Positions 1 to 64,000 of a stretch of 64,000 bases of DNA are shown here, piece after piece. How positions within the stretch are numbered: the stretch's first letter is position 1; every line of letters starts with the position of its first letter. The position numbers and the translations under genes are program-made. The notes under the pieces were generated by a model. The model searched no databases. It saw only the letters and a program-made list of their open reading frames with translations, and was not told where the DNA came from. Source of the stretch: Perkinsela sp. CCAP 1560/9. Taxonomy: Eukaryota > Protista > Euglenozoa: Kinetoplastea. The DNA lies in the NCBI GenBank assembly GCA_965644495.1, contig CBFFSA010000008.1, forward strand, positions 186,001 through 250,000, written 5' to 3'.

Positions 1-287
1 ATGTCATACGATTGGTATGAAAGCGTTTGAGCAAAACTTTTTCTCAAAAAAACACCGTTTAATTCACTGAAATTAACATTGAGTTAAAGGGTGGTATTAA
101 TTCACCATTTAATTTATCGTTCACAGGTTTGGCAGCCGAACCATTTTGGACAGGTTCGTAGAGCATCCACTTGAACTCACGCTTTGCCCCCTGTAGGTCG
201 GGCTACACGTCAAACTCAAAGGTTTTGTCTCTGAACGCATACTGCCGTTGTAGGGGATTTGTTTGAGGTGGGCCCCTAAACGCAGTC

Positions 288-319
288 TCCCTGGTATCGG
301 ATCGATCCGATACCAGGGA
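288..319. repeat. Perfect 32-bp palindrome downstream of the LINE fragment
   Basis: tccctggtatcggatc|gatccgataccaggga. Confidence 0.9.
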
Positions 320-464
320 AAGGCGTCCCACCCAGTGGGAATGGCTTCAAACTGAAATACCTATTGTCCGTTCTCTATCCATACGATTTACTTACTTTGT
401 ACAGAATAATACAATTGATTTTGTCGCGAATTTACCTTAATTCTTAACAGATACTTTTCGCCGT

Positions 465-995
465 TTAAGAGTATGTTGCATCGCGTTTGAAAATATGCCG
501 TGGAATATGTAGGCAAAAGTTGCATCTGTACTTCTCTATCAAAACTTCGGGGGATAGATCTAGCGATTCGAGATCTCGTTGCACCTCTCTAGCCCATGAG
601 CTCTCATTAAAATTTGACAAATACGGCATGCAAGCCAAGTCGTTGTTATCTATCTCATCCGTTTTAAATAGAATAGATTTGATAGGGTGTAAGGCATTTG
701 CGCGAAAGATGCGACCGGCAAGCGCAAGTCTGTGCAGAGAGATGAGAATAGCTATGGATGGTAAGCCAGCGTGAGCTTGTAAAGCAAAATGTGAAATATA
801 GTGTTTTCTACCCCATGCGTCAAAGTAATAGAAGATGTCAAGAACACTGGATAGATGGTTAATGTATGTCCTATTGAGATCGAATAAGTCTTTTGAGGAC
901 AGAACCCATGATTCCGCTCCATATATAAGAATCGGCAGCACACACGTCTTATATACAGTCCAGGTACTGGTTTCCTCCCCCAGGCTCCAGAGCAC
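465..995 (-). pseudogene. Non-LTR retrotransposon (RTE/L2-like) RT C-terminal fragment
   Basis: Motifs VYKTCVLPILIYGAESW, RLALAGRIFR and SWAREVQRDL are typical of the post-RT region of non-LTR ORFs. The fragment is 5'-truncated where the 997-1633 element begins. Confidence 0.7.
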
Positions 996-996
996 A

Positions 997-1633
997 CCGT
1001 AAGAGCTTTTGACCTAATTCCTTCGGCATTCAACAGATCTCGAAAAACTAGAGCGTTTCCCGCCGTTTGCGTGCCTATCACCCTCCCTGGGTCAAAAATG
1101 TTTAGAAAAAGCACGAAAAAATAGCATAAGTTTACTAAAAAATCCAAATATTTCGAAAATTTGGGAGTTTTCTATTCAAATATGGTTTCTCATTCTATGA
1201 ATTTGAGGGATACTCCCGTCAAATCTACTAAAGACCAGTACTAAAGGCCAGTACAACTCGACGAAAAGCAAGATACCCCCTATTACCCATAAAACGTCAC
1301 GATGTGCACTCGCAGAGCGCCTTAACCGAATTGTTAAGGAAAATTTGATACCAGAGACTGAAAAACAGCTCCGGAAGGCGCTAAAGAAAGCCTTTATGAT
1401 GCTTAAGCCTCATCCTCATGGGCGCTAATTCTTAATTTGCATAAATTCAGTTCCTAAACGCTTGCGAATTGTGCGGAGCGTTCAAGGAGACCATTGTAGG
1501 TACTAATATATAGGAATCTATACTAATATATCTATCTGTACTAATATACAACTTTGGGATGCAACTTTGGGAAACGCACTAGCTTTTCGAGATCTGTCGA
1601 ATGCCGAAGGAATTAGGTCAAAAGCTCTTACGG
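997..1633 (+). mobile_element. Tc1-like internally deleted element with ~63-bp TIRs
   Basis: 997-1061 is an imperfect inverted copy of 1569-1633 (ccgtaagagcttttgacctaattccttcggcattc...). Internal ~1444-1506 translates NSVPKRLRIVRSVQGDHCRY*, resembling a Tc1 transposase C-terminus. Confidence 0.7.
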
Positions 1634-1986
1634 AAAAATGGTGTATGAAACCCTAAGGATGATCAAATCTCGCCATTTTCCCCCCAATTTTTAAGAGTTT
1701 TGAAGGGCACCCCAAATACCAAAATTATTTACTTGTATTTCATCAGCACATCTTCTGGGGCCATTCGTGCTTTCAATTTCCAATTTCGCTCGTTAATGTG
1801 TTGTCCATGCAGTATCGATGCCCTACCGAACTCTACAAGTCTGTCACATCTTTTGACAACCTGGTGTGCTACAATTTGAGCCGTAGAACTCTTATTTTCT
1901 ATAAATATCCCAGAATCGCTTGGTCAATGTCTTCTCTTTCGTCAACACCTCTTTAGAAGGATTGTAAAATCGCTCAACATTTGAAG

Positions 1987-2716
1987 TACTGTACCCCCCC
2001 TACTCAATTGTCTCCGCTTTTCGGGAAAAAGGACAATTAAATAGGGGAAGGGGTGCAAAATTTGAAGAAAGTAGGGGGAAAAAAATTTGCGCCGCTTCGC
2101 GCCGCATGTTTCACTCTATGCTACTATCTGCTATTATTGTTCTTGTGTAAGCGTAGGTCCAATGGACACTAAAAAATTTGCGATGGGTCCCACTAGAGGA
2201 TTTTCTAGAGGCCCTACCCAAGAGACAGGAGGCCGTACTCTCACTCAACGCCCTAGAGGACCAGTAACCCGTTGTTCATTGGAGGTAGTTCCCGTGTCCG
2301 ATAAATGGGGCTCTGAGGGAGAGTCGCCATTTCCAGGAAGGGGGTTAGATGAAGGGTAATCACCGGGAGCATTAACGTTTTCCGGAAGAGAGAAAGATGA
2401 ATGGAAGTCAACTGAAGGGTTACCATTTTCCGGTAGGGGAAGAGATGAAAGGGATTGGCTGGACGGGTTAGCCATCATACCAATCGGTTCCTACCTCGGA
2501 GAACCATCAGTGCAAAAGAGTAAAAAATGAGTCAAATATTGTGTAACAAGATGTAATACGGTGCCCGTAGGACGTATATCACATTACACTAGAAAATAAG
2601 AAAATGAACAGAAAAAATCGGCGCCGCTTCGCGGCGCCTCGTGCCCAAGGCTCTGTCAAAAAGGACAATTAAATAGGGGGGTAGACGGGGGACAATTAAG
2701 TAGGGGGGGCACAGTA
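1987..2716. mobile_element. TA-flanked MITE
   Basis: TIR tactgtRcccccccTACTYaattgtc at both ends, subterminal ggacaattaaatagggg repeats, and two cgccgcttcgc motifs. Confidence 0.75.
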
Positions 2717-2729
2717 TTTGTTTTTTTTG

Positions 2730-3302
2730 CAGGGCCCGCGGAAACTTTTTAAAAGCTAAAAAAAGCTTTTTCAGATCAGAAGGAGAAAGCGCTTTAAAAG
2801 CATTAGTCGAGCTTTTTTTTAGCGTTCGAGATTTTGAATACATGGGTACACCACTTCATTGTCTACGCAACCGCCGTAGCTCATTTCGGCTAAAAGTTGC
2901 CTGCCATAACGTATCTGCCTGCCCTCATGTCGTATCTCATAGCTGACTAGGGCCTCTCAATACAATTAAATACACGCTCCACTTCTAAAATATCTGTTGA
3001 GGTGAAGTAAAACATCTGGGGTGGAGGGGCACATGGACGAAAAAATTAAAAGGCAGCAACAGGGTACAGAAATGCAAATGTAGGTTACTGTATCGGGAAA
3101 ATCTCTACCATCGGGACCAGTGGTGCGTTCGAAATACTCTAAGCGGAAAGCTCATCGGGCCAAGTTGCTATCGCTCGTCATAGAATAAGAATAAAGCGGT
3201 AAAATAATTCTCTCATAAAAAAAGTTTTTAAAAGCTCTATTAAAAAGTTGAAAGCGCTTTAAAAGCCTTTTTTTGGAAGTTTAAAAGTTTCCGCGGGCCC
3301 TG
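2730..3302. mobile_element. MITE with 20-bp CAGGG TIRs (hAT-like ends)
   Basis: cagggcccgcggaaactttt at 2730 and its exact reverse complement ending at 3302; subterminal aaaagc repeats; no clear TSD. Confidence 0.7.
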
Positions 3303-3342
3303 AATTTTGGAACAAATTTGGGGGAAAAAGAGAGATTCGACC

Positions 3343-3618
3343 CTAAGGATTATGTTTTAAACGTTGAGCAAGTTTTGCTTGCTTTGCCTGGCGCTCAGCG
3401 TTCTGTTTGGCCGTAATTTTCTTAAGAATTCCTTCTTGTTGCAACAAAACTTTCATCTGACGCTTCCATTTCCTTGCCAATTCGTATTTTCGCAAAGCAA
3501 ATCCATACGGACGCATGTTCCTCAATCCCCGGGAATCAGTTAAATCCTCAATAAGATTTCGTGAAAGGACGGGTCCTACATGTGTCCGAGGAGACATTAA
3601 TAAAGAACAACGAAGCAT
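3343..3618 (-). CDS. Small basic hypothetical protein, possibly mitochondrial
   Basis: MLRCSLL-type N-terminus, K/R/Q-rich helical C-terminus, on the cluster strand. The ORF track extends it to 3657. Confidence 0.45.
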   Translation of the reverse strand: MLRCSLLMSPRTHVGPVLSRNLIEDLTDSRGLRNMRPYGFALRKYELARKWKRQMKVLLQQEGILKKITAKQNAERQAKQAKLAQRLKHNP

Positions 3619-3848
3619 TAACGGAAAGAACGAGCCTACCTCGAAGGTATTTTTCATTGAAAGTCTTCTTGTAATCAGAAGGTATGATTGGATGGTCGTT
3701 GAAGCAATATTCGGCGCAATATGCTTAAAATTGGGACGTTCAAAAGATACATGGTCATATGTGTTGGAATACAGGGTATTTTAGAAATATCGTTATTAAA
3801 TACTATTTTTTTTGGAACACTGACGACACTGATCAGAGGAAATGCAAG

Positions 3849-4105
3849 TACCGTAGACCCCCCAGTAAGAAACTTACCCCGCTAAGAGAGATTCGGCCCA
3901 TTTTGGGCTGACTCCTAGTACTGTAACGAAGATTGGGCTGACAGGGACTAGCTGGCAGGGACAGAGATTTGACATTTTTGGCCCAAAACCGATTCTATTA
4001 CTGATGGATTCCATTACAGCCAGAATCTGTTATATATTTTCTTCCAGCTATCGTATACCACGGCGGTACCAATCTTTTAATTCTATTACTGGCAGGTCTG
4101 CGGTA
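3849..4105. mobile_element. TA-flanked MITE (taccgtagaccccccagtaa family)
   Basis: Imperfect TIR ending tattactggcaggtctgcggta; same family as 26043-26170. Confidence 0.7.
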
Positions 4106-4172
4106 AATAATTTAGGTAAAAGGTAATCTATTTAGTGCTTTTTAAAAGTTTAGGAAACAGAGGCAAAAAACT

Positions 4173-5975
4173 TCAGAAAGTTTTTCCCCTTCGTATACAT
4201 CCTTCATATGAATCAGAAGCAATTTTTACAGATCTCCACGCATCGCGCAATGCATGTAGGGCTAATGAGGAAGACATGATGACACCCAGACCCTTGGAAT
4301 CTGCTTGCACTTCAACGGATGTGTCAATATGATGCTTGGTAAAAAAATTTCTTGTTAGCACGCGGACTTCACAACGCTCCAATATTTCGTACGGAAGATG
4401 ATGCCCCTCCTCGGGAATGCACAAAATAATACGAAGGCTACACAGAACACAATATATCCTTCGTAGGAAAGAACTTGTTCCTCTAATAGAAGAACAGTTT
4501 TGTTGCTTTTCCAATCGCGATCTACCAACTTTAAGCAAAGCTCGATGAAAATCGTAAGGCTGAAATACAGAACAGGTTATATCTATCTTGCGTGCACCAT
4601 TTTCGCATTTCCGATTATATTGCACTGGATTTAGATACGGATATTCAGTGTCAAGTGCCCACCATGACAGCGCTGAAGTCTTTGAGGGTCCTTCAACGCC
4701 TACGCTGCAAATGCTAAGAAAGCTGTGACGATAATAAAGTTTCGAAGCTAAATCTGATTTTAACGAAGTTAATGAAGGTTTTTCCATAATCTCTATTCTT
4801 CTAAGAACGATATCCAGCTTTTGCGGTATTTTAAGAAGTATCAAGGGAAGAGCTGATTTCTTTTCTTCGTGCATTAATTTGAGCGGTTCTTGACTCTTTC
4901 TCACTGCAGAGTAGAAAATATTTACTTCGTTGCCTATCGCTGCATGACGATATACCATTGTGCTCTTATTCGCTCCGAGGCATCCTCTCGTGTTCAGTTT
5001 TCTGCGACCAACTACGTGCGCTGTTCGTATTCCACATGCACTGGCGCTTCGTAGAATAGGTCCTAAGCTAGGATCCCCATATAACCTCACGCAAAGCACA
5101 CTGACTTCCAGCAGCGAAACGCAATACAGTTCTTCCCGCTTTCCTAGAACCACATCAATGAATATTGACCAATCGCTGGATGACATATTTTGCCACAGAC
5201 TTAAATACCAAAGCGCAACAGCTAAGGCACATGCCATATTGAGTGATCCTACACCTTTTGCGCTCATTGCGCAGGAGCTTAAACAGCCTGTATCAGGTAC
5301 TTGAGATTCATCAAAATTAATGTATTGGGGAATGTACGCCATGTATTCATACTTATCGCTAGGTTCAGTTCGCAAACCATTTTCCTCTCCCAAGATAAAC
5401 TGAATATGGGGTCGAAGTGAATCGTTTTTCCGTGCATAGAATCTTGTCCCATGTCTTCCTGTACCATACTCGAGATTAATTCTTTCCAACACACGGAGCA
5501 AACTTTCGGCGGGAGCCCAAGTCCCTGATGGCGGTGATAAAGCAATTCGAATCAGCGGAACACAGCGTTTGGACATTTTCGCAGGTGCAGAAGCTTCTCC
5601 ATGTCTCAAACAACGAAACGAATACGGGTAAAAAAGGAAGGGAAGTTCTTCACGGTATTGCACAGACTCGTTTTCAGAATTTCTACGTGGAAAAGTTTTG
5701 ATATTGCTGGATTGTAGTTCTAATTGTCGGTGTGAGGCATCAGGTACTGATGCAGAATTCAAGGCCTTTCGTCGCCCATCGATGTTTAGAGACAATATGT
5801 GGATTGAAACACAAGGCTGTATTTCCAACCATAACCTTGCAAGCGACCATAAATTTCGACGAAATTTCACACCTTGAACAATGACAGAATGTGATGCTGG
5901 CAATATGATTCCTTTCCTTGGCCAAACTATTCCCATTGTCCAGGCTTCCCAAAGCACACACATGTGTGGCTGCAT
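4173..5975 (-). CDS. SpoU/TrmH-family (SPOUT) RNA methyltransferase with tandem domains
   Basis: FILGEENGL..YIPQY..GVGSLNMACALAVALW, then a second unit SLGPILRSASACG..IPEEGHHL..GLGVIMSSSLAL. Confidence 0.75.
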   Translation of the reverse strand: MQPHMCVLWEAWTMGIVWPRKGIILPASHSVIVQGVKFRRNLWSLARLWLEIQPCVSIHILSLNIDGRRKALNSASVPDASHRQLELQSSNIKTFPRRNSENESVQYREELPFLFYPYSFRCLRHGEASAPAKMSKRCVPLIRIALSPPSGTWAPAESLLRVLERINLEYGTGRHGTRFYARKNDSLRPHIQFILGEENGLRTEPSDKYEYMAYIPQYINFDESQVPDTGCLSSCAMSAKGVGSLNMACALAVALWYLSLWQNMSSSDWSIFIDVVLGKREELYCVSLLEVSVLCVRLYGDPSLGPILRSASACGIRTAHVVGRRKLNTRGCLGANKSTMVYRHAAIGNEVNIFYSAVRKSQEPLKLMHEEKKSALPLILLKIPQKLDIVLRRIEIMEKPSLTSLKSDLASKLYYRHSFLSICSVGVEGPSKTSALSWWALDTEYPYLNPVQYNRKCENGARKIDITCSVFQPYDFHRALLKVGRSRLEKQQNCSSIRGTSSFLRRIYCVLCSLRIILCIPEEGHHLPYEILERCEVRVLTRNFFTKHHIDTSVEVQADSKGLGVIMSSSLALHALRDAWRSVKIASDSYEGCIRRGKTF

Positions 5976-6090
5976 TTAATCCGAAGCAACGACTTAGAAT
6001 CCTCATGTACAAATGCTACGTGGTGTTTATCAAATAATTCAACTTCATGAGTGACACTAATAAAATAACAAAAAGAGTATTATTCATTAA

Positions 6091-7000
6091 TAATTTTCTT
6101 TTTTAGGCTCTTCGTTAAACGCGGTGGTTGCTTTCAACTTAGAAGTCACTCATGCTGCGCGCTTCGCGTTGAAAACTACCGCCGCGTTTAACGAAGAGCC
6201 TAAAAAAGAAAATTTGTCCTGGAAAACGGAAAGATTATAGCCAAAAATAGCCGAATTTCGGGTAAAAATGGGGTGATTTTCGCGTATTTTTGCTCTCAGA
6301 GCACTAAATCCGACATTTGCGCGTGGGAAATCACTCGCAGGCATGAACGAAAGCCTACCGAACGTATTGGGTAGAGAATGCGACTCCAACCATACCATTC
6401 TTTCGACACAAAAATGCCCCTTTAGGTCCGAAAAATACTTTTTCACCTTTTTTAGTCAAAATTGGGTCATTTTGAGGGGCGCACCACGGTTCGAAGAAGT
6501 GATACCTTGCGAAAACAACTGCGGAGAAAGCTAGTGTAGGTCCCAAACTATCAAAATACAATAGGGGAAACGATTTTGGAAAAATATTTTTTTTGTCATT
6601 TTTTTCGCCAAGTTGAAATTTTTTTCAAAAAATTTTTTCCGAAAAAATCCGAACTTGGCGGACCCGTCCTGCGCATACGCGGGGGGGTCACCCCCGGGTA
6701 GGGGGGTGGAAAATGCGCGCCAAGACCCCGGCTACCCTTTCTGCGGTTTTTTTTCGAAAACTAATTTTTTCGAAAAAATTTGCTCGACCATGCCCCCCCC
6801 CCCCTGGACCCCCCCCCTGGACCCCCCCATGGACCCCCCATTTTTTTCAAATTTTTTTTTCAGTTTTGGACCACCGGAGCCCCCTTTTATATTTTTTTCT
6901 TCTATTATATTACTGTGTTCCTCTTTATATTTTCACTGTTTTTGTTCACTTTTTTTTCAATAATCGAGTGTAGAGCGGTAGTTTTACAACCACCGCAATA
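6091..7000 (+). repeat. Dispersed ~900-bp repeat, copy 1
   Basis: Near-identical to 8453-9340 (the ORF-track peptides at 6150 and 8513 are nearly the same); inverted partial copy at 9710-10175. Confidence 0.9.
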
Positions 7001-7141
7001 AAGACACATACATGTATAAACGAAACTAACTCAACTATGATATTAAAAACTATTGCGGTGGTTATACAACTACCGCCCTATCCTCGATTATTGGAAAAAA
7101 GTGAACAAAAACAGTGAAAATATAAAGAGGAAAACAGTAAT
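6910..7141. repeat. Long inverted repeat (~90-bp arms, ~50-bp loop)
   Basis: 7051-7141 is an imperfect reverse complement of 6910-7000. Confidence 0.85.
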
Positions 7142-7324
7142 GAGCCCCGCGTCACCAATAAGTGACCCCCCTTATTTTTTGCATAGGGGGTCGTGGGGGG
7201 GTTATCATGCCACGTTGTCGTTCAAAATTTTGAGATCTGTACGTTCCCGCTGTTTTTAGCTCATTTTAAGACTTTAAATTTCAGTAAAAAATAGTATTTG
7301 ATTTTTCAACCTTTTTTTCCAAAA

Positions 7325-8049
7325 ATGCCAAAATCACCATATCGACTCCCAAGAGGGGTGCTTACTTCTAGTGGAAAGGTTCTTTTAAAGATGAGGCACG
7401 GACAAGGAGTACCAATAAAAAAGCTAGCCCGTGATTTCAACGTTTCTAGAAGGATAGTTAAAATATATTTGAACGCAAAAAAGCTACCCCAGTATACACT
7501 TTGAGTCCTGAGCGAAACAAAATAATGAAAACTCGTAAAACGAGAATTAAGATAATAACCCCTCTCGACCCTGCTGGAGTACCGAGATTCAATTCATCAA
7601 GGCGCATAACAGCCCAATTGAAGAAAAAGAATATACAAGTTTCAAAAAGAACAGTACAGAGAGACTTATCATCCCTGGATTACAGATATGCCGCCCGGCC
7701 GCTATGCCAAGGGCTTACCGAACACGACAAAAAGGAAAAAGAGTTCAATTTGCGTTGAATTACAATATGGATACTGCCCGTGTCATCTTTACGGACGAAA
7801 AAATATTTGATACGAATGATAGCAGAAGAAAAATGTGGGTAAGGCGCGGTCAAAAAGCAGCCCCGCGTCAAAAAGTACGTTGGGCACCAAGATGCCAAGT
7901 TTGGGGTGCTGTAGGGGTGGGGTGGAGGTACTTGGTAATTCTACAAAATGACACATCTATTACAAGTGAGACGTACATAGAAACATTAAAAGAGGTAGAT
8001 TTCCCCCCTAATCGTATTTTTCAGCAAGATAGGGCAACGGCACACACTT
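7325..8049 (+). pseudogene. Tc1/mariner transposase, frameshifted and 3'-truncated
   Basis: HTH (IKKLARDFNVSRRIV), second HTH (SSRRITAQL..VSKRTVQRDL), VIFTDEKIF, QVWGAVG and FQQDRATAHT, spread over three frames; the third catalytic residue is missing. Confidence 0.9.
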
Positions 8050-8137
8050 TCGATGAGTACTCATCCAAACTACCATTACAATGCGATCTGCGGTAGTTTG
8101 GATGAGTACTTTCATTTTCGTCGGAGGGCGGTAATAG

Positions 8138-9674
8138 TACTGTACCCCCACCCCTAGTTATCTGTCGCTACTTTTCGAGAAAAGGTGACAGATAACTAGG
8201 GGTGGGGTAGGGGTGCGACAGATAACTAGGGGTGGGGTAGGGGTGCGACAGATAACTAGAGGGGTCAAAGTGCGACAGATAACTAGGGGGGTCCGTCGCC
8301 AAAAAAAGCGAGGGAACGAAATGTAACAGAAACAGCATCTTTATTGCCTAGGAAGATTCCTTTCTACCCCGATGGGGTACTATAAGCTGAAGACATGCGT
8401 CTACGGGTTAAAAGAAGCCCAGAGAGTAATTCACACATTTTATTGGGTTAAAATAATTTTCTTTTTTAGGCTCTTCATTAAACGCGGTGGTTGTTTTCAA
8501 CTTAGAAGTCACTCATGCTGCGCGCTTCGCGTTGAAAACTACCGCCGCGTTTAACGAAGAGCCTAAAAAAGAAAATTTAGCCTGGAAAACGGAAAGATTA
8601 TAGCCCAAAATAGCCGAATTTCGGGTAAAAATGGGGTGATTTTGGCGTAATTTTGCTCTCAGAGCACTAAATCCGACATTTGCGCGTGGGAAATCACTCG
8701 TAGGCATGAATGAAAGCCTACGGAACGTATTGGGTAGAGAATGCGACTCCAACCATACCATTCTTTCGACACAAAAATGCCCCTTTAGGTCCGAAAAATA
8801 CTTTTTCACCTTTTTTAGTCAAAAATGGGTCATTTTGAGGGGCGCACCACGGTTAGAAGAAGGGATACCTTGCGAAAGCAACTGCGGAGAAAGCTAGTGT
8901 AGGTCCCAAACTATCAAAATACAACAGGGGAAACGATTTTGGAAAAATATTTTTTTTGCCATTTTTTTCGCCAAGTTGAATTTTTTTTCAAAATTTTTTT
9001 TCCGAAAAAATCCGAACTAGGCAGACCCGTCCTGCGGATACGCGGGGGGGTCACCCCCGGGTAGGGGGGTGGAAAATGAGCGCCAAGACCCCGGCTACCC
9101 TTTCTGCGGTTTTTTTTCGAAAACTAATTTTTTCGAAAAAATTTGCTCGACCATGACCCCCCCCCTGGACCCCCCATTTTTATCAATTTTTTTTTTCAGT
9201 TTTGGACCACCGGAGCCCCCTTTTATATTTTTTTCTTCTATTATATTACTGTGTTCCTCTTTATATTTTCACTGTTTTTGTTCACTTTTTTTTCAATAAT
9301 CGAGTAGTTTTACAACCGGTAGTTTTACAACCACCGCAATAATTATGTTGCATCCATGGGTTAAAGTAAAACATCGGGAGCTATTGGACTCCAATCACAT
9401 GATGGAGGGGATACCGAAGCGGACGATGATGGGGATGATGAAAGGGATGATGATCCAATTTTCCGATTTTGACCGTAGAACGCCACGCAAAACCATTAGC
9501 CTAAAAGCAGAACAGAAAAAAATTAAACTTTCGCTTCTATTTTTATAAATTTTTCATTTTGTTTAGAAAGGCGACAGATAACTAGGTCGACGAAAAAAAA
9601 ATGTTCGAAAGGCTGAAAAGCGACAGATAACTAGGGGGGTGGGGGGGTGACAGATAACTAGGGGGGGTACAGTA
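8138..9674. mobile_element. TA-flanked TIR element containing copy 2 of the dispersed repeat
   Basis: tactgtacccc..ctagttatctgtc at the left end and gacagataactagggggggg tacagta at the right end; gacagataactag is repeated about 7 times subterminally. Confidence 0.75.
8453..9340 (+). repeat. Dispersed repeat, copy 2
   Basis: Direct copy of 6091-7000. Confidence 0.9.
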
Positions 9675-9709
9675 GTTTGGATGAGTACTCATCGAAACTA
9701 CCACAATCC

Positions 9710-10175
9710 CAAAAATTCAACTTGGCGAAAAAACTGGTAAACACAATATTTTTTTAAAATCGTTTCCCCTGTTGTATTTTGATAGTTTGGGACCTACATT
9801 AGCTTTCTGCGCCGTTGTTTTCACAAGGTACCCCTTCTTGGAGCCGTGCTGTGCCTAGAAAAATGACCCATTTTTGACTAAAAGCAAAATAGCATTATCT
9901 ACCCAATACGTTCGATAGGCTTTCATTCATGCCTACGAGTGATTTCTCACACGCAAATATCAGATTTAGTGCTCTGAGAGCAAAAATACCCTGAAATGAC
10001 CCCATTTTTACCCGAAAATCGGCTACTTTTGGCTATAATCTTTCCGTTTTCTTCAGCTTTCCAGACCAAATTTTCTTTTTTAGGCTCTTCGTTAAACGCG
10101 GTGGTCAACGCGAAGCGCGCAGCATGAGTGACTTCTAAGTTGAAAACAACCACCACGTTTAACGAAGAGTCTAAA
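9710..10175 (-). repeat. Dispersed repeat, inverted partial copy 3
   Basis: Reverse complement of ~6105-6625 with internal deletions. Confidence 0.85.
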
Positions 10176-10397
10176 ATTATCCAATAGTACTGAGCCATAG
10201 TATTGAGCCATAGAGCCTAAAAATATATTTATAAGTTTACTTCATTCACCACGAAGCGCGCAGCATTACCTTTATCATCGGACATTAACCGTCTCCTGTA
10301 ATAAAGCTCTAGACAAAAAATAACCTCAAATAAATTCTTCCGTAAATACATCCTTCTCTGACAAAATTCTCATAATGCGATGAATCGTGAATATGCT

Positions 10398-10844
10398 TCA
10401 AGAAAACTGAGCCTGAAAATTGGCATTTCGTTCCAGAAGTCGCTTCTTCTTCGTTGATACTTTCGAATGGTTATGTGCTGTTGATGTACTCTTCTTTTCT
10501 GTAGAAGATTGTGTACAATGTGTATTATCCTTGTTGTCTACATATCTTCGCCTTTGGGCGTGAAGGTTGCCTTCCCCAGTTGCACAAGAAACACAAAAAT
10601 CTCGGACTCGACACTCGGCTCCACACTGAGTACATTGATTTTTTCCTGCTGATGTGCGTGCTTCTAACTCCGCGTAGATGTCATAGGAGCAACAGTGTCC
10701 CATACGAATTTTTTGTTTGTGCCTTACGTTCTTGCGAGTCGATTTTTCGTGAGGTGGAAGAGATACTTGGAGTGGGCGTTGTGACACGATGGTTGTATTT
10801 CGTTGAAGACGACGCTTTCTGCGCTTTTGAGTTTTGGAAGCCAT
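10398..10844 (-). CDS. Basic hypothetical protein with a CxxC..CxxC zinc-ribbon
   Basis: ATG start, KRRKRR NLS-like stretch, CTQC..CVSC, on the cluster strand. Confidence 0.5.
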   Translation of the reverse strand: MASKTQKRRKRRLQRNTTIVSQRPLQVSLPPHEKSTRKNVRHKQKIRMGHCCSYDIYAELEARTSAGKNQCTQCGAECRVRDFCVSCATGEGNLHAQRRRYVDNKDNTHCTQSSTEKKSTSTAHNHSKVSTKKKRLLERNANFQAQFS

Positions 10845-11109
10845 GAAGTTTTTAAATCTCTAGGTAAAGGTTCTCTTTCTAGCATAATACACGAAGTAAA
10901 AGACGTCATGAACAAAAGCATTTTTTGAAAGAAAAGAGGAAAAGCAATTCGCATTTACGACATGCGCAAAGCGCTTGTTGTTGCTTTTTGCCTCTTGACA
11001 CTGTACTTTAGATCAGTAAACATTAGATTCCCGGGGCTTCAAGTCACGTACTGGTCCACCAAATATTTCTTGCTAGCTTTTTCAACGTGATACAAATTGA
11101 GGGCGGCCG

Positions 11110-12565
11110 GACAGGACCGATGCCTTTGGACAGATAAAATGCCTCTGGAGAGACAAAATGCCTCTGGACAGATAAAATGCCTTTGGACAGATAAAATGCC
11201 TTTGGACAAATAAAGTGCCCTCGGACAGGAAAATAGCCTCCCATCCATTAACCTTCCTCGCCATATTCATCAGTGGTGGAGCTCCTCCGCACGGGTAAAT
11301 TAGGTCACACAGCTTTCATCTTCTCTGTGAGCTCACCCGCGCTGCTTGTCCGCGTTCCACAATCCTAGACATAGATTCTCAGTGCGCGACCCGCGCGCTG
11401 GAGCTTTGCCTCCAGAAGTGGGCTTTGCTCACGGTTGGGCCTTGCTCGCAAAAGAGGGCTTTTGCCTCCAGAAGTGGGCTTCGCTCACAGTTGGGCCTTG
11501 CCTCTGGCCAATCCTGCGGAAGGGGTAGACATAGGTTCTCAGTGCGCGACCCCGGAGGGCGCGGGTCGCCAAAAGATATAATTCTGTCCCAGCGCTAGGC
11601 ACCTGCACCCTTATCTGTCATAGAAACTCACACCCTTATCTGTCATAAATGCACCCTTATCTGTCATAAATGCACCCTTATCTGTCATAAATGCACCCTT
11701 ATCTGTCATAAATGCACCCTTATCGGTCATAATGCACCCATATCTGTCATAATGCACCCTTATCTGTCATAAATGCATATATATATGCATATCGCTATAA
11801 TGCATATCGCTCACGCGACCCCCGCTAAATAGGGGGGGAAGGTGGTAGTTGTGGGGTATGGAGGCCTCTCGCAACTCCGGGTCCTCACCGGGAGCAAAGG
11901 TGAATTTATTGGTCTCCCCAACTTGACACTATGCGCAGCATTCGCCAGTTTCTGTCGCAGACGTGTAAACAAGGTCTGGTCCATTGGCCCGGCCGGCCCC
12001 TCCGTGCGTTCGGCCTCTCATATTCCCCAAAACAACTACCACCTTCCCCCCATTTATCAGGGGTCGCTCGCGCGACCCCCGCTAAATAGGGGGGGAAGGT
12101 GGTAGTTGTGGGGTATGGAGGCCTCTCGCAACTCCAGGGCCTCACCGGGAGCACAATTGAGGTTACCTATTTTCGCTCACGGTTGGGCCTTGTTCGCAAA
12201 TGGGGGCTTTTGCCCCTAGAAGTGGGCTTCGCTCACAGTTCGGCCTTGGCTCTGGACAATCCTGCGGAAGGGGTAGACATAGGTTCTCAGTGCGCGACCC
12301 CAGAGCGCGCGGGTCGCCCAAAAATATAATTCTGTCCCAGGGCTACACTCCCAATTGGGCCTTGCTCGCAAACGGGGGCTTTTGCCTCCAGAAGTGGGCT
12401 ATGTTGACAGTTGACATTTCCCAATAATATATTTATCTAAATGTAGCCCCGGCACTGCCATCTGTGCGGATGGTACTAACACCGACCTTTTTTATTAGTG
12501 GCATTCTATCTGTCCATTGGCATTTTATCTGTCCATTAGTCATTTTATTTGTCCAGGGACATTTG
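11110..12565. repeat. Composite repeat block (probable non-autonomous element or elements)
   Basis: 19-bp ggacagataaaatgcctYt x5 (11128-11225) with inverted copies at 12500-12560; 20-21-bp gcacccttatctgtcataaat x~7 (11605-11775); direct duplication of ~11810-11895 at ~12067-12152; imperfect palindrome 12010-12125; modules of 11370-11590 recur at 12170-12400. Confidence 0.85.
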
Positions 12566-12685
12566 ACGTGTAAAGTGGCCCAAATTAAGATGCAGAAGAA
12601 AACATGACATACATTTTCCGTTTTTGACAAGACGACTTCGGCATCATTTTACGCGAATTACGCGCTTGCCATACGACAAGCAATA

Positions 12686-13354
12686 TCAATTATTGAGCGC
12701 GATCCTCTTTGGTTCATCCTCTGGGTAGGCTTCAGATGTGTACAGAGGGGACGAAAACGGCTCATAGTCTTTATAACACTGAGGAAAAACTTTCTCTACA
12801 GCTCTCTCCGCTACTCCACGACAGTTGGGGTTCTGTGATACGGAAAGAGTGGCACGTCGCTGGACACATCGCATTCCGGCGCCTATTGGGCTGTGGTGCC
12901 CACGTCCCCACTCCGCGTTCCACAGACATTCCCCGCTGAGCCGAGAGGCACGGACTTCCGAGCAGGCATGATGGAGACAATTGGACGGGTCGACCTCTGC
13001 CCTTGCGTCGTCGTAAGCATGTATCATTTCATGCAGGAGAAGCCGATGCAGTTCATTTTCTCCCCCTCTTACTGTATTTTGGTGTAGAATAATTTGCCCC
13101 TTTGCTCCATTTGGAGTATTTTTCCAAAGATAGCCTCCTTCTACGGCATGAGAAGCTGTGTTTTCGGCGAAAGGGAGATGAACCATGCTTGTTCTAGGGA
13201 ACTCTTTATGCGCGTTCTTGCTATCTACACATTTGATCATTCTGAAGTCAAAAGGCTCTTCTGTTAGAGTTTCAATCGCGCGTGCTACGTAGCGAATAGT
13301 ATTTACCGAATGAAGTGCTTTTTGGACACCTTTTTCGCAATCTGTGTGAAGCAT
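12686..13354 (-). CDS. ATP23: Mitochondrial inner membrane metalloprotease ATP23 (peptidase M76)
   Basis: HEMIHAYD, HHACSEVRASRLSGEC, CVQRRATLSV, CYKDYEPF. Confidence 0.93.
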   Translation of the reverse strand: MLHTDCEKGVQKALHSVNTIRYVARAIETLTEEPFDFRMIKCVDSKNAHKEFPRTSMVHLPFAENTASHAVEGGYLWKNTPNGAKGQIILHQNTVRGGENELHRLLLHEMIHAYDDARAEVDPSNCLHHACSEVRASRLSGECLWNAEWGRGHHSPIGAGMRCVQRRATLSVSQNPNCRGVAERAVEKVFPQCYKDYEPFSSPLYTSEAYPEDEPKRIALNN

Positions 13355-13853
13355 CACGATTTATTGCGATTCAGTGGCCGTTTTTCGACATGCAAGAAAA
13401 AATCTATTCAAGGAGTTAACGAAATAATTTGAATATGCCTAATTGATCTTAAATAGCGAACATGCATAGCCCCTGTAGGTTATACATGTAAATATGTAAG
13501 TACCTCGAACGTATAAGCATGTCGTTTTGTTCTATTTTTTAGCTAAAAGAATGATAGTATTAAAAATGCTTACATAATATTATTGTGTAATAATAATGCC
13601 TGTTTATTAAATAAACAAGCGTTTAAATCATAGAAGTTCCGAAAAAGACCAATTTTAGTTAATTCCCACAAAGTTGCTACAAAGCATTACTACAAGATGC
13701 GACTTTTTGTTTCAAAAGAACTTCATACGAACGAAACCTATATTGCAATAAATCAGGACGGAGAACTTTCGTCAAAATGTTTTAGAGAATATGAAAACGA
13801 AGGATGCAAATCTACTGGGATAGATGGAAAACAATTTCTGTAGAGTTATCATT

Positions 13854-16800
13854 CTACTTTCGGCGAAAGAATAGACTTCTTTTTCGACATTTTTTAGGCA
13901 CTCTCCTAAGTGTTATTTTTCGTAACGCGCTGTGCTGTTGAGTGATCTGTTCCCCTAATACAGAAGCTTCTGATCCACAGTGTTCTGTCCTCTCTCGCAT
14001 TGTTGGTAGTGGGAGTGTGCGAATCGTTTCATGGGCACTGATGGCTTTCCGGATAATACCGCTTCCCAAAGATTCTTTCATGCGTGCTATACGTGAGAGA
14101 AAGCCTGCCGCGCGACAAAGTTCAGTAGAACAGTGGGCCTTGTTAAGCGCTGATTGCTTCGAGTGTATGACAATTGGTGCGATCTGATGCAAAATTATGC
14201 AGTATGCCAATAATCGTGGAAGATGTTGAGTTGATATTTGCTCTTGATTCAATGCAGAATTTGACTTCATTTGAGCATATTTTTTCGGAAATAAAGGTGA
14301 TACAGCTCTTCGGAGATATGTGAGGACCAAACTTTGGGTCCGTTCTGAAACTTCGATAGCGCGAGTCAATTCCGTTATCATTACAAAAAAATTGATGCAG
14401 CGATTGACTGCGTCGTTGCCATGCTCTAGGTCAAAATAATGTACGTTAAGTGCGTGTGGCATCTCATTCGACCGAGATGTTAGACGAACCATGTTTTGAG
14501 CACCACATTGCAAGATTTGCTCAAGTTTCGAATTGGTTAACGAAAAAGGGTCTGAGCTAACCCCATCGTTGTCGCCTACGAGGCTCACAATTGGACTCAA
14601 GGAGAGACGAGAAAATACTTCAATAATTGCACCAAGTAAAGAAAATGTCATCATGCGGACATCTCCCTCACTATGAAGAATGCCACAACTCACATGACAA
14701 GCCAATTGGAATCCTTTCCAACTCTTCGCAAAAGCAGGGCGGCTTTCTTGCAAAAAAGATGTGATTCGTACGTACGATATGAGCGCGTCCATAAGGCAGG
14801 TTAGCAAGTTTGTATTAGGCGACTGCTTCTTTTTCATGAGTGTTTCTTGTTCGTTGTCAGGAAAGATAATGCCCGAGTAGTTGAGGTTGATTTGTACTTC
14901 CAAAATTTGTATGATATGCTGACCACATGTTGCACAAAGAGAATTGAGACCACTACTCTTGAAGTACTCCTCAATATTAGCGATTTGTTCAGAAGCTCGG
15001 TGTGAAATATTTTGGAAAAGAAGCTTCGAAACACTTACCCCCGTGTATTGTACTTCTTGGTCACAATCTTGTAGCCAACTTAAAATAATGCTTTTAACTA
15101 GCGTCAGAGATTCGCCGTCTTCTAGAATGCAGGAGAGCGCCGCTGCGGCTTGTTTGCGACATTTACTTGTGCCATCGCTTGCGAGAGAATGCGCAAGCAC
15201 GGACATGATGACATGCGCGTGTTCTGAAAGCACTTGCAATGGGCATCGCTTCATGAGAACATACATTAATCTGAGAACGCCGAATCGGGCGTCATCGGTT
15301 GGACATTTAGCGTGCGAAAGAAGGATATCCATGTAGGATTGTATATGATCAAGAGGAAGATAATCAGTAAAAAATATTGCGATGATGGCCAAACATCTGT
15401 TGCGCACTCCTCCATCCGCAGTTTGGATCATAGTTTCCAGGATCTTCGGCATGATATCAACGACCTCGATGACGTTCCATCTCCGTACCATAATAACTTT
15501 CAGTAGGGATAGTGCACTTGAAACATTACGCTTATGAACCACGTCAGCATGTATAGTCGAGACTATGACGCTAACGGTGGTCAATTCAGGTTTGCAGAAT
15601 ACAGGCTTCATGAGCAAAGATAACACCCTGAAGCAATTCGTCCTAATACTACCCCCACGGTCAAGAATGCCTAAGATACCCTCAAAGAGTCTCTCAACAT
15701 GTTCTTCCGAAAAAGGAGATCGGTGTTGAAATATTTCTTGCAATAGAAGGAGAACAGCTTTCACTGTTTCATCGCTGGCATCATGTCGAAGAACATTCAT
15801 AAGGAGAGGAAGAAAAACCGAAACGAAGTTATTGCTCAATACATCGAGCTCTTGTGTTGTCCGAATGTCCTTTGGAGCGGTAGAATCACTTTCGGAATGG
15901 AAACTCACATGAGAAGCATTGTCCTTTTCAGAAAATGTTTGAACGCAACCGTACTGAACGTTCCTTTTTCTCCAAATTTGCTTTGATAGTAAAAGCGCTG
16001 CTTCATTTGAGACATCTCGTATTTGATGTGTTAGAATTCCTTCATTTGTCATAGTAGTTTTTCGTAGCTTCTGCTTTCGTTGCCTCGAGAGATCAAGAAT
16101 AGGAGTTGACACAAAGTCAACGTCACGTCTCTCCGCAGGCAGCTGCAAAGAAAATGTATTCTCGAAATGCTTTGAGTAAGTTGCCCGTTGAACCTTACTT
16201 TCACTTTGATTCACTTGAAGCGCACTTCCGAAACCTCGGTCCTTGTCAAACTTACGAGAGATATGCTCGAGTGCAGAATAATTCGTTTCTAAGACCTGAA
16301 GAGCCAATTTCAACAAGATGTCGAAATCAGATTCCACATTTAAAATGAGTCCTCCAATAATTGCAAGCGCCATTTGACGTGCCTTGTTGACAGATACGCG
16401 GTCGGCAGTTGTCCTTTTTTCATTTTTCAAGAAACTTTTGTGGTTGGCGTCGGGTGATAGCAACCAACGTACAGTGCTTAACATGATTTCAAATTCCATT
16501 TCAGGATTCCCGATTTCTGCCAAGAAAGTCATCCCTTCTAGCGATCGATTTTTCTTGGACTCCTTCAGTGTACGCAACTTTCGTATCGTCTTTTCTTCGC
16601 CTACTTTGCCAAAATAGCTGTCCAGAAGTATTGCTGTAATTTCTTCACGCTTTTCTCTAATGACATTTCTTGCACATTTTGCACTGTGAATAACATCCTT
16701 ACAACGTATGAGAATGTCTATAATTGTGTAGCCCAGTACATGTACCTGGTACCCATCGGACAAGATAGCACGAGACTGCGATAAAACAAAAGGGAAATAT

Positions 16801-19800
16801 GAAGCAAACCCGAAAGATTGTAGCACATGTGTTAGAATTTCACGTACGCGATCCCGAATTGTTTCCTTACTTTTCGTTCGGAGATGCGTAACAAGAAAGC
16901 CTAAAAGTTTTCGTATTTCACTATTCACATAGTCCGTAAATGGAATCAAAGAATATGCGTGAAGCAGTGCATTTATCTGAACGGCTTGTAAGGTTTCACC
17001 TTCGATGGCGCATTGCAGGAATGGGATTATTTTCGTTACCAAATAAGTTTCAACGAACTTGCTCTTTTCGGCGGGAAATATTTTTATCAAACGCATTACC
17101 ATATTAGAAGCCAAGTTGTGAGACGGATATTTCTTCAACAATTGCAATATCCTATTGAAAATCCGTAAATACAACCTAGGAGGACAATGTTTGGCTATAA
17201 CGAGAAGATTTTTGAGTACCAAGCTCGTCAACGTACGCCGCTGTTGTCGTCGATAGGTCTTTTTATCGATCCCTTCAGAAGTTTCCATAGCAAAACACTT
17301 TCCACCGAGTCCCAATAATTGCAAAAGTTTGACTAAATGCGGAACAAAGTACAGAGCAGCATCTTTTATGCCTATCTTTGAGTGCGACAGTCCATATTCT
17401 AATTTCTCATGAAGCAGAACCAAACCTTTCGAATTTTCGGATACGTTCGGGGATTGAAGCAACACATACACGTTTTTCGAGTCTTGGGATGAATACATTT
17501 CGCGAAGCCCCTCATATCGATGGACTCCAAAAGAACTTCGGGCAACCACACCTAACAGACCCAATGCAGCCTTTCGAGCCCACGGCTGACTATGTCCTAA
17601 AAGTATTTGAATTTTTGGCATAATAACTGGAGTCAGTATTCCTTCATTAAATTGCAGTCTGGTCAAATGATTTTCCAAAAGCGAATAACTCGTGATCAGT
17701 GATTCAAGCACTGCAGAAGCGTACGTGTGAGAGTCGGTATTTTCAGCGAAAAATAGAAAAGATAAAATAAAGTGAACAAGGGCTTCATTCTCCTTTCCTT
17801 CTGGAAGTATTGATGGAAGGTGTATATCGCTAAACCTTTCAGTGCCAAATTCAACATCTTCTTCAGTCGTATTGTGCGGTAAACGCTTATCAAATTTATA
17901 GCAGTTCTTGTAGAAGAGCAACAAATATTCCCATGCATGATTTCTAGCCAATTGGTTTGGACGACTCACTTGCCGATCTTGTGCGTCAATACTATTCGCA
18001 AGAAGGGCGCGAACAATGCGATTAATACCAATTGTAATTTTGGAATCACTGATGACATCAAGCGCATGAGTAATATCCACCCGCATTGAATCGCTGCGAA
18101 TGGAAAAAAGCAATGAGGATAAATTGGAACGCATAGCAGGAAATTCCTTCGGGTCTGAAAACCTCACAAGCGATCGAATAAGCTGAATAGTGCTACGCAG
18201 CGAACTGCAGTCAGCAGTTTTAAACTTCTTGCCACATATTTCTTTACAATGCGAAAATAAAAATGTTAGTATCAGAGACGACCCACGACCTAGAAAGGCA
18301 AAGTCGTGAAGAGTTGGTTCAGCGCACGTTTTTTCTTCTGCCATCAAACTAAAAACCTCATTAATACACATTGTGCACGTGCGCAAAGTGGCGCTGAACA
18401 GCTGCTTCGATATTTCCGAATGACGCAGTATTGATTCAAACAGAAGTAATAATTTAGGAAGTCGGGGTTGTATTACCAGAGTAGGAAACGTGTTCGAATA
18501 TGAACAACAGGCTGATGCATCATTTAGATTGCTTTCCTTTGCACCCATTGCGCTCCTGGAAGTACAAATAATATCTAAATTATCCAACAAATATTTCAAA
18601 CGTGCTTCGCAAAGCTTACTTTCTTTTAGTAATAAAGACTTCCGAAAATCAAAAAGTGATGCGTCGGTCGCACATTCTTGGGGAAAGGAATCTAAAAACA
18701 ACGCTCGATCGAGTATTTCCGGAAATTCCAAGAGAAGGTAGTTAAGTGCACCGCATTTGATCCAACTTTTCATTAGTTCCTCAAAAACTGGCCGCGAAAG
18801 CTTCAAATTAAAAGTTGTCTTCAATATTCGTTGTACGTCGCTTCTAGGAAATATTGCAGAGTTAACAGAAGGTGAAAAAACATCTAAAATCTCGAACAGC
18901 AAGAATACCCCTTCCTGACAAGTTTTCGTGTATTCAGAAGGTGTAATATTAGACAATACTGTCGTGCGAGGTTTGTGAGCGTCCTGAAGTATACAAGAAG
19001 CAAGATAATGAATCATATCCAGTACGCAGTCAGACATAAGGTGGCGTAAATTACGCACCATGCTTCGTAAGAGAAAAACAGTGCGAGAAGCTCGTCGAGA
19101 TGCCGCATGCACATTAGTATCCTCAATGATTCCATGAGACAAAAGCGGTAATACGACTACGGATTTTATCGTTGCAGTATCAAATTTGCCAACAAAACGA
19201 AAGAGGTGTAGTGTATTAGGATTCCGATCCAAGTTATACAAAAGAGTCCTGCTAGCGATAATGAGAACTGCCATCAAAAAGCATATATCCGCCGCGCAAT
19301 CAATTCCTTCTAGTTGAAGACGCTTTATTTTGTGAGACCGAAATTTGGTCCTATGAAAGCCAAGATTCAAACAAAGTTCACTCAACGAGGGACCCATAGT
19401 GGAAAACGGCTCAATGAGTAAATTTTTGAGGCCTTCGATACAGGAAATTTGTATATTGGAGGATGGATGTTTCAAAAAACAAAGAAATATTTTTTGAAGT
19501 ATGGTTCGCACATCATCGGGTTCTAATTTAGGAACAACACCTTCTGTTGTACCTACAAGATCAATTAGAGAAGATTTGGACCAGAGCTCGAGCAACACCA
19601 GCAGTGTTTCGTCAGAAGCATTTCGAAAAGTGGAAGAAACTGACCAATTTATTGAACGTAGGTAACGCTCACCACTGTCGTGATCTTCAGATTCCGACGA
19701 TTGAAGGTAGGAAGGGGGAAGCAATGATGACCGCCATGCTTCCTCACAATCAAGTTTCGTTTCTTTCAATAACCAATGCCACAAAGTTACAATGAACTGA

Positions 19801-22800
19801 TGCGTTGCATCGCCAAGCTTTTTTCGAGGCTGCAAATGAAGTTTGCTTAGTTCATCGTTTTCCGAAGAAACAGATAAAGCAGTAGTTGAACCTTCTAATA
19901 CAGTTCTAGACGCTACCTTCTTTATATGTTTCTGTGATGCACTGTACTTCGAACATAACGAAACTAGAAGCCCGGTAACCATTTTCCAAAGAGCCCGAAA
20001 TACGGAAACAGGATCCGAGCACACTTTCTGAGACAAGATACTGCGAAATGGTGCCGGTAAACCAATTGTATCCTTGTACTCATGTCTTGTCGCGGTACAT
20101 TTCGTGCTGTCCTGGTCATGTAGCATACAACTAATCAAGTGCTCGTGCAAAACCCCGAGTGCAACAGGAAACGTGTGACACAATAGCTGAAGAATGAATA
20201 CACAGTGCTCGGATAGTGGAGTGTACTTGCAAAACATAAGACCTAATAAATGGGATGTAACAATTTCAATAACGCAATCTGATTCCAATGAGTCAATGTT
20301 AGTACGCACAACTTCTCGTAGATTGTGTAGTGCGCTGATTTTCAGTCGAGAAGTTTCAACAAGAAGCGGATCCAGTTTTTCGGCATCCGTGCACAATCTA
20401 ATAGCTGGATGATCGACAAGTTTTTGACTTAACAAAAGAGCATTATACCGCATGTCGGGGTGAGGGTGACGTAAAAATTTTTTAACAACATCGAAGCGGG
20501 CTTCCGACTTCCAATAAGTGCTAGACGTTGCTCGCACTATAACCTTTAACATTTCTGGAGAAAACAGAAAGCGATCCGAAGTATTCACTTGCTCGGAAGC
20601 ATCGTCCATGTGAATACGTTCCGTAACAAGTTGCAAAATATCTTCGAGAGCAGTAAGTGCAAGATCGGCCATTGTGTAGCTTTGCGATCCTGTTTCACCA
20701 GTAAGCACGGGACGCACCACTCGACACTCATCGCCGTTGAACGAACTTGTCACTACGTACCACAGATTCGCTATACAATTGTCAGTAAATACAATGTCCG
20801 CGTGATCAACATGCCATTTGTTTTCAAGTACATATTGAACCCATTCATTCATCAGACGTGTTGAATCTTCCAATTTTTCTATGTCACTGACAGATATCCA
20901 CCCAATAACTTTAAAATAATTAGAGATAAATGTCCTTTCATCAGGAACGTCAGTCTTCGATAGCGCATTAAGAACTCTACTGAAGGCACCTTGATTCACT
21001 TTGAGATTTACCAGCCAATTGTAGAGATCAAAATTTATAGCGATTTTAGTGCTATCGCCGTTTCGAACAATACATGAACTCTTCTTTCTTTTCATTGTGG
21101 TCGCTTTATCACATTTTAAAGACCATTCGCTGGGTTCCGCTTTATCTTCCCCTATAATCAGAGTTTCGCGTGAGTCTATAATGCAGGGACACAATGCAGC
21201 TAACAAATCTACAATACAGGGAATCATGTCTCTCGAACTAGAAACAATGTCGTGTGTTTCCATCTCTAAAGCGTAAATGTTCCTCTTGATTGCATCAGTC
21301 AGCGACTCCAGTAGCACAGGTAATATGCCGTAATCAAAAGATTCACCTGTCGTATTCATCCAAAATCTTGTGGCTGATGTGACTGATCTAATTCCATTCG
21401 CAGTAACAAATACATCGCTAAGAGTTTCTTGCAGCAATTTTTGAAAAATATCTGATGCATCATAGCAGGGATCTACCTTGGGGTACAATTTCACTATTTC
21501 CATGCAATAATAAGCGCAAAGATGCTGAGACTCAATGCATTTGTGCAAGACTTTGCCATCTGTTTGGCTCCCACTTTGTATGCTATCTCTGATCTCAAGC
21601 GCTAAGCGTAAGAGCCGATTAAAAAACATCGATTCCTTCATATTCATTGCTCGAGGTGCACTATCCAATACTTTTGTGATAAATACGAAGCAGATGTACG
21701 CGCTTGGATGAATACTGGTCTTTTCAAAATTCTGCTCTTTGTTTCGCTTTTGTGCAAAATCGATTTCCTGGCAAATGCAGTTGAATAGAAGATCCACATC
21801 GGATGAGGCCAATTTCTGCGAATAGCAAAGCTTTTTTAACGCGACTGCTGCAGCAGTAGGAATATAACTTAGAGAAAAAGAATGATCTACGCCGATGGGA
21901 GTTGAACTGCGCATTGAGACTCTTAGTGCTGCGCTAAACATGGACGCTGCATTTCGATGTAGATTCCCAACTAAAGTCCCTCTTGATACATTGTACAAAA
22001 GTGAAGACAAAAAGGAAGTTGCAAGTTTTGTACAACGCTCACGCTTCTTATCCAAGCTCCTAATCACTGTCGTGATAATGTGAAATAGCGTGACAAGGTA
22101 AGGCTCTATTTCCTCCGAAGCCACAACTTTGAGGGGAAATTCACACGCATTTGCGACCAATTGCCTCAGGGGCGCACTATCCGATAATAACATTGGCAAC
22201 AAAGCAAGAATAAGCTGCTTCCATTTAAGTAGGCGTTGACTGTTTTCTGTTTCTGTTTCCGTTTCATTGTTATCCCACACAACACTTATTCGTCTCTGCC
22301 AAAGGCAGCGAACTACAGTGTTCAGAACTGTACTTGTAACGTTCATGAAGGCCTCGTTCTGGATGACATTAGGAAGTGGTGACAGTGAGACTTCCTGGAC
22401 TGCAAAACTCAGATCGTCTGAAGTTCGTCCAAGATTTGTAAATATTACCCCAAACAATAGATAGCCAACACTGCCAAGTAGGACGCGGGGCAAGTGTAGA
22501 ATCGCGTTGTCGCCTGCATCCAGCACAATTGCAATAAGAAGTTTGAGGAGCTGGGGATGATTCGGCGTAATTGAGCTACCATTATACAGAAATGAAGTTT
22601 CAGATTTCTTCTGGACAGTGAATGACTGAGCCATTTTTGAGAGCTCCGTGTCATTAATAATAGTTTTTTTAGCGGAGAACGTTGGAGTTTTCCCTCCAAA
22701 AAAGACTGTGCCACACTCTTCCCGCAGTGCACCATGCACGAGCTCGATACAAGTTTGTACATTTAACTTTATTGAGGCAACATTACCTATCATGGTCTGT

Positions 22801-23138
22801 AAACGCGATCGAAGCGTGTGCAGTACGCGTGCATTACTATTCTTTACTACTGTTTTCTCATTGGCGGTGTTGTATTCTGTCACTAACTTATGAATAGCAG
22901 CCGCGGTGTGAGTCTGAAATGGGGGTGAAGGCTCCGGAGGGAAATCAAACTCACTGCCGTAAAGTACCAGGGATGCAGGAAACATTTTCGAACGTTTAAT
23001 CTTGCTCGACTTGAAAAAAGAACTTTTCGGAGACTTTTGTTCCTTAGGGTTCCCATAACGAGTTACGTCACGGTCGGAAGTTGCGACTTCAGACACTGAG
23101 CGGGTTCGCTTTCTTGTTTTTACCATTTTATCCGTCAT
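13854..23138 (-). CDS. UTP20: Small-subunit processome component UTP20 (HEAT repeats, DRIM)
   Basis: ~3090-aa helical protein with LSDGYQVHVLGYTI and YFGKVGEEK..LKESKKNRS motifs; first ATG at 23138. Confidence 0.85.
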   Translation of the reverse strand: MTDKMVKTRKRTRSVSEVATSDRDVTRYGNPKEQKSPKSSFFKSSKIKRSKMFPASLVLYGSEFDFPPEPSPPFQTHTAAAIHKLVTEYNTANEKTVVKNSNARVLHTLRSRLQTMIGNVASIKLNVQTCIELVHGALREECGTVFFGGKTPTFSAKKTIINDTELSKMAQSFTVQKKSETSFLYNGSSITPNHPQLLKLLIAIVLDAGDNAILHLPRVLLGSVGYLLFGVIFTNLGRTSDDLSFAVQEVSLSPLPNVIQNEAFMNVTSTVLNTVVRCLWQRRISVVWDNNETETETENSQRLLKWKQLILALLPMLLSDSAPLRQLVANACEFPLKVVASEEIEPYLVTLFHIITTVIRSLDKKRERCTKLATSFLSSLLYNVSRGTLVGNLHRNAASMFSAALRVSMRSSTPIGVDHSFSLSYIPTAAAVALKKLCYSQKLASSDVDLLFNCICQEIDFAQKRNKEQNFEKTSIHPSAYICFVFITKVLDSAPRAMNMKESMFFNRLLRLALEIRDSIQSGSQTDGKVLHKCIESQHLCAYYCMEIVKLYPKVDPCYDASDIFQKLLQETLSDVFVTANGIRSVTSATRFWMNTTGESFDYGILPVLLESLTDAIKRNIYALEMETHDIVSSSRDMIPCIVDLLAALCPCIIDSRETLIIGEDKAEPSEWSLKCDKATTMKRKKSSCIVRNGDSTKIAINFDLYNWLVNLKVNQGAFSRVLNALSKTDVPDERTFISNYFKVIGWISVSDIEKLEDSTRLMNEWVQYVLENKWHVDHADIVFTDNCIANLWYVVTSSFNGDECRVVRPVLTGETGSQSYTMADLALTALEDILQLVTERIHMDDASEQVNTSDRFLFSPEMLKVIVRATSSTYWKSEARFDVVKKFLRHPHPDMRYNALLLSQKLVDHPAIRLCTDAEKLDPLLVETSRLKISALHNLREVVRTNIDSLESDCVIEIVTSHLLGLMFCKYTPLSEHCVFILQLLCHTFPVALGVLHEHLISCMLHDQDSTKCTATRHEYKDTIGLPAPFRSILSQKVCSDPVSVFRALWKMVTGLLVSLCSKYSASQKHIKKVASRTVLEGSTTALSVSSENDELSKLHLQPRKKLGDATHQFIVTLWHWLLKETKLDCEEAWRSSLLPPSYLQSSESEDHDSGERYLRSINWSVSSTFRNASDETLLVLLELWSKSSLIDLVGTTEGVVPKLEPDDVRTILQKIFLCFLKHPSSNIQISCIEGLKNLLIEPFSTMGPSLSELCLNLGFHRTKFRSHKIKRLQLEGIDCAADICFLMAVLIIASRTLLYNLDRNPNTLHLFRFVGKFDTATIKSVVVLPLLSHGIIEDTNVHAASRRASRTVFLLRSMVRNLRHLMSDCVLDMIHYLASCILQDAHKPRTTVLSNITPSEYTKTCQEGVFLLFEILDVFSPSVNSAIFPRSDVQRILKTTFNLKLSRPVFEELMKSWIKCGALNYLLLEFPEILDRALFLDSFPQECATDASLFDFRKSLLLKESKLCEARLKYLLDNLDIICTSRSAMGAKESNLNDASACCSYSNTFPTLVIQPRLPKLLLLFESILRHSEISKQLFSATLRTCTMCINEVFSLMAEEKTCAEPTLHDFAFLGRGSSLILTFLFSHCKEICGKKFKTADCSSLRSTIQLIRSLVRFSDPKEFPAMRSNLSSLLFSIRSDSMRVDITHALDVISDSKITIGINRIVRALLANSIDAQDRQVSRPNQLARNHAWEYLLLFYKNCYKFDKRLPHNTTEEDVEFGTERFSDIHLPSILPEGKENEALVHFILSFLFFAENTDSHTYASAVLESLITSYSLLENHLTRLQFNEGILTPVIMPKIQILLGHSQPWARKAALGLLGVVARSSFGVHRYEGLREMYSSQDSKNVYVLLQSPNVSENSKGLVLLHEKLEYGLSHSKIGIKDAALYFVPHLVKLLQLLGLGGKCFAMETSEGIDKKTYRRQQRRTLTSLVLKNLLVIAKHCPPRLYLRIFNRILQLLKKYPSHNLASNMVMRLIKIFPAEKSKFVETYLVTKIIPFLQCAIEGETLQAVQINALLHAYSLIPFTDYVNSEIRKLLGFLVTHLRTKSKETIRDRVREILTHVLQSFGFASYFPFVLSQSRAILSDGYQVHVLGYTIIDILIRCKDVIHSAKCARNVIREKREEITAILLDSYFGKVGEEKTIRKLRTLKESKKNRSLEGMTFLAEIGNPEMEFEIMLSTVRWLLSPDANHKSFLKNEKRTTADRVSVNKARQMALAIIGGLILNVESDFDILLKLALQVLETNYSALEHISRKFDKDRGFGSALQVNQSESKVQRATYSKHFENTFSLQLPAERRDVDFVSTPILDLSRQRKQKLRKTTMTNEGILTHQIRDVSNEAALLLSKQIWRKRNVQYGCVQTFSEKDNASHVSFHSESDSTAPKDIRTTQELDVLSNNFVSVFLPLLMNVLRHDASDETVKAVLLLLQEIFQHRSPFSEEHVERLFEGILGILDRGGSIRTNCFRVLSLLMKPVFCKPELTTVSVIVSTIHADVVHKRNVSSALSLLKVIMVRRWNVIEVVDIMPKILETMIQTADGGVRNRCLAIIAIFFTDYLPLDHIQSYMDILLSHAKCPTDDARFGVLRLMYVLMKRCPLQVLSEHAHVIMSVLAHSLASDGTSKCRKQAAAALSCILEDGESLTLVKSIILSWLQDCDQEVQYTGVSVSKLLFQNISHRASEQIANIEEYFKSSGLNSLCATCGQHIIQILEVQINLNYSGIIFPDNEQETLMKKKQSPNTNLLTCLMDALISYVRITSFLQESRPAFAKSWKGFQLACHVSCGILHSEGDVRMMTFSLLGAIIEVFSRLSLSPIVSLVGDNDGVSSDPFSLTNSKLEQILQCGAQNMVRLTSRSNEMPHALNVHYFDLEHGNDAVNRCINFFVMITELTRAIEVSERTQSLVLTYLRRAVSPLFPKKYAQMKSNSALNQEQISTQHLPRLLAYCIILHQIAPIVIHSKQSALNKAHCSTELCRAAGFLSRIARMKESLGSGIIRKAISAHETIRTLPLPTMRERTEHCGSEASVLGEQITQQHSALRKITLRRVPKKCRKRSLFFRRK

Positions 23139-23226
23139 TGAACAAATGAAAAATATAAGCTTGCACAAAATAATTTATTTCTGTTTCTAGACACATGTGA
23201 AATGTTAGTAAAGTATTTTCGGCTCG

Positions 23227-24412
23227 ATGCCATCGAAAATGTACCCTAAAATTGATTTTTTTGAGTTTTTTATAGTTTTTGTTTCTTCACCCTAGATTCA
23301 TATTGGGGTGCTTTTGCAACGTTTTTTCATCCATTTTTACATGCTTTTTACCAAGTTTTTACCAAGTTTATCCTCAAAGCATAACGTCCGATGTTAAAAA
23401 AGCCTATTGTTTTCGGAATTTTTTTCACTCTTGCTTCATTCATAAGAATGTAGCAAGTGGACGTGGAAGTGGCGGAATGGACGTGGAGGTGGCGGAGTGG
23501 ACGTGGAGGTGGCGGAGTGGCAAGAATTCAAAGTTTGAAGCACATGGTGCTCAGGCGGCGAGTTCAAACCCGCTCATCGCAATATTCCTCACTCTAAGAG
23601 GCTGGGCTGATAACCGACTAGGCCCAGTACTCGGAGGACCGTCCCGGACCCTCCCCTCAGGGAACCAGCTCCCTTACCCGGCTCACACCTCTTGGGTAAG
23701 CCGTGTTGACGTACAATTCGTCGACGCAGCGTGTTGGCAACAGCACGTTGGTGCCGCCTTGGACAAGCAGAAACTGGTAGAGGACGTCGGTCTCGGAACT
23801 TCCAAATCTGTCTGTGAAGGGTCTGGCTTGCCAGTGACCATCCGGAGCAATCCGGAATGATTTGGATTTTTGGATTGGATCATAAGAATGAAGTACTGGT
23901 GTTCGCAGCGATTGCCTCGCCTTCCCTCAGGGCAAGTGCACGTAGTGCTTTCCCTCTATGTAGATTGCGTATTGTCAATCAGTTTCTCATTGCACAATGT
24001 ACTTCTATTCCCCTTCAAAAGCACGATAGCGACGTTTCAAACGGATATACGGGAAGGGATATGTCAGTACATGGTGCAAGGAGAAACGTAGGGGGAAAGA
24101 CCGAGTACGTGCACTTGCCCAGAGGGAGGACAGAAGCAATCGCTGCAAACACCAGTACTTCGTTCTTATGAACGAAGTAAGAGTGAACGAAACCGATGAA
24201 ATTCGGAAAAAAGAAACTTTTTTAACGTCGGAACTTAGGTATTGACGATAGACAAGGTAAGAAAAAGTATGTAAAAATGGGTGAAAAAAAATGAGAATGT
24301 AAAAATGGATGAAAAAACGTTGCAAAGGCACCCCAATATGAACCTGGGGTGAACAAATGAAAACTATAAAAAAATCAAAAAAATCGATTTTGGGGTACAT
24401 TTTCAATGGCAT
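23227..24412. mobile_element. Foldback (near-fully palindromic) element interrupted by a SINE-like insertion
   Basis: 23227-23450 plus 23880-24015 is an imperfect reverse complement of 24050-24412. Confidence 0.85.
23451..23879 (+). mobile_element. tRNA-derived SINE-like insertion
   Basis: 11-bp TSD tcataagaatg (23440-23450 and 23880-23890); A box tggcggagtgg (23510-23520), B box gagttcaaacc (23560-23570); ttgga-type repeat tail. Confidence 0.75.
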
Positions 24413-24726
24413 TAATCCGTATTTTCTTTAATGACAGAAACTTAGAAGACTAGGATCAAAGATTTTTTAGAAGAGAAGATAGAAATATTCCGAGAACACT
24501 TGCGACGACTCTATAGGCGGTTAATGTTTCGTAGCGGAAAATGGAATGACCAATACCCGTACATTCTTAAGGATTGTCGGTTTCACGATCAGTAAAAACT
24601 TTGATGAGCATTGAAGTTAGTAATGTAGTGTAAGAAGGTTTAGCATCCCAAGAAGTGTTGCGTCCAGTATTAATAGTAGTAACTACATTGTAGCTTTTTG
24701 CATTTCAACGCAGCGTGATCCATGTT

Positions 24727-25420
24727 CTACTCGCAACGCCCACCAAAGCTACCCCCATCAGGTCTGATTATGACTGACTTTTGTACCCGCTTGAACTGCA
24801 TCAGTAACTGTTACCTGTCCATCGCATTCCTCAAAAGTCGCAAATTTAAACATACCACGAGAAAAGACTTTCTCCGTTGTGTAAACATAGTTTACCGGTA
24901 TAGTAAGCTCAGGATAGAACTCTTTCTCATTTTCCTCATCATTAATTCTCAACAAATCACAAGGCATCCGAACTGCAAGAAAATTCTGATGCGTCTCAGA
25001 AAGCTCTGAAGCTGGAATATTTATCTCTTTACCGTGGTGTATAGAATCTGGAGGAAATACAAAGCAAGCGTTGTCATCATCGTCATAGCCACTAAAATAG
25101 ACTTTGAGTCGTTCGGAATTAGCTTCCGGAAGATCTTGAGTAGGATTAAGTGTGAGCTCTTTTCCTCTTCCAACGGATCCTTTACTCAGACACGAAAGTC
25201 GAACATGCATTGATGCTACATTTTTTCCCTTTTGCGATCTACTCGACTTAAGGATACGCCAATGTTTATTTTCATAACGGACAAGCATACCCGGCTTAAC
25301 CCTTTCGGCGGTAACAAAACGTCGTTGTTCATGTAACCACCCATGCGAGGAATGTTTTGCTGTGCAACGCAGACTAAAGCTTGTGCTGCAAAAACTTCGC
25401 ATGATCTCCTTACACTGCAT
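24727..25420 (-). CDS. Mitochondrial EF-P-like translation factor (apparent frameshift near 24775)
   Basis: VTAERVKPGMLV..SQKGKN KOW domain and OB-like region; the alternate frame continues VIIRPDGGSFGGRCE* to 24727; the upstream part of the ORF-track entry (to 25588) lies in a TIR element. Confidence 0.75.
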
Positions 25421-25498
25421 GAGAATATTAACTATCTCGCAAAAATAACATAGTATCTGATGATAAACTAAAAAATATGTTAAGTAAAAGTGTATCTG

Positions 25499-26808
25499 AA
25501 CCGTGTTCCGTATTATTTTGCCCCCCCCCCCGTCACAATAGCTAGCTAGGCACAATACGTGACTATAGGCACAATGACTAGCTATCATAAATAAGGTAAA
25601 AAAAAAATTGGCGCCGCTTCGCGACGCCTTTTTTGACTATCATGGACGAAAAGTCTTCTGAAATGTGAAAGCTAAGCGGTTAAACTGAACCATATTCCGT
25701 ACTTTCTCTGTTTCTCCAAAAAAAATCACCCTTCAACTTTGAGATTTTCTCTTGCATATGACTCCTTACGAATGGACGCAAGTACAATGCTCCTCCAAAT
25801 TTAGCAACACAATACATCGCTCCCATTTCACTTCAAGATTCCTGAGCATTTCTCTGCGAAAGCTTAGGTTCTGTACGCTGTTCGACCACTGCTCAACCAT
25901 AGAATTAGCAGATTCCTGTGTTGGTGTCAGTGCCTTGATTTGTGGCCTGCTAACGTTTGTGGTTCACACTCTCGCATTTGTGCTTCCTTGAGGCGAAAAG
26001 TTAAGCCGCGCTCCATGTCCACATCTTGGTACGATTTCCAATTACCGTAGACCCCCCCAGTAATAGACCCCCCAGTAACAAGGATTTGGCCCTTTTTCGG
26101 CTGACCCCCAGTAACAAGGATTTGGCCATTTTGCCCCAAAATCGATTCTATTACTGGGGGGTCTACGGTACATAATGTTGGGAATGGGCATATCGGCCTT
26201 ACGATATTCCACGGGCTCCATGAGGATAACAGACCACGTTCTACCCACTAACTCCAAGTGACGCGGAAGTGCATGAAGACTTTTACAACAAACTGCTTTT
26301 CGTGCTACTACGCAATGGTCTTTAAGCCACTTTGAGCACTTTGATTCACTCCACGAAGATATTCTTCTAATCGTCAGGGTGCACCTACAAGAGAACCCAC
26401 CATCTCCCGAGCAGGACATTAAATAGGTCACACTCCTGTTAAAGTATGCGACAAGTAACTCAGAAAAAGCTAAATTAGCAAGACATTTACTTCAATATTT
26501 TATGTTTGCGTGAAACCAATACTCAACAAAGACAGATCTTTTGAGATAAATAATATTTCTACTGAAATGAGCAAAAGAGCGGAATTTGGTTCAGTTTCAC
26601 CAGCTAAGCTACTCCGATGATTCTTTTCTTTTAAATAGTGCTACGACTACCGGAATATCGTATGTGCCTTGGCTGCAGCAGTGACGAAAGTGTTTTGAGA
26701 TCCCTTGATTTTTTGGGGGGGCATAATAATAGCTGTCGTTCCCACATATTGTGCCCCCCCCCCCCGGCACAATAACTAGCTAGAGGAACATTAATCCGGA
26801 ACAGGGTT
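25499..26808. mobile_element. TIR element with nested MITE
   Basis: aaccgtgttccgtatta / taatccggaacagggtt ends; both ends carry gccccccccccc..cacaata..ctagctag blocks. Confidence 0.55.
26043..26170. mobile_element. 128-bp TA-flanked MITE
   Basis: taccgtagacccccc(c)agtaatag / ctattactggggggtctacggta. Confidence 0.85.
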
Positions 26809-26919
26809 TATGCAGATTTAACTAAACTACGCACCTAGCACAGAGTTGCACATGCAGTCAAACCCACTAAATGTACTTGCACTACACTTGTAGCAAAAGG
26901 ATGGATGAAAAAAACTTCC

Positions 26920-28767
26920 TCAACTACTACAATTTTTGAAAGAATTTACGCAATGTTTAACTTTGGCCATGATATTTTGAGCTGCTGACACTGTTGAAGC
27001 CTCGACGTATATCCGAACGACAGGTTCAGTTCCGCTGGGTCTGACAAATGCGCGGGCATATGGGATCGTGCAAATATTCTTGCCCCCTTCCGAAATGCAT
27101 GTTCGCTCCGTTTCTATAGTTATTGCTCTATCAATACTTTCTTGCAGAGCGGAAGGATCCAAAACTTTTTTCTGATCCCAGGAAGTACGTATCGACACAG
27201 GACTCGTCAGAACTATATAACTTTGCAGACTAGGGTAGTCTCTATAAAGGGCCATCCAGCAATCAATATTTCCTCTGCACACAACATCCAACGCTATAGT
27301 GACAGCCAGTAAATTTGCTATTGCATCCCCGCATGCAGGATTTAGTAACTGAGTGAAGTAAAGTAAACACTCAGAGGCGAAAATAGCATCTGACGAATTG
27401 CTCGTGGCGATGAGATGACGTAACGTTGTTTTCACGCTATCCGACACATGTATAGTCCCATGTCCATTAGATTCAAAATACATTCCTACATCGCTTTCAT
27501 TCATTGCCTTCAGACAATGCTTTACTCCTGTTGGCACACATTTCACGTCACAAGACAGGCCTGAGCGAAGATACGCTGTAGATGCCCCATTCGCGTATGC
27601 CGTTTGAACAACTGAAACGCGATGAGGTATTTCACTGTCCACACGACGTATTTCGTTGAGCAGAGTGGTAACGTACAAAGCAAACAACGATAAAATCCGA
27701 TCTCCGTCCATAATTTTATTCCGATCAAGACATGAATCTGATGTATTTTCTGGTGCACACAGTAAGATCAGCCTATCTGCGTCTCCGTCCATTGACGCGT
27801 AAATCGGTACCATACTTTGGGAATCGCTCTGAGAATACACTGCCGAGATCATTTCGCTTGGAAAAGCACAATGTTTTTGGACGAAATCTGCCCCACAATC
27901 AACGTTCAGTGTATGAGGCATTGTGTACTCCGTATTGTACAGATTCAGAGTAATATGAGATGGCAATAACCTAGCTATCTGACGCATTCGATAGGCACCG
28001 ACGCCGTTCGCGCAGTCCACATGTATTGTATAGCTGCGACCGCTATGCCTGGAACTGTGAAGTTGGTGAAGGTTGCGAAAAGCCTTACTAATCCATTCTT
28101 CGTATTTTAGAGGAGAAGAAATAGCATGTAGTATATCCTTTTCCTGAGTACCTTTTTTTTCATAGTTTCTTAGGCCCTCATAATAGGAATATACATAGTA
28201 GTGCAGTTCCGGAGTCGTTGTCATACCACAATCTATGACACCAACACCTATACAATTTAGGACAGCTTTAGATGCCACAAACATATCCATTCCCATCGGA
28301 CGTGAATCTTGACCGCAGTAGATTTGAATTTTTGAAAACACGCCTCGATACAATTTATGGTGGACGGCTAAATCAGCAAGTTTTCGAAGCACTCCTGAAA
28401 TGTCTGGAGCAAGCGCTATTATTTCTGCGCACTTTTCCCAAGATGCGGGAAGCATACCACCGGACACATCAATGAGCTTGACGCCATTATCTAATGGTGG
28501 GTTGTGACTTGCAGTAAAACAGATCCCTGCGCGGAGTTCCGAGAAATTTTCTTGGTGCCCGACTTCTGTGAGATAGGCGGCCGCTCGAAATGCTATCAGC
28601 ACTGCCATTCGAGCAGCAATGTATATTAGCTGTCGTCCAGGTCCGCGAAACCCACAGGTCCCATAGGTAAGTTTGTGTGATGATCCATCGGACTGGTTTG
28701 AAATGGACTGTTCTTGAAATATGTAGTGCAATTGGTCCCAGTTAAGTAAATCAGCTGCGCTTTCCAT
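26920..28767 (-). CDS. PGM3: Phosphoacetylglucosamine mutase
   Basis: TASHNPPLDNGVK, DGDADRL, YFESNGHG, FVRPSGTEPVVRIYVEA. Confidence 0.95.
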   Translation of the reverse strand: MESAADLLNWDQLHYIFQEQSISNQSDGSSHKLTYGTCGFRGPGRQLIYIAARMAVLIAFRAAAYLTEVGHQENFSELRAGICFTASHNPPLDNGVKLIDVSGGMLPASWEKCAEIIALAPDISGVLRKLADLAVHHKLYRGVFSKIQIYCGQDSRPMGMDMFVASKAVLNCIGVGVIDCGMTTTPELHYYVYSYYEGLRNYEKKGTQEKDILHAISSPLKYEEWISKAFRNLHQLHSSRHSGRSYTIHVDCANGVGAYRMRQIARLLPSHITLNLYNTEYTMPHTLNVDCGADFVQKHCAFPSEMISAVYSQSDSQSMVPIYASMDGDADRLILLCAPENTSDSCLDRNKIMDGDRILSLFALYVTTLLNEIRRVDSEIPHRVSVVQTAYANGASTAYLRSGLSCDVKCVPTGVKHCLKAMNESDVGMYFESNGHGTIHVSDSVKTTLRHLIATSNSSDAIFASECLLYFTQLLNPACGDAIANLLAVTIALDVVCRGNIDCWMALYRDYPSLQSYIVLTSPVSIRTSWDQKKVLDPSALQESIDRAITIETERTCISEGGKNICTIPYARAFVRPSGTEPVVRIYVEASTVSAAQNIMAKVKHCVNSFKNCSS

Positions 28768-28859
28768 ATAAGAAATGTCTATATCATGTAAGAAGGGTGA
28801 AAAATGGAGAAATTCGTGCTAAGAGACCATTAAATTAAATTTCTAGATACCTACCTAAG

Positions 28860-29065
28860 TACCGTTAGTACTGCCTGACTTTGTACGACGAAAACAGGGA
28901 AAAATCAGGTTTTTCTGCAAAGTCAGGGGGTGTGCGAAGTCATGAAGGTCGGTTGAAGGGGTGAACCGTGACTTCGCACACCCACCCCCACACATCAGGA
29001 AATTTTCAAAAACAGAAAAATGTGCAAAGTCAAGGGGGATGCAAAGTCAGGGGGTACTAACGGTA
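28860..29065. mobile_element. TA-flanked MITE
   Basis: taccgttagtactgcctgactttg / caaagtcagggggtactaacggta; internal gcaaagtca repeats. Confidence 0.8.
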
Positions 29066-29161
29066 GATTAAAATGGTATGATCGAAATACGAACTTCAAT
29101 GCGTAATAAAAATTTCTTTATTATCAATGCCCTGATTAAATCAGGTGTAAAAAAACTCAAG

Positions 29162-29884
29162 TCAAAAGGCTGTATACCGAAGAAATGGTAGACCTATAAT
29201 ATACCACCAAAAAGAAATGTAAGAGAGGGCTGGGGTTATAAAAAAAGACAAAATGATAATAGAAACCCATTGATGTAATATGTAAGCGATAGATATGGAG
29301 TAAGTTTCAATAAAAGAATAACCGATAAGTACTGGAGAGAATATGATCGTTATGGAAAAACTAAAGAAAACTACCCAAATGCCCGAAACAACACCTGTAA
29401 TAACCCCTTCCGATCGTGTACACAAACCAACCACATTGGAAGCTATCTCTTTGCACTTGTTTATGGGTCTCTTAACCCATTCATCTGCTAATTCATAGAA
29501 AATAAAACTAAAATTGGCCCCTCGTGCTCTTTCTATATTCAAAGAATGCTGCGCTTTACGCTGTTCGTCATGCGCAGCGTTTAGAAGATCTTGAGCCTTG
29601 TCATATTCTACATGTAGAATTGATATTTCTGCACATGTGCAATTGGAACCACGATCTCGTATAGCTTCCTCAATTTCAGTGCAGCGCCGAAGTGCATGCT
29701 GTACGCGTCCCGTAGATTTCCTATAGCTTTTTACGGTATTTTTGAAACATTCAGGAACTCGAATTGTACGCTGTACTTGAAGCACCACGAATACATATAC
29801 TGAGCTCCAAAAAACGCCTTGAAGAATGAGTTTAATGTTCGATGTAACTCCATTAACGTGCTTAGCGCTTTGTTGACACTTCAT
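29162..29884 (-). CDS. Hypothetical coiled-coil membrane protein (possibly disrupted)
   Basis: Coiled-coil middle and hydrophobic C-terminus; the in-frame upstream ATG at 29986 is followed by TAG after 8 codons. Confidence 0.45.
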   Translation of the reverse strand: MKCQQSAKHVNGVTSNIKLILQGVFWSSVYVFVVLQVQRTIRVPECFKNTVKSYRKSTGRVQHALRRCTEIEEAIRDRGSNCTCAEISILHVEYDKAQDLLNAAHDEQRKAQHSLNIERARGANFSFIFYELADEWVKRPINKCKEIASNVVGLCTRSEGVITGVVSGIWVVFFSFSITIIFSPVLIGYSFIETYSISIAYILHQWVSIIILSFFITPALSYISFWWYIIGLPFLRYTAF

Positions 29885-30376
29885 AGCTATTGTGAAATAG
29901 TGCTGTGATAAGCTCTTCAAACACAGGAATTTACGAACGAGCACGCCCTTAAAACGTACCTAATGAATCGGCACGGTTCCTACCATAGCGACAAAATAGG
30001 TATTGGTGTTGCATAATAGTTGAAGTATAATTAAGTTGTTTTTATTAAAATTTAGATTTCTTAAATGATGCACAGCAACATTAACGTTAGAATAGCTTCT
30101 GATGTAATAAAAAAGTCAAACAGGTTTCTGAAACTTGTTTGACTTTTACCTGAAACTTTCAGGTAAACTTGGAACCCCCTCAGAATATCATTTTGATGTA
30201 CGCGTGACGCAAAATCATGTATAATCTGTTCAATCATTGGTTGTAGGCCTTTTAATCTGGGTCTCTGCATAAAACTACAATAGCGTTCCCCACGGTAGCT
30301 TAGTAGAATTACAGTTATAAAATCAGTAAATTATAATGTAATAAAAGATAAAGCCTACGGCAGATGGATTGTCATT

Positions 30377-31738
30377 TTATTTTCCCCTTTTCTTTACTCC
30401 ACCGCGACCCGTTCCCCGAGTTTCAAATTTGACGTCAGGGTCGAGTCCCTGGAGCTCTGTCACAACACCTGCCCCAATGGTTTTATTCCCCTCTCGAATA
30501 GCAAACTTATCCCCAACGTTGAGCCCAAGCGGAAAAGACATGGCGATATTGAGTACACGATTCTCCCCGGGAGCACACATTACTTTGCGCTCCTTATCCT
30601 CCTCCCCTTTTAGCTCGGGAAAAGTGATATCTCCAGTGACATCGGCGGTGCGAAAGAAAAACTGAGGGCGGTAATGCGAGAAGAACGCCGTATGCCGACC
30701 TCCTTCCTCCTTGTTGAGAATATAAACCTGGGCCGCAAACTTGTTCTGAAGCTGCACACTCCCTGGTGCACAAAGTTGCATGCCGCGCTCCACAAACCCA
30801 GGGCGGAGCTCATCCCCCACACCACGCAGACTAATCCCTACGCTATCCCCTGGCTGGCCTTGCTCCAGCAGCTGGTGGTACATCTCAATTCCCATGACTT
30901 TCACCTTCGTCTCGCTGTGATGGTAGCCGACAAGATTGACCACTTGCCCGGGTTTCAGCACGCCACTCTCAATACGCCCCGTGCAAATCACCGAGCGGTC
31001 CCCTTTCGCCTTGTCCTTCCCTGCAGCATTGATGACATGCTCGATAGACATACGGAAAGGTAAATCTTTGTTGTCCGGGGGCTCAGGAATGACCTCATCG
31101 CACTTTTGAACTAATTCTTCAATACTTTTCACATATTTTTCCTCCCCCGCGAGGGCTTTCGCGGCACTACCCTTCACCACAGGAATCTTGTCGGGGTCGA
31201 ATTTATATTTTTTAAACAAGTCCTGCATCTCCATTTCGACGAGCTCCACAATATCCGCATTGTCCTCCACCATATCACATTTGTTAATGTAACACACAAG
31301 CTGCGGTATCCCGATTTGAGACGCGAGAAGCAAATGTTCCTTGGTCTGTGGCATAGGTCCGTCGTTGGCTGCGACGACGATAATGGCCCCATCCATCTGC
31401 GCCGCGCCCGTGATCATATTCTTCACAAAATCCATGTGACCAGGACAGTCAATATGTCCGTAGTGACGCTTATCGGACTCGTACTGCACGTGAGTCGCGT
31501 TGATGGTAATCCCACGCGCCCGTTCCTCGGGACTGCTGTCGATGGAGGAGTAGTCTCGTGCCTTTGCAGTTCCCTTACGGGACAGAACGTGTGTGATAGC
31601 TGCCGTGAGGGTGGTCTTGCCGTGATCGACGTGACCAATGGTCCCGATGGTCAAGTGAGGCTTCGTCCTTTTAAAAGTTGCCTTGACAGCGGCCTTTCCG
31701 GCCACTTGCAAAAGGAAAATGGTCCTACCGAATAACAT
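30377..31738 (-). CDS. TUFM: Mitochondrial elongation factor Tu
   Basis: [47 protein letters not shown]; short N-terminal presequence; GC3-rich. Confidence 0.97.
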
Positions 31739-32026
31739 AAAAAAGCTGTGAAAGAGTTACAAAATTGCAGCGCTAAATTTGTGATGCATTGGTAAGTTTT
31801 CTTTTTGGTAAACTGACCTGAGTCGAGCGAGCAAAACATTTCGCGCAACAAGGTTTAACGAGAGTGTATTTCTTGAGAGAAAAAACGTTCCTAGATGCAA
31901 GCTCATAATAACAATGACATAAATACGATAAAATACATGACTATTAAAATGTAACGTGCTGCTTACATGCGGTCCCACAGTTTCTTGCACTACACAAATT
32001 GTACACTGTTCGTTGCGAGTTAAAGG

Positions 32027-33742
32027 TCATATTCCATATTTTGTCTCTAGAATTTCCTGAATCATGTTGCTTTCTGATACGAGAGCTCGTGTCCGTCCTC
32101 CAAACTCGTAAAGACGAGACAATACTTGTTGTTTTACGCTCAACTGGTGACCTGAAAGCAAAGTAGAAGAAGTTGCCATAAACAATCCAATTTTTGTCAT
32201 AGCTCCTGAATTGGAACTTTGAGGCCACAAAACGTCCAAATTCCTTACTATGAAGGCTTCTGCGATAGGTTCGGTGATCAAGTTTTCATGAAAAAGCACA
32301 AGAAGGATTTCACAGACTAGTTCAGATATGCTGGTGCTTACTAAACAAAGTAAAAAATTGAAGTAGTACTTCGTCTTGCTCAGAATTCTATACAGCCCTA
32401 AGGCTAATGTTGAGTTACCATTTTCTAGAACTGTGCAAAGATTAATAGGAGAGATACCACAGCAATATATTGCTTCTGGATCATTCTTCATAAAGCGAAG
32501 CGCAATTTGTTGAAGTTCCGTAGATATAGTGCTAGATTTGGCTTCGGATAAAATTTTTGAACAGGACCATCTGTCAGAAATGATCCCAGACTTTTTTATA
32601 TCAACGTCACTGGACAACAAAGTAGGGTTAAATGTGAACGGAAGGATCAAGTGTTCTATGAGTTGTAGCGAGGTCGTACGTTCACCAAAGGATGCGAAGC
32701 TAATTGCTGACGTTCCACTACTGTTCGTAATCGGAAAAGGTGGTGGTCCAAACAAATCTAATAACTCTATGGGATTAATTCTTTGAAGAGCCAAATTAGT
32801 GTCAAGAAGAAATCTGTACAACGCTGGCCGAGAATAAATTTTCAATTGATTATGAATTGGAAATGACGAGCTGTTTGGCAGCTGAGTCATAGAGGAAATA
32901 TCGAAAATTTGTTTTTTCAGTGGTGAGATGCAAGCCTGATTATTAGTGTCATCCGAAGTTTTAGAATTTACATTTAGAGCATCATGCAAAGATTTCATCG
33001 AAAATTTATGTTCTTGTGAAGTCGTTTGCGTAGCACGCTCGGATGTAGCATACAGATGAAGAGACCCATCGATGATTCGAGAAAGAGAATGAATCTTTGC
33101 AAGTTTTTCTATCTCATTCTCATGCATGAGTGTACATTCTTGAATTTCTTTAAAATGTATTTTTAAAGCATTCGCAGATAATGTCAGGAATATATCCGGA
33201 GACAGCTCCATTACTTTCTCCGGAATCTTCCTTCCGAAACACCAAAGAAGCTTTAAGCACTGGAACGGGTAGTGAGACTGTTGTTCCAAAGGAAGGGGTG
33301 CTAAGGGACGTACCACAGTTTTCTTAATGTAATATTCTAGACGAATCAGCTCGGACACACGAACAACTTCCTCTTCATCTGTCACAGAAAGTATAATGGC
33401 TGCATTGGCGCGCTCAACCGGCAGCTGAAAAATCGTATACAAATGTGACGGCTCGGTGTCAGCAACCTGAAACTGTGTGGTGACGACGGGGGAGCTAGGC
33501 TGTTTGTCTTCCTTGGCATCTGCACAAGAACCACATTTTATTTTAAACGTCATATTTTCCTGATCTTCTGGATCGGATAACGAAACCACATCAAGGAGAG
33601 CACATAGCACAACTGTAACAGCAGAATATTTCGACGGAGAAAAGTCGGAAACAAATTGAGTGCGGATATCCAAAAAGCTTTTATTACGACTACAGAGTAG
33701 TTCAGAAAGGCGATGAAGTTCTTCTCGTGAAAGAAAGCGCAT
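32027..33742 (-). CDS. CNOT11: CCR4-NOT subunit 11-like protein
   Basis: C-terminal GISPINLCTVLEN..YFNFLLCL..EAFIVRNL resembles the CNOT11 C-terminal domain; divergent. Confidence 0.6.
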   Translation of the reverse strand: MRFLSREELHRLSELLCSRNKSFLDIRTQFVSDFSPSKYSAVTVVLCALLDVVSLSDPEDQENMTFKIKCGSCADAKEDKQPSSPVVTTQFQVADTEPSHLYTIFQLPVERANAAIILSVTDEEEVVRVSELIRLEYYIKKTVVRPLAPLPLEQQSHYPFQCLKLLWCFGRKIPEKVMELSPDIFLTLSANALKIHFKEIQECTLMHENEIEKLAKIHSLSRIIDGSLHLYATSERATQTTSQEHKFSMKSLHDALNVNSKTSDDTNNQACISPLKKQIFDISSMTQLPNSSSFPIHNQLKIYSRPALYRFLLDTNLALQRINPIELLDLFGPPPFPITNSSGTSAISFASFGERTTSLQLIEHLILPFTFNPTLLSSDVDIKKSGIISDRWSCSKILSEAKSSTISTELQQIALRFMKNDPEAIYCCGISPINLCTVLENGNSTLALGLYRILSKTKYYFNFLLCLVSTSISELVCEILLVLFHENLITEPIAEAFIVRNLDVLWPQSSNSGAMTKIGLFMATSSTLLSGHQLSVKQQVLSRLYEFGGRTRALVSESNMIQEILETKYGI

Positions 33743-34060
33743 TGTAACTGAAGGAAAGCTGCTAGAATCACGGTAGTAGTTATTGCAAGGGTATATTGTA
33801 CTACGCGTGTATGTTTAGATAATCGCTTTTGTGTTAATAATCTTCATAAAAAAAACGTTAACTCTATTAATAAAATAGAATGCATAAGTTAAGAAGTAAT
33901 AGGATTAGCAGCGACACACTTTTACTCTAGAAATGTAGACAGCGAAAGCTATTCTATGGTCAAACCTACAAACGTATGCAGTGCACATCAAAAATCATTT
34001 CCTACTTGAATCTCAAAGAAGAAACCAACACTCATCTACCTCGAATTGCCTGCTGTGCGC

Positions 34061-34441
34061 TCAATTTGATTTTCCTATTGAAGTTTTAGTAATCTTATTG
34101 ATTCGTGAGGTGTTGTAGGCCAATATTATGAGCGCCGTTCCAAGGAGAATGTGAGCACTGTTAATTTCCCCCGGATTCATAATAGAGCTAACCAGAACCA
34201 AGGCAGGCTCCAGCGGATGCAATATCGGATTCGACTGGATAACGTGCAGAAGAAAAGGTGTCACGGATTGTATACTCAATGCTCCTCCCACAAGTAAACA
34301 GTACGATATTGGCATAGCGAGCACGACGTTCAATGTCGGACGTGAGATTAAGCGTATAATGCCGTACAGAATTAGAAGACCTCCAATACCCACAAATATT
34401 GGTTCCAACGCAGCAGGTGATAAAGCATCCACGATATTCAT
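34061..34441 (-). CDS. Small multi-pass membrane protein
   Basis: Three hydrophobic segments; first ATG at 34441. Confidence 0.55.
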   Translation of the reverse strand: MNIVDALSPAALEPIFVGIGGLLILYGIIRLISRPTLNVVLAMPISYCLLVGGALSIQSVTPFLLHVIQSNPILHPLEPALVLVSSIMNPGEINSAHILLGTALIILAYNTSRINKITKTSIGKSN

Positions 34442-34690
34442 ATTAAAAGTAATTGCCCAAGAAGCCAAACAAAGTAAAAGAGAATTTAAAATATTAGATT
34501 ACCATCGTTAGGACGTGTTTAAACTACTTACTGGGATTGATGAAAGCAATAAATAATAACACTGAGTACATTATCACTAATTCAACTGAAGAAAAATCAC
34601 AGAAGATAAAAGAACATGACGCGCGGTTCTAGATCACCCATTACCCGATAAGCGTTGCGGTACGTTTCTGGGCTAAATCTCTTATTCTTC

Positions 34691-36265
34691 TTAGCACTCG
34701 AAAAGAGGAGAATCTAGAGCAGCCATTCCACTGGTTACCCCACCTCCGGAAGTTTGGGCAAACTTGGTGCGTATGAGATATCCACTTGACTCATTTGTTA
34801 GTACATTGCCTGTTTCGTGACTCAAATATATTCCGTAAATTCCAATTTCCGGAACCAGTAGCCCTGACTGCACACCATTTTTAGGGTGTAAAATATGCCC
34901 CACCTTTGTTACTGAGTCTATCTTCCTTGTTAGAAGGTAGGGAAGTCCCTTGCCACCGCGCATAGCTTGCTTCCAGCCCTGCAGTAATTTTGTCATTGCA
35001 TCTCCTGTAAAAATTTGTCCACTACCTTCGCGGTAAGACTTCAAAACGTAAGTCGTAGGAAAGTGTAACGCATCTTCCACTCCCTCTATTTCTTTTTCCC
35101 CTACTTGAAGAAGATCATATTGAGGCAACATGTATGAAGTGAGTTCTTCAATTTCGTCCTTTGACCAGTCTCCATATCTGAGGAGAAGTTCACGAGAGCA
35201 CAGTGCTTCTTGTACTTTTTTGAGAGTACAAAGATGGTGCGGTAGGGAAGGACATTTGATACAACTAGCACGCTCCACAATCTCACGGGCGTGCCAACAA
35301 TCCTCCGTGGGATAATCATTTTTGTCATAGCCGCAACGATAATATGCGACGGATACAGGAAGACCATCTGGCGTGCACAATTCTGGCATGGCGCAAAGGG
35401 AATTAACACGTTCTTTTCCAGTTGCGATGTCTCGATTGTGACGTAAAACGAATGACGTCGCCACCTCCGAAAGCGTGGCATAAACCGTTTGTAAACCGTA
35501 TTGCTGTGACAGTACTTCAGAAAGAGGAAAAATGTCTGCTAAGTTACGCTCATCAGCCTTACGAATAACGAGTAGAACGCTTAGCTTCGAGTTCACACGT
35601 GTTGCGTTCTCACGGCGCCATAGGTGAGTTGCCTCGACAAGAGCTTGGCAAACTTTACTTTGCGCATCGCACATAGCGACTGCGGGGTTAAGTACATTTC
35701 CCTCAGCATTGTTTTTATATTTCGAATGCGTAAAACGATGAAGCGCATTTACTTTTCCTGCCAGACAAATAAAGGCGCTTGCTATTGTGTTGAACTCCAC
35801 CTGTCGTAGCTTGTTGGTTGTCCTTTCAAGCATATAGTCATAGCGATTCACACATAACATCCATTTCTGGTAGGGCACCACTGTGGCGTGGGGGGTATTG
35901 GACGCAGAGTTTGAGCCAAATTTATCAAACTGAGTATCAGTTGGAGCATATACGGAGATGGTAATTGAAAGAAGTCTCTCTACAAAAGGATCTACTGTGC
36001 TCACGTGATATAACGTGTTGAGAAGGAAAGGTAAATCACGAGCTATGCGATCTAAAACGATATTATACTTTTCCGTAACGCGCACTGCCCCTTGAAGCGG
36101 AATACGAGGTAAACTCATAGGCTGCAAAGTAATCGGTACGTGCAAGCCCGTGAGTGAGCCTCTGAAGACATTTTCGCTAGGAAGATCAAAGCTCAAAATG
36201 CCGTGTGTCATTGCATAGAGTGACGCATCATGTGCACAGCTGGCGATCTTTCTTTTAAGATCCAT
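34691..36265 (-). CDS. GSS: Glutathione synthetase (eukaryotic type)
   Basis: RYDYM, QVEFNTIASAF, YYRCGY, IKCPS, VLKSYREG, EIGIYG, GYLIRTK, GGVTSGMAALDS. Confidence 0.93.
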   Translation of the reverse strand: MDLKRKIASCAHDASLYAMTHGILSFDLPSENVFRGSLTGLHVPITLQPMSLPRIPLQGAVRVTEKYNIVLDRIARDLPFLLNTLYHVSTVDPFVERLLSITISVYAPTDTQFDKFGSNSASNTPHATVVPYQKWMLCVNRYDYMLERTTNKLRQVEFNTIASAFICLAGKVNALHRFTHSKYKNNAEGNVLNPAVAMCDAQSKVCQALVEATHLWRRENATRVNSKLSVLLVIRKADERNLADIFPLSEVLSQQYGLQTVYATLSEVATSFVLRHNRDIATGKERVNSLCAMPELCTPDGLPVSVAYYRCGYDKNDYPTEDCWHAREIVERASCIKCPSLPHHLCTLKKVQEALCSRELLLRYGDWSKDEIEELTSYMLPQYDLLQVGEKEIEGVEDALHFPTTYVLKSYREGSGQIFTGDAMTKLLQGWKQAMRGGKGLPYLLTRKIDSVTKVGHILHPKNGVQSGLLVPEIGIYGIYLSHETGNVLTNESSGYLIRTKFAQTSGGGVTSGMAALDSPLFEC

Positions 36266-36401
36266 GTCCGGCGTTTCAGTCTTGTACGAGACGTGACATG
36301 AGCAATTAGATGTTATGAATCTAGCTAATGTTTTAAAAATAAATTGCCGTCAAAGTACATGTATTTATTGAGGGAGATACTCCCTCCCTACCCCATATTA
36401 G

Positions 36402-36586
36402 TACTGTCCCCTCCCGTTTAAACGCACCTCGTTTTCCGCGAAAAATGCGCTTAAACGGGGGGTCTGAATCACTACGTAAAAAAAAAAATTGACCCCGCTT
36501 CGCGGCGCCGGGCTCTTTCCTTCAACTCTATGTGCGCTTAAACGGGGAGGTCTGACCGGGTGCGCATAAGGGGAGGGGGGACAGTA
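36402..36586. mobile_element. TA-flanked MITE
   Basis: tactgtcccctccc / gggaggggggacagta ends; internal tgcgcttaaacgggg repeats and a cgcttcgcggcgcc motif. Confidence 0.75.
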
Positions 36587-36667
36587 ATAGAATTTCGCCC
36601 GACAAAATATTTTCAGAAAAAAGTTTTTTTTTTCGCAAAGAATCAAAGGCAACACCATAAACTGAGA

Positions 36668-36783
36668 GTGTTGCCAATCCCTGGTCAGTAATCGGCCCAG
36701 GGACATAGCAACTCCCCATTATCTCGGGCGTAGTAAACACGCCTTGGCTTGCCTGGCACTGAGATCAGCCATTGGAAAAAAAA
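36668..36783. repeat. Inverted terminal repeat (3' end of element)
   Basis: Exact reverse complement of 42258-42373. Confidence 0.95.
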
Positions 36784-37338
36784 CGCATTTTTTTCGTTAG
36801 AGGCCTCCTTTCTCAGCCCAGGGGCTTCCCACTTAAGGGGCCCGTTCCCACAACCAAGTGATCTCCCCGGCAACACGATTTCATTCGTGCGTCAAGAAGG
36901 CTGGGCTATGGGACCAGGGAGCTCTAGAACAAGTGCAGCAACTTGTGAGCCTAATTCGACATGAAATGATAGTGGGATTAAATTAGTTCATAGTAAAACT
37001 AAATTATACATTGCATGTACTGAAAACATAAAAAAGGAAAAATAACACGCGCATAGCTTATTATGCGATCTTAAAAGATTTTGTGTTTCAAAATATTTAC
37101 ATGGTCATAAACAAAAACCCAGTAAAAGCAAATTACCTGTAAATTTTAGATTCTCCATTTTCTTATTTTGTCGAATCATTCGACTCGAATGCTGACGGGG
37201 TTCCTACTCTCACTCTGTGCGTGGACCTTTGACGAGTTGGCTACGGATTTTCCGTAACTGGAGCAATAGAGATGAAAATACTGGTTCATTTTTTTAGTGT
37301 AGTCCATTCGCCTTCGCAGCTTCGTTTACTTGTCAATC

Positions 37339-39094
37339 TCAGATTATGATTGGGTCCATATGTGAGAGAGCGATTTCGATTCCTCCGGGCAACAGACCGT
37401 CTTTGACTCGGAATCCGAACTCTTCCCGCGTTAGGCCGTCTGCTGGATTCTCCTTAGATTTGAGATAAAAGATGCGAAACGATAGCCCAGTCTTTCTCCT
37501 TTCTTCGATGTCTAGGAGCTGCTGACAAATTGAATGTCGAACTGATGTGCGCTTTTGGAGTGCCCGCACAACGTCCATATTATCGCATCCTAGAATCACA
37601 TGGGGAGCAAGTTTCCACCCTGTGATTAAGGCGGCTTTTGCCGCAGAGAACTCAGCATCGTATATCTCCCGATACAAGTATTGGAATACTTTCTTGCAGC
37701 AAAATTTCTCCCGATTGACGGAGTACGCATAAACCAGTGTGGGTCGAAGATGCGTCCGAAAAAGCAAGAACGAGATGGGATATTGGAATTGGCGGTAATG
37801 CGCAACTTCTCTTGTTACTCAATATACGCACTACATGCATGCTCAAGAGCTTTAAGTCTTCGCTCTTCAATTTGTAAAAGCTTTCTTCGGATTGGTGCGA
37901 TATCTCTTTCGCGATCATTCGAACATCATAGACTGAAGCAAAGGAGGATTGGGTGACCATTGTATCCCACATGATCACACCTATCACCCTCTTTATGTCT
38001 CGCACGGTCGTAGGTGACACGGTTTCTAGTACTCTCCAACGAGCAATGTTAGATTCAGCGTGTTTCCAAAATAATTTGTCTATTTCCCAAGAGAACTCTA
38101 TTCCTAAAAATAGGGCTTGATCACATGGGCCGTCGATATATTTCCATTCGACGTTGCAACCCGTTGGCAGTCTCTTCATGCTTTTCATGAGTTGCGATCT
38201 TAACTGACTTAAAAAACCTTCGTTGCTAGATATGACCAACACATTGTCAATCCAAACAAATACTGCACCTTGTTTTGCTTTTGTCTTCTTATTTATCGCC
38301 CACGCGAATGCCGGAGGTGATTCAGATGTGTCTCGGACAGGTAACATCTCATGACCTGTAGGACAAGCCGCTAAAACAATTATCCATGCCAGACATTGGG
38401 CAAGATAAGGAGCCCAAGAGAACCCCATTGGGAGAACTCGCAACTCGAAAGTCTTGTCCTCGCATTTTATTGAGAATATGCGACCCAAGCCTGATGGGAT
38501 TCGTATTTGATGAAAGAAATGACGAATGTCCGCAATCAAGAATTTTCCACCTGGAAAGCATGATAAGATGTGTGTGACTTCTGCGAGAGCTGGAAAGTTT
38601 AGGCTAGGGGGAGTAGCGCATCTATCGTTTATAGGGGTGCCATCTACGATGCTCCGAGATGAAATTTCATCTTTTGGCACTTCAAAGTATCGGAAATAAA
38701 GGCGAGAATCATTACGAAAATCCTGAACTCTGCGCAGTACTTCATACGAACAAAGCTCAGCTAAGTGATCACGCCATTTTGCTTCAGAATGTACCCCAAG
38801 TTTCCCACGAAAGCCTTCGAATTCCGTGAAAAGACGAAATGAGTGTTCATCAGTGAGTATGGTAAGGCACTTTTTTCCCCACGTGTACGTGCTTCGAGAT
38901 GCAATAGCGCATAGAGTATCGATATGAAGACGACCTGCAACCGAAATGGGATCAAGGGCCCGTTGCTTTAGCGTACAGGACTTTTGGAGGACTGCACCAT
39001 ATGCCGTTCCATATGCTAGGTTGTCCGCGGGTTCGTTCACTAATACTATATTATATCCCAACGTCAAAAGACGAATAAACCTACGTTTATTCAT
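37339..39094 (-). CDS. Reverse transcriptase-RNase H (one frameshift at ~37660)
   Basis: FEVPK..RSIVD, ADIRHFFHQI, LPMGFSWAP, VWIDNV and FLG; RNase H residues AFSDAS (frame 1), then IYDAEF, GCDN and ENPADGLTR (frame 2). Confidence 0.9.
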
Positions 39095-39438
39095 TAGTAA
39101 TCAAATGGCGGAATGCATAGCTGTGCGCCACATAAGAAATAATCGTTGTACAAGACAAACTTGTACAAGACACGTATGATATCACGTAGAGATTTAGCAC
39201 ATTATTGGAGGAAGGTCTCATAGTTGTAACACTCGATTTGTAACGACTCTCTTTTTTATAGCTTCCAACTTCTTTCACTTAACGTTTCGACTTGAAAACC
39301 AAACTTTTAGTATCTTTAATTTAGTGAAACAAGTCTCCAAGGAACTAGTTTACATGGAACTAACTATATTATGAACTGATTACGCAGAACTAAGGTAGGA
39401 GAAAATCACGCGAGTGGCTTTTTGTTTCTTTCCGTTCT

Positions 39439-40320
39439 CTAATCATGCACTTGAGAATGCGGTGCTAAGTAGTGCTTCTGTCTCACCTGTCTCGACATGC
39501 CCGACAGTGCACTGGACATCATGTCAGCGACGTTTTCTACTATGGCCCCAGTACCACCATGTCTCAGAGTGTGAGTTCCATCAAAAGTCACTCCAGATGG
39601 CCATCCCAGTTCGGTGGATGCTCTTTTTACAAGTTTACTCGTGGATCTTTTCTTGTACGCCGGAAACGCAAGGTCTCCATGTGTTACGTCACGCAGGGCA
39701 TTTCGCACTTCTTCGGTTGCAACATGAGTAAGAGGTTTGCACCTTTGCTTATCAGTTGAGTAACTCTTTGTTTTATCGTGGCGGATGAGAAGATGAGACC
39801 AAGAGCCTTCTACACGCAAATCCCCGCCACGTATCTTCTCCACTTCACAGGATCGAAGAGCAGCGTAGTATTGCACGCGAAAAGCTCTTGCGAGCTGCGG
39901 CCCGTTAGCACGGGGTGTGACCCACCGTACAAGTTCGTGTAACATATTTTCTGATACATAGCCTCTGGGACATTTTTCTTGTCTATGCTGCTCTGCCTCA
40001 ACGGCAGCCCCGTCCACTGCCCGAAGTATGAGGCGGTCGCCTGCCCAGGGGCGTTCACCTGCTTCGAGGTCAAAGCTTTGACATTCCTGATAGAAGAGCA
40101 AGGCACTGCGGTAACCTTGAAAAGTCGATTTGGCGCATCCAACCGATGCGTGATGCCACAAAAAACATCCGAACGCTTCTTTCGTTATTTTTTCGAATCC
40201 TCGGTTCTTGCAAAACTTTCGTAAAGCAGCAAATCGGGCCTCGTACATCCTTCGCGTTCCGGGTGCAATCGACTTTAATGCCAGAGCTGCCAGATACCCT
40301 TCGCAAGAATCTTTCTGCAT
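39439..40320 (-). CDS. Tyrosine recombinase
   Basis: SAM-like N-domain (SIAPGTRRMY..STFQGYRSAL), then catalytic residues R (AALRSCE), K (DKTK), HTLRHGG and Y (KHY). Confidence 0.92.
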   Translation of the reverse strand: MQKDSCEGYLAALALKSIAPGTRRMYEARFAALRKFCKNRGFEKITKEAFGCFLWHHASVGCAKSTFQGYRSALLFYQECQSFDLEAGERPWAGDRLILRAVDGAAVEAEQHRQEKCPRGYVSENMLHELVRWVTPRANGPQLARAFRVQYYAALRSCEVEKIRGGDLRVEGSWSHLLIRHDKTKSYSTDKQRCKPLTHVATEEVRNALRDVTHGDLAFPAYKKRSTSKLVKRASTELGWPSGVTFDGTHTLRHGGTGAIVENVADMMSSALSGMSRQVRQKHYLAPHSQVHD

Positions 40321-40915
40321 CTAAAAGTATGCAAAAATACTCAATGTGTGTGATTACATGGTTTATTTACATATACCGTATGCAATCTCATATCTTCAAC
40401 GGAATGGCCAGTTTAATATATTTAACTTTCCATGTGTAAAATAGCGGATGAAATAACAGACTGCTTTGTTGTAGACACACTTATTCATTCAGTTCATTAT
40501 GTCTTATGGTTTCCCCGATTTTCAAGGAGAAACTGCACCATATTATGACTTACTTTTAATCTGGATGCCACCCATTTGACCCTTTTTGGTATTCCAACAA
40601 ATTGTGCTTAATGATTAGGCACCTACGTACTAGATACACTGTATGTTAATCTGATAGGAATAATTATCACACTTTCCCTCACTATACATGTATTACTTAA
40701 CGTCTAAGTAATGTGCAAAGCCCATTTTCTTTACACAATGTCTATGCTGTATAAAGGCGTCTGTTGTGTGTGAGTGTCACTCGTTGTATGACAAATACGC
40801 ACAATCCTAATGATCTGCACAAGCAAATAATAATATTCGTGCTCTATGTTCAGCCCAAACATGAATCTGATTAAGAAAAACTAAAACATACATCTATTGC
40901 CCCCAAGATCGGCAA

Positions 40916-41959
40916 TTACGGCCCCTTTTCATGTTTATTCTTTCGATCGTTCATTTCCCGAGAAATCTTTTCTGGCCGTTCTTGGCCTTTGACGAAACCT
41001 TCTCGATTAGAACGATAAGATCGAGGGGCATACAAATTTACTGGTCGCGGGCGGTTGAAATAACGCACATCCGGCCCAAATGTTCTTCTGTTGTTTTGGA
41101 CCATGCCTCCCCGTCCATAGCCTGAAGTACTATTTTGGAAGGATTTCGCCTTCAAAAGAGTCTCCGGTATAGTTACGGAGTCGGTCTCTGGGAGCAATCC
41201 GACGTTCTTGCGGCAAAGAAGAAGAGATTCCTCTTTCTTTACGTCGTCAAAATCGGCGCTGAACACAAGAAAATGAGCAGCGAGTTCTAGAAGGAAATGG
41301 TTAGCTGCTATTGATACCGCCTTGTTTTCTTGTGCCGCCTTGGGGGATACACCTTTTCCTGCTTGCGTAAGCATCTCCTTGAAGAAAATAGCGTAGCGGG
41401 TTAGAAGAAAGCTTTCGGCCCATTTTTGAAACTTCGGGTTGTGCACTGCCTCCCACAGTTGCTCTCCAAGGTGAGGACGATTCTCCGTGCCTGTCCATAC
41501 GGTAAGTTGCCCGTCCTCCTTTTCTCCTTCCCGTGCTTTCATTTTCTTTGGCTCCTTCGGGGGGTCCAGCATGAGGGAAACCAAAATTCCTCGATGTTCT
41601 TCGTTTCCAATCAAATTCTCGAATCCGGAGACGTCCTGTGTTCGGCGGACACCCAAAAGTTTGGCTGTAAAACTTGCTTTTTCACTGAGGGTTTCTCCCC
41701 TTAATACCTTTTCAACGAAATCCATGATTGCACTTGCGCATTCGTCTTCGCTGATTTCCGCCATAAATTTGACAAGGAGATTCACATCGACTGCGCGCTC
41801 AAAACGTAGAGAAATTTTTATGCTCGTTTTCGTCGAGCATGCCTGGTCGACTACGCTATCGACGTTTGCGTCAAAGTGGTGAGTGTGGCCGACTATAGGA
41901 ACTGAGCGGCTTTGTGAAGCTTGGGGTGAGGTAGCTACGGAGGGTCGTTTCTTCGGCAT
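40916..41959 (-). CDS. Putative gag-like ORF1 of the YR retroelement
   Basis: First ORF inside the ITR; helical, with an R/G/N-rich basic C-terminus; no CCHC knuckle; assigned by position. Confidence 0.65.
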   Translation of the reverse strand: MPKKRPSVATSPQASQSRSVPIVGHTHHFDANVDSVVDQACSTKTSIKISLRFERAVDVNLLVKFMAEISEDECASAIMDFVEKVLRGETLSEKASFTAKLLGVRRTQDVSGFENLIGNEEHRGILVSLMLDPPKEPKKMKAREGEKEDGQLTVWTGTENRPHLGEQLWEAVHNPKFQKWAESFLLTRYAIFFKEMLTQAGKGVSPKAAQENKAVSIAANHFLLELAAHFLVFSADFDDVKKEESLLLCRKNVGLLPETDSVTIPETLLKAKSFQNSTSGYGRGGMVQNNRRTFGPDVRYFNRPRPVNLYAPRSYRSNREGFVKGQERPEKISREMNDRKNKHEKGP

Positions 41960-42257
41960 AAGAAATAAAATTTAGAGCAAGTTCCTACGCATGTTTTAAT
42001 AGATTAGATACGGTTGTGACTTATCCTGGTCATCTTTGCTCTCTCATTCTATATTCACCCTTTCTGTATTTCCACCCTCACGCTCGCCAGAATATGGATA
42101 CTTGCTGACTGCTTTATGTCAGCATATTCCTGTTTCTCTCTGTTTTCTCTCTCGCTCTTTTTCCTTACTACTTCAAGCAATCGGCGAAACTAATGTATTC
42201 ATCTATACATACGCCTTCTGTATTTTTTTTTCTGCTTTCTATTCTTTCGTCTTTCTT

Positions 42258-42373
42258 TTTTTTTTCCAATGGCTGATCTCAGTGCCAGGCAAGCCAAGGC
42301 GTGTTTACTACGCCCGAGATAATGGGGAGTTGCTATGTCCCTGGGCCGATTACTGACCAGGGATTGGCAACAC
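42258..42373. repeat. Inverted terminal repeat (5' end of element)
   Basis: Exact reverse complement of 36668-36783. Confidence 0.95.
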
Positions 42374-42375
42374 CC

Positions 42376-43918
42376 TCATTATCACAGGCTTCATAAGCAC
42401 CTTGATACCGGGACCAAGCCCAGTGACAGGCATGCCCATTGGCACCGCAGATCAGTTCCCTCCTCCCCTTCTTGTCATCATTCTAGGTTTTCAAACGTGA
42501 GACAAAACTCTAAGGGGCGTGGAATCTGTTGAGCATCTTTTATTAGATACTTCACACAGATGCGTAGCCGTAAAGGCATTGCATTCGAAATCCGTGGAAT
42601 AATGAACGCAGTGCAAAACTGACCCGACTGCGCAAGTCGTATAAGGTGCGTCACACTGACGAATCCATTTTGTTTTTCTTTCTATCCATTTTTTTTTCTT
42701 TACTTCCAGTACCCTGGAAAGCAACACAGACAGCAGTGGTACTGTGTGATGATCAGCAATATTTGCTTACAATAATCATTAAATTTACGACTACGAGAAG
42801 CCAATCCTCAATGATCACTCGAAGTGAAGTGCCAACCGTCAGTCCCGAAGGACTTCGAGGCAAAGTATAACCACCAACCGTCAGTTCCGAAGAACCCCGA
42901 GGTGAAGTGCCAACCGTCAGTCCCGAAGGACCTCGAGGCAAAGTATAACCACCAACCGTCAATTCCGAAGAACCTCGAGGTGAAGTGCCAACCGTCAGTC
43001 CCGAAGGACCTCGAGGCGAAGTATAACCACCAACCGTCAATTCCGAAGAACCTCGAGGTGAAGTGCCAACCGTCAGTCCCGAAGGACCTCGAGGCAAAGT
43101 ATAACCACCAACGGTCAGTTCCGAAGAACCTCGAGGTGAAGTGCCAACCGTCAGTCCCGAAGGACCTCGAGGCAAAGTAAAACCACCAACCGTCAGTTCC
43201 GAAGAACCTCGAGGTGAAGTGCCAACCGTCAGTCCCGAAGGACCTCGAGGCAAAGTAAAACCACCAACCGTCAGTTCCGAAGAACCTCGAGGTGAAGTGC
43301 CAACCGTCAGTGCCGAAGGACCTCGAGGCAAAGTAAAACCACCAACCGTCAGTTCCGAAGAACCTCGAGGTGAAGTGCCAACCGTCAGTCCCGAAGGACC
43401 TCGAGGCAAAGTGTAACCACCAACCGTCAGTTCCGAAGAACCTCAAGGTGAAGTGCCAACCGTCAGTCCCGAAAGACCTCGAGGCAAATAATAAATTGTT
43501 ATTATAATAATAATAATCGTCGACCGTGAGTCACAAATTTCCTCGAAGTAGTTCATTTTGGCGCCGAACGGTATGTTTTCCCCGGTCAGGGCCAAAACGA
43601 ACCGGAATAAAATCACTAATTTAGTGCCAGGCTCGGTTCCACATAGCATGTCAACATGTAAATAAAATTTATATCCTATCTTTGGGTCGGAACCAAGGAT
43701 TATAGTGTGTATATTCAACAAACCTGTATGTTCAAACAAATCAGTATGTTCAACAAACCTGTATGTTTAACAAACGAAGAGATGGACAAATATATTAAAA
43801 AAAAAAGTCGTACCTTATCGTACAATAAAACTCTTCACCCTCACACTTCGTCTTGTTAAGAAGACGACGCCGGGCTTGGGACCGGTATCAAGCGTGTTTA
43901 TGAAGCCTGTGATAATGA
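42376..43918. mobile_element. Non-autonomous TIR element carrying a 78-bp tandem array
   Basis: tcattatcacaggcttcataagcaccttgataccgggaccaagccc (42376-42421) is an imperfect inverted copy of 43872-43918. Confidence 0.7.
42818..43488. repeat. 78-bp dimeric (42+36 bp) tandem repeat, ~8.5 copies
   Basis: ccaaccgtcagtcccgaaggacctcgaggcaaagtaWaacca + ccaaccgtcagttccgaagaacctcgaggtgaagtg. Confidence 0.95.
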
Positions 43919-44177
43919 TAGTTTTAAGAAAAAAAACGCACCTTTTGGACCACTCGAGGCACCCCTTCTTCGAAAGCAATTTGAAAACTCGAATTTCCCA
44001 CATACATGCTTTTTTCAACTGGAAGCGTGTGATACGCAAGACCGTAGAGGAAGGAGGAGGCGAAAGGTAAGAAGCAGAAGGCAGAGCCGGTTAATGACGG
44101 GTTATACTGCGCCCAATTATTTTTATTTTGCACAAAGTTGTACGCGAAGAAGTTTATATTATAAACTATTTTATATA

Positions 44178-44921
44178 CACCCATGGACAGAAGTGTGCCC
44201 CCGGCCTGGCAAATGTGAATTTTTTTTACCCGTTTTTTCTCATTTTTGCAGCATTCGAGAGATCTCGTTCCCCTAGCGAAGAGCTTTGCCGCCTTTGCTT
44301 CATAGGGACCCCCTGGTACCCCCTGTTTCCAAAAAACATGGTTTTATTGCCCGTTTTTTGGAACACAGTCAATTTCTCTAGTATATTATCTTTTTTTCTA
44401 CCTGTTTTTTCTTCATGAGGACCCTGCCTCGTATAAATCATAACGAAACATCGTTTTGTCGATTTCGGAGCGAACAGAGATAGTCAAACAGCATAAATCC
44501 ACACAACTTTGTAGTTTTAAGCCACACAACTATGTAACCCTGACAAAGGCCACAGGAAAGGCGTTTAATGCTCTAAAACGTGCCCCACATAGATAGAAGG
44601 TGTTGAATTCCATCAAATCTGTTCCTAAACGTATGCAAATAGTTATTCAGACCAATGGGGAGCATTGCGGATATTGATACTTCTTCCTTTTTTCTCATTT
44701 TCTCATTGAAAGGGTGATTTTTTTTCTAGATGTCTAATGCACCATTTTTTGTTTTTGGTCTACTTCGGGGTCACCACCAGAGCACCAGGGGGTCCCTATG
44801 AAAAAAAGGCGGCAAAGCTCTTCGCTAGGGGAACGAGATCGCTCGAATGCTGCAAAAATGAGAAAAAACGGATAAAAAAATGGCATTTGCCAGACCGGGG
44901 GCACACTTCTGTCCATGGGTG
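44178..44921 (+). mobile_element. Tc1-like deletion derivative with ~140-bp TIRs and TA flanks
   Basis: ta-cacccatggacagaagtgtgcccccgg at the left end, mirrored at the right end; internal KVLNSIKSVPKRMQIVIQTNGEHCGY* resembles a Tc1 C-terminus. Confidence 0.85.
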
Positions 44922-45715
44922 TATATTATATTTCCTCCTTTCTCGTCTTTGTTGTCTATGAAGCCGAAAGAAGTGGAGAAATGCATTGCCCTGTATAAAC
45001 TTTGGTTCAAAAGAACCACGTGGAAGGAACGTCTGCAATCATTACTCCTCTGTCCAAAAATTCGGGCAGTGCCTGCCGAATATAAATGAAAAGGAAAATG
45101 AAAGTGAATTGTTTTATCATGCACTTATAGTGCAGAGATTTACTCACCATGTCCTTATCCCGCATACGACGGGTGGATCATGTGAGGTTTCGTCCTCGCC
45201 GGAGGTGTGCGGGTGCGGAGAGCTGGCGTCCCAGGTGCAGAGAGCTCGGTTGTCATGTGCAGGTGCAGAGAGCCGGATGCGTAATCCCCATATTACAGTT
45301 TCGGGGGCAATCCGGGTGCAGAGAGCTGCGACAGAGCCGAGGTGCGGAGAGCTGGGCGACCGCCAGGTGCAGAGAACCGAGTCTCGTCGGCGGAGGACAC
45401 GTCTAGTGGTCCTCAAGGGAGGCCACCGTGACGCATGGCCCTCTCGGAGAGGAAAAAGACAAGTCGAAAAAAGCCGAGAGGGGGAAGCACACTCACTCCA
45501 GGGGAGTGAGTCGGGGAGGGGTGAAGGGGTGAAAGCGCGTCCCCTGCTTCAGCGACATGAGGGACAGTTCCGACTTTAGTGCCGGCCGGCAACGGGCATA
45601 AAAATACAGTAAGAGCATGCCCGTTGCCGGGGAAAGAAAGGATTAACTAAGGAAAAAGTACCAAGGTACAGAAACTGTATCTTTCGAAAAAGAGGAACAA
45701 TGTGAGCAATATATT

Positions 45716-46035
45716 TACTATCCCCCTTATTTAATAGGGCTACGTGTCACCCGCCCTTTAATAGGGCTATTTTGTCTGGAAGGCCAAAAATTATTTCTGG
45801 GAAAGTGCCAATAAGTTGTCGAATGCGCCGCGAAGCGGCGTATTTTCTTTTCCGCATCTACCCCAACAACCAAAAGTGTATCAAAAGGGAGTAGGACCCT
45901 GTTTCACAACGATAAAAAAAGCACCGCGAAGCGGCGCCGATTTTTTTTCCATATTATTTTCCATCTCCACCCCCCCCCACTTTATTTGGGCTTTTTGCCC
46001 AAAATCGGAGTCCTATTAAATAGGGGGGGATAGTA
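45716..46035. mobile_element. TA-flanked MITE
   Basis: tactatcccccttatttaatagg / cctattaaataggggggggatagta-type ends; two ccgcgaagcggcg motifs. Confidence 0.8.
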
Positions 46036-47553
46036 TATGAAAGAGGCAGAAGAAACAGCAACGGAGGCAGAAGACACAGAGTCATGAAACTTGATCCAAA
46101 GTTTCATGAATATGTGAAGGAATGTGTGAAGTGAGGGGTGGTTTAAGGAGTGTGAATTAAGATGTATGTTGAAGACGGAGTCAAATTTTATTATTTTCAT
46201 AATTATTTGTGACAGAAGTGGAGTCCTAAGGAGGATTTGTGCTCGAAAATCTGGCATAAAAGAAAATTTTGTGATAAAAGATGAAGTTGTGTCTGAAAAA
46301 TGCATGAGCACGTTTTTCTATATACAGTATTGTATTTTTTAGGAATGGGCGCAACATAACCCGTCTGTAGCCGTTAATTCGATAGAGCGGTCTTTCTGTG
46401 GTAAGGTACGGTACTCACATACACCGTACACATGTATGTGCATGAGGACAAAGAGCGGACTGTGATATTGAATGCGTGATGTGTCCACAGCGACGACACT
46501 TGAGATGGAGATAGTGACCCATGCTATCCTTCATGCGTGGATCATTTCCTTCGTGCTTTTGTCTCCAACGAGCGCACACAGGATCATCCGGTGAGCAAAT
46601 TGCGTCCTACCAACAGGTCTGTACACTGGAACTATTTTAAATCGTAAATAATTTAGGAGGGAAGAACCTGTGTGTCTCCGAGTGGCTGAAGTCTTTGCTG
46701 GAGACTGGGGAACGTAATGTTGTTGCACAGCCGCCTTTCTCCCAATGCGTTGTACGCCGCTCGGCGTTCTCTGCAGGACTGCAACTCACCAGTCTCGGGT
46801 GTAATGTCCCGAGAGGAACTTTCCTCGTTTGTGGGAAGTGATGTGCCCCACCGTTTTCGGGAGCGAAGCACAATAGAATAAGGTTTGGTTGAATAAGAAA
46901 ATTAGATTTTCTCTAATAGATACCAAATTTCTCAAATAGAACTAAATAAATGATTTCAAGAGACATGATTCCATTCTACATACGTTTCCATTGTCACATA
47001 ATGTTTTCATTATCACTGGTTAACCATTAATTCATTGGTTAATTAATTAATTGACTATTAGGGTATGATTATCGTACCACTATTGCAGTATTGAAACATT
47101 CTCTCAATAGTACTCCATGTAACTAAACGTGCCGCATTGATGACCACTCTTTCCAACAGAAAATATCAATTTAAGCTCTTTTTTCGCGATCAGTTTAAAA
47201 TATAGTTTAAAATATTTAGAAGAATATCAAATAGAAAGAAGATAAATGATGAATCAGATTGGGGCAAGATATTTTAAGATTTTTCATTTCGCAAGACTTT
47301 TTTGTACTAACCTCTTATGAGAATATAAATACTTATGATGATGGAAATTTCAAACTTCGACTAAACAGGGAATTGTCGACTCTTAAATTATGGAGGATAT
47401 TACTGTAACCAATTAAAACATTTACAAAACAAATACTAATGCTAAACTCTACAAAAATTATATGCTGGGAAACATAGATTGTATTAGACAACAAAACTGT
47501 AGACTTCAATGGTTCGAATTTTAGAAAGAATACATGGGCACTTGTGTTTTCCG

Positions 47554-48483
47554 CTAGCAAGAAAGCTCAAACACCATTGGGTGCATCGGTAACTTAACTT
47601 TATGCCAATTCGGATGGAGACGAGGTCTTCGTGCAATTTCAAAGAAATTTAATTGATTGCGTTCTTCTTCGTTCCGGGCATACCAGAAACACAGAGTATC
47701 AGACATTACGGCTTTGTGTAAACTAATTATTCGGCGTACCTGATCTGACGTATGCACATGAACGAAAAACTGACCATCGGATCGCCCATGCATAGCATAA
47801 ACTAATGCTGGCTCAACTCCCGTAAGAGAGTGCACAAGACAGAAAATCGCCCTGGTTCCAATACCTCGCCTTGCCTGTGCTACGAACAACTTTTTAGTAG
47901 TTGCTTCGACCTGCCTTACTTCATAGCAGTCCAATGGAGGACAGGGAGATACGTCAGCAGCAGCAAAGCAATTCACTAAGTGCGGTGGCAATACGACACG
48001 GAGGCAAAACGGCGACAATTCTTCGAAATAATTCACAGTGGTTTGTAAAGAGCATGCGTAATGACTACAATACGGATGTGGCGTTGATACTTGTGTGTGG
48101 ATGGGGTTCATGTGGGACTGGAACGCAGGAATAGGCCGAAAGGGCGGATATACGTCTGAAGGGACATACGGATTTTCAGTGGAATGGTCATTGGGCATGA
48201 GGGTAACCTTTTCTTCCGGATATACGCGGTTTACGTATCCCAAGCTGCACACCATGGAATCATTCACATACGTCAACGGCGTCGAAAAATACATTGATGC
48301 GGGGTATACTGTCGGGTTCGCGCTGTACGACGTATTGACGTATGTGAATGGTTCCATGTGGGCAGTTTGGGATACAGAGACCGACACATCAGGATGAAAA
48401 TAGTGTTGATCGCTACGGGGCCACATGAACGACGTTAAACAGGTATGTAAATAACTATTTCGATATAGCTTAGGCAGTTGCAT
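47554..48483 (-). CDS. Hypothetical protein with a degenerate RRM-like C-terminal domain
   Basis: P/S/Y-rich N-terminus; KLFVAQ..FFVHV..FWYARN..LPMHPMVFE resembles a kinetoplastid RRM-like family (from recall, unverified). Confidence 0.6.
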   Translation of the reverse strand: MQLPKLYRNSYLHTCLTSFMWPRSDQHYFHPDVSVSVSQTAHMEPFTYVNTSYSANPTVYPASMYFSTPLTYVNDSMVCSLGYVNRVYPEEKVTLMPNDHSTENPYVPSDVYPPFRPIPAFQSHMNPIHTQVSTPHPYCSHYACSLQTTVNYFEELSPFCLRVVLPPHLVNCFAAADVSPCPPLDCYEVRQVEATTKKLFVAQARRGIGTRAIFCLVHSLTGVEPALVYAMHGRSDGQFFVHVHTSDQVRRIISLHKAVMSDTLCFWYARNEEERNQLNFFEIARRPRLHPNWHKVKLPMHPMVFELSC

Positions 48484-48813
48484 TTACCGAAGTATTGGAA
48501 AAAAATGCAGAGCACGTTTCATAACACTGGTTAATTACTAAAATCGAAGTGAATGATACGTGGAATTTATACATGAATGTTTCGTCTAGACTCACGAAAG
48601 TATGACGTCCGTGTGAGGTCGTTGATGAAATACATTGTAAAATTATACCGCAGTATTTGTTTTGGCGATAAGATGAAGCAATTCTTTTGTGACACGAAGT
48701 CCCAAATATTCCGACAATCGTCTCTTAGTCCATTGCACTGGTGACGCGTCCACTACATGGTGAGCATTGCCCGTATCAATCCCTTTTGAAGTTGCAGGGT
48801 AAACGCCTCGATA

Positions 48814-51426
48814 CTACGATGCGACTTCCGACCTACGTTGAAAACCATATTTATAGTATAATACTGGGGACGCATCTTTTATCCATTCTGGAAGTATTGG
48901 AGCGCAGTGCATCATGAAATTTGCTTTTGTGCAGCGTAAGTGATGATACATAACGTATGTTGGCAACGGTCTCTTCTTTGCCAATGAACTAGAAGGGTGT
49001 ATCTTGAGCTCCAGACCAGGTTTTGTCACATTCTCGTACGTATCTCCATAGCGTCTCAGTCTTGCGATGTTTTGAGCGTATCCACCAATCAATGATTTCA
49101 TGACATCACTATGTTCTTTGTAGCTCTTCACGAGTATATTCGTCCGATCTAATAATCTCAGCAGTTGGTTTCGAATATTACAGGCCCTTTGCAATATTCT
49201 GTATTGGACAAAATGATTAATACACCAACTTTCCGATCGACCACTATCTTCCCATTGTTCAAAGATTTCAAGGAATAATATCATATCACCGTGCCCCCGG
49301 TCGAAATTAGCAATGGTAGATTGAAAAGCAGATCGGAGACGTGAATTCTGCCCTACTTGAAACAAACTCGTGTCCAAAGTTGCTAACAAAGCCACCACAA
49401 TTGTAAGTTCATGAGAACATTCGTATTTTTCAGCGCGTACCAGCGACTTTGAAAGCCTAGGATCAAGTGGAAACTCCGCCATGCGCTTTCCTAAGGTAGT
49501 GAGTTCTCCGTCATCATCCAAAGCTTCAAGAAAGTGTAGATCTGTAAAAGCTTGAGTTATGTTCTCAGGACATGGAGAATCAATAAATTCAAAATCTAAA
49601 AAGTTTGCTACACCCAAAGCTTTCACATCCAGTACTAGGTGTGCTATGTCCGTCCGCTGCACTTCGGGGATAATGGCAAGCGCGAGGTCATTGTCATATG
49701 AGGATCGCGTATACAGTCGGTAGCAAATTCCAGGCTTAGTACGACCTGCCCGACCACGCCTTTGCTCCGCTCCGGCCTGAGAAATCGGCACCACTAAAAG
49801 ACGTTCCATATTTGCTTTCGAGTCGTACCACGTTTGTTTACAGAAGCCACAATCAATGACGTAAACAATTCCGTCGATAGTCAGCGATGTTTCAGCAATA
49901 TTCGTAGCTAATACGACTTTTCGGGCTCCTTGGGGTGTAGGTTCAAATATTCGTCTTTGTAAATCGGAAGGAAGAGCCCCGTAAACAGGGAAAATAAGTA
50001 TTTCACGCAAGAAATGCTGCATAGATGAGAGTTTTTCTTGTATAATACCTTCACACCTTGTGATTTCCTCTTGCCCTGTCAAAAAAACAAGTATATCACC
50101 CTGCGGCTCGTGCTCATGAATCTGTAAAATAGTTGCCGCAGAGGCCTCTACATAATCTAGTAATGGAATTTGTGCAAATTTTACTGCTACCGGAAACAAA
50201 CGCCCCGTGACGTGAAGAACGGCTGCATTTTCAAAGTAGCTGCTTAATTTTATAGCTTGTAATGTTGCAGATGCAATCACAACGGTTAAAGGATTACTTG
50301 TATTCCTCCTTACTCTCCAGGTTTCGCGAACGAATCCCAGCAGAACGTCAGTATGTAGCGCTCGCTCATGCGCTTCATCAATCACTACGGCCGACACGTT
50401 TTCCAGCATCGGATCGGAAATATACTCTCGTAGTAGCATACCATCTGTCATGTAAATAAGTTTTGTGTCTGGAGCAAGCCTTTCATCGAATCGGACTTTA
50501 TAGCCCACGCTTGAGCCTAGTGCGACACCGCACTCATAAGCCACGCGGGCCGAAACGCTCATAGCGGCCACTCGTCTGGGTTGAGTACAAATCACACGCT
50601 TGGAACTATCACACGTGTATCCAGTCTCTACCAGGTACTGTGGAATTTGGGTTGATTTCCCACACCCCGTTTCTCCCTGTAGAATGAGAACATGTTCGTC
50701 CTTCAGTCGTTTCAAGATTTCACTTCGATAATTATAAATGGGCAAGGTTTTACGAAAGTCATCGATACTGAGAATTTTTAAAGTATCTTCGGGTTCATCA
50801 CGTGGTACTTGGTACTTTGAGTAATGATTGTATTTGTCACTAGTAAAAGCTATTTCATCTTGAAGAAGGGCTTGTACCGCGTGTTTGTCGGGAACAAAGG
50901 TCCTAGCAACAGTAGTAAGTTCGACGCCGGAAGCTTCTATTTTTTTCTGTTCTAGTAACTTTTGCTGCTGCAGGGCAGTTGTGGCATGGTAATCGTCAAA
51001 GGTTGCATCATCCCCCATTAGTGCTCCAACCTGTTTTTCATTTCTATCCCCCAAGCTTTCCAGTGACGTGGCTTGAGGAAGACGATACGATGAATCTCGA
51101 GTACCAGTGGGCTCAAAAGATTTCGCGATCGCGACGCTATCTATGACCTTACGATATTTTGCAAGCTCCACCGAAGAAAGTGGTTTATTCTTTATTTCGG
51201 CTTCTAAATATTCCGCAATTTTCGATTCTTCTTTGAAAACCCGTGGAGCAATTCGCGAAAAAAAGTTCTGACGAGACAAACTTTCCTGACGCTCCCAATC
51301 TGAATCTTTATACGCTTTTGCATGTGCCCGCGGTGTGAGCTCGTGATCCCGTAATCTTTTCACCTGTTCCTTGCGAATCTCTCGCTTACGCTCGTTTAAA
51401 TCTTTTATCCATTCATTTTCACCCAT
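48814..51426 (-). CDS. Spliceosomal DEAH-box RNA helicase, Prp2/DHX16-like
   Basis: GETGCGKSTQ, TQPRRVAA, DEAHER, SAT, ATNIAETS, QRRGRAGR, MAEFPLDP, IHPSS. Confidence 0.92.
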   Translation of the reverse strand: MGENEWIKDLNERKREIRKEQVKRLRDHELTPRAHAKAYKDSDWERQESLSRQNFFSRIAPRVFKEESKIAEYLEAEIKNKPLSSVELAKYRKVIDSVAIAKSFEPTGTRDSSYRLPQATSLESLGDRNEKQVGALMGDDATFDDYHATTALQQQKLLEQKKIEASGVELTTVARTFVPDKHAVQALLQDEIAFTSDKYNHYSKYQVPRDEPEDTLKILSIDDFRKTLPIYNYRSEILKRLKDEHVLILQGETGCGKSTQIPQYLVETGYTCDSSKRVICTQPRRVAAMSVSARVAYECGVALGSSVGYKVRFDERLAPDTKLIYMTDGMLLREYISDPMLENVSAVVIDEAHERALHTDVLLGFVRETWRVRRNTSNPLTVVIASATLQAIKLSSYFENAAVLHVTGRLFPVAVKFAQIPLLDYVEASAATILQIHEHEPQGDILVFLTGQEEITRCEGIIQEKLSSMQHFLREILIFPVYGALPSDLQRRIFEPTPQGARKVVLATNIAETSLTIDGIVYVIDCGFCKQTWYDSKANMERLLVVPISQAGAEQRRGRAGRTKPGICYRLYTRSSYDNDLALAIIPEVQRTDIAHLVLDVKALGVANFLDFEFIDSPCPENITQAFTDLHFLEALDDDGELTTLGKRMAEFPLDPRLSKSLVRAEKYECSHELTIVVALLATLDTSLFQVGQNSRLRSAFQSTIANFDRGHGDMILFLEIFEQWEDSGRSESWCINHFVQYRILQRACNIRNQLLRLLDRTNILVKSYKEHSDVMKSLIGGYAQNIARLRRYGDTYENVTKPGLELKIHPSSSLAKKRPLPTYVMYHHLRCTKANFMMHCAPILPEWIKDASPVLYYKYGFQRRSEVAS

Positions 51427-51992
51427 TTATCAGTACATATTAAATGCTTGACTAAAGAAAAAGGGAATGTGTTACAACAATGAAATGATTGTATTCAAAA
51501 ACTGTATATTGAATTTTATAAAGATAAACTTGATAAGGTTTTGATCGTTGGCTCATCAAAAAAAGTCAATTTGAGGAAGTTACATTGGTCTGTGTATACG
51601 TTCGGAGACTAAAATCTTAGGTTACGTAACTATAGAAAGTATTTAAACATTTTCTTATCAAACTCAAAAACAAAAACAAATCATAAGTTGGCTACGCCAA
51701 TAGACGGTAAGAATTTCACCAGCCTCGGGAACAATGTTTTTAAAGGTTCAAGCTATGCATAGGAGCAAAAAGAAATTGGTCACCCCAAATGATCAATGGG
51801 CAAATTTGTTTCTTAACTGCATCTTTAGAGACTGATATTCACTGCAGTTATTTGATGGTGAGAATAAAGGGCCGCACTGCGCATACATTCAAATATATAC
51901 ACTTACATAGTACTGTATTACATGTATGTACTTACATAGTACTGTAAATTAGGAAGCATTTGTTTACATTCGAGATATTCAACGAGAGCTGC

Positions 51993-53447
51993 TCAGTTGC
52001 TGAGTCCAAGCTGACGCAATGAAGGAACTACATCTACTTCTCCAGTGCTGAACATGCAAGGTGCCTGATTCAGGGCTTTTTGAAGTAGACAAAGAACTTG
52101 ATTAGGTCTGACGTTTCCTATAGCATCGAGAACGTCGCATCCAAGCTCTGTAGAATCACTCATACTCAAAGCGCAAGATGCAACATAATCGCTGTAGTCC
52201 CTCCTCAGTTCTAAATTGTCATGATAAAACCTGACAACAGCGCGGTGAAGAGCATGTGCAAAACTTTGTTCGAATAACTTAGCGCCTTTAGCACATTCTT
52301 GAACAATATCTATACCTTTTCTCATGTCCGTTTCGAAATGAAAAGGATCTGATCTTATAGTCAAACCAAATACACCAGCTGTTTCATAAGGATTGTAAAA
52401 CGTTCTAGCACCTTTGTCCAACCCATATTCAAGTCGAGATCCGTCTTGTAGGGCGGTACTCAGAAGCTGGTGAGTGACTAAACCCACTGCGTATTCCTCT
52501 GGAGCGCTAGCTCCAGCAGGTACTATCCAACCTAGAGCGCTAATCGTTTCATTGTCCATCGAAGGCTTAGATGTCATTTCCTTTTGACGCTTTTCAGGGT
52601 CAGCCGTTTCGCGCCCAGGGTGAAACTGCGCACTTTCATTTTTAGTTGAAATAGCCAAAGGAACTTCACTTTCTCGAAAATGGGGAGCCGTTTTTTGGTG
52701 TGGATACGGCGCTGTTTCATATGCTGCTACTAAAGTATCATGATCAATGTTGGTACCTACGATACACATGTTATGGGGGAGAAAACGAGTGCAGTACTGT
52801 TTCATTAGGTGATCTGGAGAGCAGTCGTCATTGCTATGTGGTGGGACAAGACGTGGCTGGCCGAGAGGCTCTTTGTAGAAACCAACGCACTCAAGACGTT
52901 GTGTGCAATACTCACGTGGAGCTTTCCAGCGCATTTCCTCATACACTGCATCCATCGCATCGCGGTAGCGCTGTACTTCAACTTCCATAAAACGAGGAAC
53001 AGCTACACAGTTACACATCATATGGAACAATGTCTGAAACTTGTCGCGCGGCACCTCTACTTTCCAACCAAGAATTTGTTTACGGATTTCAGTGTGCTCA
53101 AAACTCGCTCCTACGGAACGAAGCTGGCGATCGAATTGAAACATAGAGTCCTCCAAGTTCGAAAGCATGAGACCGCAACGCATGACGTAATTAAGCCCGG
53201 GGCGAGAAATAGGATCATATTTAGCACCAGCTTGTACATTATATATTCCGATGGATGACATACTTTCTCCAAAGTCTTGAGTAATAATTTGCGCCTCATT
53301 CGAAGCTGTGCTTCTTCGAAGTGAAGATTTGGCAGAGGGGGTCAGAGGAGAAATGTCATTATCTGCTTGCCTATATGAGAATCCCCAGGAGAGCTTCGGG
53401 TGAACGCTAAAAGGTGCGATTGATAGTGAAAGACTTCTGCAAAGCAT
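51993..53447 (-). CDS. Mitochondrial processing peptidase alpha / M16 non-catalytic subunit
   Basis: Presequence MLCRSL; AGAKYD..PGLNYVM without HxxEH; EPLGQP; FYNPYETAGVFG. Confidence 0.8.
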   Translation of the reverse strand: MLCRSLSLSIAPFSVHPKLSWGFSYRQADNDISPLTPSAKSSLRRSTASNEAQIITQDFGESMSSIGIYNVQAGAKYDPISRPGLNYVMRCGLMLSNLEDSMFQFDRQLRSVGASFEHTEIRKQILGWKVEVPRDKFQTLFHMMCNCVAVPRFMEVEVQRYRDAMDAVYEEMRWKAPREYCTQRLECVGFYKEPLGQPRLVPPHSNDDCSPDHLMKQYCTRFLPHNMCIVGTNIDHDTLVAAYETAPYPHQKTAPHFRESEVPLAISTKNESAQFHPGRETADPEKRQKEMTSKPSMDNETISALGWIVPAGASAPEEYAVGLVTHQLLSTALQDGSRLEYGLDKGARTFYNPYETAGVFGLTIRSDPFHFETDMRKGIDIVQECAKGAKLFEQSFAHALHRAVVRFYHDNLELRRDYSDYVASCALSMSDSTELGCDVLDAIGNVRPNQVLCLLQKALNQAPCMFSTGEVDVVPSLRQLGLSN

Positions 53448-53758
53448 TATTAGAGAGTAAAATTATGTTCACATTTCATTATTGATGTTAATATCAACTT
53501 CTGTGTGTGCAGTTGCATCATTGTTCAACAATATAAGGTAGTTATATTTTTTATATATATACATCATTCCAGTACATGCAGGGTACATGTACAGGGCGTA
53601 CATGAGAGCCGTTTACACATTTGCAAAAGGTTCGACGAAAACCCCATACAGACCCTGCTCCCACTTCGGGACCCTGCTCCCACTTCCGCATCTTTTTCAA
53701 GGAAAGATTACACGCAAAAAAACTTCGTGCCACTGCAAGGAACATAAACTATGGAATG

Positions 53759-56700
53759 CTACCTGGATTCTATCTGTGACAGAGAGTTTATCAATAAATG
53801 AGCGTGCTTAGGCAATTCATTTTGCATGTTTGCGGACTCCACAGTATCCAAAAGCAAACGCGTATCGGTGGCAGACAAACATTTGACGATGCGCAAAGAA
53901 GATAACCAATCTTCCGTGTTTTTCAGGAGGAGCTGCACGATGGAGGCAAGTAATTTAATATCAATCTTGTTTCTCACTTTAGCTTGTGTTTTTGAGACAC
54001 CAGTAAGAGACATCGGAGCTGAAGACTCCTCAAGAGCAGGCTTTTCACGTAACATGAATTCTGCAGCAGTGAGTGCACACATCCAAAACGCATATGTACC
54101 TGCTCGTATTTGAATTTCCTTCAACTGTTTCAGTAAAAAAACAGATAACATTAGAGAAGAAAATGTGTGACACAGCGCGCTAAAAGTTTTAACTAGAGCA
54201 GGAACACACCCGTGATGAAATTTACGCAGCACGACGATCACAACCTTGGCATCCACGAGTCGCACAAGTTTGCGACTTCGAAGGACTCGTAATGACTCAC
54301 TCCAGGACCAATGAGTTTGTGAAAGTAAGGAGCACAGCTCTGTTGCGGAGTTTACGTGACTTAACGCCCGTAAAAGTGCGCTCTGTTCCTGCGCTGCCAT
54401 GTAAACGGGCATCAAATCCGTTTGAGGCCCTCGGGCATCAACATAATGCTCATATATTTGTAACGCGCGCTGTGCTTTGCCGGTATGAAGTAGTTGACTC
54501 ATAATCAATTGCAGAAATCGATGTCTGATACCCAGAGAACACAAAGGTTTTATGTGTTCCATTACACGGGTAGCATATTCCCAATTCGATGAAGTGAGTA
54601 TGTTCAACCATCTAAGAAGAATAGATGAATTCTCGAACACCACTGAGTGATTTTTCGCAAACAGTAGTACCGCTATCCACCAGCTATCCCTACTAATTCT
54701 CGAAATAGAAGTAAGTAATTGAGCTGCCAATGCTTCTTTGACTTCCTTTCGGACCGTTTCTTGTCTTCCCAAAAGATTCAAACATTGTCTCCAGCTTAAC
54801 TTCTTCGTGGAAAGTAAATCTTGCTGAAGGGCAATATCCTGTAGGGAAAACCACCACTCCTGCTTTAGGTCTAACGAACGTTCAATTAGCTTTGAAGAAA
54901 GATCAACAGATATTCGCGGCGCACGACAATGTAAGCATAATCGCAACAACGACGCAACTCGGTGATCCGTTAAAAATCGTTTTCCTACTCGCTCATGCAT
55001 CCAATTTGCAAGTGCTAGGACGGTTTTATTCTTATTGCTGTTCATTAAAGAGTGTAGACAAGAATACGCAATTGTAGGCAATAACTTCTCCGGGTGTGGT
55101 AGCTTCAATAAAACCTGCAATCCGACACTCCAATGAAAATAAAATAACTCCGTTTGTGCGTCCGCTTGAATTTCATCTGTGCAATTGATGCCAACGCGTG
55201 GTACTTCGTTTGATTCTCTAGACCTCTTTTGAAGACTTAAATCCATGGCGAATATTTGAAAAGTGTGTTGAATCAGTCCGGGTCGGTTGATCGATACATT
55301 TACAAGCACTTGACACCACTTTTTCAACGATCTTCTCGATATGCTGAGAGATAGAAAGGATGAGAGAATAATTTTCCATGGTGCACCACAAAAGTAGGCA
55401 CTGCCCCACAAATCATTGAGCAAATCTGATTCACCAGGTGCATGAGTATTAACCAATGTGAGGGCATCCTGCCACATGAAGCACGCAGACCCATGAGGAG
55501 TGTCAACGAGGACTCTAGAAAGCATTAGACGCTCCAGCAGAACATCTAATGGAGCGGGAAAATAATTTGTCGTAATCAAGCTCGCAGCTTCTTTCCAAGA
55601 AATATTACAACGCAAAATCTCTCGAAGACTTTCGTGAAGCATTCTTTTTGCAGACGCATAAACTTTCACTCCTTTGCATAAGAGACCGTACGGCAATGCG
55701 GTGGAAACAAGAATTTGCTGCTTTTCCTTTTTGGCTTGCTTGAGAACGGAAAAGTATTTTTCGATGGTATCCGACGGAATACTGCCCCAAGGTACGTCTA
55801 CAGTTTTCAAAATCTCATAATTTCGCAATAAACATTCCGAATTACGAGATAAAAGATCGAAAAATGCTAAATTAAGTGCAGAATACGTGAGGTTCAAAGA
55901 AAAGTCAAAGCGACCTTCCGCATTCTCTAGTTCGCTCTTTCGTAAAAATAACATTGATAAGGCCGTAAGTAGTAGGGAAGATGTTCCTGGAAGATCGCAA
56001 TCACCACGCCCACAAATAGTACGGAGGGAGCAAGCAACTAACCGTTGATCTGAAGAGAAATTAATCGCTGTGATACATAGTTTGATACACAAAGTAATTT
56101 CCTTATGATCTAGCAGTATCATTACCACTTCGCGCAAATATCCCATGATTGCTCTCTCACATGATGACAATTTGTGCGCCATTATAACGATATTTGCTGA
56201 GCTGCTGGAACCTAAAACAAGCTGTTCAGTTTGATCTACGATAAACTTCCAGTTGCGCGCTTCTAAGTGCTGTTTAAGCTTGCGATGCTCTGGACTATCG
56301 CAAACGCTTAGTGGAGGGAGGGGAATGTTGAAATCAAGACACGCGCGCCATGTGGACCGCCTAAGCCTATGATACAGAAGAGCAGTTCGCAGAACTTCTT
56401 TTACAGGTTGAGCAGCTTCTTTTTGGCCAGCATTTGGGAGCTGCGATCCACTTTTCAAAAAACCTCTGTTATAGAGGTTTTCATAGTCGTGAACCTCAGG
56501 TATGATCCCAAATGCAACGAAATCCAAAAGACAGTCTAATGGGTTCATCGTTACACTAATAATTTCTGACAGGCAGTGACTCAAAAAACTGGATTCAAGT
56601 TCAGCGAGCTCGTTTGCGCTTCTCTGACATTCCTTCTTCAATGAGACAAGATCCTTTTGCTGCACTTTCCGAAGCCAGCTCGGTATCAGCTGTGCTTCAT

Positions 56701-59700
56701 TAGCAGAAATCTTATGCACAGTTATATCAAAGCATATGACACACATTATCAGGAGTTTCATACCTTGGCGGATCGGCACTTTTTTGAATATGATCTGATG
56801 TATCAGTGCATCCAATGAAGCATGAGCAATATTCTTTTCATGCCCTTGCCTAAGTTGTAGATACAGCCGAAATACATAAGGAGCAAACCTCGCGCAAGAC
56901 ATGGATGTAATTAGTGCACCACAATTTTCGATTGTTATTGTTGGTCTCTTGGACAAAAACATGGATAGTAAGTGAGCCTTTTCTTTTTGATGATTTGGCG
57001 AATATTGATCCAGAACAGATAAGGCGTGCAATACGCAAGTTATGTCGTGCGAGGGTACAGATGAATAATTGTATGCCATAATGCCAAGAGCAGCTTCCCA
57101 CTGTGTAGAGAGAACCGATAGTGCTAATCGAAATACTTTTACAGAAATGCGAAATCGTGAAAGGACGGTGGGGTATGAAGGATGCTCGTAAACGAGCTTA
57201 AAAGTCCACAGAGCTATTTCCCAAGCACCCAGTTTTTTAGCCTGCAAAATAAAACTTTCAAAGTTGCAACGAATCCAATCCATTACATCTTTCCTCGCAC
57301 AGAAACAACTAAGACGGTTTCGCAATTTATCAGTAATTTCGGATGCGCTGAAAAAAGAAATACATGTAGTTGTGTCATGTACTGCGGAATTCCTCCTTTT
57401 ACCGTCACAAATATAAGTACTAGACTCTTCAATGGCTACCCGATGCGCAATACAGTGTCCACTAAGAGCAGATTGCAAAACAACGTCGGCTTCACTAGAA
57501 GACAAAGGGTCCTGCAGCCACTTCCAAAGGAGACTCGGCAAAGCGGGTGATGAGAATTTTGCGTAACCGATTTTTATTAAAAGCGCTTCCCGAATTGCTG
57601 GAGTCGCATTTTCAGTGATTAGGTGAAGAACTGCGTCTTGTTTCTCGGGAACTAAAAATAGAAAGTGAGGTACAAGAGTGGACAAACATGAGTCTATTTC
57701 GGAAATATTTCGTCTTATAGCTAATGGAAACCGGTTAACTACGTCACCTAGTATAAATGCTAGCTCATGCGAAGAACTAGACTGTATTTTTTCAGCCATG
57801 CTTCGCAACAAAATTCTTAGCACCGACTGAGCTTCTAGCGTACTACTATTGCTTATATTCCACATTAGATATAGTGTGTGCAATTGTTTTAGAGAAAACA
57901 CACGATTTCCGTGCCTCAATAGCTTTGTAAAGATATTCGCTGGTATTTCTCGTAAGAATAAAGTGGAGAGCAAATAGGCTTCATGATATGCTCCAATCTC
58001 AAGTATGCTATCCACCTGTTTAATGACGGAATTCTCGAACTCGATTCGTAAAAGTTCAGTATCGCTTTGAGCATCAGTGACATTGCTGTCTAGGGCATCT
58101 AAAAATCGAGTTTTTTCGCAAGTTGATTCGTTCCACTGTAGTGCCGTACCGGAGGAGTATGACAGAGCACGGAATACGACTAAAGCTGATACCCAGTCCT
58201 GAGTTTTGGATGCAATATTGCTCTGATCCACAATAGTAGATTTGAGGTTGTCACTATAACGAAGTCTAGCCTTCTTATCGTACAAATTATGTAATCGAGC
58301 CCTTGTTTGCCTTTCGCCAACATCATTTTCCCATATTTTCATTAAGGGCATAAAATATTCATGTATCGGCAGGTCATTAGGATTCCGTTTTCCCAACATC
58401 CATAGTGCTTCTCCAAAAGAGAAGCACAGTGCGTGCGCAATTAAGAGTTTCTTTAGAGGAGTGTTGTTGTCTAGGCGCTCGAGACATTCATGGAGATAAA
58501 AATAGAACCTGTTTCTGTCAAGAAGAGGAAGAACCGCAGCAACAACGGATGGGCACTCACGTATGGCCAAGCTACTGCCAAAATAAAGCTTTAAGGCTTG
58601 TAACCAAGCATTCTCTGCCCGTAACGTACCGATACGAGTTTCTATGTTACTGCGCATGACATTAAGCTGACTGTCATACTGTAGTACGCAACGGGCGGCC
58701 AATTTGTAAAGAAAATTCAATTTATTTGCTATTTGTGCATCACATCTTATGTATTCTGCGCTTTCAGTGCGTATTATATCGTGCCTTGCTATGTGTGCAT
58801 GACACAACTCGATTAGGGAATAGTAAGAATCAGTTCGCATTTCGTAAGCACATACAAGAGATTCTTTTGCGAACCAGCAAACGAAGTATATACTATCTGG
58901 CACCGTTCCGGATAATAGAAGAAGCGTGTCGAATACTAGTAGGAGATAATGTCGTGTCTGAACACTTGTAGATAATTTGTACAGCTTCGTAGCTTCAAGC
59001 CAGGATAGATTCGCGAGGTATGAACTACTTCTGGCGTGATTTTTCATCTGGGGTATAATATAGCTCATGCAGCTTTCCACATAGCTTATCATGTGCTCAG
59101 TCTCACAACGTCCTTTTTGTATTTCACGCATAGCAAGTTGCAAAGCGTTTGTCCAGAGAGAATTCCTATGATAACTCCTTATAAGAACACTGCTGTGCAT
59201 AAAATTTGGATCTATGATAGTTCGATATAATTTCAAAGTAACATTCCACGGAGCATCCACGAATCGTTGATCAAACATCTCGTACAATATTCTCAGAGGG
59301 AACGCTTGAGCTATGGTATCCTTTGATTGCTGCCATGAGTGTCCGTGCATCCTGCCCCATAAATGTGTAGACGTCGAACTCTCCAGACCTTGAAGTGAAC
59401 TACAAGCGCGATACACAATGCCAAGAAAAAACAATGATGTCATCCAAGATGCAGATTGGAAATGTGACTGCGAATACTTTAAAGCTTCGTTCACCCTCCT
59501 CGAACATATCCACAAAACCGCTATCGTTGGAGGACGTCTGGTAAAGTCTATCCGACATAGGACATTTGATGAGATGCTCAAAGCCCTCTGCCAAGGATGT
59601 TCGTGAGACAGAATATAAGCCAGCAAGACAAGCGTACCTGAGGAAAAGGTTCCTCGACGAGGCATACCCGACAAGCATTTCTCCCATGAAAGATTTGATC

Positions 59701-59884
59701 CGAGAATCCGGTTTCGAACAGAAAAATCATCGAGATTAAATAACTCCGAGTAATTGTTTGTGTCACTTGGTCTTAAAGACCCATTTTGACCCAATGCAGA
59801 TATGTTACGATTTTGCGAATAATGTACATCGAGATTATGTAAGCCAATGTTGTGTTTGTATCTCTGCAAGCATTGTTTCCACAT
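53759..59884 (-). CDS. Large alpha-helical repeat protein (WxxAL, PPR-like)
   Basis: 2041 aa with many WxxA[LT]-type motifs (WQRAL, WTNAL, WLQAL, WVSAL, WEIAL, WEAAL, WQDAL, WMCAL). Confidence 0.7.
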   Translation of the reverse strand: MWKQCLQRYKHNIGLHNLDVHYSQNRNISALGQNGSLRPSDTNNYSELFNLDDFSVRNRILGSNLSWEKCLSGMPRRGTFSSGTLVLLAYILSHEHPWQRALSISSNVLCRIDFTRRPPTIAVLWICSRRVNEALKYSQSHFQSASWMTSLFFLGIVYRACSSLQGLESSTSTHLWGRMHGHSWQQSKDTIAQAFPLRILYEMFDQRFVDAPWNVTLKLYRTIIDPNFMHSSVLIRSYHRNSLWTNALQLAMREIQKGRCETEHMISYVESCMSYIIPQMKNHARSSSYLANLSWLEATKLYKLSTSVQTRHYLLLVFDTLLLLSGTVPDSIYFVCWFAKESLVCAYEMRTDSYYSLIELCHAHIARHDIIRTESAEYIRCDAQIANKLNFLYKLAARCVLQYDSQLNVMRSNIETRIGTLRAENAWLQALKLYFGSSLAIRECPSVVAAVLPLLDRNRFYFYLHECLERLDNNTPLKKLLIAHALCFSFGEALWMLGKRNPNDLPIHEYFMPLMKIWENDVGERQTRARLHNLYDKKARLRYSDNLKSTIVDQSNIASKTQDWVSALVVFRALSYSSGTALQWNESTCEKTRFLDALDSNVTDAQSDTELLRIEFENSVIKQVDSILEIGAYHEAYLLSTLFLREIPANIFTKLLRHGNRVFSLKQLHTLYLMWNISNSSTLEAQSVLRILLRSMAEKIQSSSSHELAFILGDVVNRFPLAIRRNISEIDSCLSTLVPHFLFLVPEKQDAVLHLITENATPAIREALLIKIGYAKFSSPALPSLLWKWLQDPLSSSEADVVLQSALSGHCIAHRVAIEESSTYICDGKRRNSAVHDTTTCISFFSASEITDKLRNRLSCFCARKDVMDWIRCNFESFILQAKKLGAWEIALWTFKLVYEHPSYPTVLSRFRISVKVFRLALSVLSTQWEAALGIMAYNYSSVPSHDITCVLHALSVLDQYSPNHQKEKAHLLSMFLSKRPTITIENCGALITSMSCARFAPYVFRLYLQLRQGHEKNIAHASLDALIHQIIFKKVPIRQGMKLLIMCVICFDITVHKISANEAQLIPSWLRKVQQKDLVSLKKECQRSANELAELESSFLSHCLSEIISVTMNPLDCLLDFVAFGIIPEVHDYENLYNRGFLKSGSQLPNAGQKEAAQPVKEVLRTALLYHRLRRSTWRACLDFNIPLPPLSVCDSPEHRKLKQHLEARNWKFIVDQTEQLVLGSSSSANIVIMAHKLSSCERAIMGYLREVVMILLDHKEITLCIKLCITAINFSSDQRLVACSLRTICGRGDCDLPGTSSLLLTALSMLFLRKSELENAEGRFDFSLNLTYSALNLAFFDLLSRNSECLLRNYEILKTVDVPWGSIPSDTIEKYFSVLKQAKKEKQQILVSTALPYGLLCKGVKVYASAKRMLHESLREILRCNISWKEAASLITTNYFPAPLDVLLERLMLSRVLVDTPHGSACFMWQDALTLVNTHAPGESDLLNDLWGSAYFCGAPWKIILSSFLSLSISRRSLKKWCQVLVNVSINRPGLIQHTFQIFAMDLSLQKRSRESNEVPRVGINCTDEIQADAQTELFYFHWSVGLQVLLKLPHPEKLLPTIAYSCLHSLMNSNKNKTVLALANWMHERVGKRFLTDHRVASLLRLCLHCRAPRISVDLSSKLIERSLDLKQEWWFSLQDIALQQDLLSTKKLSWRQCLNLLGRQETVRKEVKEALAAQLLTSISRISRDSWWIAVLLFAKNHSVVFENSSILLRWLNILTSSNWEYATRVMEHIKPLCSLGIRHRFLQLIMSQLLHTGKAQRALQIYEHYVDARGPQTDLMPVYMAAQEQSALLRALSHVNSATELCSLLSQTHWSWSESLRVLRSRKLVRLVDAKVVIVVLRKFHHGCVPALVKTFSALCHTFSSLMLSVFLLKQLKEIQIRAGTYAFWMCALTAAEFMLREKPALEESSAPMSLTGVSKTQAKVRNKIDIKLLASIVQLLLKNTEDWLSSLRIVKCLSATDTRLLLDTVESANMQNELPKHAHLLINSLSQIESR

Positions 59885-60189
59885 GCTGAGTACCTATTAT
59901 GTTCTCTCAGATGCCTCGATTCTCGGCATGTGTTTAATTTCCAAACTCGTCATTCAAGAAAAAGAAGCAACACGAATTCGCGATCAGACCTGTTGTCGAG
60001 CTAGTGCAAAATGTCCTTACGAGTACCCGCATTCAAGGCGCAGAGAAAACGCAGGGAGATGCATCCAATAAATGTACAAAGAAGTATCAGATCAATTATC
60101 GCCAACCATTTCATTGTATCAATTCGACATGTAGATTTGCAAACTATTTGTTCGCTGTAATTCTGTTGATAATATCAATAGTAAATGTT

Positions 60190-60594
60190 TTATCTCTTTT
60201 TGAAACAACCTGCCTCATACAAAATATAAATCATCACAACTAGTAATATGCAAAAACAAATGCCATATGCTATCATACGACTTTTCCCCAAGTTCTTTAG
60301 GGCGTAACGGACTTGAGAGCCCAAATTATCCACCGACTGCTGTGTGTGTGATATTTTTAGCGTAGAATCTTGCAGTGCACGTCCTTGTGTGTGTAGTTCA
60401 TCTTGAATTTGGCGCGCATTCTCATGGAGACGACCAACTCCAATTTCTATTCGATTTACAGCGCTATCTATAACGTCGTCTTGCTCTCGAAATTCTGAAA
60501 GAATATTTCTAGCTTCGAAGTGCTTAAAGGCAGACATTTGAGAAGGGCTCTTGAAATGAGATTCCGAATCAGGAGGTATGAATTCGCTTCTCAT
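60190..60594 (-). CDS. Qc-SNARE (syntaxin 6/8-like)
   Basis: Heptad SNARE motif with central Q (IQDELHTQGRAL) and a C-terminal TM anchor. Confidence 0.8.
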   Translation of the reverse strand: MRSEFIPPDSESHFKSPSQMSAFKHFEARNILSEFREQDDVIDSAVNRIEIGVGRLHENARQIQDELHTQGRALQDSTLKISHTQQSVDNLGSQVRYALKNLGKSRMIAYGICFCILLVVMIYILYEAGCFKKR

Positions 60595-60843
60595 TAAATT
60601 TTTTTATTTGCACTTTGAAGCAAATTTGATACATTTTACAGAAATCAAATATCGTTGAATCAAACTTATAATAATTACAATAATCTGTCATGAATAAATT
60701 TTCATGTGAGTGAGCCCAAATACCGACCTACAATATCCTTTAGCGAAACCGTATTATCTAATTACAGTACCCTTTAAAAAACCGTATTGTTACCCACAAA
60801 CTTCATCTAAAGAAATTTGCATCATCACATTTTATAGTAAAAT

Positions 60844-61644
60844 TTATACTATGACTGTAGAAGGGATAAAGCCTTCCACGTATTCGTCAATGTTATTTCC
60901 AAGTAAGTGTAATGAACGAAGATTGCGCGGAAGCTTTCGTAAATCCAAAACTCCTGAAAATCGGTTCTGAGCCAAACTTAGCTTCGTCATGCCTCGTGGC
61001 AAAGATGTCAACTCGGGACAAGAGGATAAATCATTTCCATCCAATAGCAGCAGTGTGAGTGTATCGGGGAGAGTACGTAAATCTACGCTTCCATGAAAGT
61101 TGTTGCGAGAGAGCTGAAGCATTAGAAGGAGAGGTGGTAAGGCCTCAAGAGCTAAAGTCCCACTGAAGCGATTCGCGGAAGCGTTCAGAAGCGATATGCT
61201 CTGCGGAAGATGCGACAGGTTGAGCGGCCCGTCCAAAACGTTGTCGTGTAGCCAGAGTTCAGAAAGCTTGGGGGGTAGTGTAGTGGTGTCCACAGAGCCC
61301 CGCAGTTGATGACGGTAGGGATGCTCCGCGTTCACCAGTAGAATGCGAAGTGTCCAGGGCAGATATTTCCAAACGAGGACGCCTGAGAGATTGTGCCCCT
61401 CTATCTTTATTACCACCTCTTCCGCATCACATATGACACCCATCCAAGAACACACAGCGGTGGAGGCAGACCATGAATCATGCTTGTTGTCAAGCTCCGC
61501 AAGAAGTTTTTCCATTTCTATTTGAGCCGGCAGCGTGGCACTCGAGATTTTCCCCACTCGTCGCCGTTTCTTCGGGTTGTAACTATCAGCAAAAAGAAAT
61601 CCAGAAGCTTGAAAAGTTGAAAACACCAAGATACCCGAAAACAT
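60844..61644 (-). CDS. Leucine-rich repeat protein
   Basis: CSWMGVIC LRRNT cap; LPxxLxxLxLxxNxFxGxxDL repeats. Confidence 0.9.
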   Translation of the reverse strand: MFSGILVFSTFQASGFLFADSYNPKKRRRVGKISSATLPAQIEMEKLLAELDNKHDSWSASTAVCSWMGVICDAEEVVIKIEGHNLSGVLVWKYLPWTLRILLVNAEHPYRHQLRGSVDTTTLPPKLSELWLHDNVLDGPLNLSHLPQSISLLNASANRFSGTLALEALPPLLLMLQLSRNNFHGSVDLRTLPDTLTLLLLDGNDLSSCPELTSLPRGMTKLSLAQNRFSGVLDLRKLPRNLRSLHLLGNNIDEYVEGFIPSTVIV

Positions 61645-61804
61645 TCAAAAAAAGAGAAGAAAACGTCTTCAAAAAATACCTTTTACTTTGTTTCTCGTCT
61701 CCTAACGTAACAGGTAAATAAATTTGTGAATGTCGTATACCTCCCTCTTTTGTTAGCCCTACTTTATCTCACTCCAACATTGTTCGTCCGGCTTTTCCGC
61801 TTCT

Positions 61805-62558
61805 TCAAATTGTACACAACTCTTTTGCAAGAAACCCCGCCGCCTGGCGCATCCATTCCGCCGGACGCACACTATTATGATCCCCCTCGACCCGTACCAA
61901 AGTACACTTCCCACCATAACCCCTTCTTACTTTCTCACTATGCTCCACTGGCACCAACCCATCTTCAGTACCATGCACCATCATGCACGCACACCCACAC
62001 TTCCTCGCATCCTCCGCCACATCCAACTCTCCGAGCTCCATCCCCGACCGCTCCCTCAACGCATCCCCCAGTCCTCTCACCACCGTATCCCCAACCACTC
62101 TCGGAACCCACCACGCCCCCAGTCCTGTACGCTCCAACACGAGTTGTTGTAACGAACAAAACACACTATCCAGGACCAACGCCCTCACGATCCCACCCCC
62201 TCCTTGCCCCCCCTCCCTCTCATCCCCCCCGTGCGGAGGACAGCCCCTCCCCTCCCCCCGTTCCCCCCCCCACCGGGCCGCGTACCTCACCGCGGTGGCT
62301 GCGCCCATACTCCGCCCCCACAGCCCGACCCGATCCACCCCTTGCGCCCGCACGTACCCCACCACCGTCCCCAGGTCCCCCGCCTCGTGGTACCCCAGCG
62401 TGACGAGGTCCCCCGTGCTGGCGCCGCAGCCCGCAAAGTCAAAGCAGAGGACCGTGAGGGGGTGGTGGGGGAGGAGGTGGGGGAGCAGCGCGGTGGCCTC
62501 GCGGCGGGACCCCGCGTTGCCGTGGCAGTAGATCACACAGGGGAGGGAGCGGAAGGGA
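61805..62558 (-). CDS. Alpha/beta hydrolase catalytic domain (5' part beyond the repeat / window end)
   Basis: PCVIYCHGNAG, FDFAGCG, GRSMGA nucleophile, HGTED, GDHN triad; very GC-rich. Confidence 0.88.
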
Positions 62559-62569
62559 GGGGGGGGGAG

Positions 62570-64000
62570 TGGTAGTAGTCGTCGTACTCGTGTTACGCGG
62601 GATGCTCGTAGTAGGGGTAGTACTCGTGTTACTCGGGATATTTGTAGTAGTAGTCGTACTCGTGTTACTCGGGATATTTGTAGTAGGGGTAGTACTCGTG
62701 TTACTCGGGATATTTGCAGTAGGGGTAGTAGTCGTGTTACTCGGGATATTTGCAGTAGGGGTAGTACTCGTGTTACTCGGGATATTTGCAGTAGGGGTAG
62801 TACTCGTGTTACTGGGGATATTTGCAGTAGGGGTAGTACTTGTGTTACTCGGGATATTTGTAGTAGGGGTAGTACTCGTGTTACTCGGGATATTTGTAGT
62901 AGGGGTAGTACTCGTGTTACTCGGGATATTTGTAGTAGGGGTAGTACTTGTGTTACTGGGGATATTTGTAGTAGGGGTAGTACTCGTGTTACTCGGGATA
63001 TTTGCAGTAGGGGTAGTACTCGTGTTACTGGGGATATTTGCAGTAGGGGTAGTACTTGTGTTACTCGGGATATTTGTAGTAGGGGTAGTACTCGTGTTAC
63101 TCGGGATATTTGTAGTAGGGGTAGTACTCGTGTTACTCGGGATATTTGCAGTAGGGGTAGTACTTGTGTTACTCGGGATATTTGTAGTAGTAGTCGTACT
63201 CGTGTTACTGGGGATATTTGCGGTAGTAGTCGCACTCGTGTTACTCGGGATATTTGCAGTAGGGGTAGTACTCGTGTTACTCGGGATATTTGCAGTAGGG
63301 GTAGTACTTGTGTTACTCGGGATATTTGCAGTAGGGGTAGTACTCGTGTTACTCGGGATATTTGCAGTAGGGGTAGTACTCGTGTTACTCGGGATATTTG
63401 CAGTAGGGGTAGTACTTGTGTTACTCGGGATATTTGTAGTAGTAGTCGTACTCGTGTTACTGGGGATATTTGCGGTAGTAGTCGCACTCGTGTTACTCGG
63501 GATATTTGCAGTAGGGGTAGTACTCGTGTTACTCGGGATATTTGCAGTAGGGGTAGTACTTGTGTTACTCGGGATATTTGCAGTAGGGGTAGTACTCGTG
63601 TTACTCGGGATATTTGCAGTAGGGGTAGTACTCGTGTTACTCGGGATATTTGCAGTAGGGGTAGTACTTGTGTTACTCGGGATATTTGCAGTAGGGGTAG
63701 TACTCGTGTTACTCGGGATATTTGCAGTAGGGGTAGTACTCGTGTTACTCGGGATATTTGCAGTAGGGGTAGTACTTGTGTTACTCGGGATATTTGTAGT
63801 AGTAGTCGTACTCGTGTTACTGGGGATATTTGCGGTAGTAGTCGCACTCGTGTTACTCGGGATATTTGCAGTAGGGGTAGTACTCGTGTTACTCGGGATA
63901 TTTGCAGTAGGGGTAGTACTCGTGTTACTCGGGATATTTGCAGTAGGGGTAGTACTCGTGTTACTCGGGATATTTGCAGTAGGGGTAGTACTCGTGTTAC
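62570..64000. repeat. 36-bp tandem repeat (~40 copies, runs off the window)
   Basis: Unit gtaggggtagtactcgtgttactcgggatatttgYa with recurring variants. Confidence 0.97.

Follow-up and report, generated by a model that had tools for sequence, protein, structure and literature searches.

Two questions arise from a retrotransposon on the minus strand of the window, a 64,000-nucleotide stretch of contig CBFFSA010000008.1 of the kinetoplastid Perkinsela sp. CCAP 1560/9: where does the element begin and end, and what does its long inverted repeat do? The first-pass annotation had bounded the element at 36648–42374, with a perfect 116-bp inverted terminal repeat (ITR) at either end. These bounds did not hold. 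Comparison with two other copies (C1 and C9) and with the flanks of six complete copies gave an element of 7,253 bp, since homology to C1 and C9 runs on for a further 1.5 kb, to 43917. Homology among the three copies extends from 36656 to 43917, with none outside, and in the copy alignment the flanks diverge at 43917/43918 and 36664/36665. At the 3' end the boundary can be placed only to within 2 nt, because the 'CA' at 36663–36664 is identical to the first two bases of the element.

The inverted repeat itself is real, and somewhat longer than had been described: its arms, 36663–36783 and 42258–42378, are 121 nt long and 99% complementary, with a single mismatch near one end, in keeping with the perfect 116 bp first described. 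It is not terminal. One arm is the 3' terminus of the element, while the other forms part of an internal complementary region (ICR), 1.5 kb inward from the 5' end; self-comparison showed no inverted-repeat relationship between the two termini (5', 43917; 3', 36665). On the sense strand the order is a 5' end with a twister-P1 motif, tandem arrays, the ICR, a gag-like ORF, a tyrosine recombinase (YR) ORF, reverse transcriptase–RNase H (RT-RH) and the 3' 119 nt. The first-pass annotation had recognised neither the twister motif nor the spliced-leader (SL) target, and had missed where the 5' end truly lies.

Table 1. Features of the element and its flanks (window coordinates)
Feature	Position	Strand	Basis or remark
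Whole element	36665..43917	-	End of homology with C1/C9 copies (98–99% identity); SL halves abut the ends in five other copies
5' flank TTAAAACTAT	43918..43927	-	With the 3' flank, forms the SL-like target
5' terminal segment 'a' (nt 1–46), begins CATTATCAC	43872..43917	-	Inverted copy within ICR
Twister-P1-type self-cleaving ribozyme motif	43834..43904	-	RF03160 match; predicted cut between 43900 (U18) and 43899 (A19)
78-nt tandem array, 8.6 units	42818..43488	-	In the 5' untranslated part
ICR	42258..42421	-	Sense strand: reverse complement of 5' nt 46–1, then reverse complement of the 3' 119 nt; junction at 42376|42377
Gag-like ORF, 347 aa	40916..41959	-	Basic C-terminus
Tyrosine recombinase ORF, 293 aa	39439..40320	-	Sub-threshold Pfam matches, residues, Atlas clusters
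RT-RNase H gene, split in window copy	37339..39094	-	RVT_1 and RVT_3 matches, both weak
3' terminal segment 'b', 119 nt ('left ITR' of the first-pass annotation)	36665..36783	-	~45-nt conserved block and terminal hairpin
3' flank CAGTTTATGGTGTTGCC...	36642..36664	-	CAGTTT shared with nt 20–25 of the host spliced leader

The element is a YR retrotransposon, which would move via RNA and insert by means of a tyrosine recombinase. Our best reading, to which we give a probability of roughly 0.6, is that its RNA is freed by the ribozyme, that its ends are repaired through the ICR and that the recombinase inserts it into SL-type sites; a gene order of the VIPER type would thus be combined with ICR logic of the DIRS-1 type and a ribozyme-defined 5' end.

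No ICR had been recognised previously. The one that we found is the reverse complement of the junction formed when the 3' end is joined to the 5' end, and consists of the former 'right ITR' (42258–42378) and about 45 nt more. Self-comparison matched nt 1–46 to nt 1541–1497 in inverted orientation at 91% identity, and revealed only two inverted pairs, a/a' and b/b'; the tandem arrays apart, it contained no direct repeats, and split direct repeats were not found. The arrangement is not peculiar to this copy. The first-pass annotation had envisaged that other copies might lack the repeats, and they are retained in every copy and subfamily examined; the order 5' end, ICR, body, 3' end recurs in subfamilies B, C and E and in the distant family L062, while the ICRs of subfamilies A, B, C and E each correspond to the termini of their own subfamily, indicating covariation. 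In these four subfamilies the ICR matches the 5' end exactly over nt 1–20, after which identity drops and the ICR continues as a different, separately conserved, non-twister sequence. Identity thus stops 2 nt past the predicted twister cut in all four, which would give the ICR a direct, testable reason for existing, as a store of what the ribozyme would remove. The earlier guess that the repeats owe their identity to templated correction is consistent with these data.

Alternatively, the junction copy may have another job, as an RNA panhandle formed by a/a' and b/b' (in packaging, translation control or ribozyme regulation) or as a hairpin substrate for the recombinase, with the 5' end restored by a different route or never lost. 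We consider this unlikely, but it is the most serious of the alternatives. The junction sequence folds as a long hairpin, with its stem across the junction, in five subfamilies whose sequences differ (z -2.9 to -5.1); part of 'b', a block of ~45 nt, is conserved between subfamilies with only 40–60% protein identity; and the conservation of the ICR past nt 20 in non-twister form also fits such a role. Nevertheless, it leaves the stop in ICR identity just past the cut unexplained, and for restoration of ends DIRS-1 provides an experimental precedent (PMC7192593). Both roles could be served at once.

The twister motif matched RF03160 over its full length (model positions 1–68), with all core nucleotides present, P3 absent and a P5 stem inserted. 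The score was 37.4 bits (E 7e-7 locally, 1.2e-5 genome-wide), below the gathering score of 67.2, a threshold that no Rfam match within the window reached. This genome yielded 27 RF03160 matches, and the 14 control genomes yielded none. Across 17 copies P2 and P4 are invariant, P1 varies by subfamily yet still pairs, and P5 shows compensatory changes at six of six pairs, with pairing in 88.9% of cells as against <48% when partners were slid. The CATTATCAC start is common to 23 distinct twister-headed ends in the genome, and the motif lies at a constant distance from it. Judged from the sequence, a cut after nt 18 apparently sets the 5' end of the element's RNA; among sequencing runs, the locus was contained in DNA contig runs only. 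The sub-threshold score, together with core mutations in L004, L014 and L045, would also fit an inactive or relic twister, with transcription initiation setting the 5' end and with the ICR resembling nt 1–20 through origin only. We regard this as distinctly improbable: the core nucleotides are invariant, P5 and P1 co-vary across many subfamilies, the motif is always equidistant from the first base, and the core mutations are confined to copies of decayed, non-autonomous elements.

The insertion site is defined most sharply in subfamilies A and B, in which five of the six complete copies (C1, C9, L003, L004 and L006) interrupt dispersed SL sequences precisely at nt 19|20, at GATA^CAGTTTCTG. The outer flanks of these five are unlike one another beyond the SL sequence. 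The targeted SL copies are dispersed and have no SL intron downstream, and uninterrupted SL copies are present elsewhere in the genome. The window copy occupies an SL-like site rather than a true SL sequence, and in subfamilies C and E the target is a less strict TA^CA. In the six complete copies there was no target-site duplication (TSD), only the 'CA' with which the element starts and which recurs in the 3' flank. From 26.9 to 59.9 kb of the window every large ORF lies on the strand of the element, which is in sense orientation within a one-directional host gene cluster; C1 and C9 are likewise co-oriented with their flanking ORFs, making three copies in all.

Short twister-headed elements are abundant in the genome, and internally deleted, non-autonomous copies of 2.4–3.5 kb keep both termini and the ICR. 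The abundance of the short elements, and the occurrence of nested insertions such as the 5-kb insert in the C9 copy, could be taken to mean that the locus is a composite, in which a separate twister-headed non-autonomous element stands beside an ITR-bounded YR element and the pair has spread by segmental duplication. This is very unlikely, because the ICR fuses the complements of the outer 5' end and the 3' end in a subfamily-specific manner (A, B, C and E), because copy flanks are unrelated beyond the SL sequence, and because the short elements share the three-part layout and carry RT fragments, which marks them as deletion derivatives. A 5.7-kb transposon at 36648–42374 with true ITRs and an unrelated right-hand 1.5 kb is contradicted by the copy boundaries and SL-flanked ends and is almost certainly wrong: the arms are highly complementary and bracket all ORFs, but the extra sequence to 43917 is common to three of three copies, the halves of the SL target adjoin 43917 and 36665 rather than the inner arm, that arm is continuous with a copy of the real 5' terminus, and no copies ending at the arm were seen.

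The coding capacity agreed with the first-pass annotation in most respects: gag-like, YR, RT and RNase-H-like frames are present on the minus strand, although the RT-RH frame is broken near 37666; the gag-YR-RT/RH order was confirmed and is the same in the other subfamilies of this genome; and, in line with the earlier statement, no methyltransferase domain was detected in any ORF tested. The gag-like ORF, open in the window and C1 copies, has neither a Pfam match nor a CCHC zinc knuckle; with the first ORF of the C2 subfamily it shares 25% identity (E 7e-32). The YR ORF gave sub-threshold Pfam matches in the correct order, to Phage_int_SAM_4 (E 4.7e-4) and Phage_integrase (E 8.4e-3). Its residues R156, K183, H250-x-x-R253 and H283-Y284 are invariant among relatives, and the best named Atlas clusters were tyrosine recombinases in 10 of 10 cases (score 0.98); the AlphaFold model (pLDDT 51) was too poor to be of use. 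RT-RH was recognised from RVT_1 and RVT_3 matches below the Pfam cut-offs and from an alignment of seven RT-RH sequences. It is a single frame of 587 codons in C1 and C9; in the window it is split into RT (37652–39094, 480 aa) and an RNase-H-like frame (37339–37767) by a 2-nt length difference within an (AT)n run. Because of this break the window copy could be moved only by proteins from other copies, and since each of the three family-A copies lacks an intact, ATG-initiated version of at least one of the three ORFs, present-day activity is uncertain. Motif C of the RT has xDN where xDD is usual; the variant does not change within the clade and, judging from sequence, is probably compatible with RT activity. 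The homologues found are all unnamed, and the nearest Atlas clusters are from Euglenozoa. In one of the homologues the RNase H is of the hepadnavirus-type family PF00336, in agreement with a trait reported for VIPER. The combination of RT/RNase H with a tyrosine recombinase, and no DDE integrase or TSD, places the element in the DIRS order.

From this anatomy we infer a cycle of cleavage, end restoration and integration for the ribozyme-headed YR element. Read-through transcription from upstream host genes would provide element RNA; the twister would cut after nt 18, freeing the RNA from the host transcript at the cost of its first 18 nt; and the element's own RT-RH would reverse-transcribe it. 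On the minus-strand cDNA the ICR would present the 3'-end|5'-end junction, splinting both cDNA ends and templating the refill of the missing 18 nt in the way proposed for the ICR of DIRS-1, and the product would be a closed or terminally redundant intermediate. The YR would then recombine the junction (...CCCT^CATTATC...) with a chromosomal site of the TA^CAGTT type, leaving no TSD; in subfamilies A and B the target would be nt 19|20 of dispersed SL copies. More speculatively, the three devices may be one system, in which the twister sets the end, the junction copy rebuilds it and the rebuilt junction serves as a single-strand-hairpin recombinase substrate for insertion into SL sequence. The hairpin stem would span the crossover and the target would be the palindromic SL core TACAG-TTT-CTGTA, in a manner resembling single-strand recombination at integron attC sites and by CTX phage; we hold this fuller scheme to be doubtful.

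Of all retroelements, YR retrotransposons are those whose replication is least understood, and the role of the DIRS-1 ICR was reportedly shown experimentally only in 2020. Like DIRS-1 and its relatives, the present element belongs to the YR retrotransposons and encodes gag-like, RT/RH and YR proteins; also in common are an ICR that is the inverse of the joined termini, the lack of a TSD and a short sequence found at both ends. In DIRS-1 the ICR of 88 bp (33 + 55) is complementary to both extremities and essential for retrotransposition (PMC7192593). The differences are in gene order (gag-RT/RH-YR in DIRS-1), in the methyltransferase that DIRS-1-like elements often carry, in the long ITRs of DIRS-1, in the position of the ICR, which adjoins the right repeat in DIRS-1 and lies upstream of gag here, and in the RNA 5' end, which comes from a promoter in the left LTR of DIRS-1 and here apparently from the predicted ribozyme.

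We know of no ribozyme or SL target reported for VIPER or TATE. The element is like them in gene order, in a host with a kinetoplastid-type spliced leader, in the lack of a TSD and in short non-autonomous derivatives (cf. SIRE); like TATE, which is specific for telomeric repeats (PMC6681497), it is site-specific. VIPER and TATE have split direct repeats, A1...B1-A2-B2 (PMC6681497, PMC12278014). Their junction copy is direct and 3'-proximal, whereas that of the present element is inverted and 5'-proximal and direct terminal repeats are lacking. What stands of the earlier proposal of DIRS-style ITRs with YR before RT is the gene order and the inverted-repeat logic, the latter being that of DIRS-1 rather than of split direct repeats, and not the ITRs themselves. 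Within a gene order of the VIPER type, the element bridges the direct junction copies published for VIPER, Ngaro and PAT and the inverted ones published for DIRS-1, and this mixture bears on the classification of YR groups.

HDV-like ribozymes head the non-LTR retrotransposons R2 and L1Tc, and cut upstream of themselves, so that no element sequence is lost. The common feature is a 5' self-cleaving ribozyme, here a predicted one, that frees the RNA from a co-transcript; in contrast, those elements use target-primed reverse transcription rather than a YR, and the predicted twister would remove 18 nt, which are kept as an internal spare copy. Twister variants occur in non-LTR elements of Schistosoma mansoni (PMC8501958). 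With SLACS, CZAR and CRE the element shares only the choice of target, that is, site-specific insertion inside SL exon sequence. These three use a restriction-like endonuclease at nt 11/12 of real SL RNA genes, whereas our YR element lies at nt 19|20 of dispersed SL copies. They are SL-gene-specific non-LTR retrotransposons of trypanosomatids (PMC12278014).

We found no description in the literature of the gag-YR-RT/RH order together with inverted junction-copy logic, nor, for YR retrotransposons, of an internal inverted copy of the joined ends behind a 5' twister; likewise, we found no earlier reports of YR elements with a twister, or of recombinase-based elements directed at SL sequence. With a target and a junction that are both short and well defined, the recombinase could lend itself to biochemical work.

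Each unit of the 78-nt array consists of two half-units that form UUCG-loop hairpins, and the number of units varies from copy to copy. Another subfamily has an analogous 124-nt array between the twister and the ICR.

The ORFs and inverted repeat that the first-pass annotation placed at 36.6–42.4 kb are real: there are four minus-strand ORFs, and a 121-nt repeat whose arms are 99% complementary. The right end given there falls short. The host genome (21 Mb in 110 contigs), in which the window occupies C8:186001–250000, carries two further copies of the family, on contigs C1 and C9, and homology among the three copies, at 98–99% identity, extends 1.5 kb further, to 43917; flanking sequences diverge at 43917/43918 and just past 36665. 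Taken together, the span of homology and the points of flank divergence define an element of 7,253 bp, within which the supposed right terminal repeat is internal. The locus was found in DNA contig runs and in no RNA run. Across four DNA contig runs, contigs span the 5′ junction of the window copy in two samples, and other copies adjoin spliced leader (SL) sequence; the contigs are too short to reveal empty sites. In the window copy, the reverse transcriptase–RNase H (RT–RH) frame is split where an (AT)n run differs in length by 2 nt. The start codon of the tyrosine recombinase (YR), ATG in the window, is GTG in the C1 copy. Both the gag and the YR frames of the C9 copy are broken, and this copy also carries a 5-kb SL-headed insert.

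Coordinates of the element and associated features (window positions unless a locus is named)
Feature	Position	Strand
Element	36665–43917	minus
Homology among window, C1 and C9 copies	36656–43917	
Twister-P1 match	43904–43834	minus
Predicted twister cut	between 43900 and 43899	minus
Internal complementary region (ICR)	42258–42421	
Inverted repeat arms	36663–36783 / 42258–42378	
3′ terminal segment (119 nt)	36665–36783	minus
Tandem array, window	42818–43488	
Tandem array, L061	L061:6941–8108	
Tandem array, L062	L062:8252–8978	
RT motif C	about 38230–38245	minus
(AT)n run in RT–RH	~37666	
Insert in C9 copy	L002:8436–10000 plus L008:1–3419	
Co-oriented large ORFs	26920–59884	minus
Glutathione synthase ORF	34691–36265	minus
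High-depth segment	44015–44340	
Sequence resembling the vicinity of the C9 copy	45398–45684	

Comparison of the element with itself revealed, besides tandem arrays, only two repeats, both inverted. Numbering from 43917 on the sense strand, nt 1–46 pair with nt 1541–1497, and the last 121 nt with nt 1540–1660. As the inner partners are contiguous, they make up a reverse-complement copy of the joined 3′ and 5′ ends, the defining feature of a DIRS-type ICR (PMC7192593). Split direct repeats, the published arrangement of VIPER and TATE (PMC6681497, PMC12278014), were absent from the self-comparison. Subfamilies B (L003, L004, L006 and L009), C (L010–L014) and E (L061) share the succession of 5′ end, ICR, body and 3′ end, as does a distant family with 22–29% protein identity (L062). 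Terminal sequences differ from one subfamily to the next (5′ ends include CATTATCACAGGCTTCAT, CATTATCACAGACTTCAT, CATTATCACTCCTTCGT and CATTATCACAGCTCCAT), and every ICR covaries with its own termini. Short elements of 2.4–3.5 kb, which retain the termini and ICR and have fused RT fragments, are non-autonomous derivatives that arose by internal deletion. The conserved, co-varying layout, together with these derivatives that keep termini, ICR and RT fragments, rules out an independent MITE as the source of the repeats.

The distant family (L062; G000:C2:1226000–1235999, minus strand) shows the same logic in compact form: its 5′ 40 nt pair perfectly with an ICR only 135 nt downstream, its 3′ terminal segment is 114 nt at 99%, and there is a 5-nt overlap, AACTT, between its ends. 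A divergent twister-like core, GGTCCAAATCCCGG, that is not scored by Rfam lies between the 5′ 40 nt and the ICR. An ENA contig (L017) considered as a relative from another organism has repeat geometry identical to that of the C2 locus of the host genome, and so does not count as separate evidence; the 5′ end predicted for it was not found within 3.4 kb upstream. Directly upstream of the ICR of this C2-subfamily copy (L060:1–3356, equivalent to L017:2–1288) is an ORF of 428 aa bearing zf-RVT, an RT tail domain of the non-LTR type. This copy is either 5′-truncated, or has had its head replaced by another element.

At its 5′ end the element matches the Rfam twister-P1 family over the whole model, at 37.4 bits against a gathering score of 67.2, with E-values of 7e-7 locally and 1.2e-5 genome-wide. 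No Rfam match reached the gathering threshold anywhere in the whole window, the twister being seen in E-value mode only. The set of core nucleotides is complete; the match lacks P3 and has an additional P5 stem. At least 27 twister matches occur in the host genome as compared with none in 14 control genomes, and at least 23 distinct 5′ ends begin with CATTATCAC followed by the motif. In an alignment of 17 copies, compensatory changes are seen at each of the six P5 pairs, and P2 and P4 do not vary; the paired fraction is 88.9%, and 48% or less once the partners are shifted.

Twister structures are cleaved at a U^A step, and the cut predicted here would strip 18 nt from the element. The ICR and the 5′ end are identical in subfamilies A, B, C and E through the predicted cut site plus two A residues. 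Past this point the two diverge in a pattern conserved across subfamilies, the 5′ end reading AAACACGC...CCGGTCCCAAGCCCGG and the ICR AAGCACC...CCGGGACCAAGCCC. The simplest reading of these sequences is that the 5′ nucleotides lost are refilled from the ICR: nucleotides upstream of the cut would be copied from the ICR in each cycle, and those downstream would be inherited from the RNA. In DIRS-1, the ICR serves to complete a sub-genomic transcript (PMC7192593). The element would share this logic, with the loss here probably attributable to the ribozyme.

Folded as single-stranded DNA, the ICR version of the junction sequence forms a long hairpin whose stem crosses the junction; several subfamilies show pairing of CATTATC with a GATAATG that lies within the 3′ terminal segment. 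The hairpin is found in five subfamilies of differing sequence, with z values of −2.9 to −5.1. A block of ∼45 nt in the 3′ terminal segment (GCCAGGCAAGCCAAGGCGTGTTTACTACGCCGAGATAATGG) hardly varies among subfamilies with protein identities of only 40–60%. The hairpin and the block look like cis-acting sites; that the hairpin is a recombinase substrate is speculation. In the 5′ untranslated part, every subfamily has a tandem array of its own, built of 78-, 124- or ∼65-nt units. Units of the window array are paired UUCG-loop hairpins, and their number differs among copies. A promoter or a packaging site would be guesses as to the role of the array. We rejected the open frames over the 78-nt array as coding: they have at most 240 codons, no ATG and a single weak, meaningless DUF4305 match.

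The host SL RNA gene reads ...AACTTTAACGATAAAGATACAGTTTCTGTACCTTGTTG|GTATGAG (L021, L034). Five copies (C1, C9, L003, L004 and L006) share one exact insertion point, GATA^CAGTTT, with SL sequence continuing for 9–14 nt to the left and 19 nt to the right. Farther out, the flanks of these copies bear no relation to one another, indicating independent insertion events. The left half of the SL was also seen at L009, L045 and L052. The site of the window copy, AAAACTAT^CAGTTTATGG, is SL-like only, and subfamilies C and E occupy looser TA^CA sites. The start of the element and its 3′ flank have only ‘CA’ in common, and hence there is no target site duplication. The genome has 533 occurrences of an SL 12-mer, CAGTTTCTGTAC, as compared with five for a control, mostly in dispersed, 5′-truncated SL sequences at the heads of, or fused to, other repeats (for example, L018–L037). 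This suggests mass retroposition of trans-spliced RNAs. One such dispersed family continues GTACATTTTGCTAGCCC... The insert in the C9 copy, 4,985 bp in the YR–RT spacer, opens with the 3′ part of the SL, GATACAGTTTCTGTACCTTGTTG, when read on its own strand. L030 has the same head, and the insert resembles an SL-headed retroposon.

The gag-like ORF (347 aa) has no Pfam match and is 25% identical to an ORF of another subfamily. The 293-aa ORF gives weak Phage_int_SAM_4 and Phage_integrase matches in the correct order, and retains the YR residues R156, K183, H250-x-x-R253 and H283-Y284. Its neighbours in the Atlas are tyrosine recombinases without exception. Searched as a profile against PDB sequences, the YR gave chance matches only, and the AlphaFold model, made from a three-sequence alignment, was poor (pLDDT 51). 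A 297-aa ORF of L038 gave no convincing alignment with the YR.

The 480-aa ORF matches RVT_1 weakly, as does an overlapping 142-aa frame RVT_3. This RT–RH can be aligned with an extensive clade of unnamed proteins (935 representatives at E < 1e-30); word-index, exhaustive profile and cluster searches for relatives returned unnamed proteins only, and the nearest Atlas clusters are from Euglenozoa. Among the relatives P0001–P0159, RT motif C is xDN rather than the canonical xDD in 127 of the 128 members in which it is readable. We found no published comment on this xDN motif, and a literature search on xDN in Ngaro gave nothing useful. On the contig of one relative (P0006, a JGI/NCBI metagenome), an RT–RH 24–27% identical to that of the element precedes a Phage_integrase ORF, while the contig of another has the gene order of the window element. 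Both gene orders are thus present within one RT clade.

The gene order of the element is that of VIPER and TATE, and its repeat logic is that of DIRS-1, although it lacks ITRs and its ICR is shifted upstream of gag. Its SL target recalls SLACS, CZAR and CRE. Its predicted 5′ ribozyme has parallels in R2 and L1Tc, and in schistosome non-LTR elements (PMC8501958). Our literature search found no report of a twister ribozyme combined with a tyrosine recombinase, nor of a YR element with an SL target. Its lack of split direct repeats sets it outside the VIPER-like group, and its lack of ITRs and its gene order place it outside the DIRS-1-like group. We rate the element as a variant within the DIRS order that is new in its combination of features.

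All large ORFs (≥200 aa) in the surrounding 33 kb (26.9–59.9 kb) lie on the strand of the element and appear intron-less, glutathione synthase being an example; the region is a kinetoplastid-like polycistronic cluster. The C1 and C9 copies likewise run in the direction of neighbouring ORFs. Such co-orientation with host genes fits a dependence on read-through transcription, in which case a 5′ ribozyme would be useful. The summed contig depth of a segment just upstream of the element is very high in each of the four DNA runs, so this segment is another repeat family. Further upstream, a stretch of the window is 76% identical to sequence near the C9 copy.
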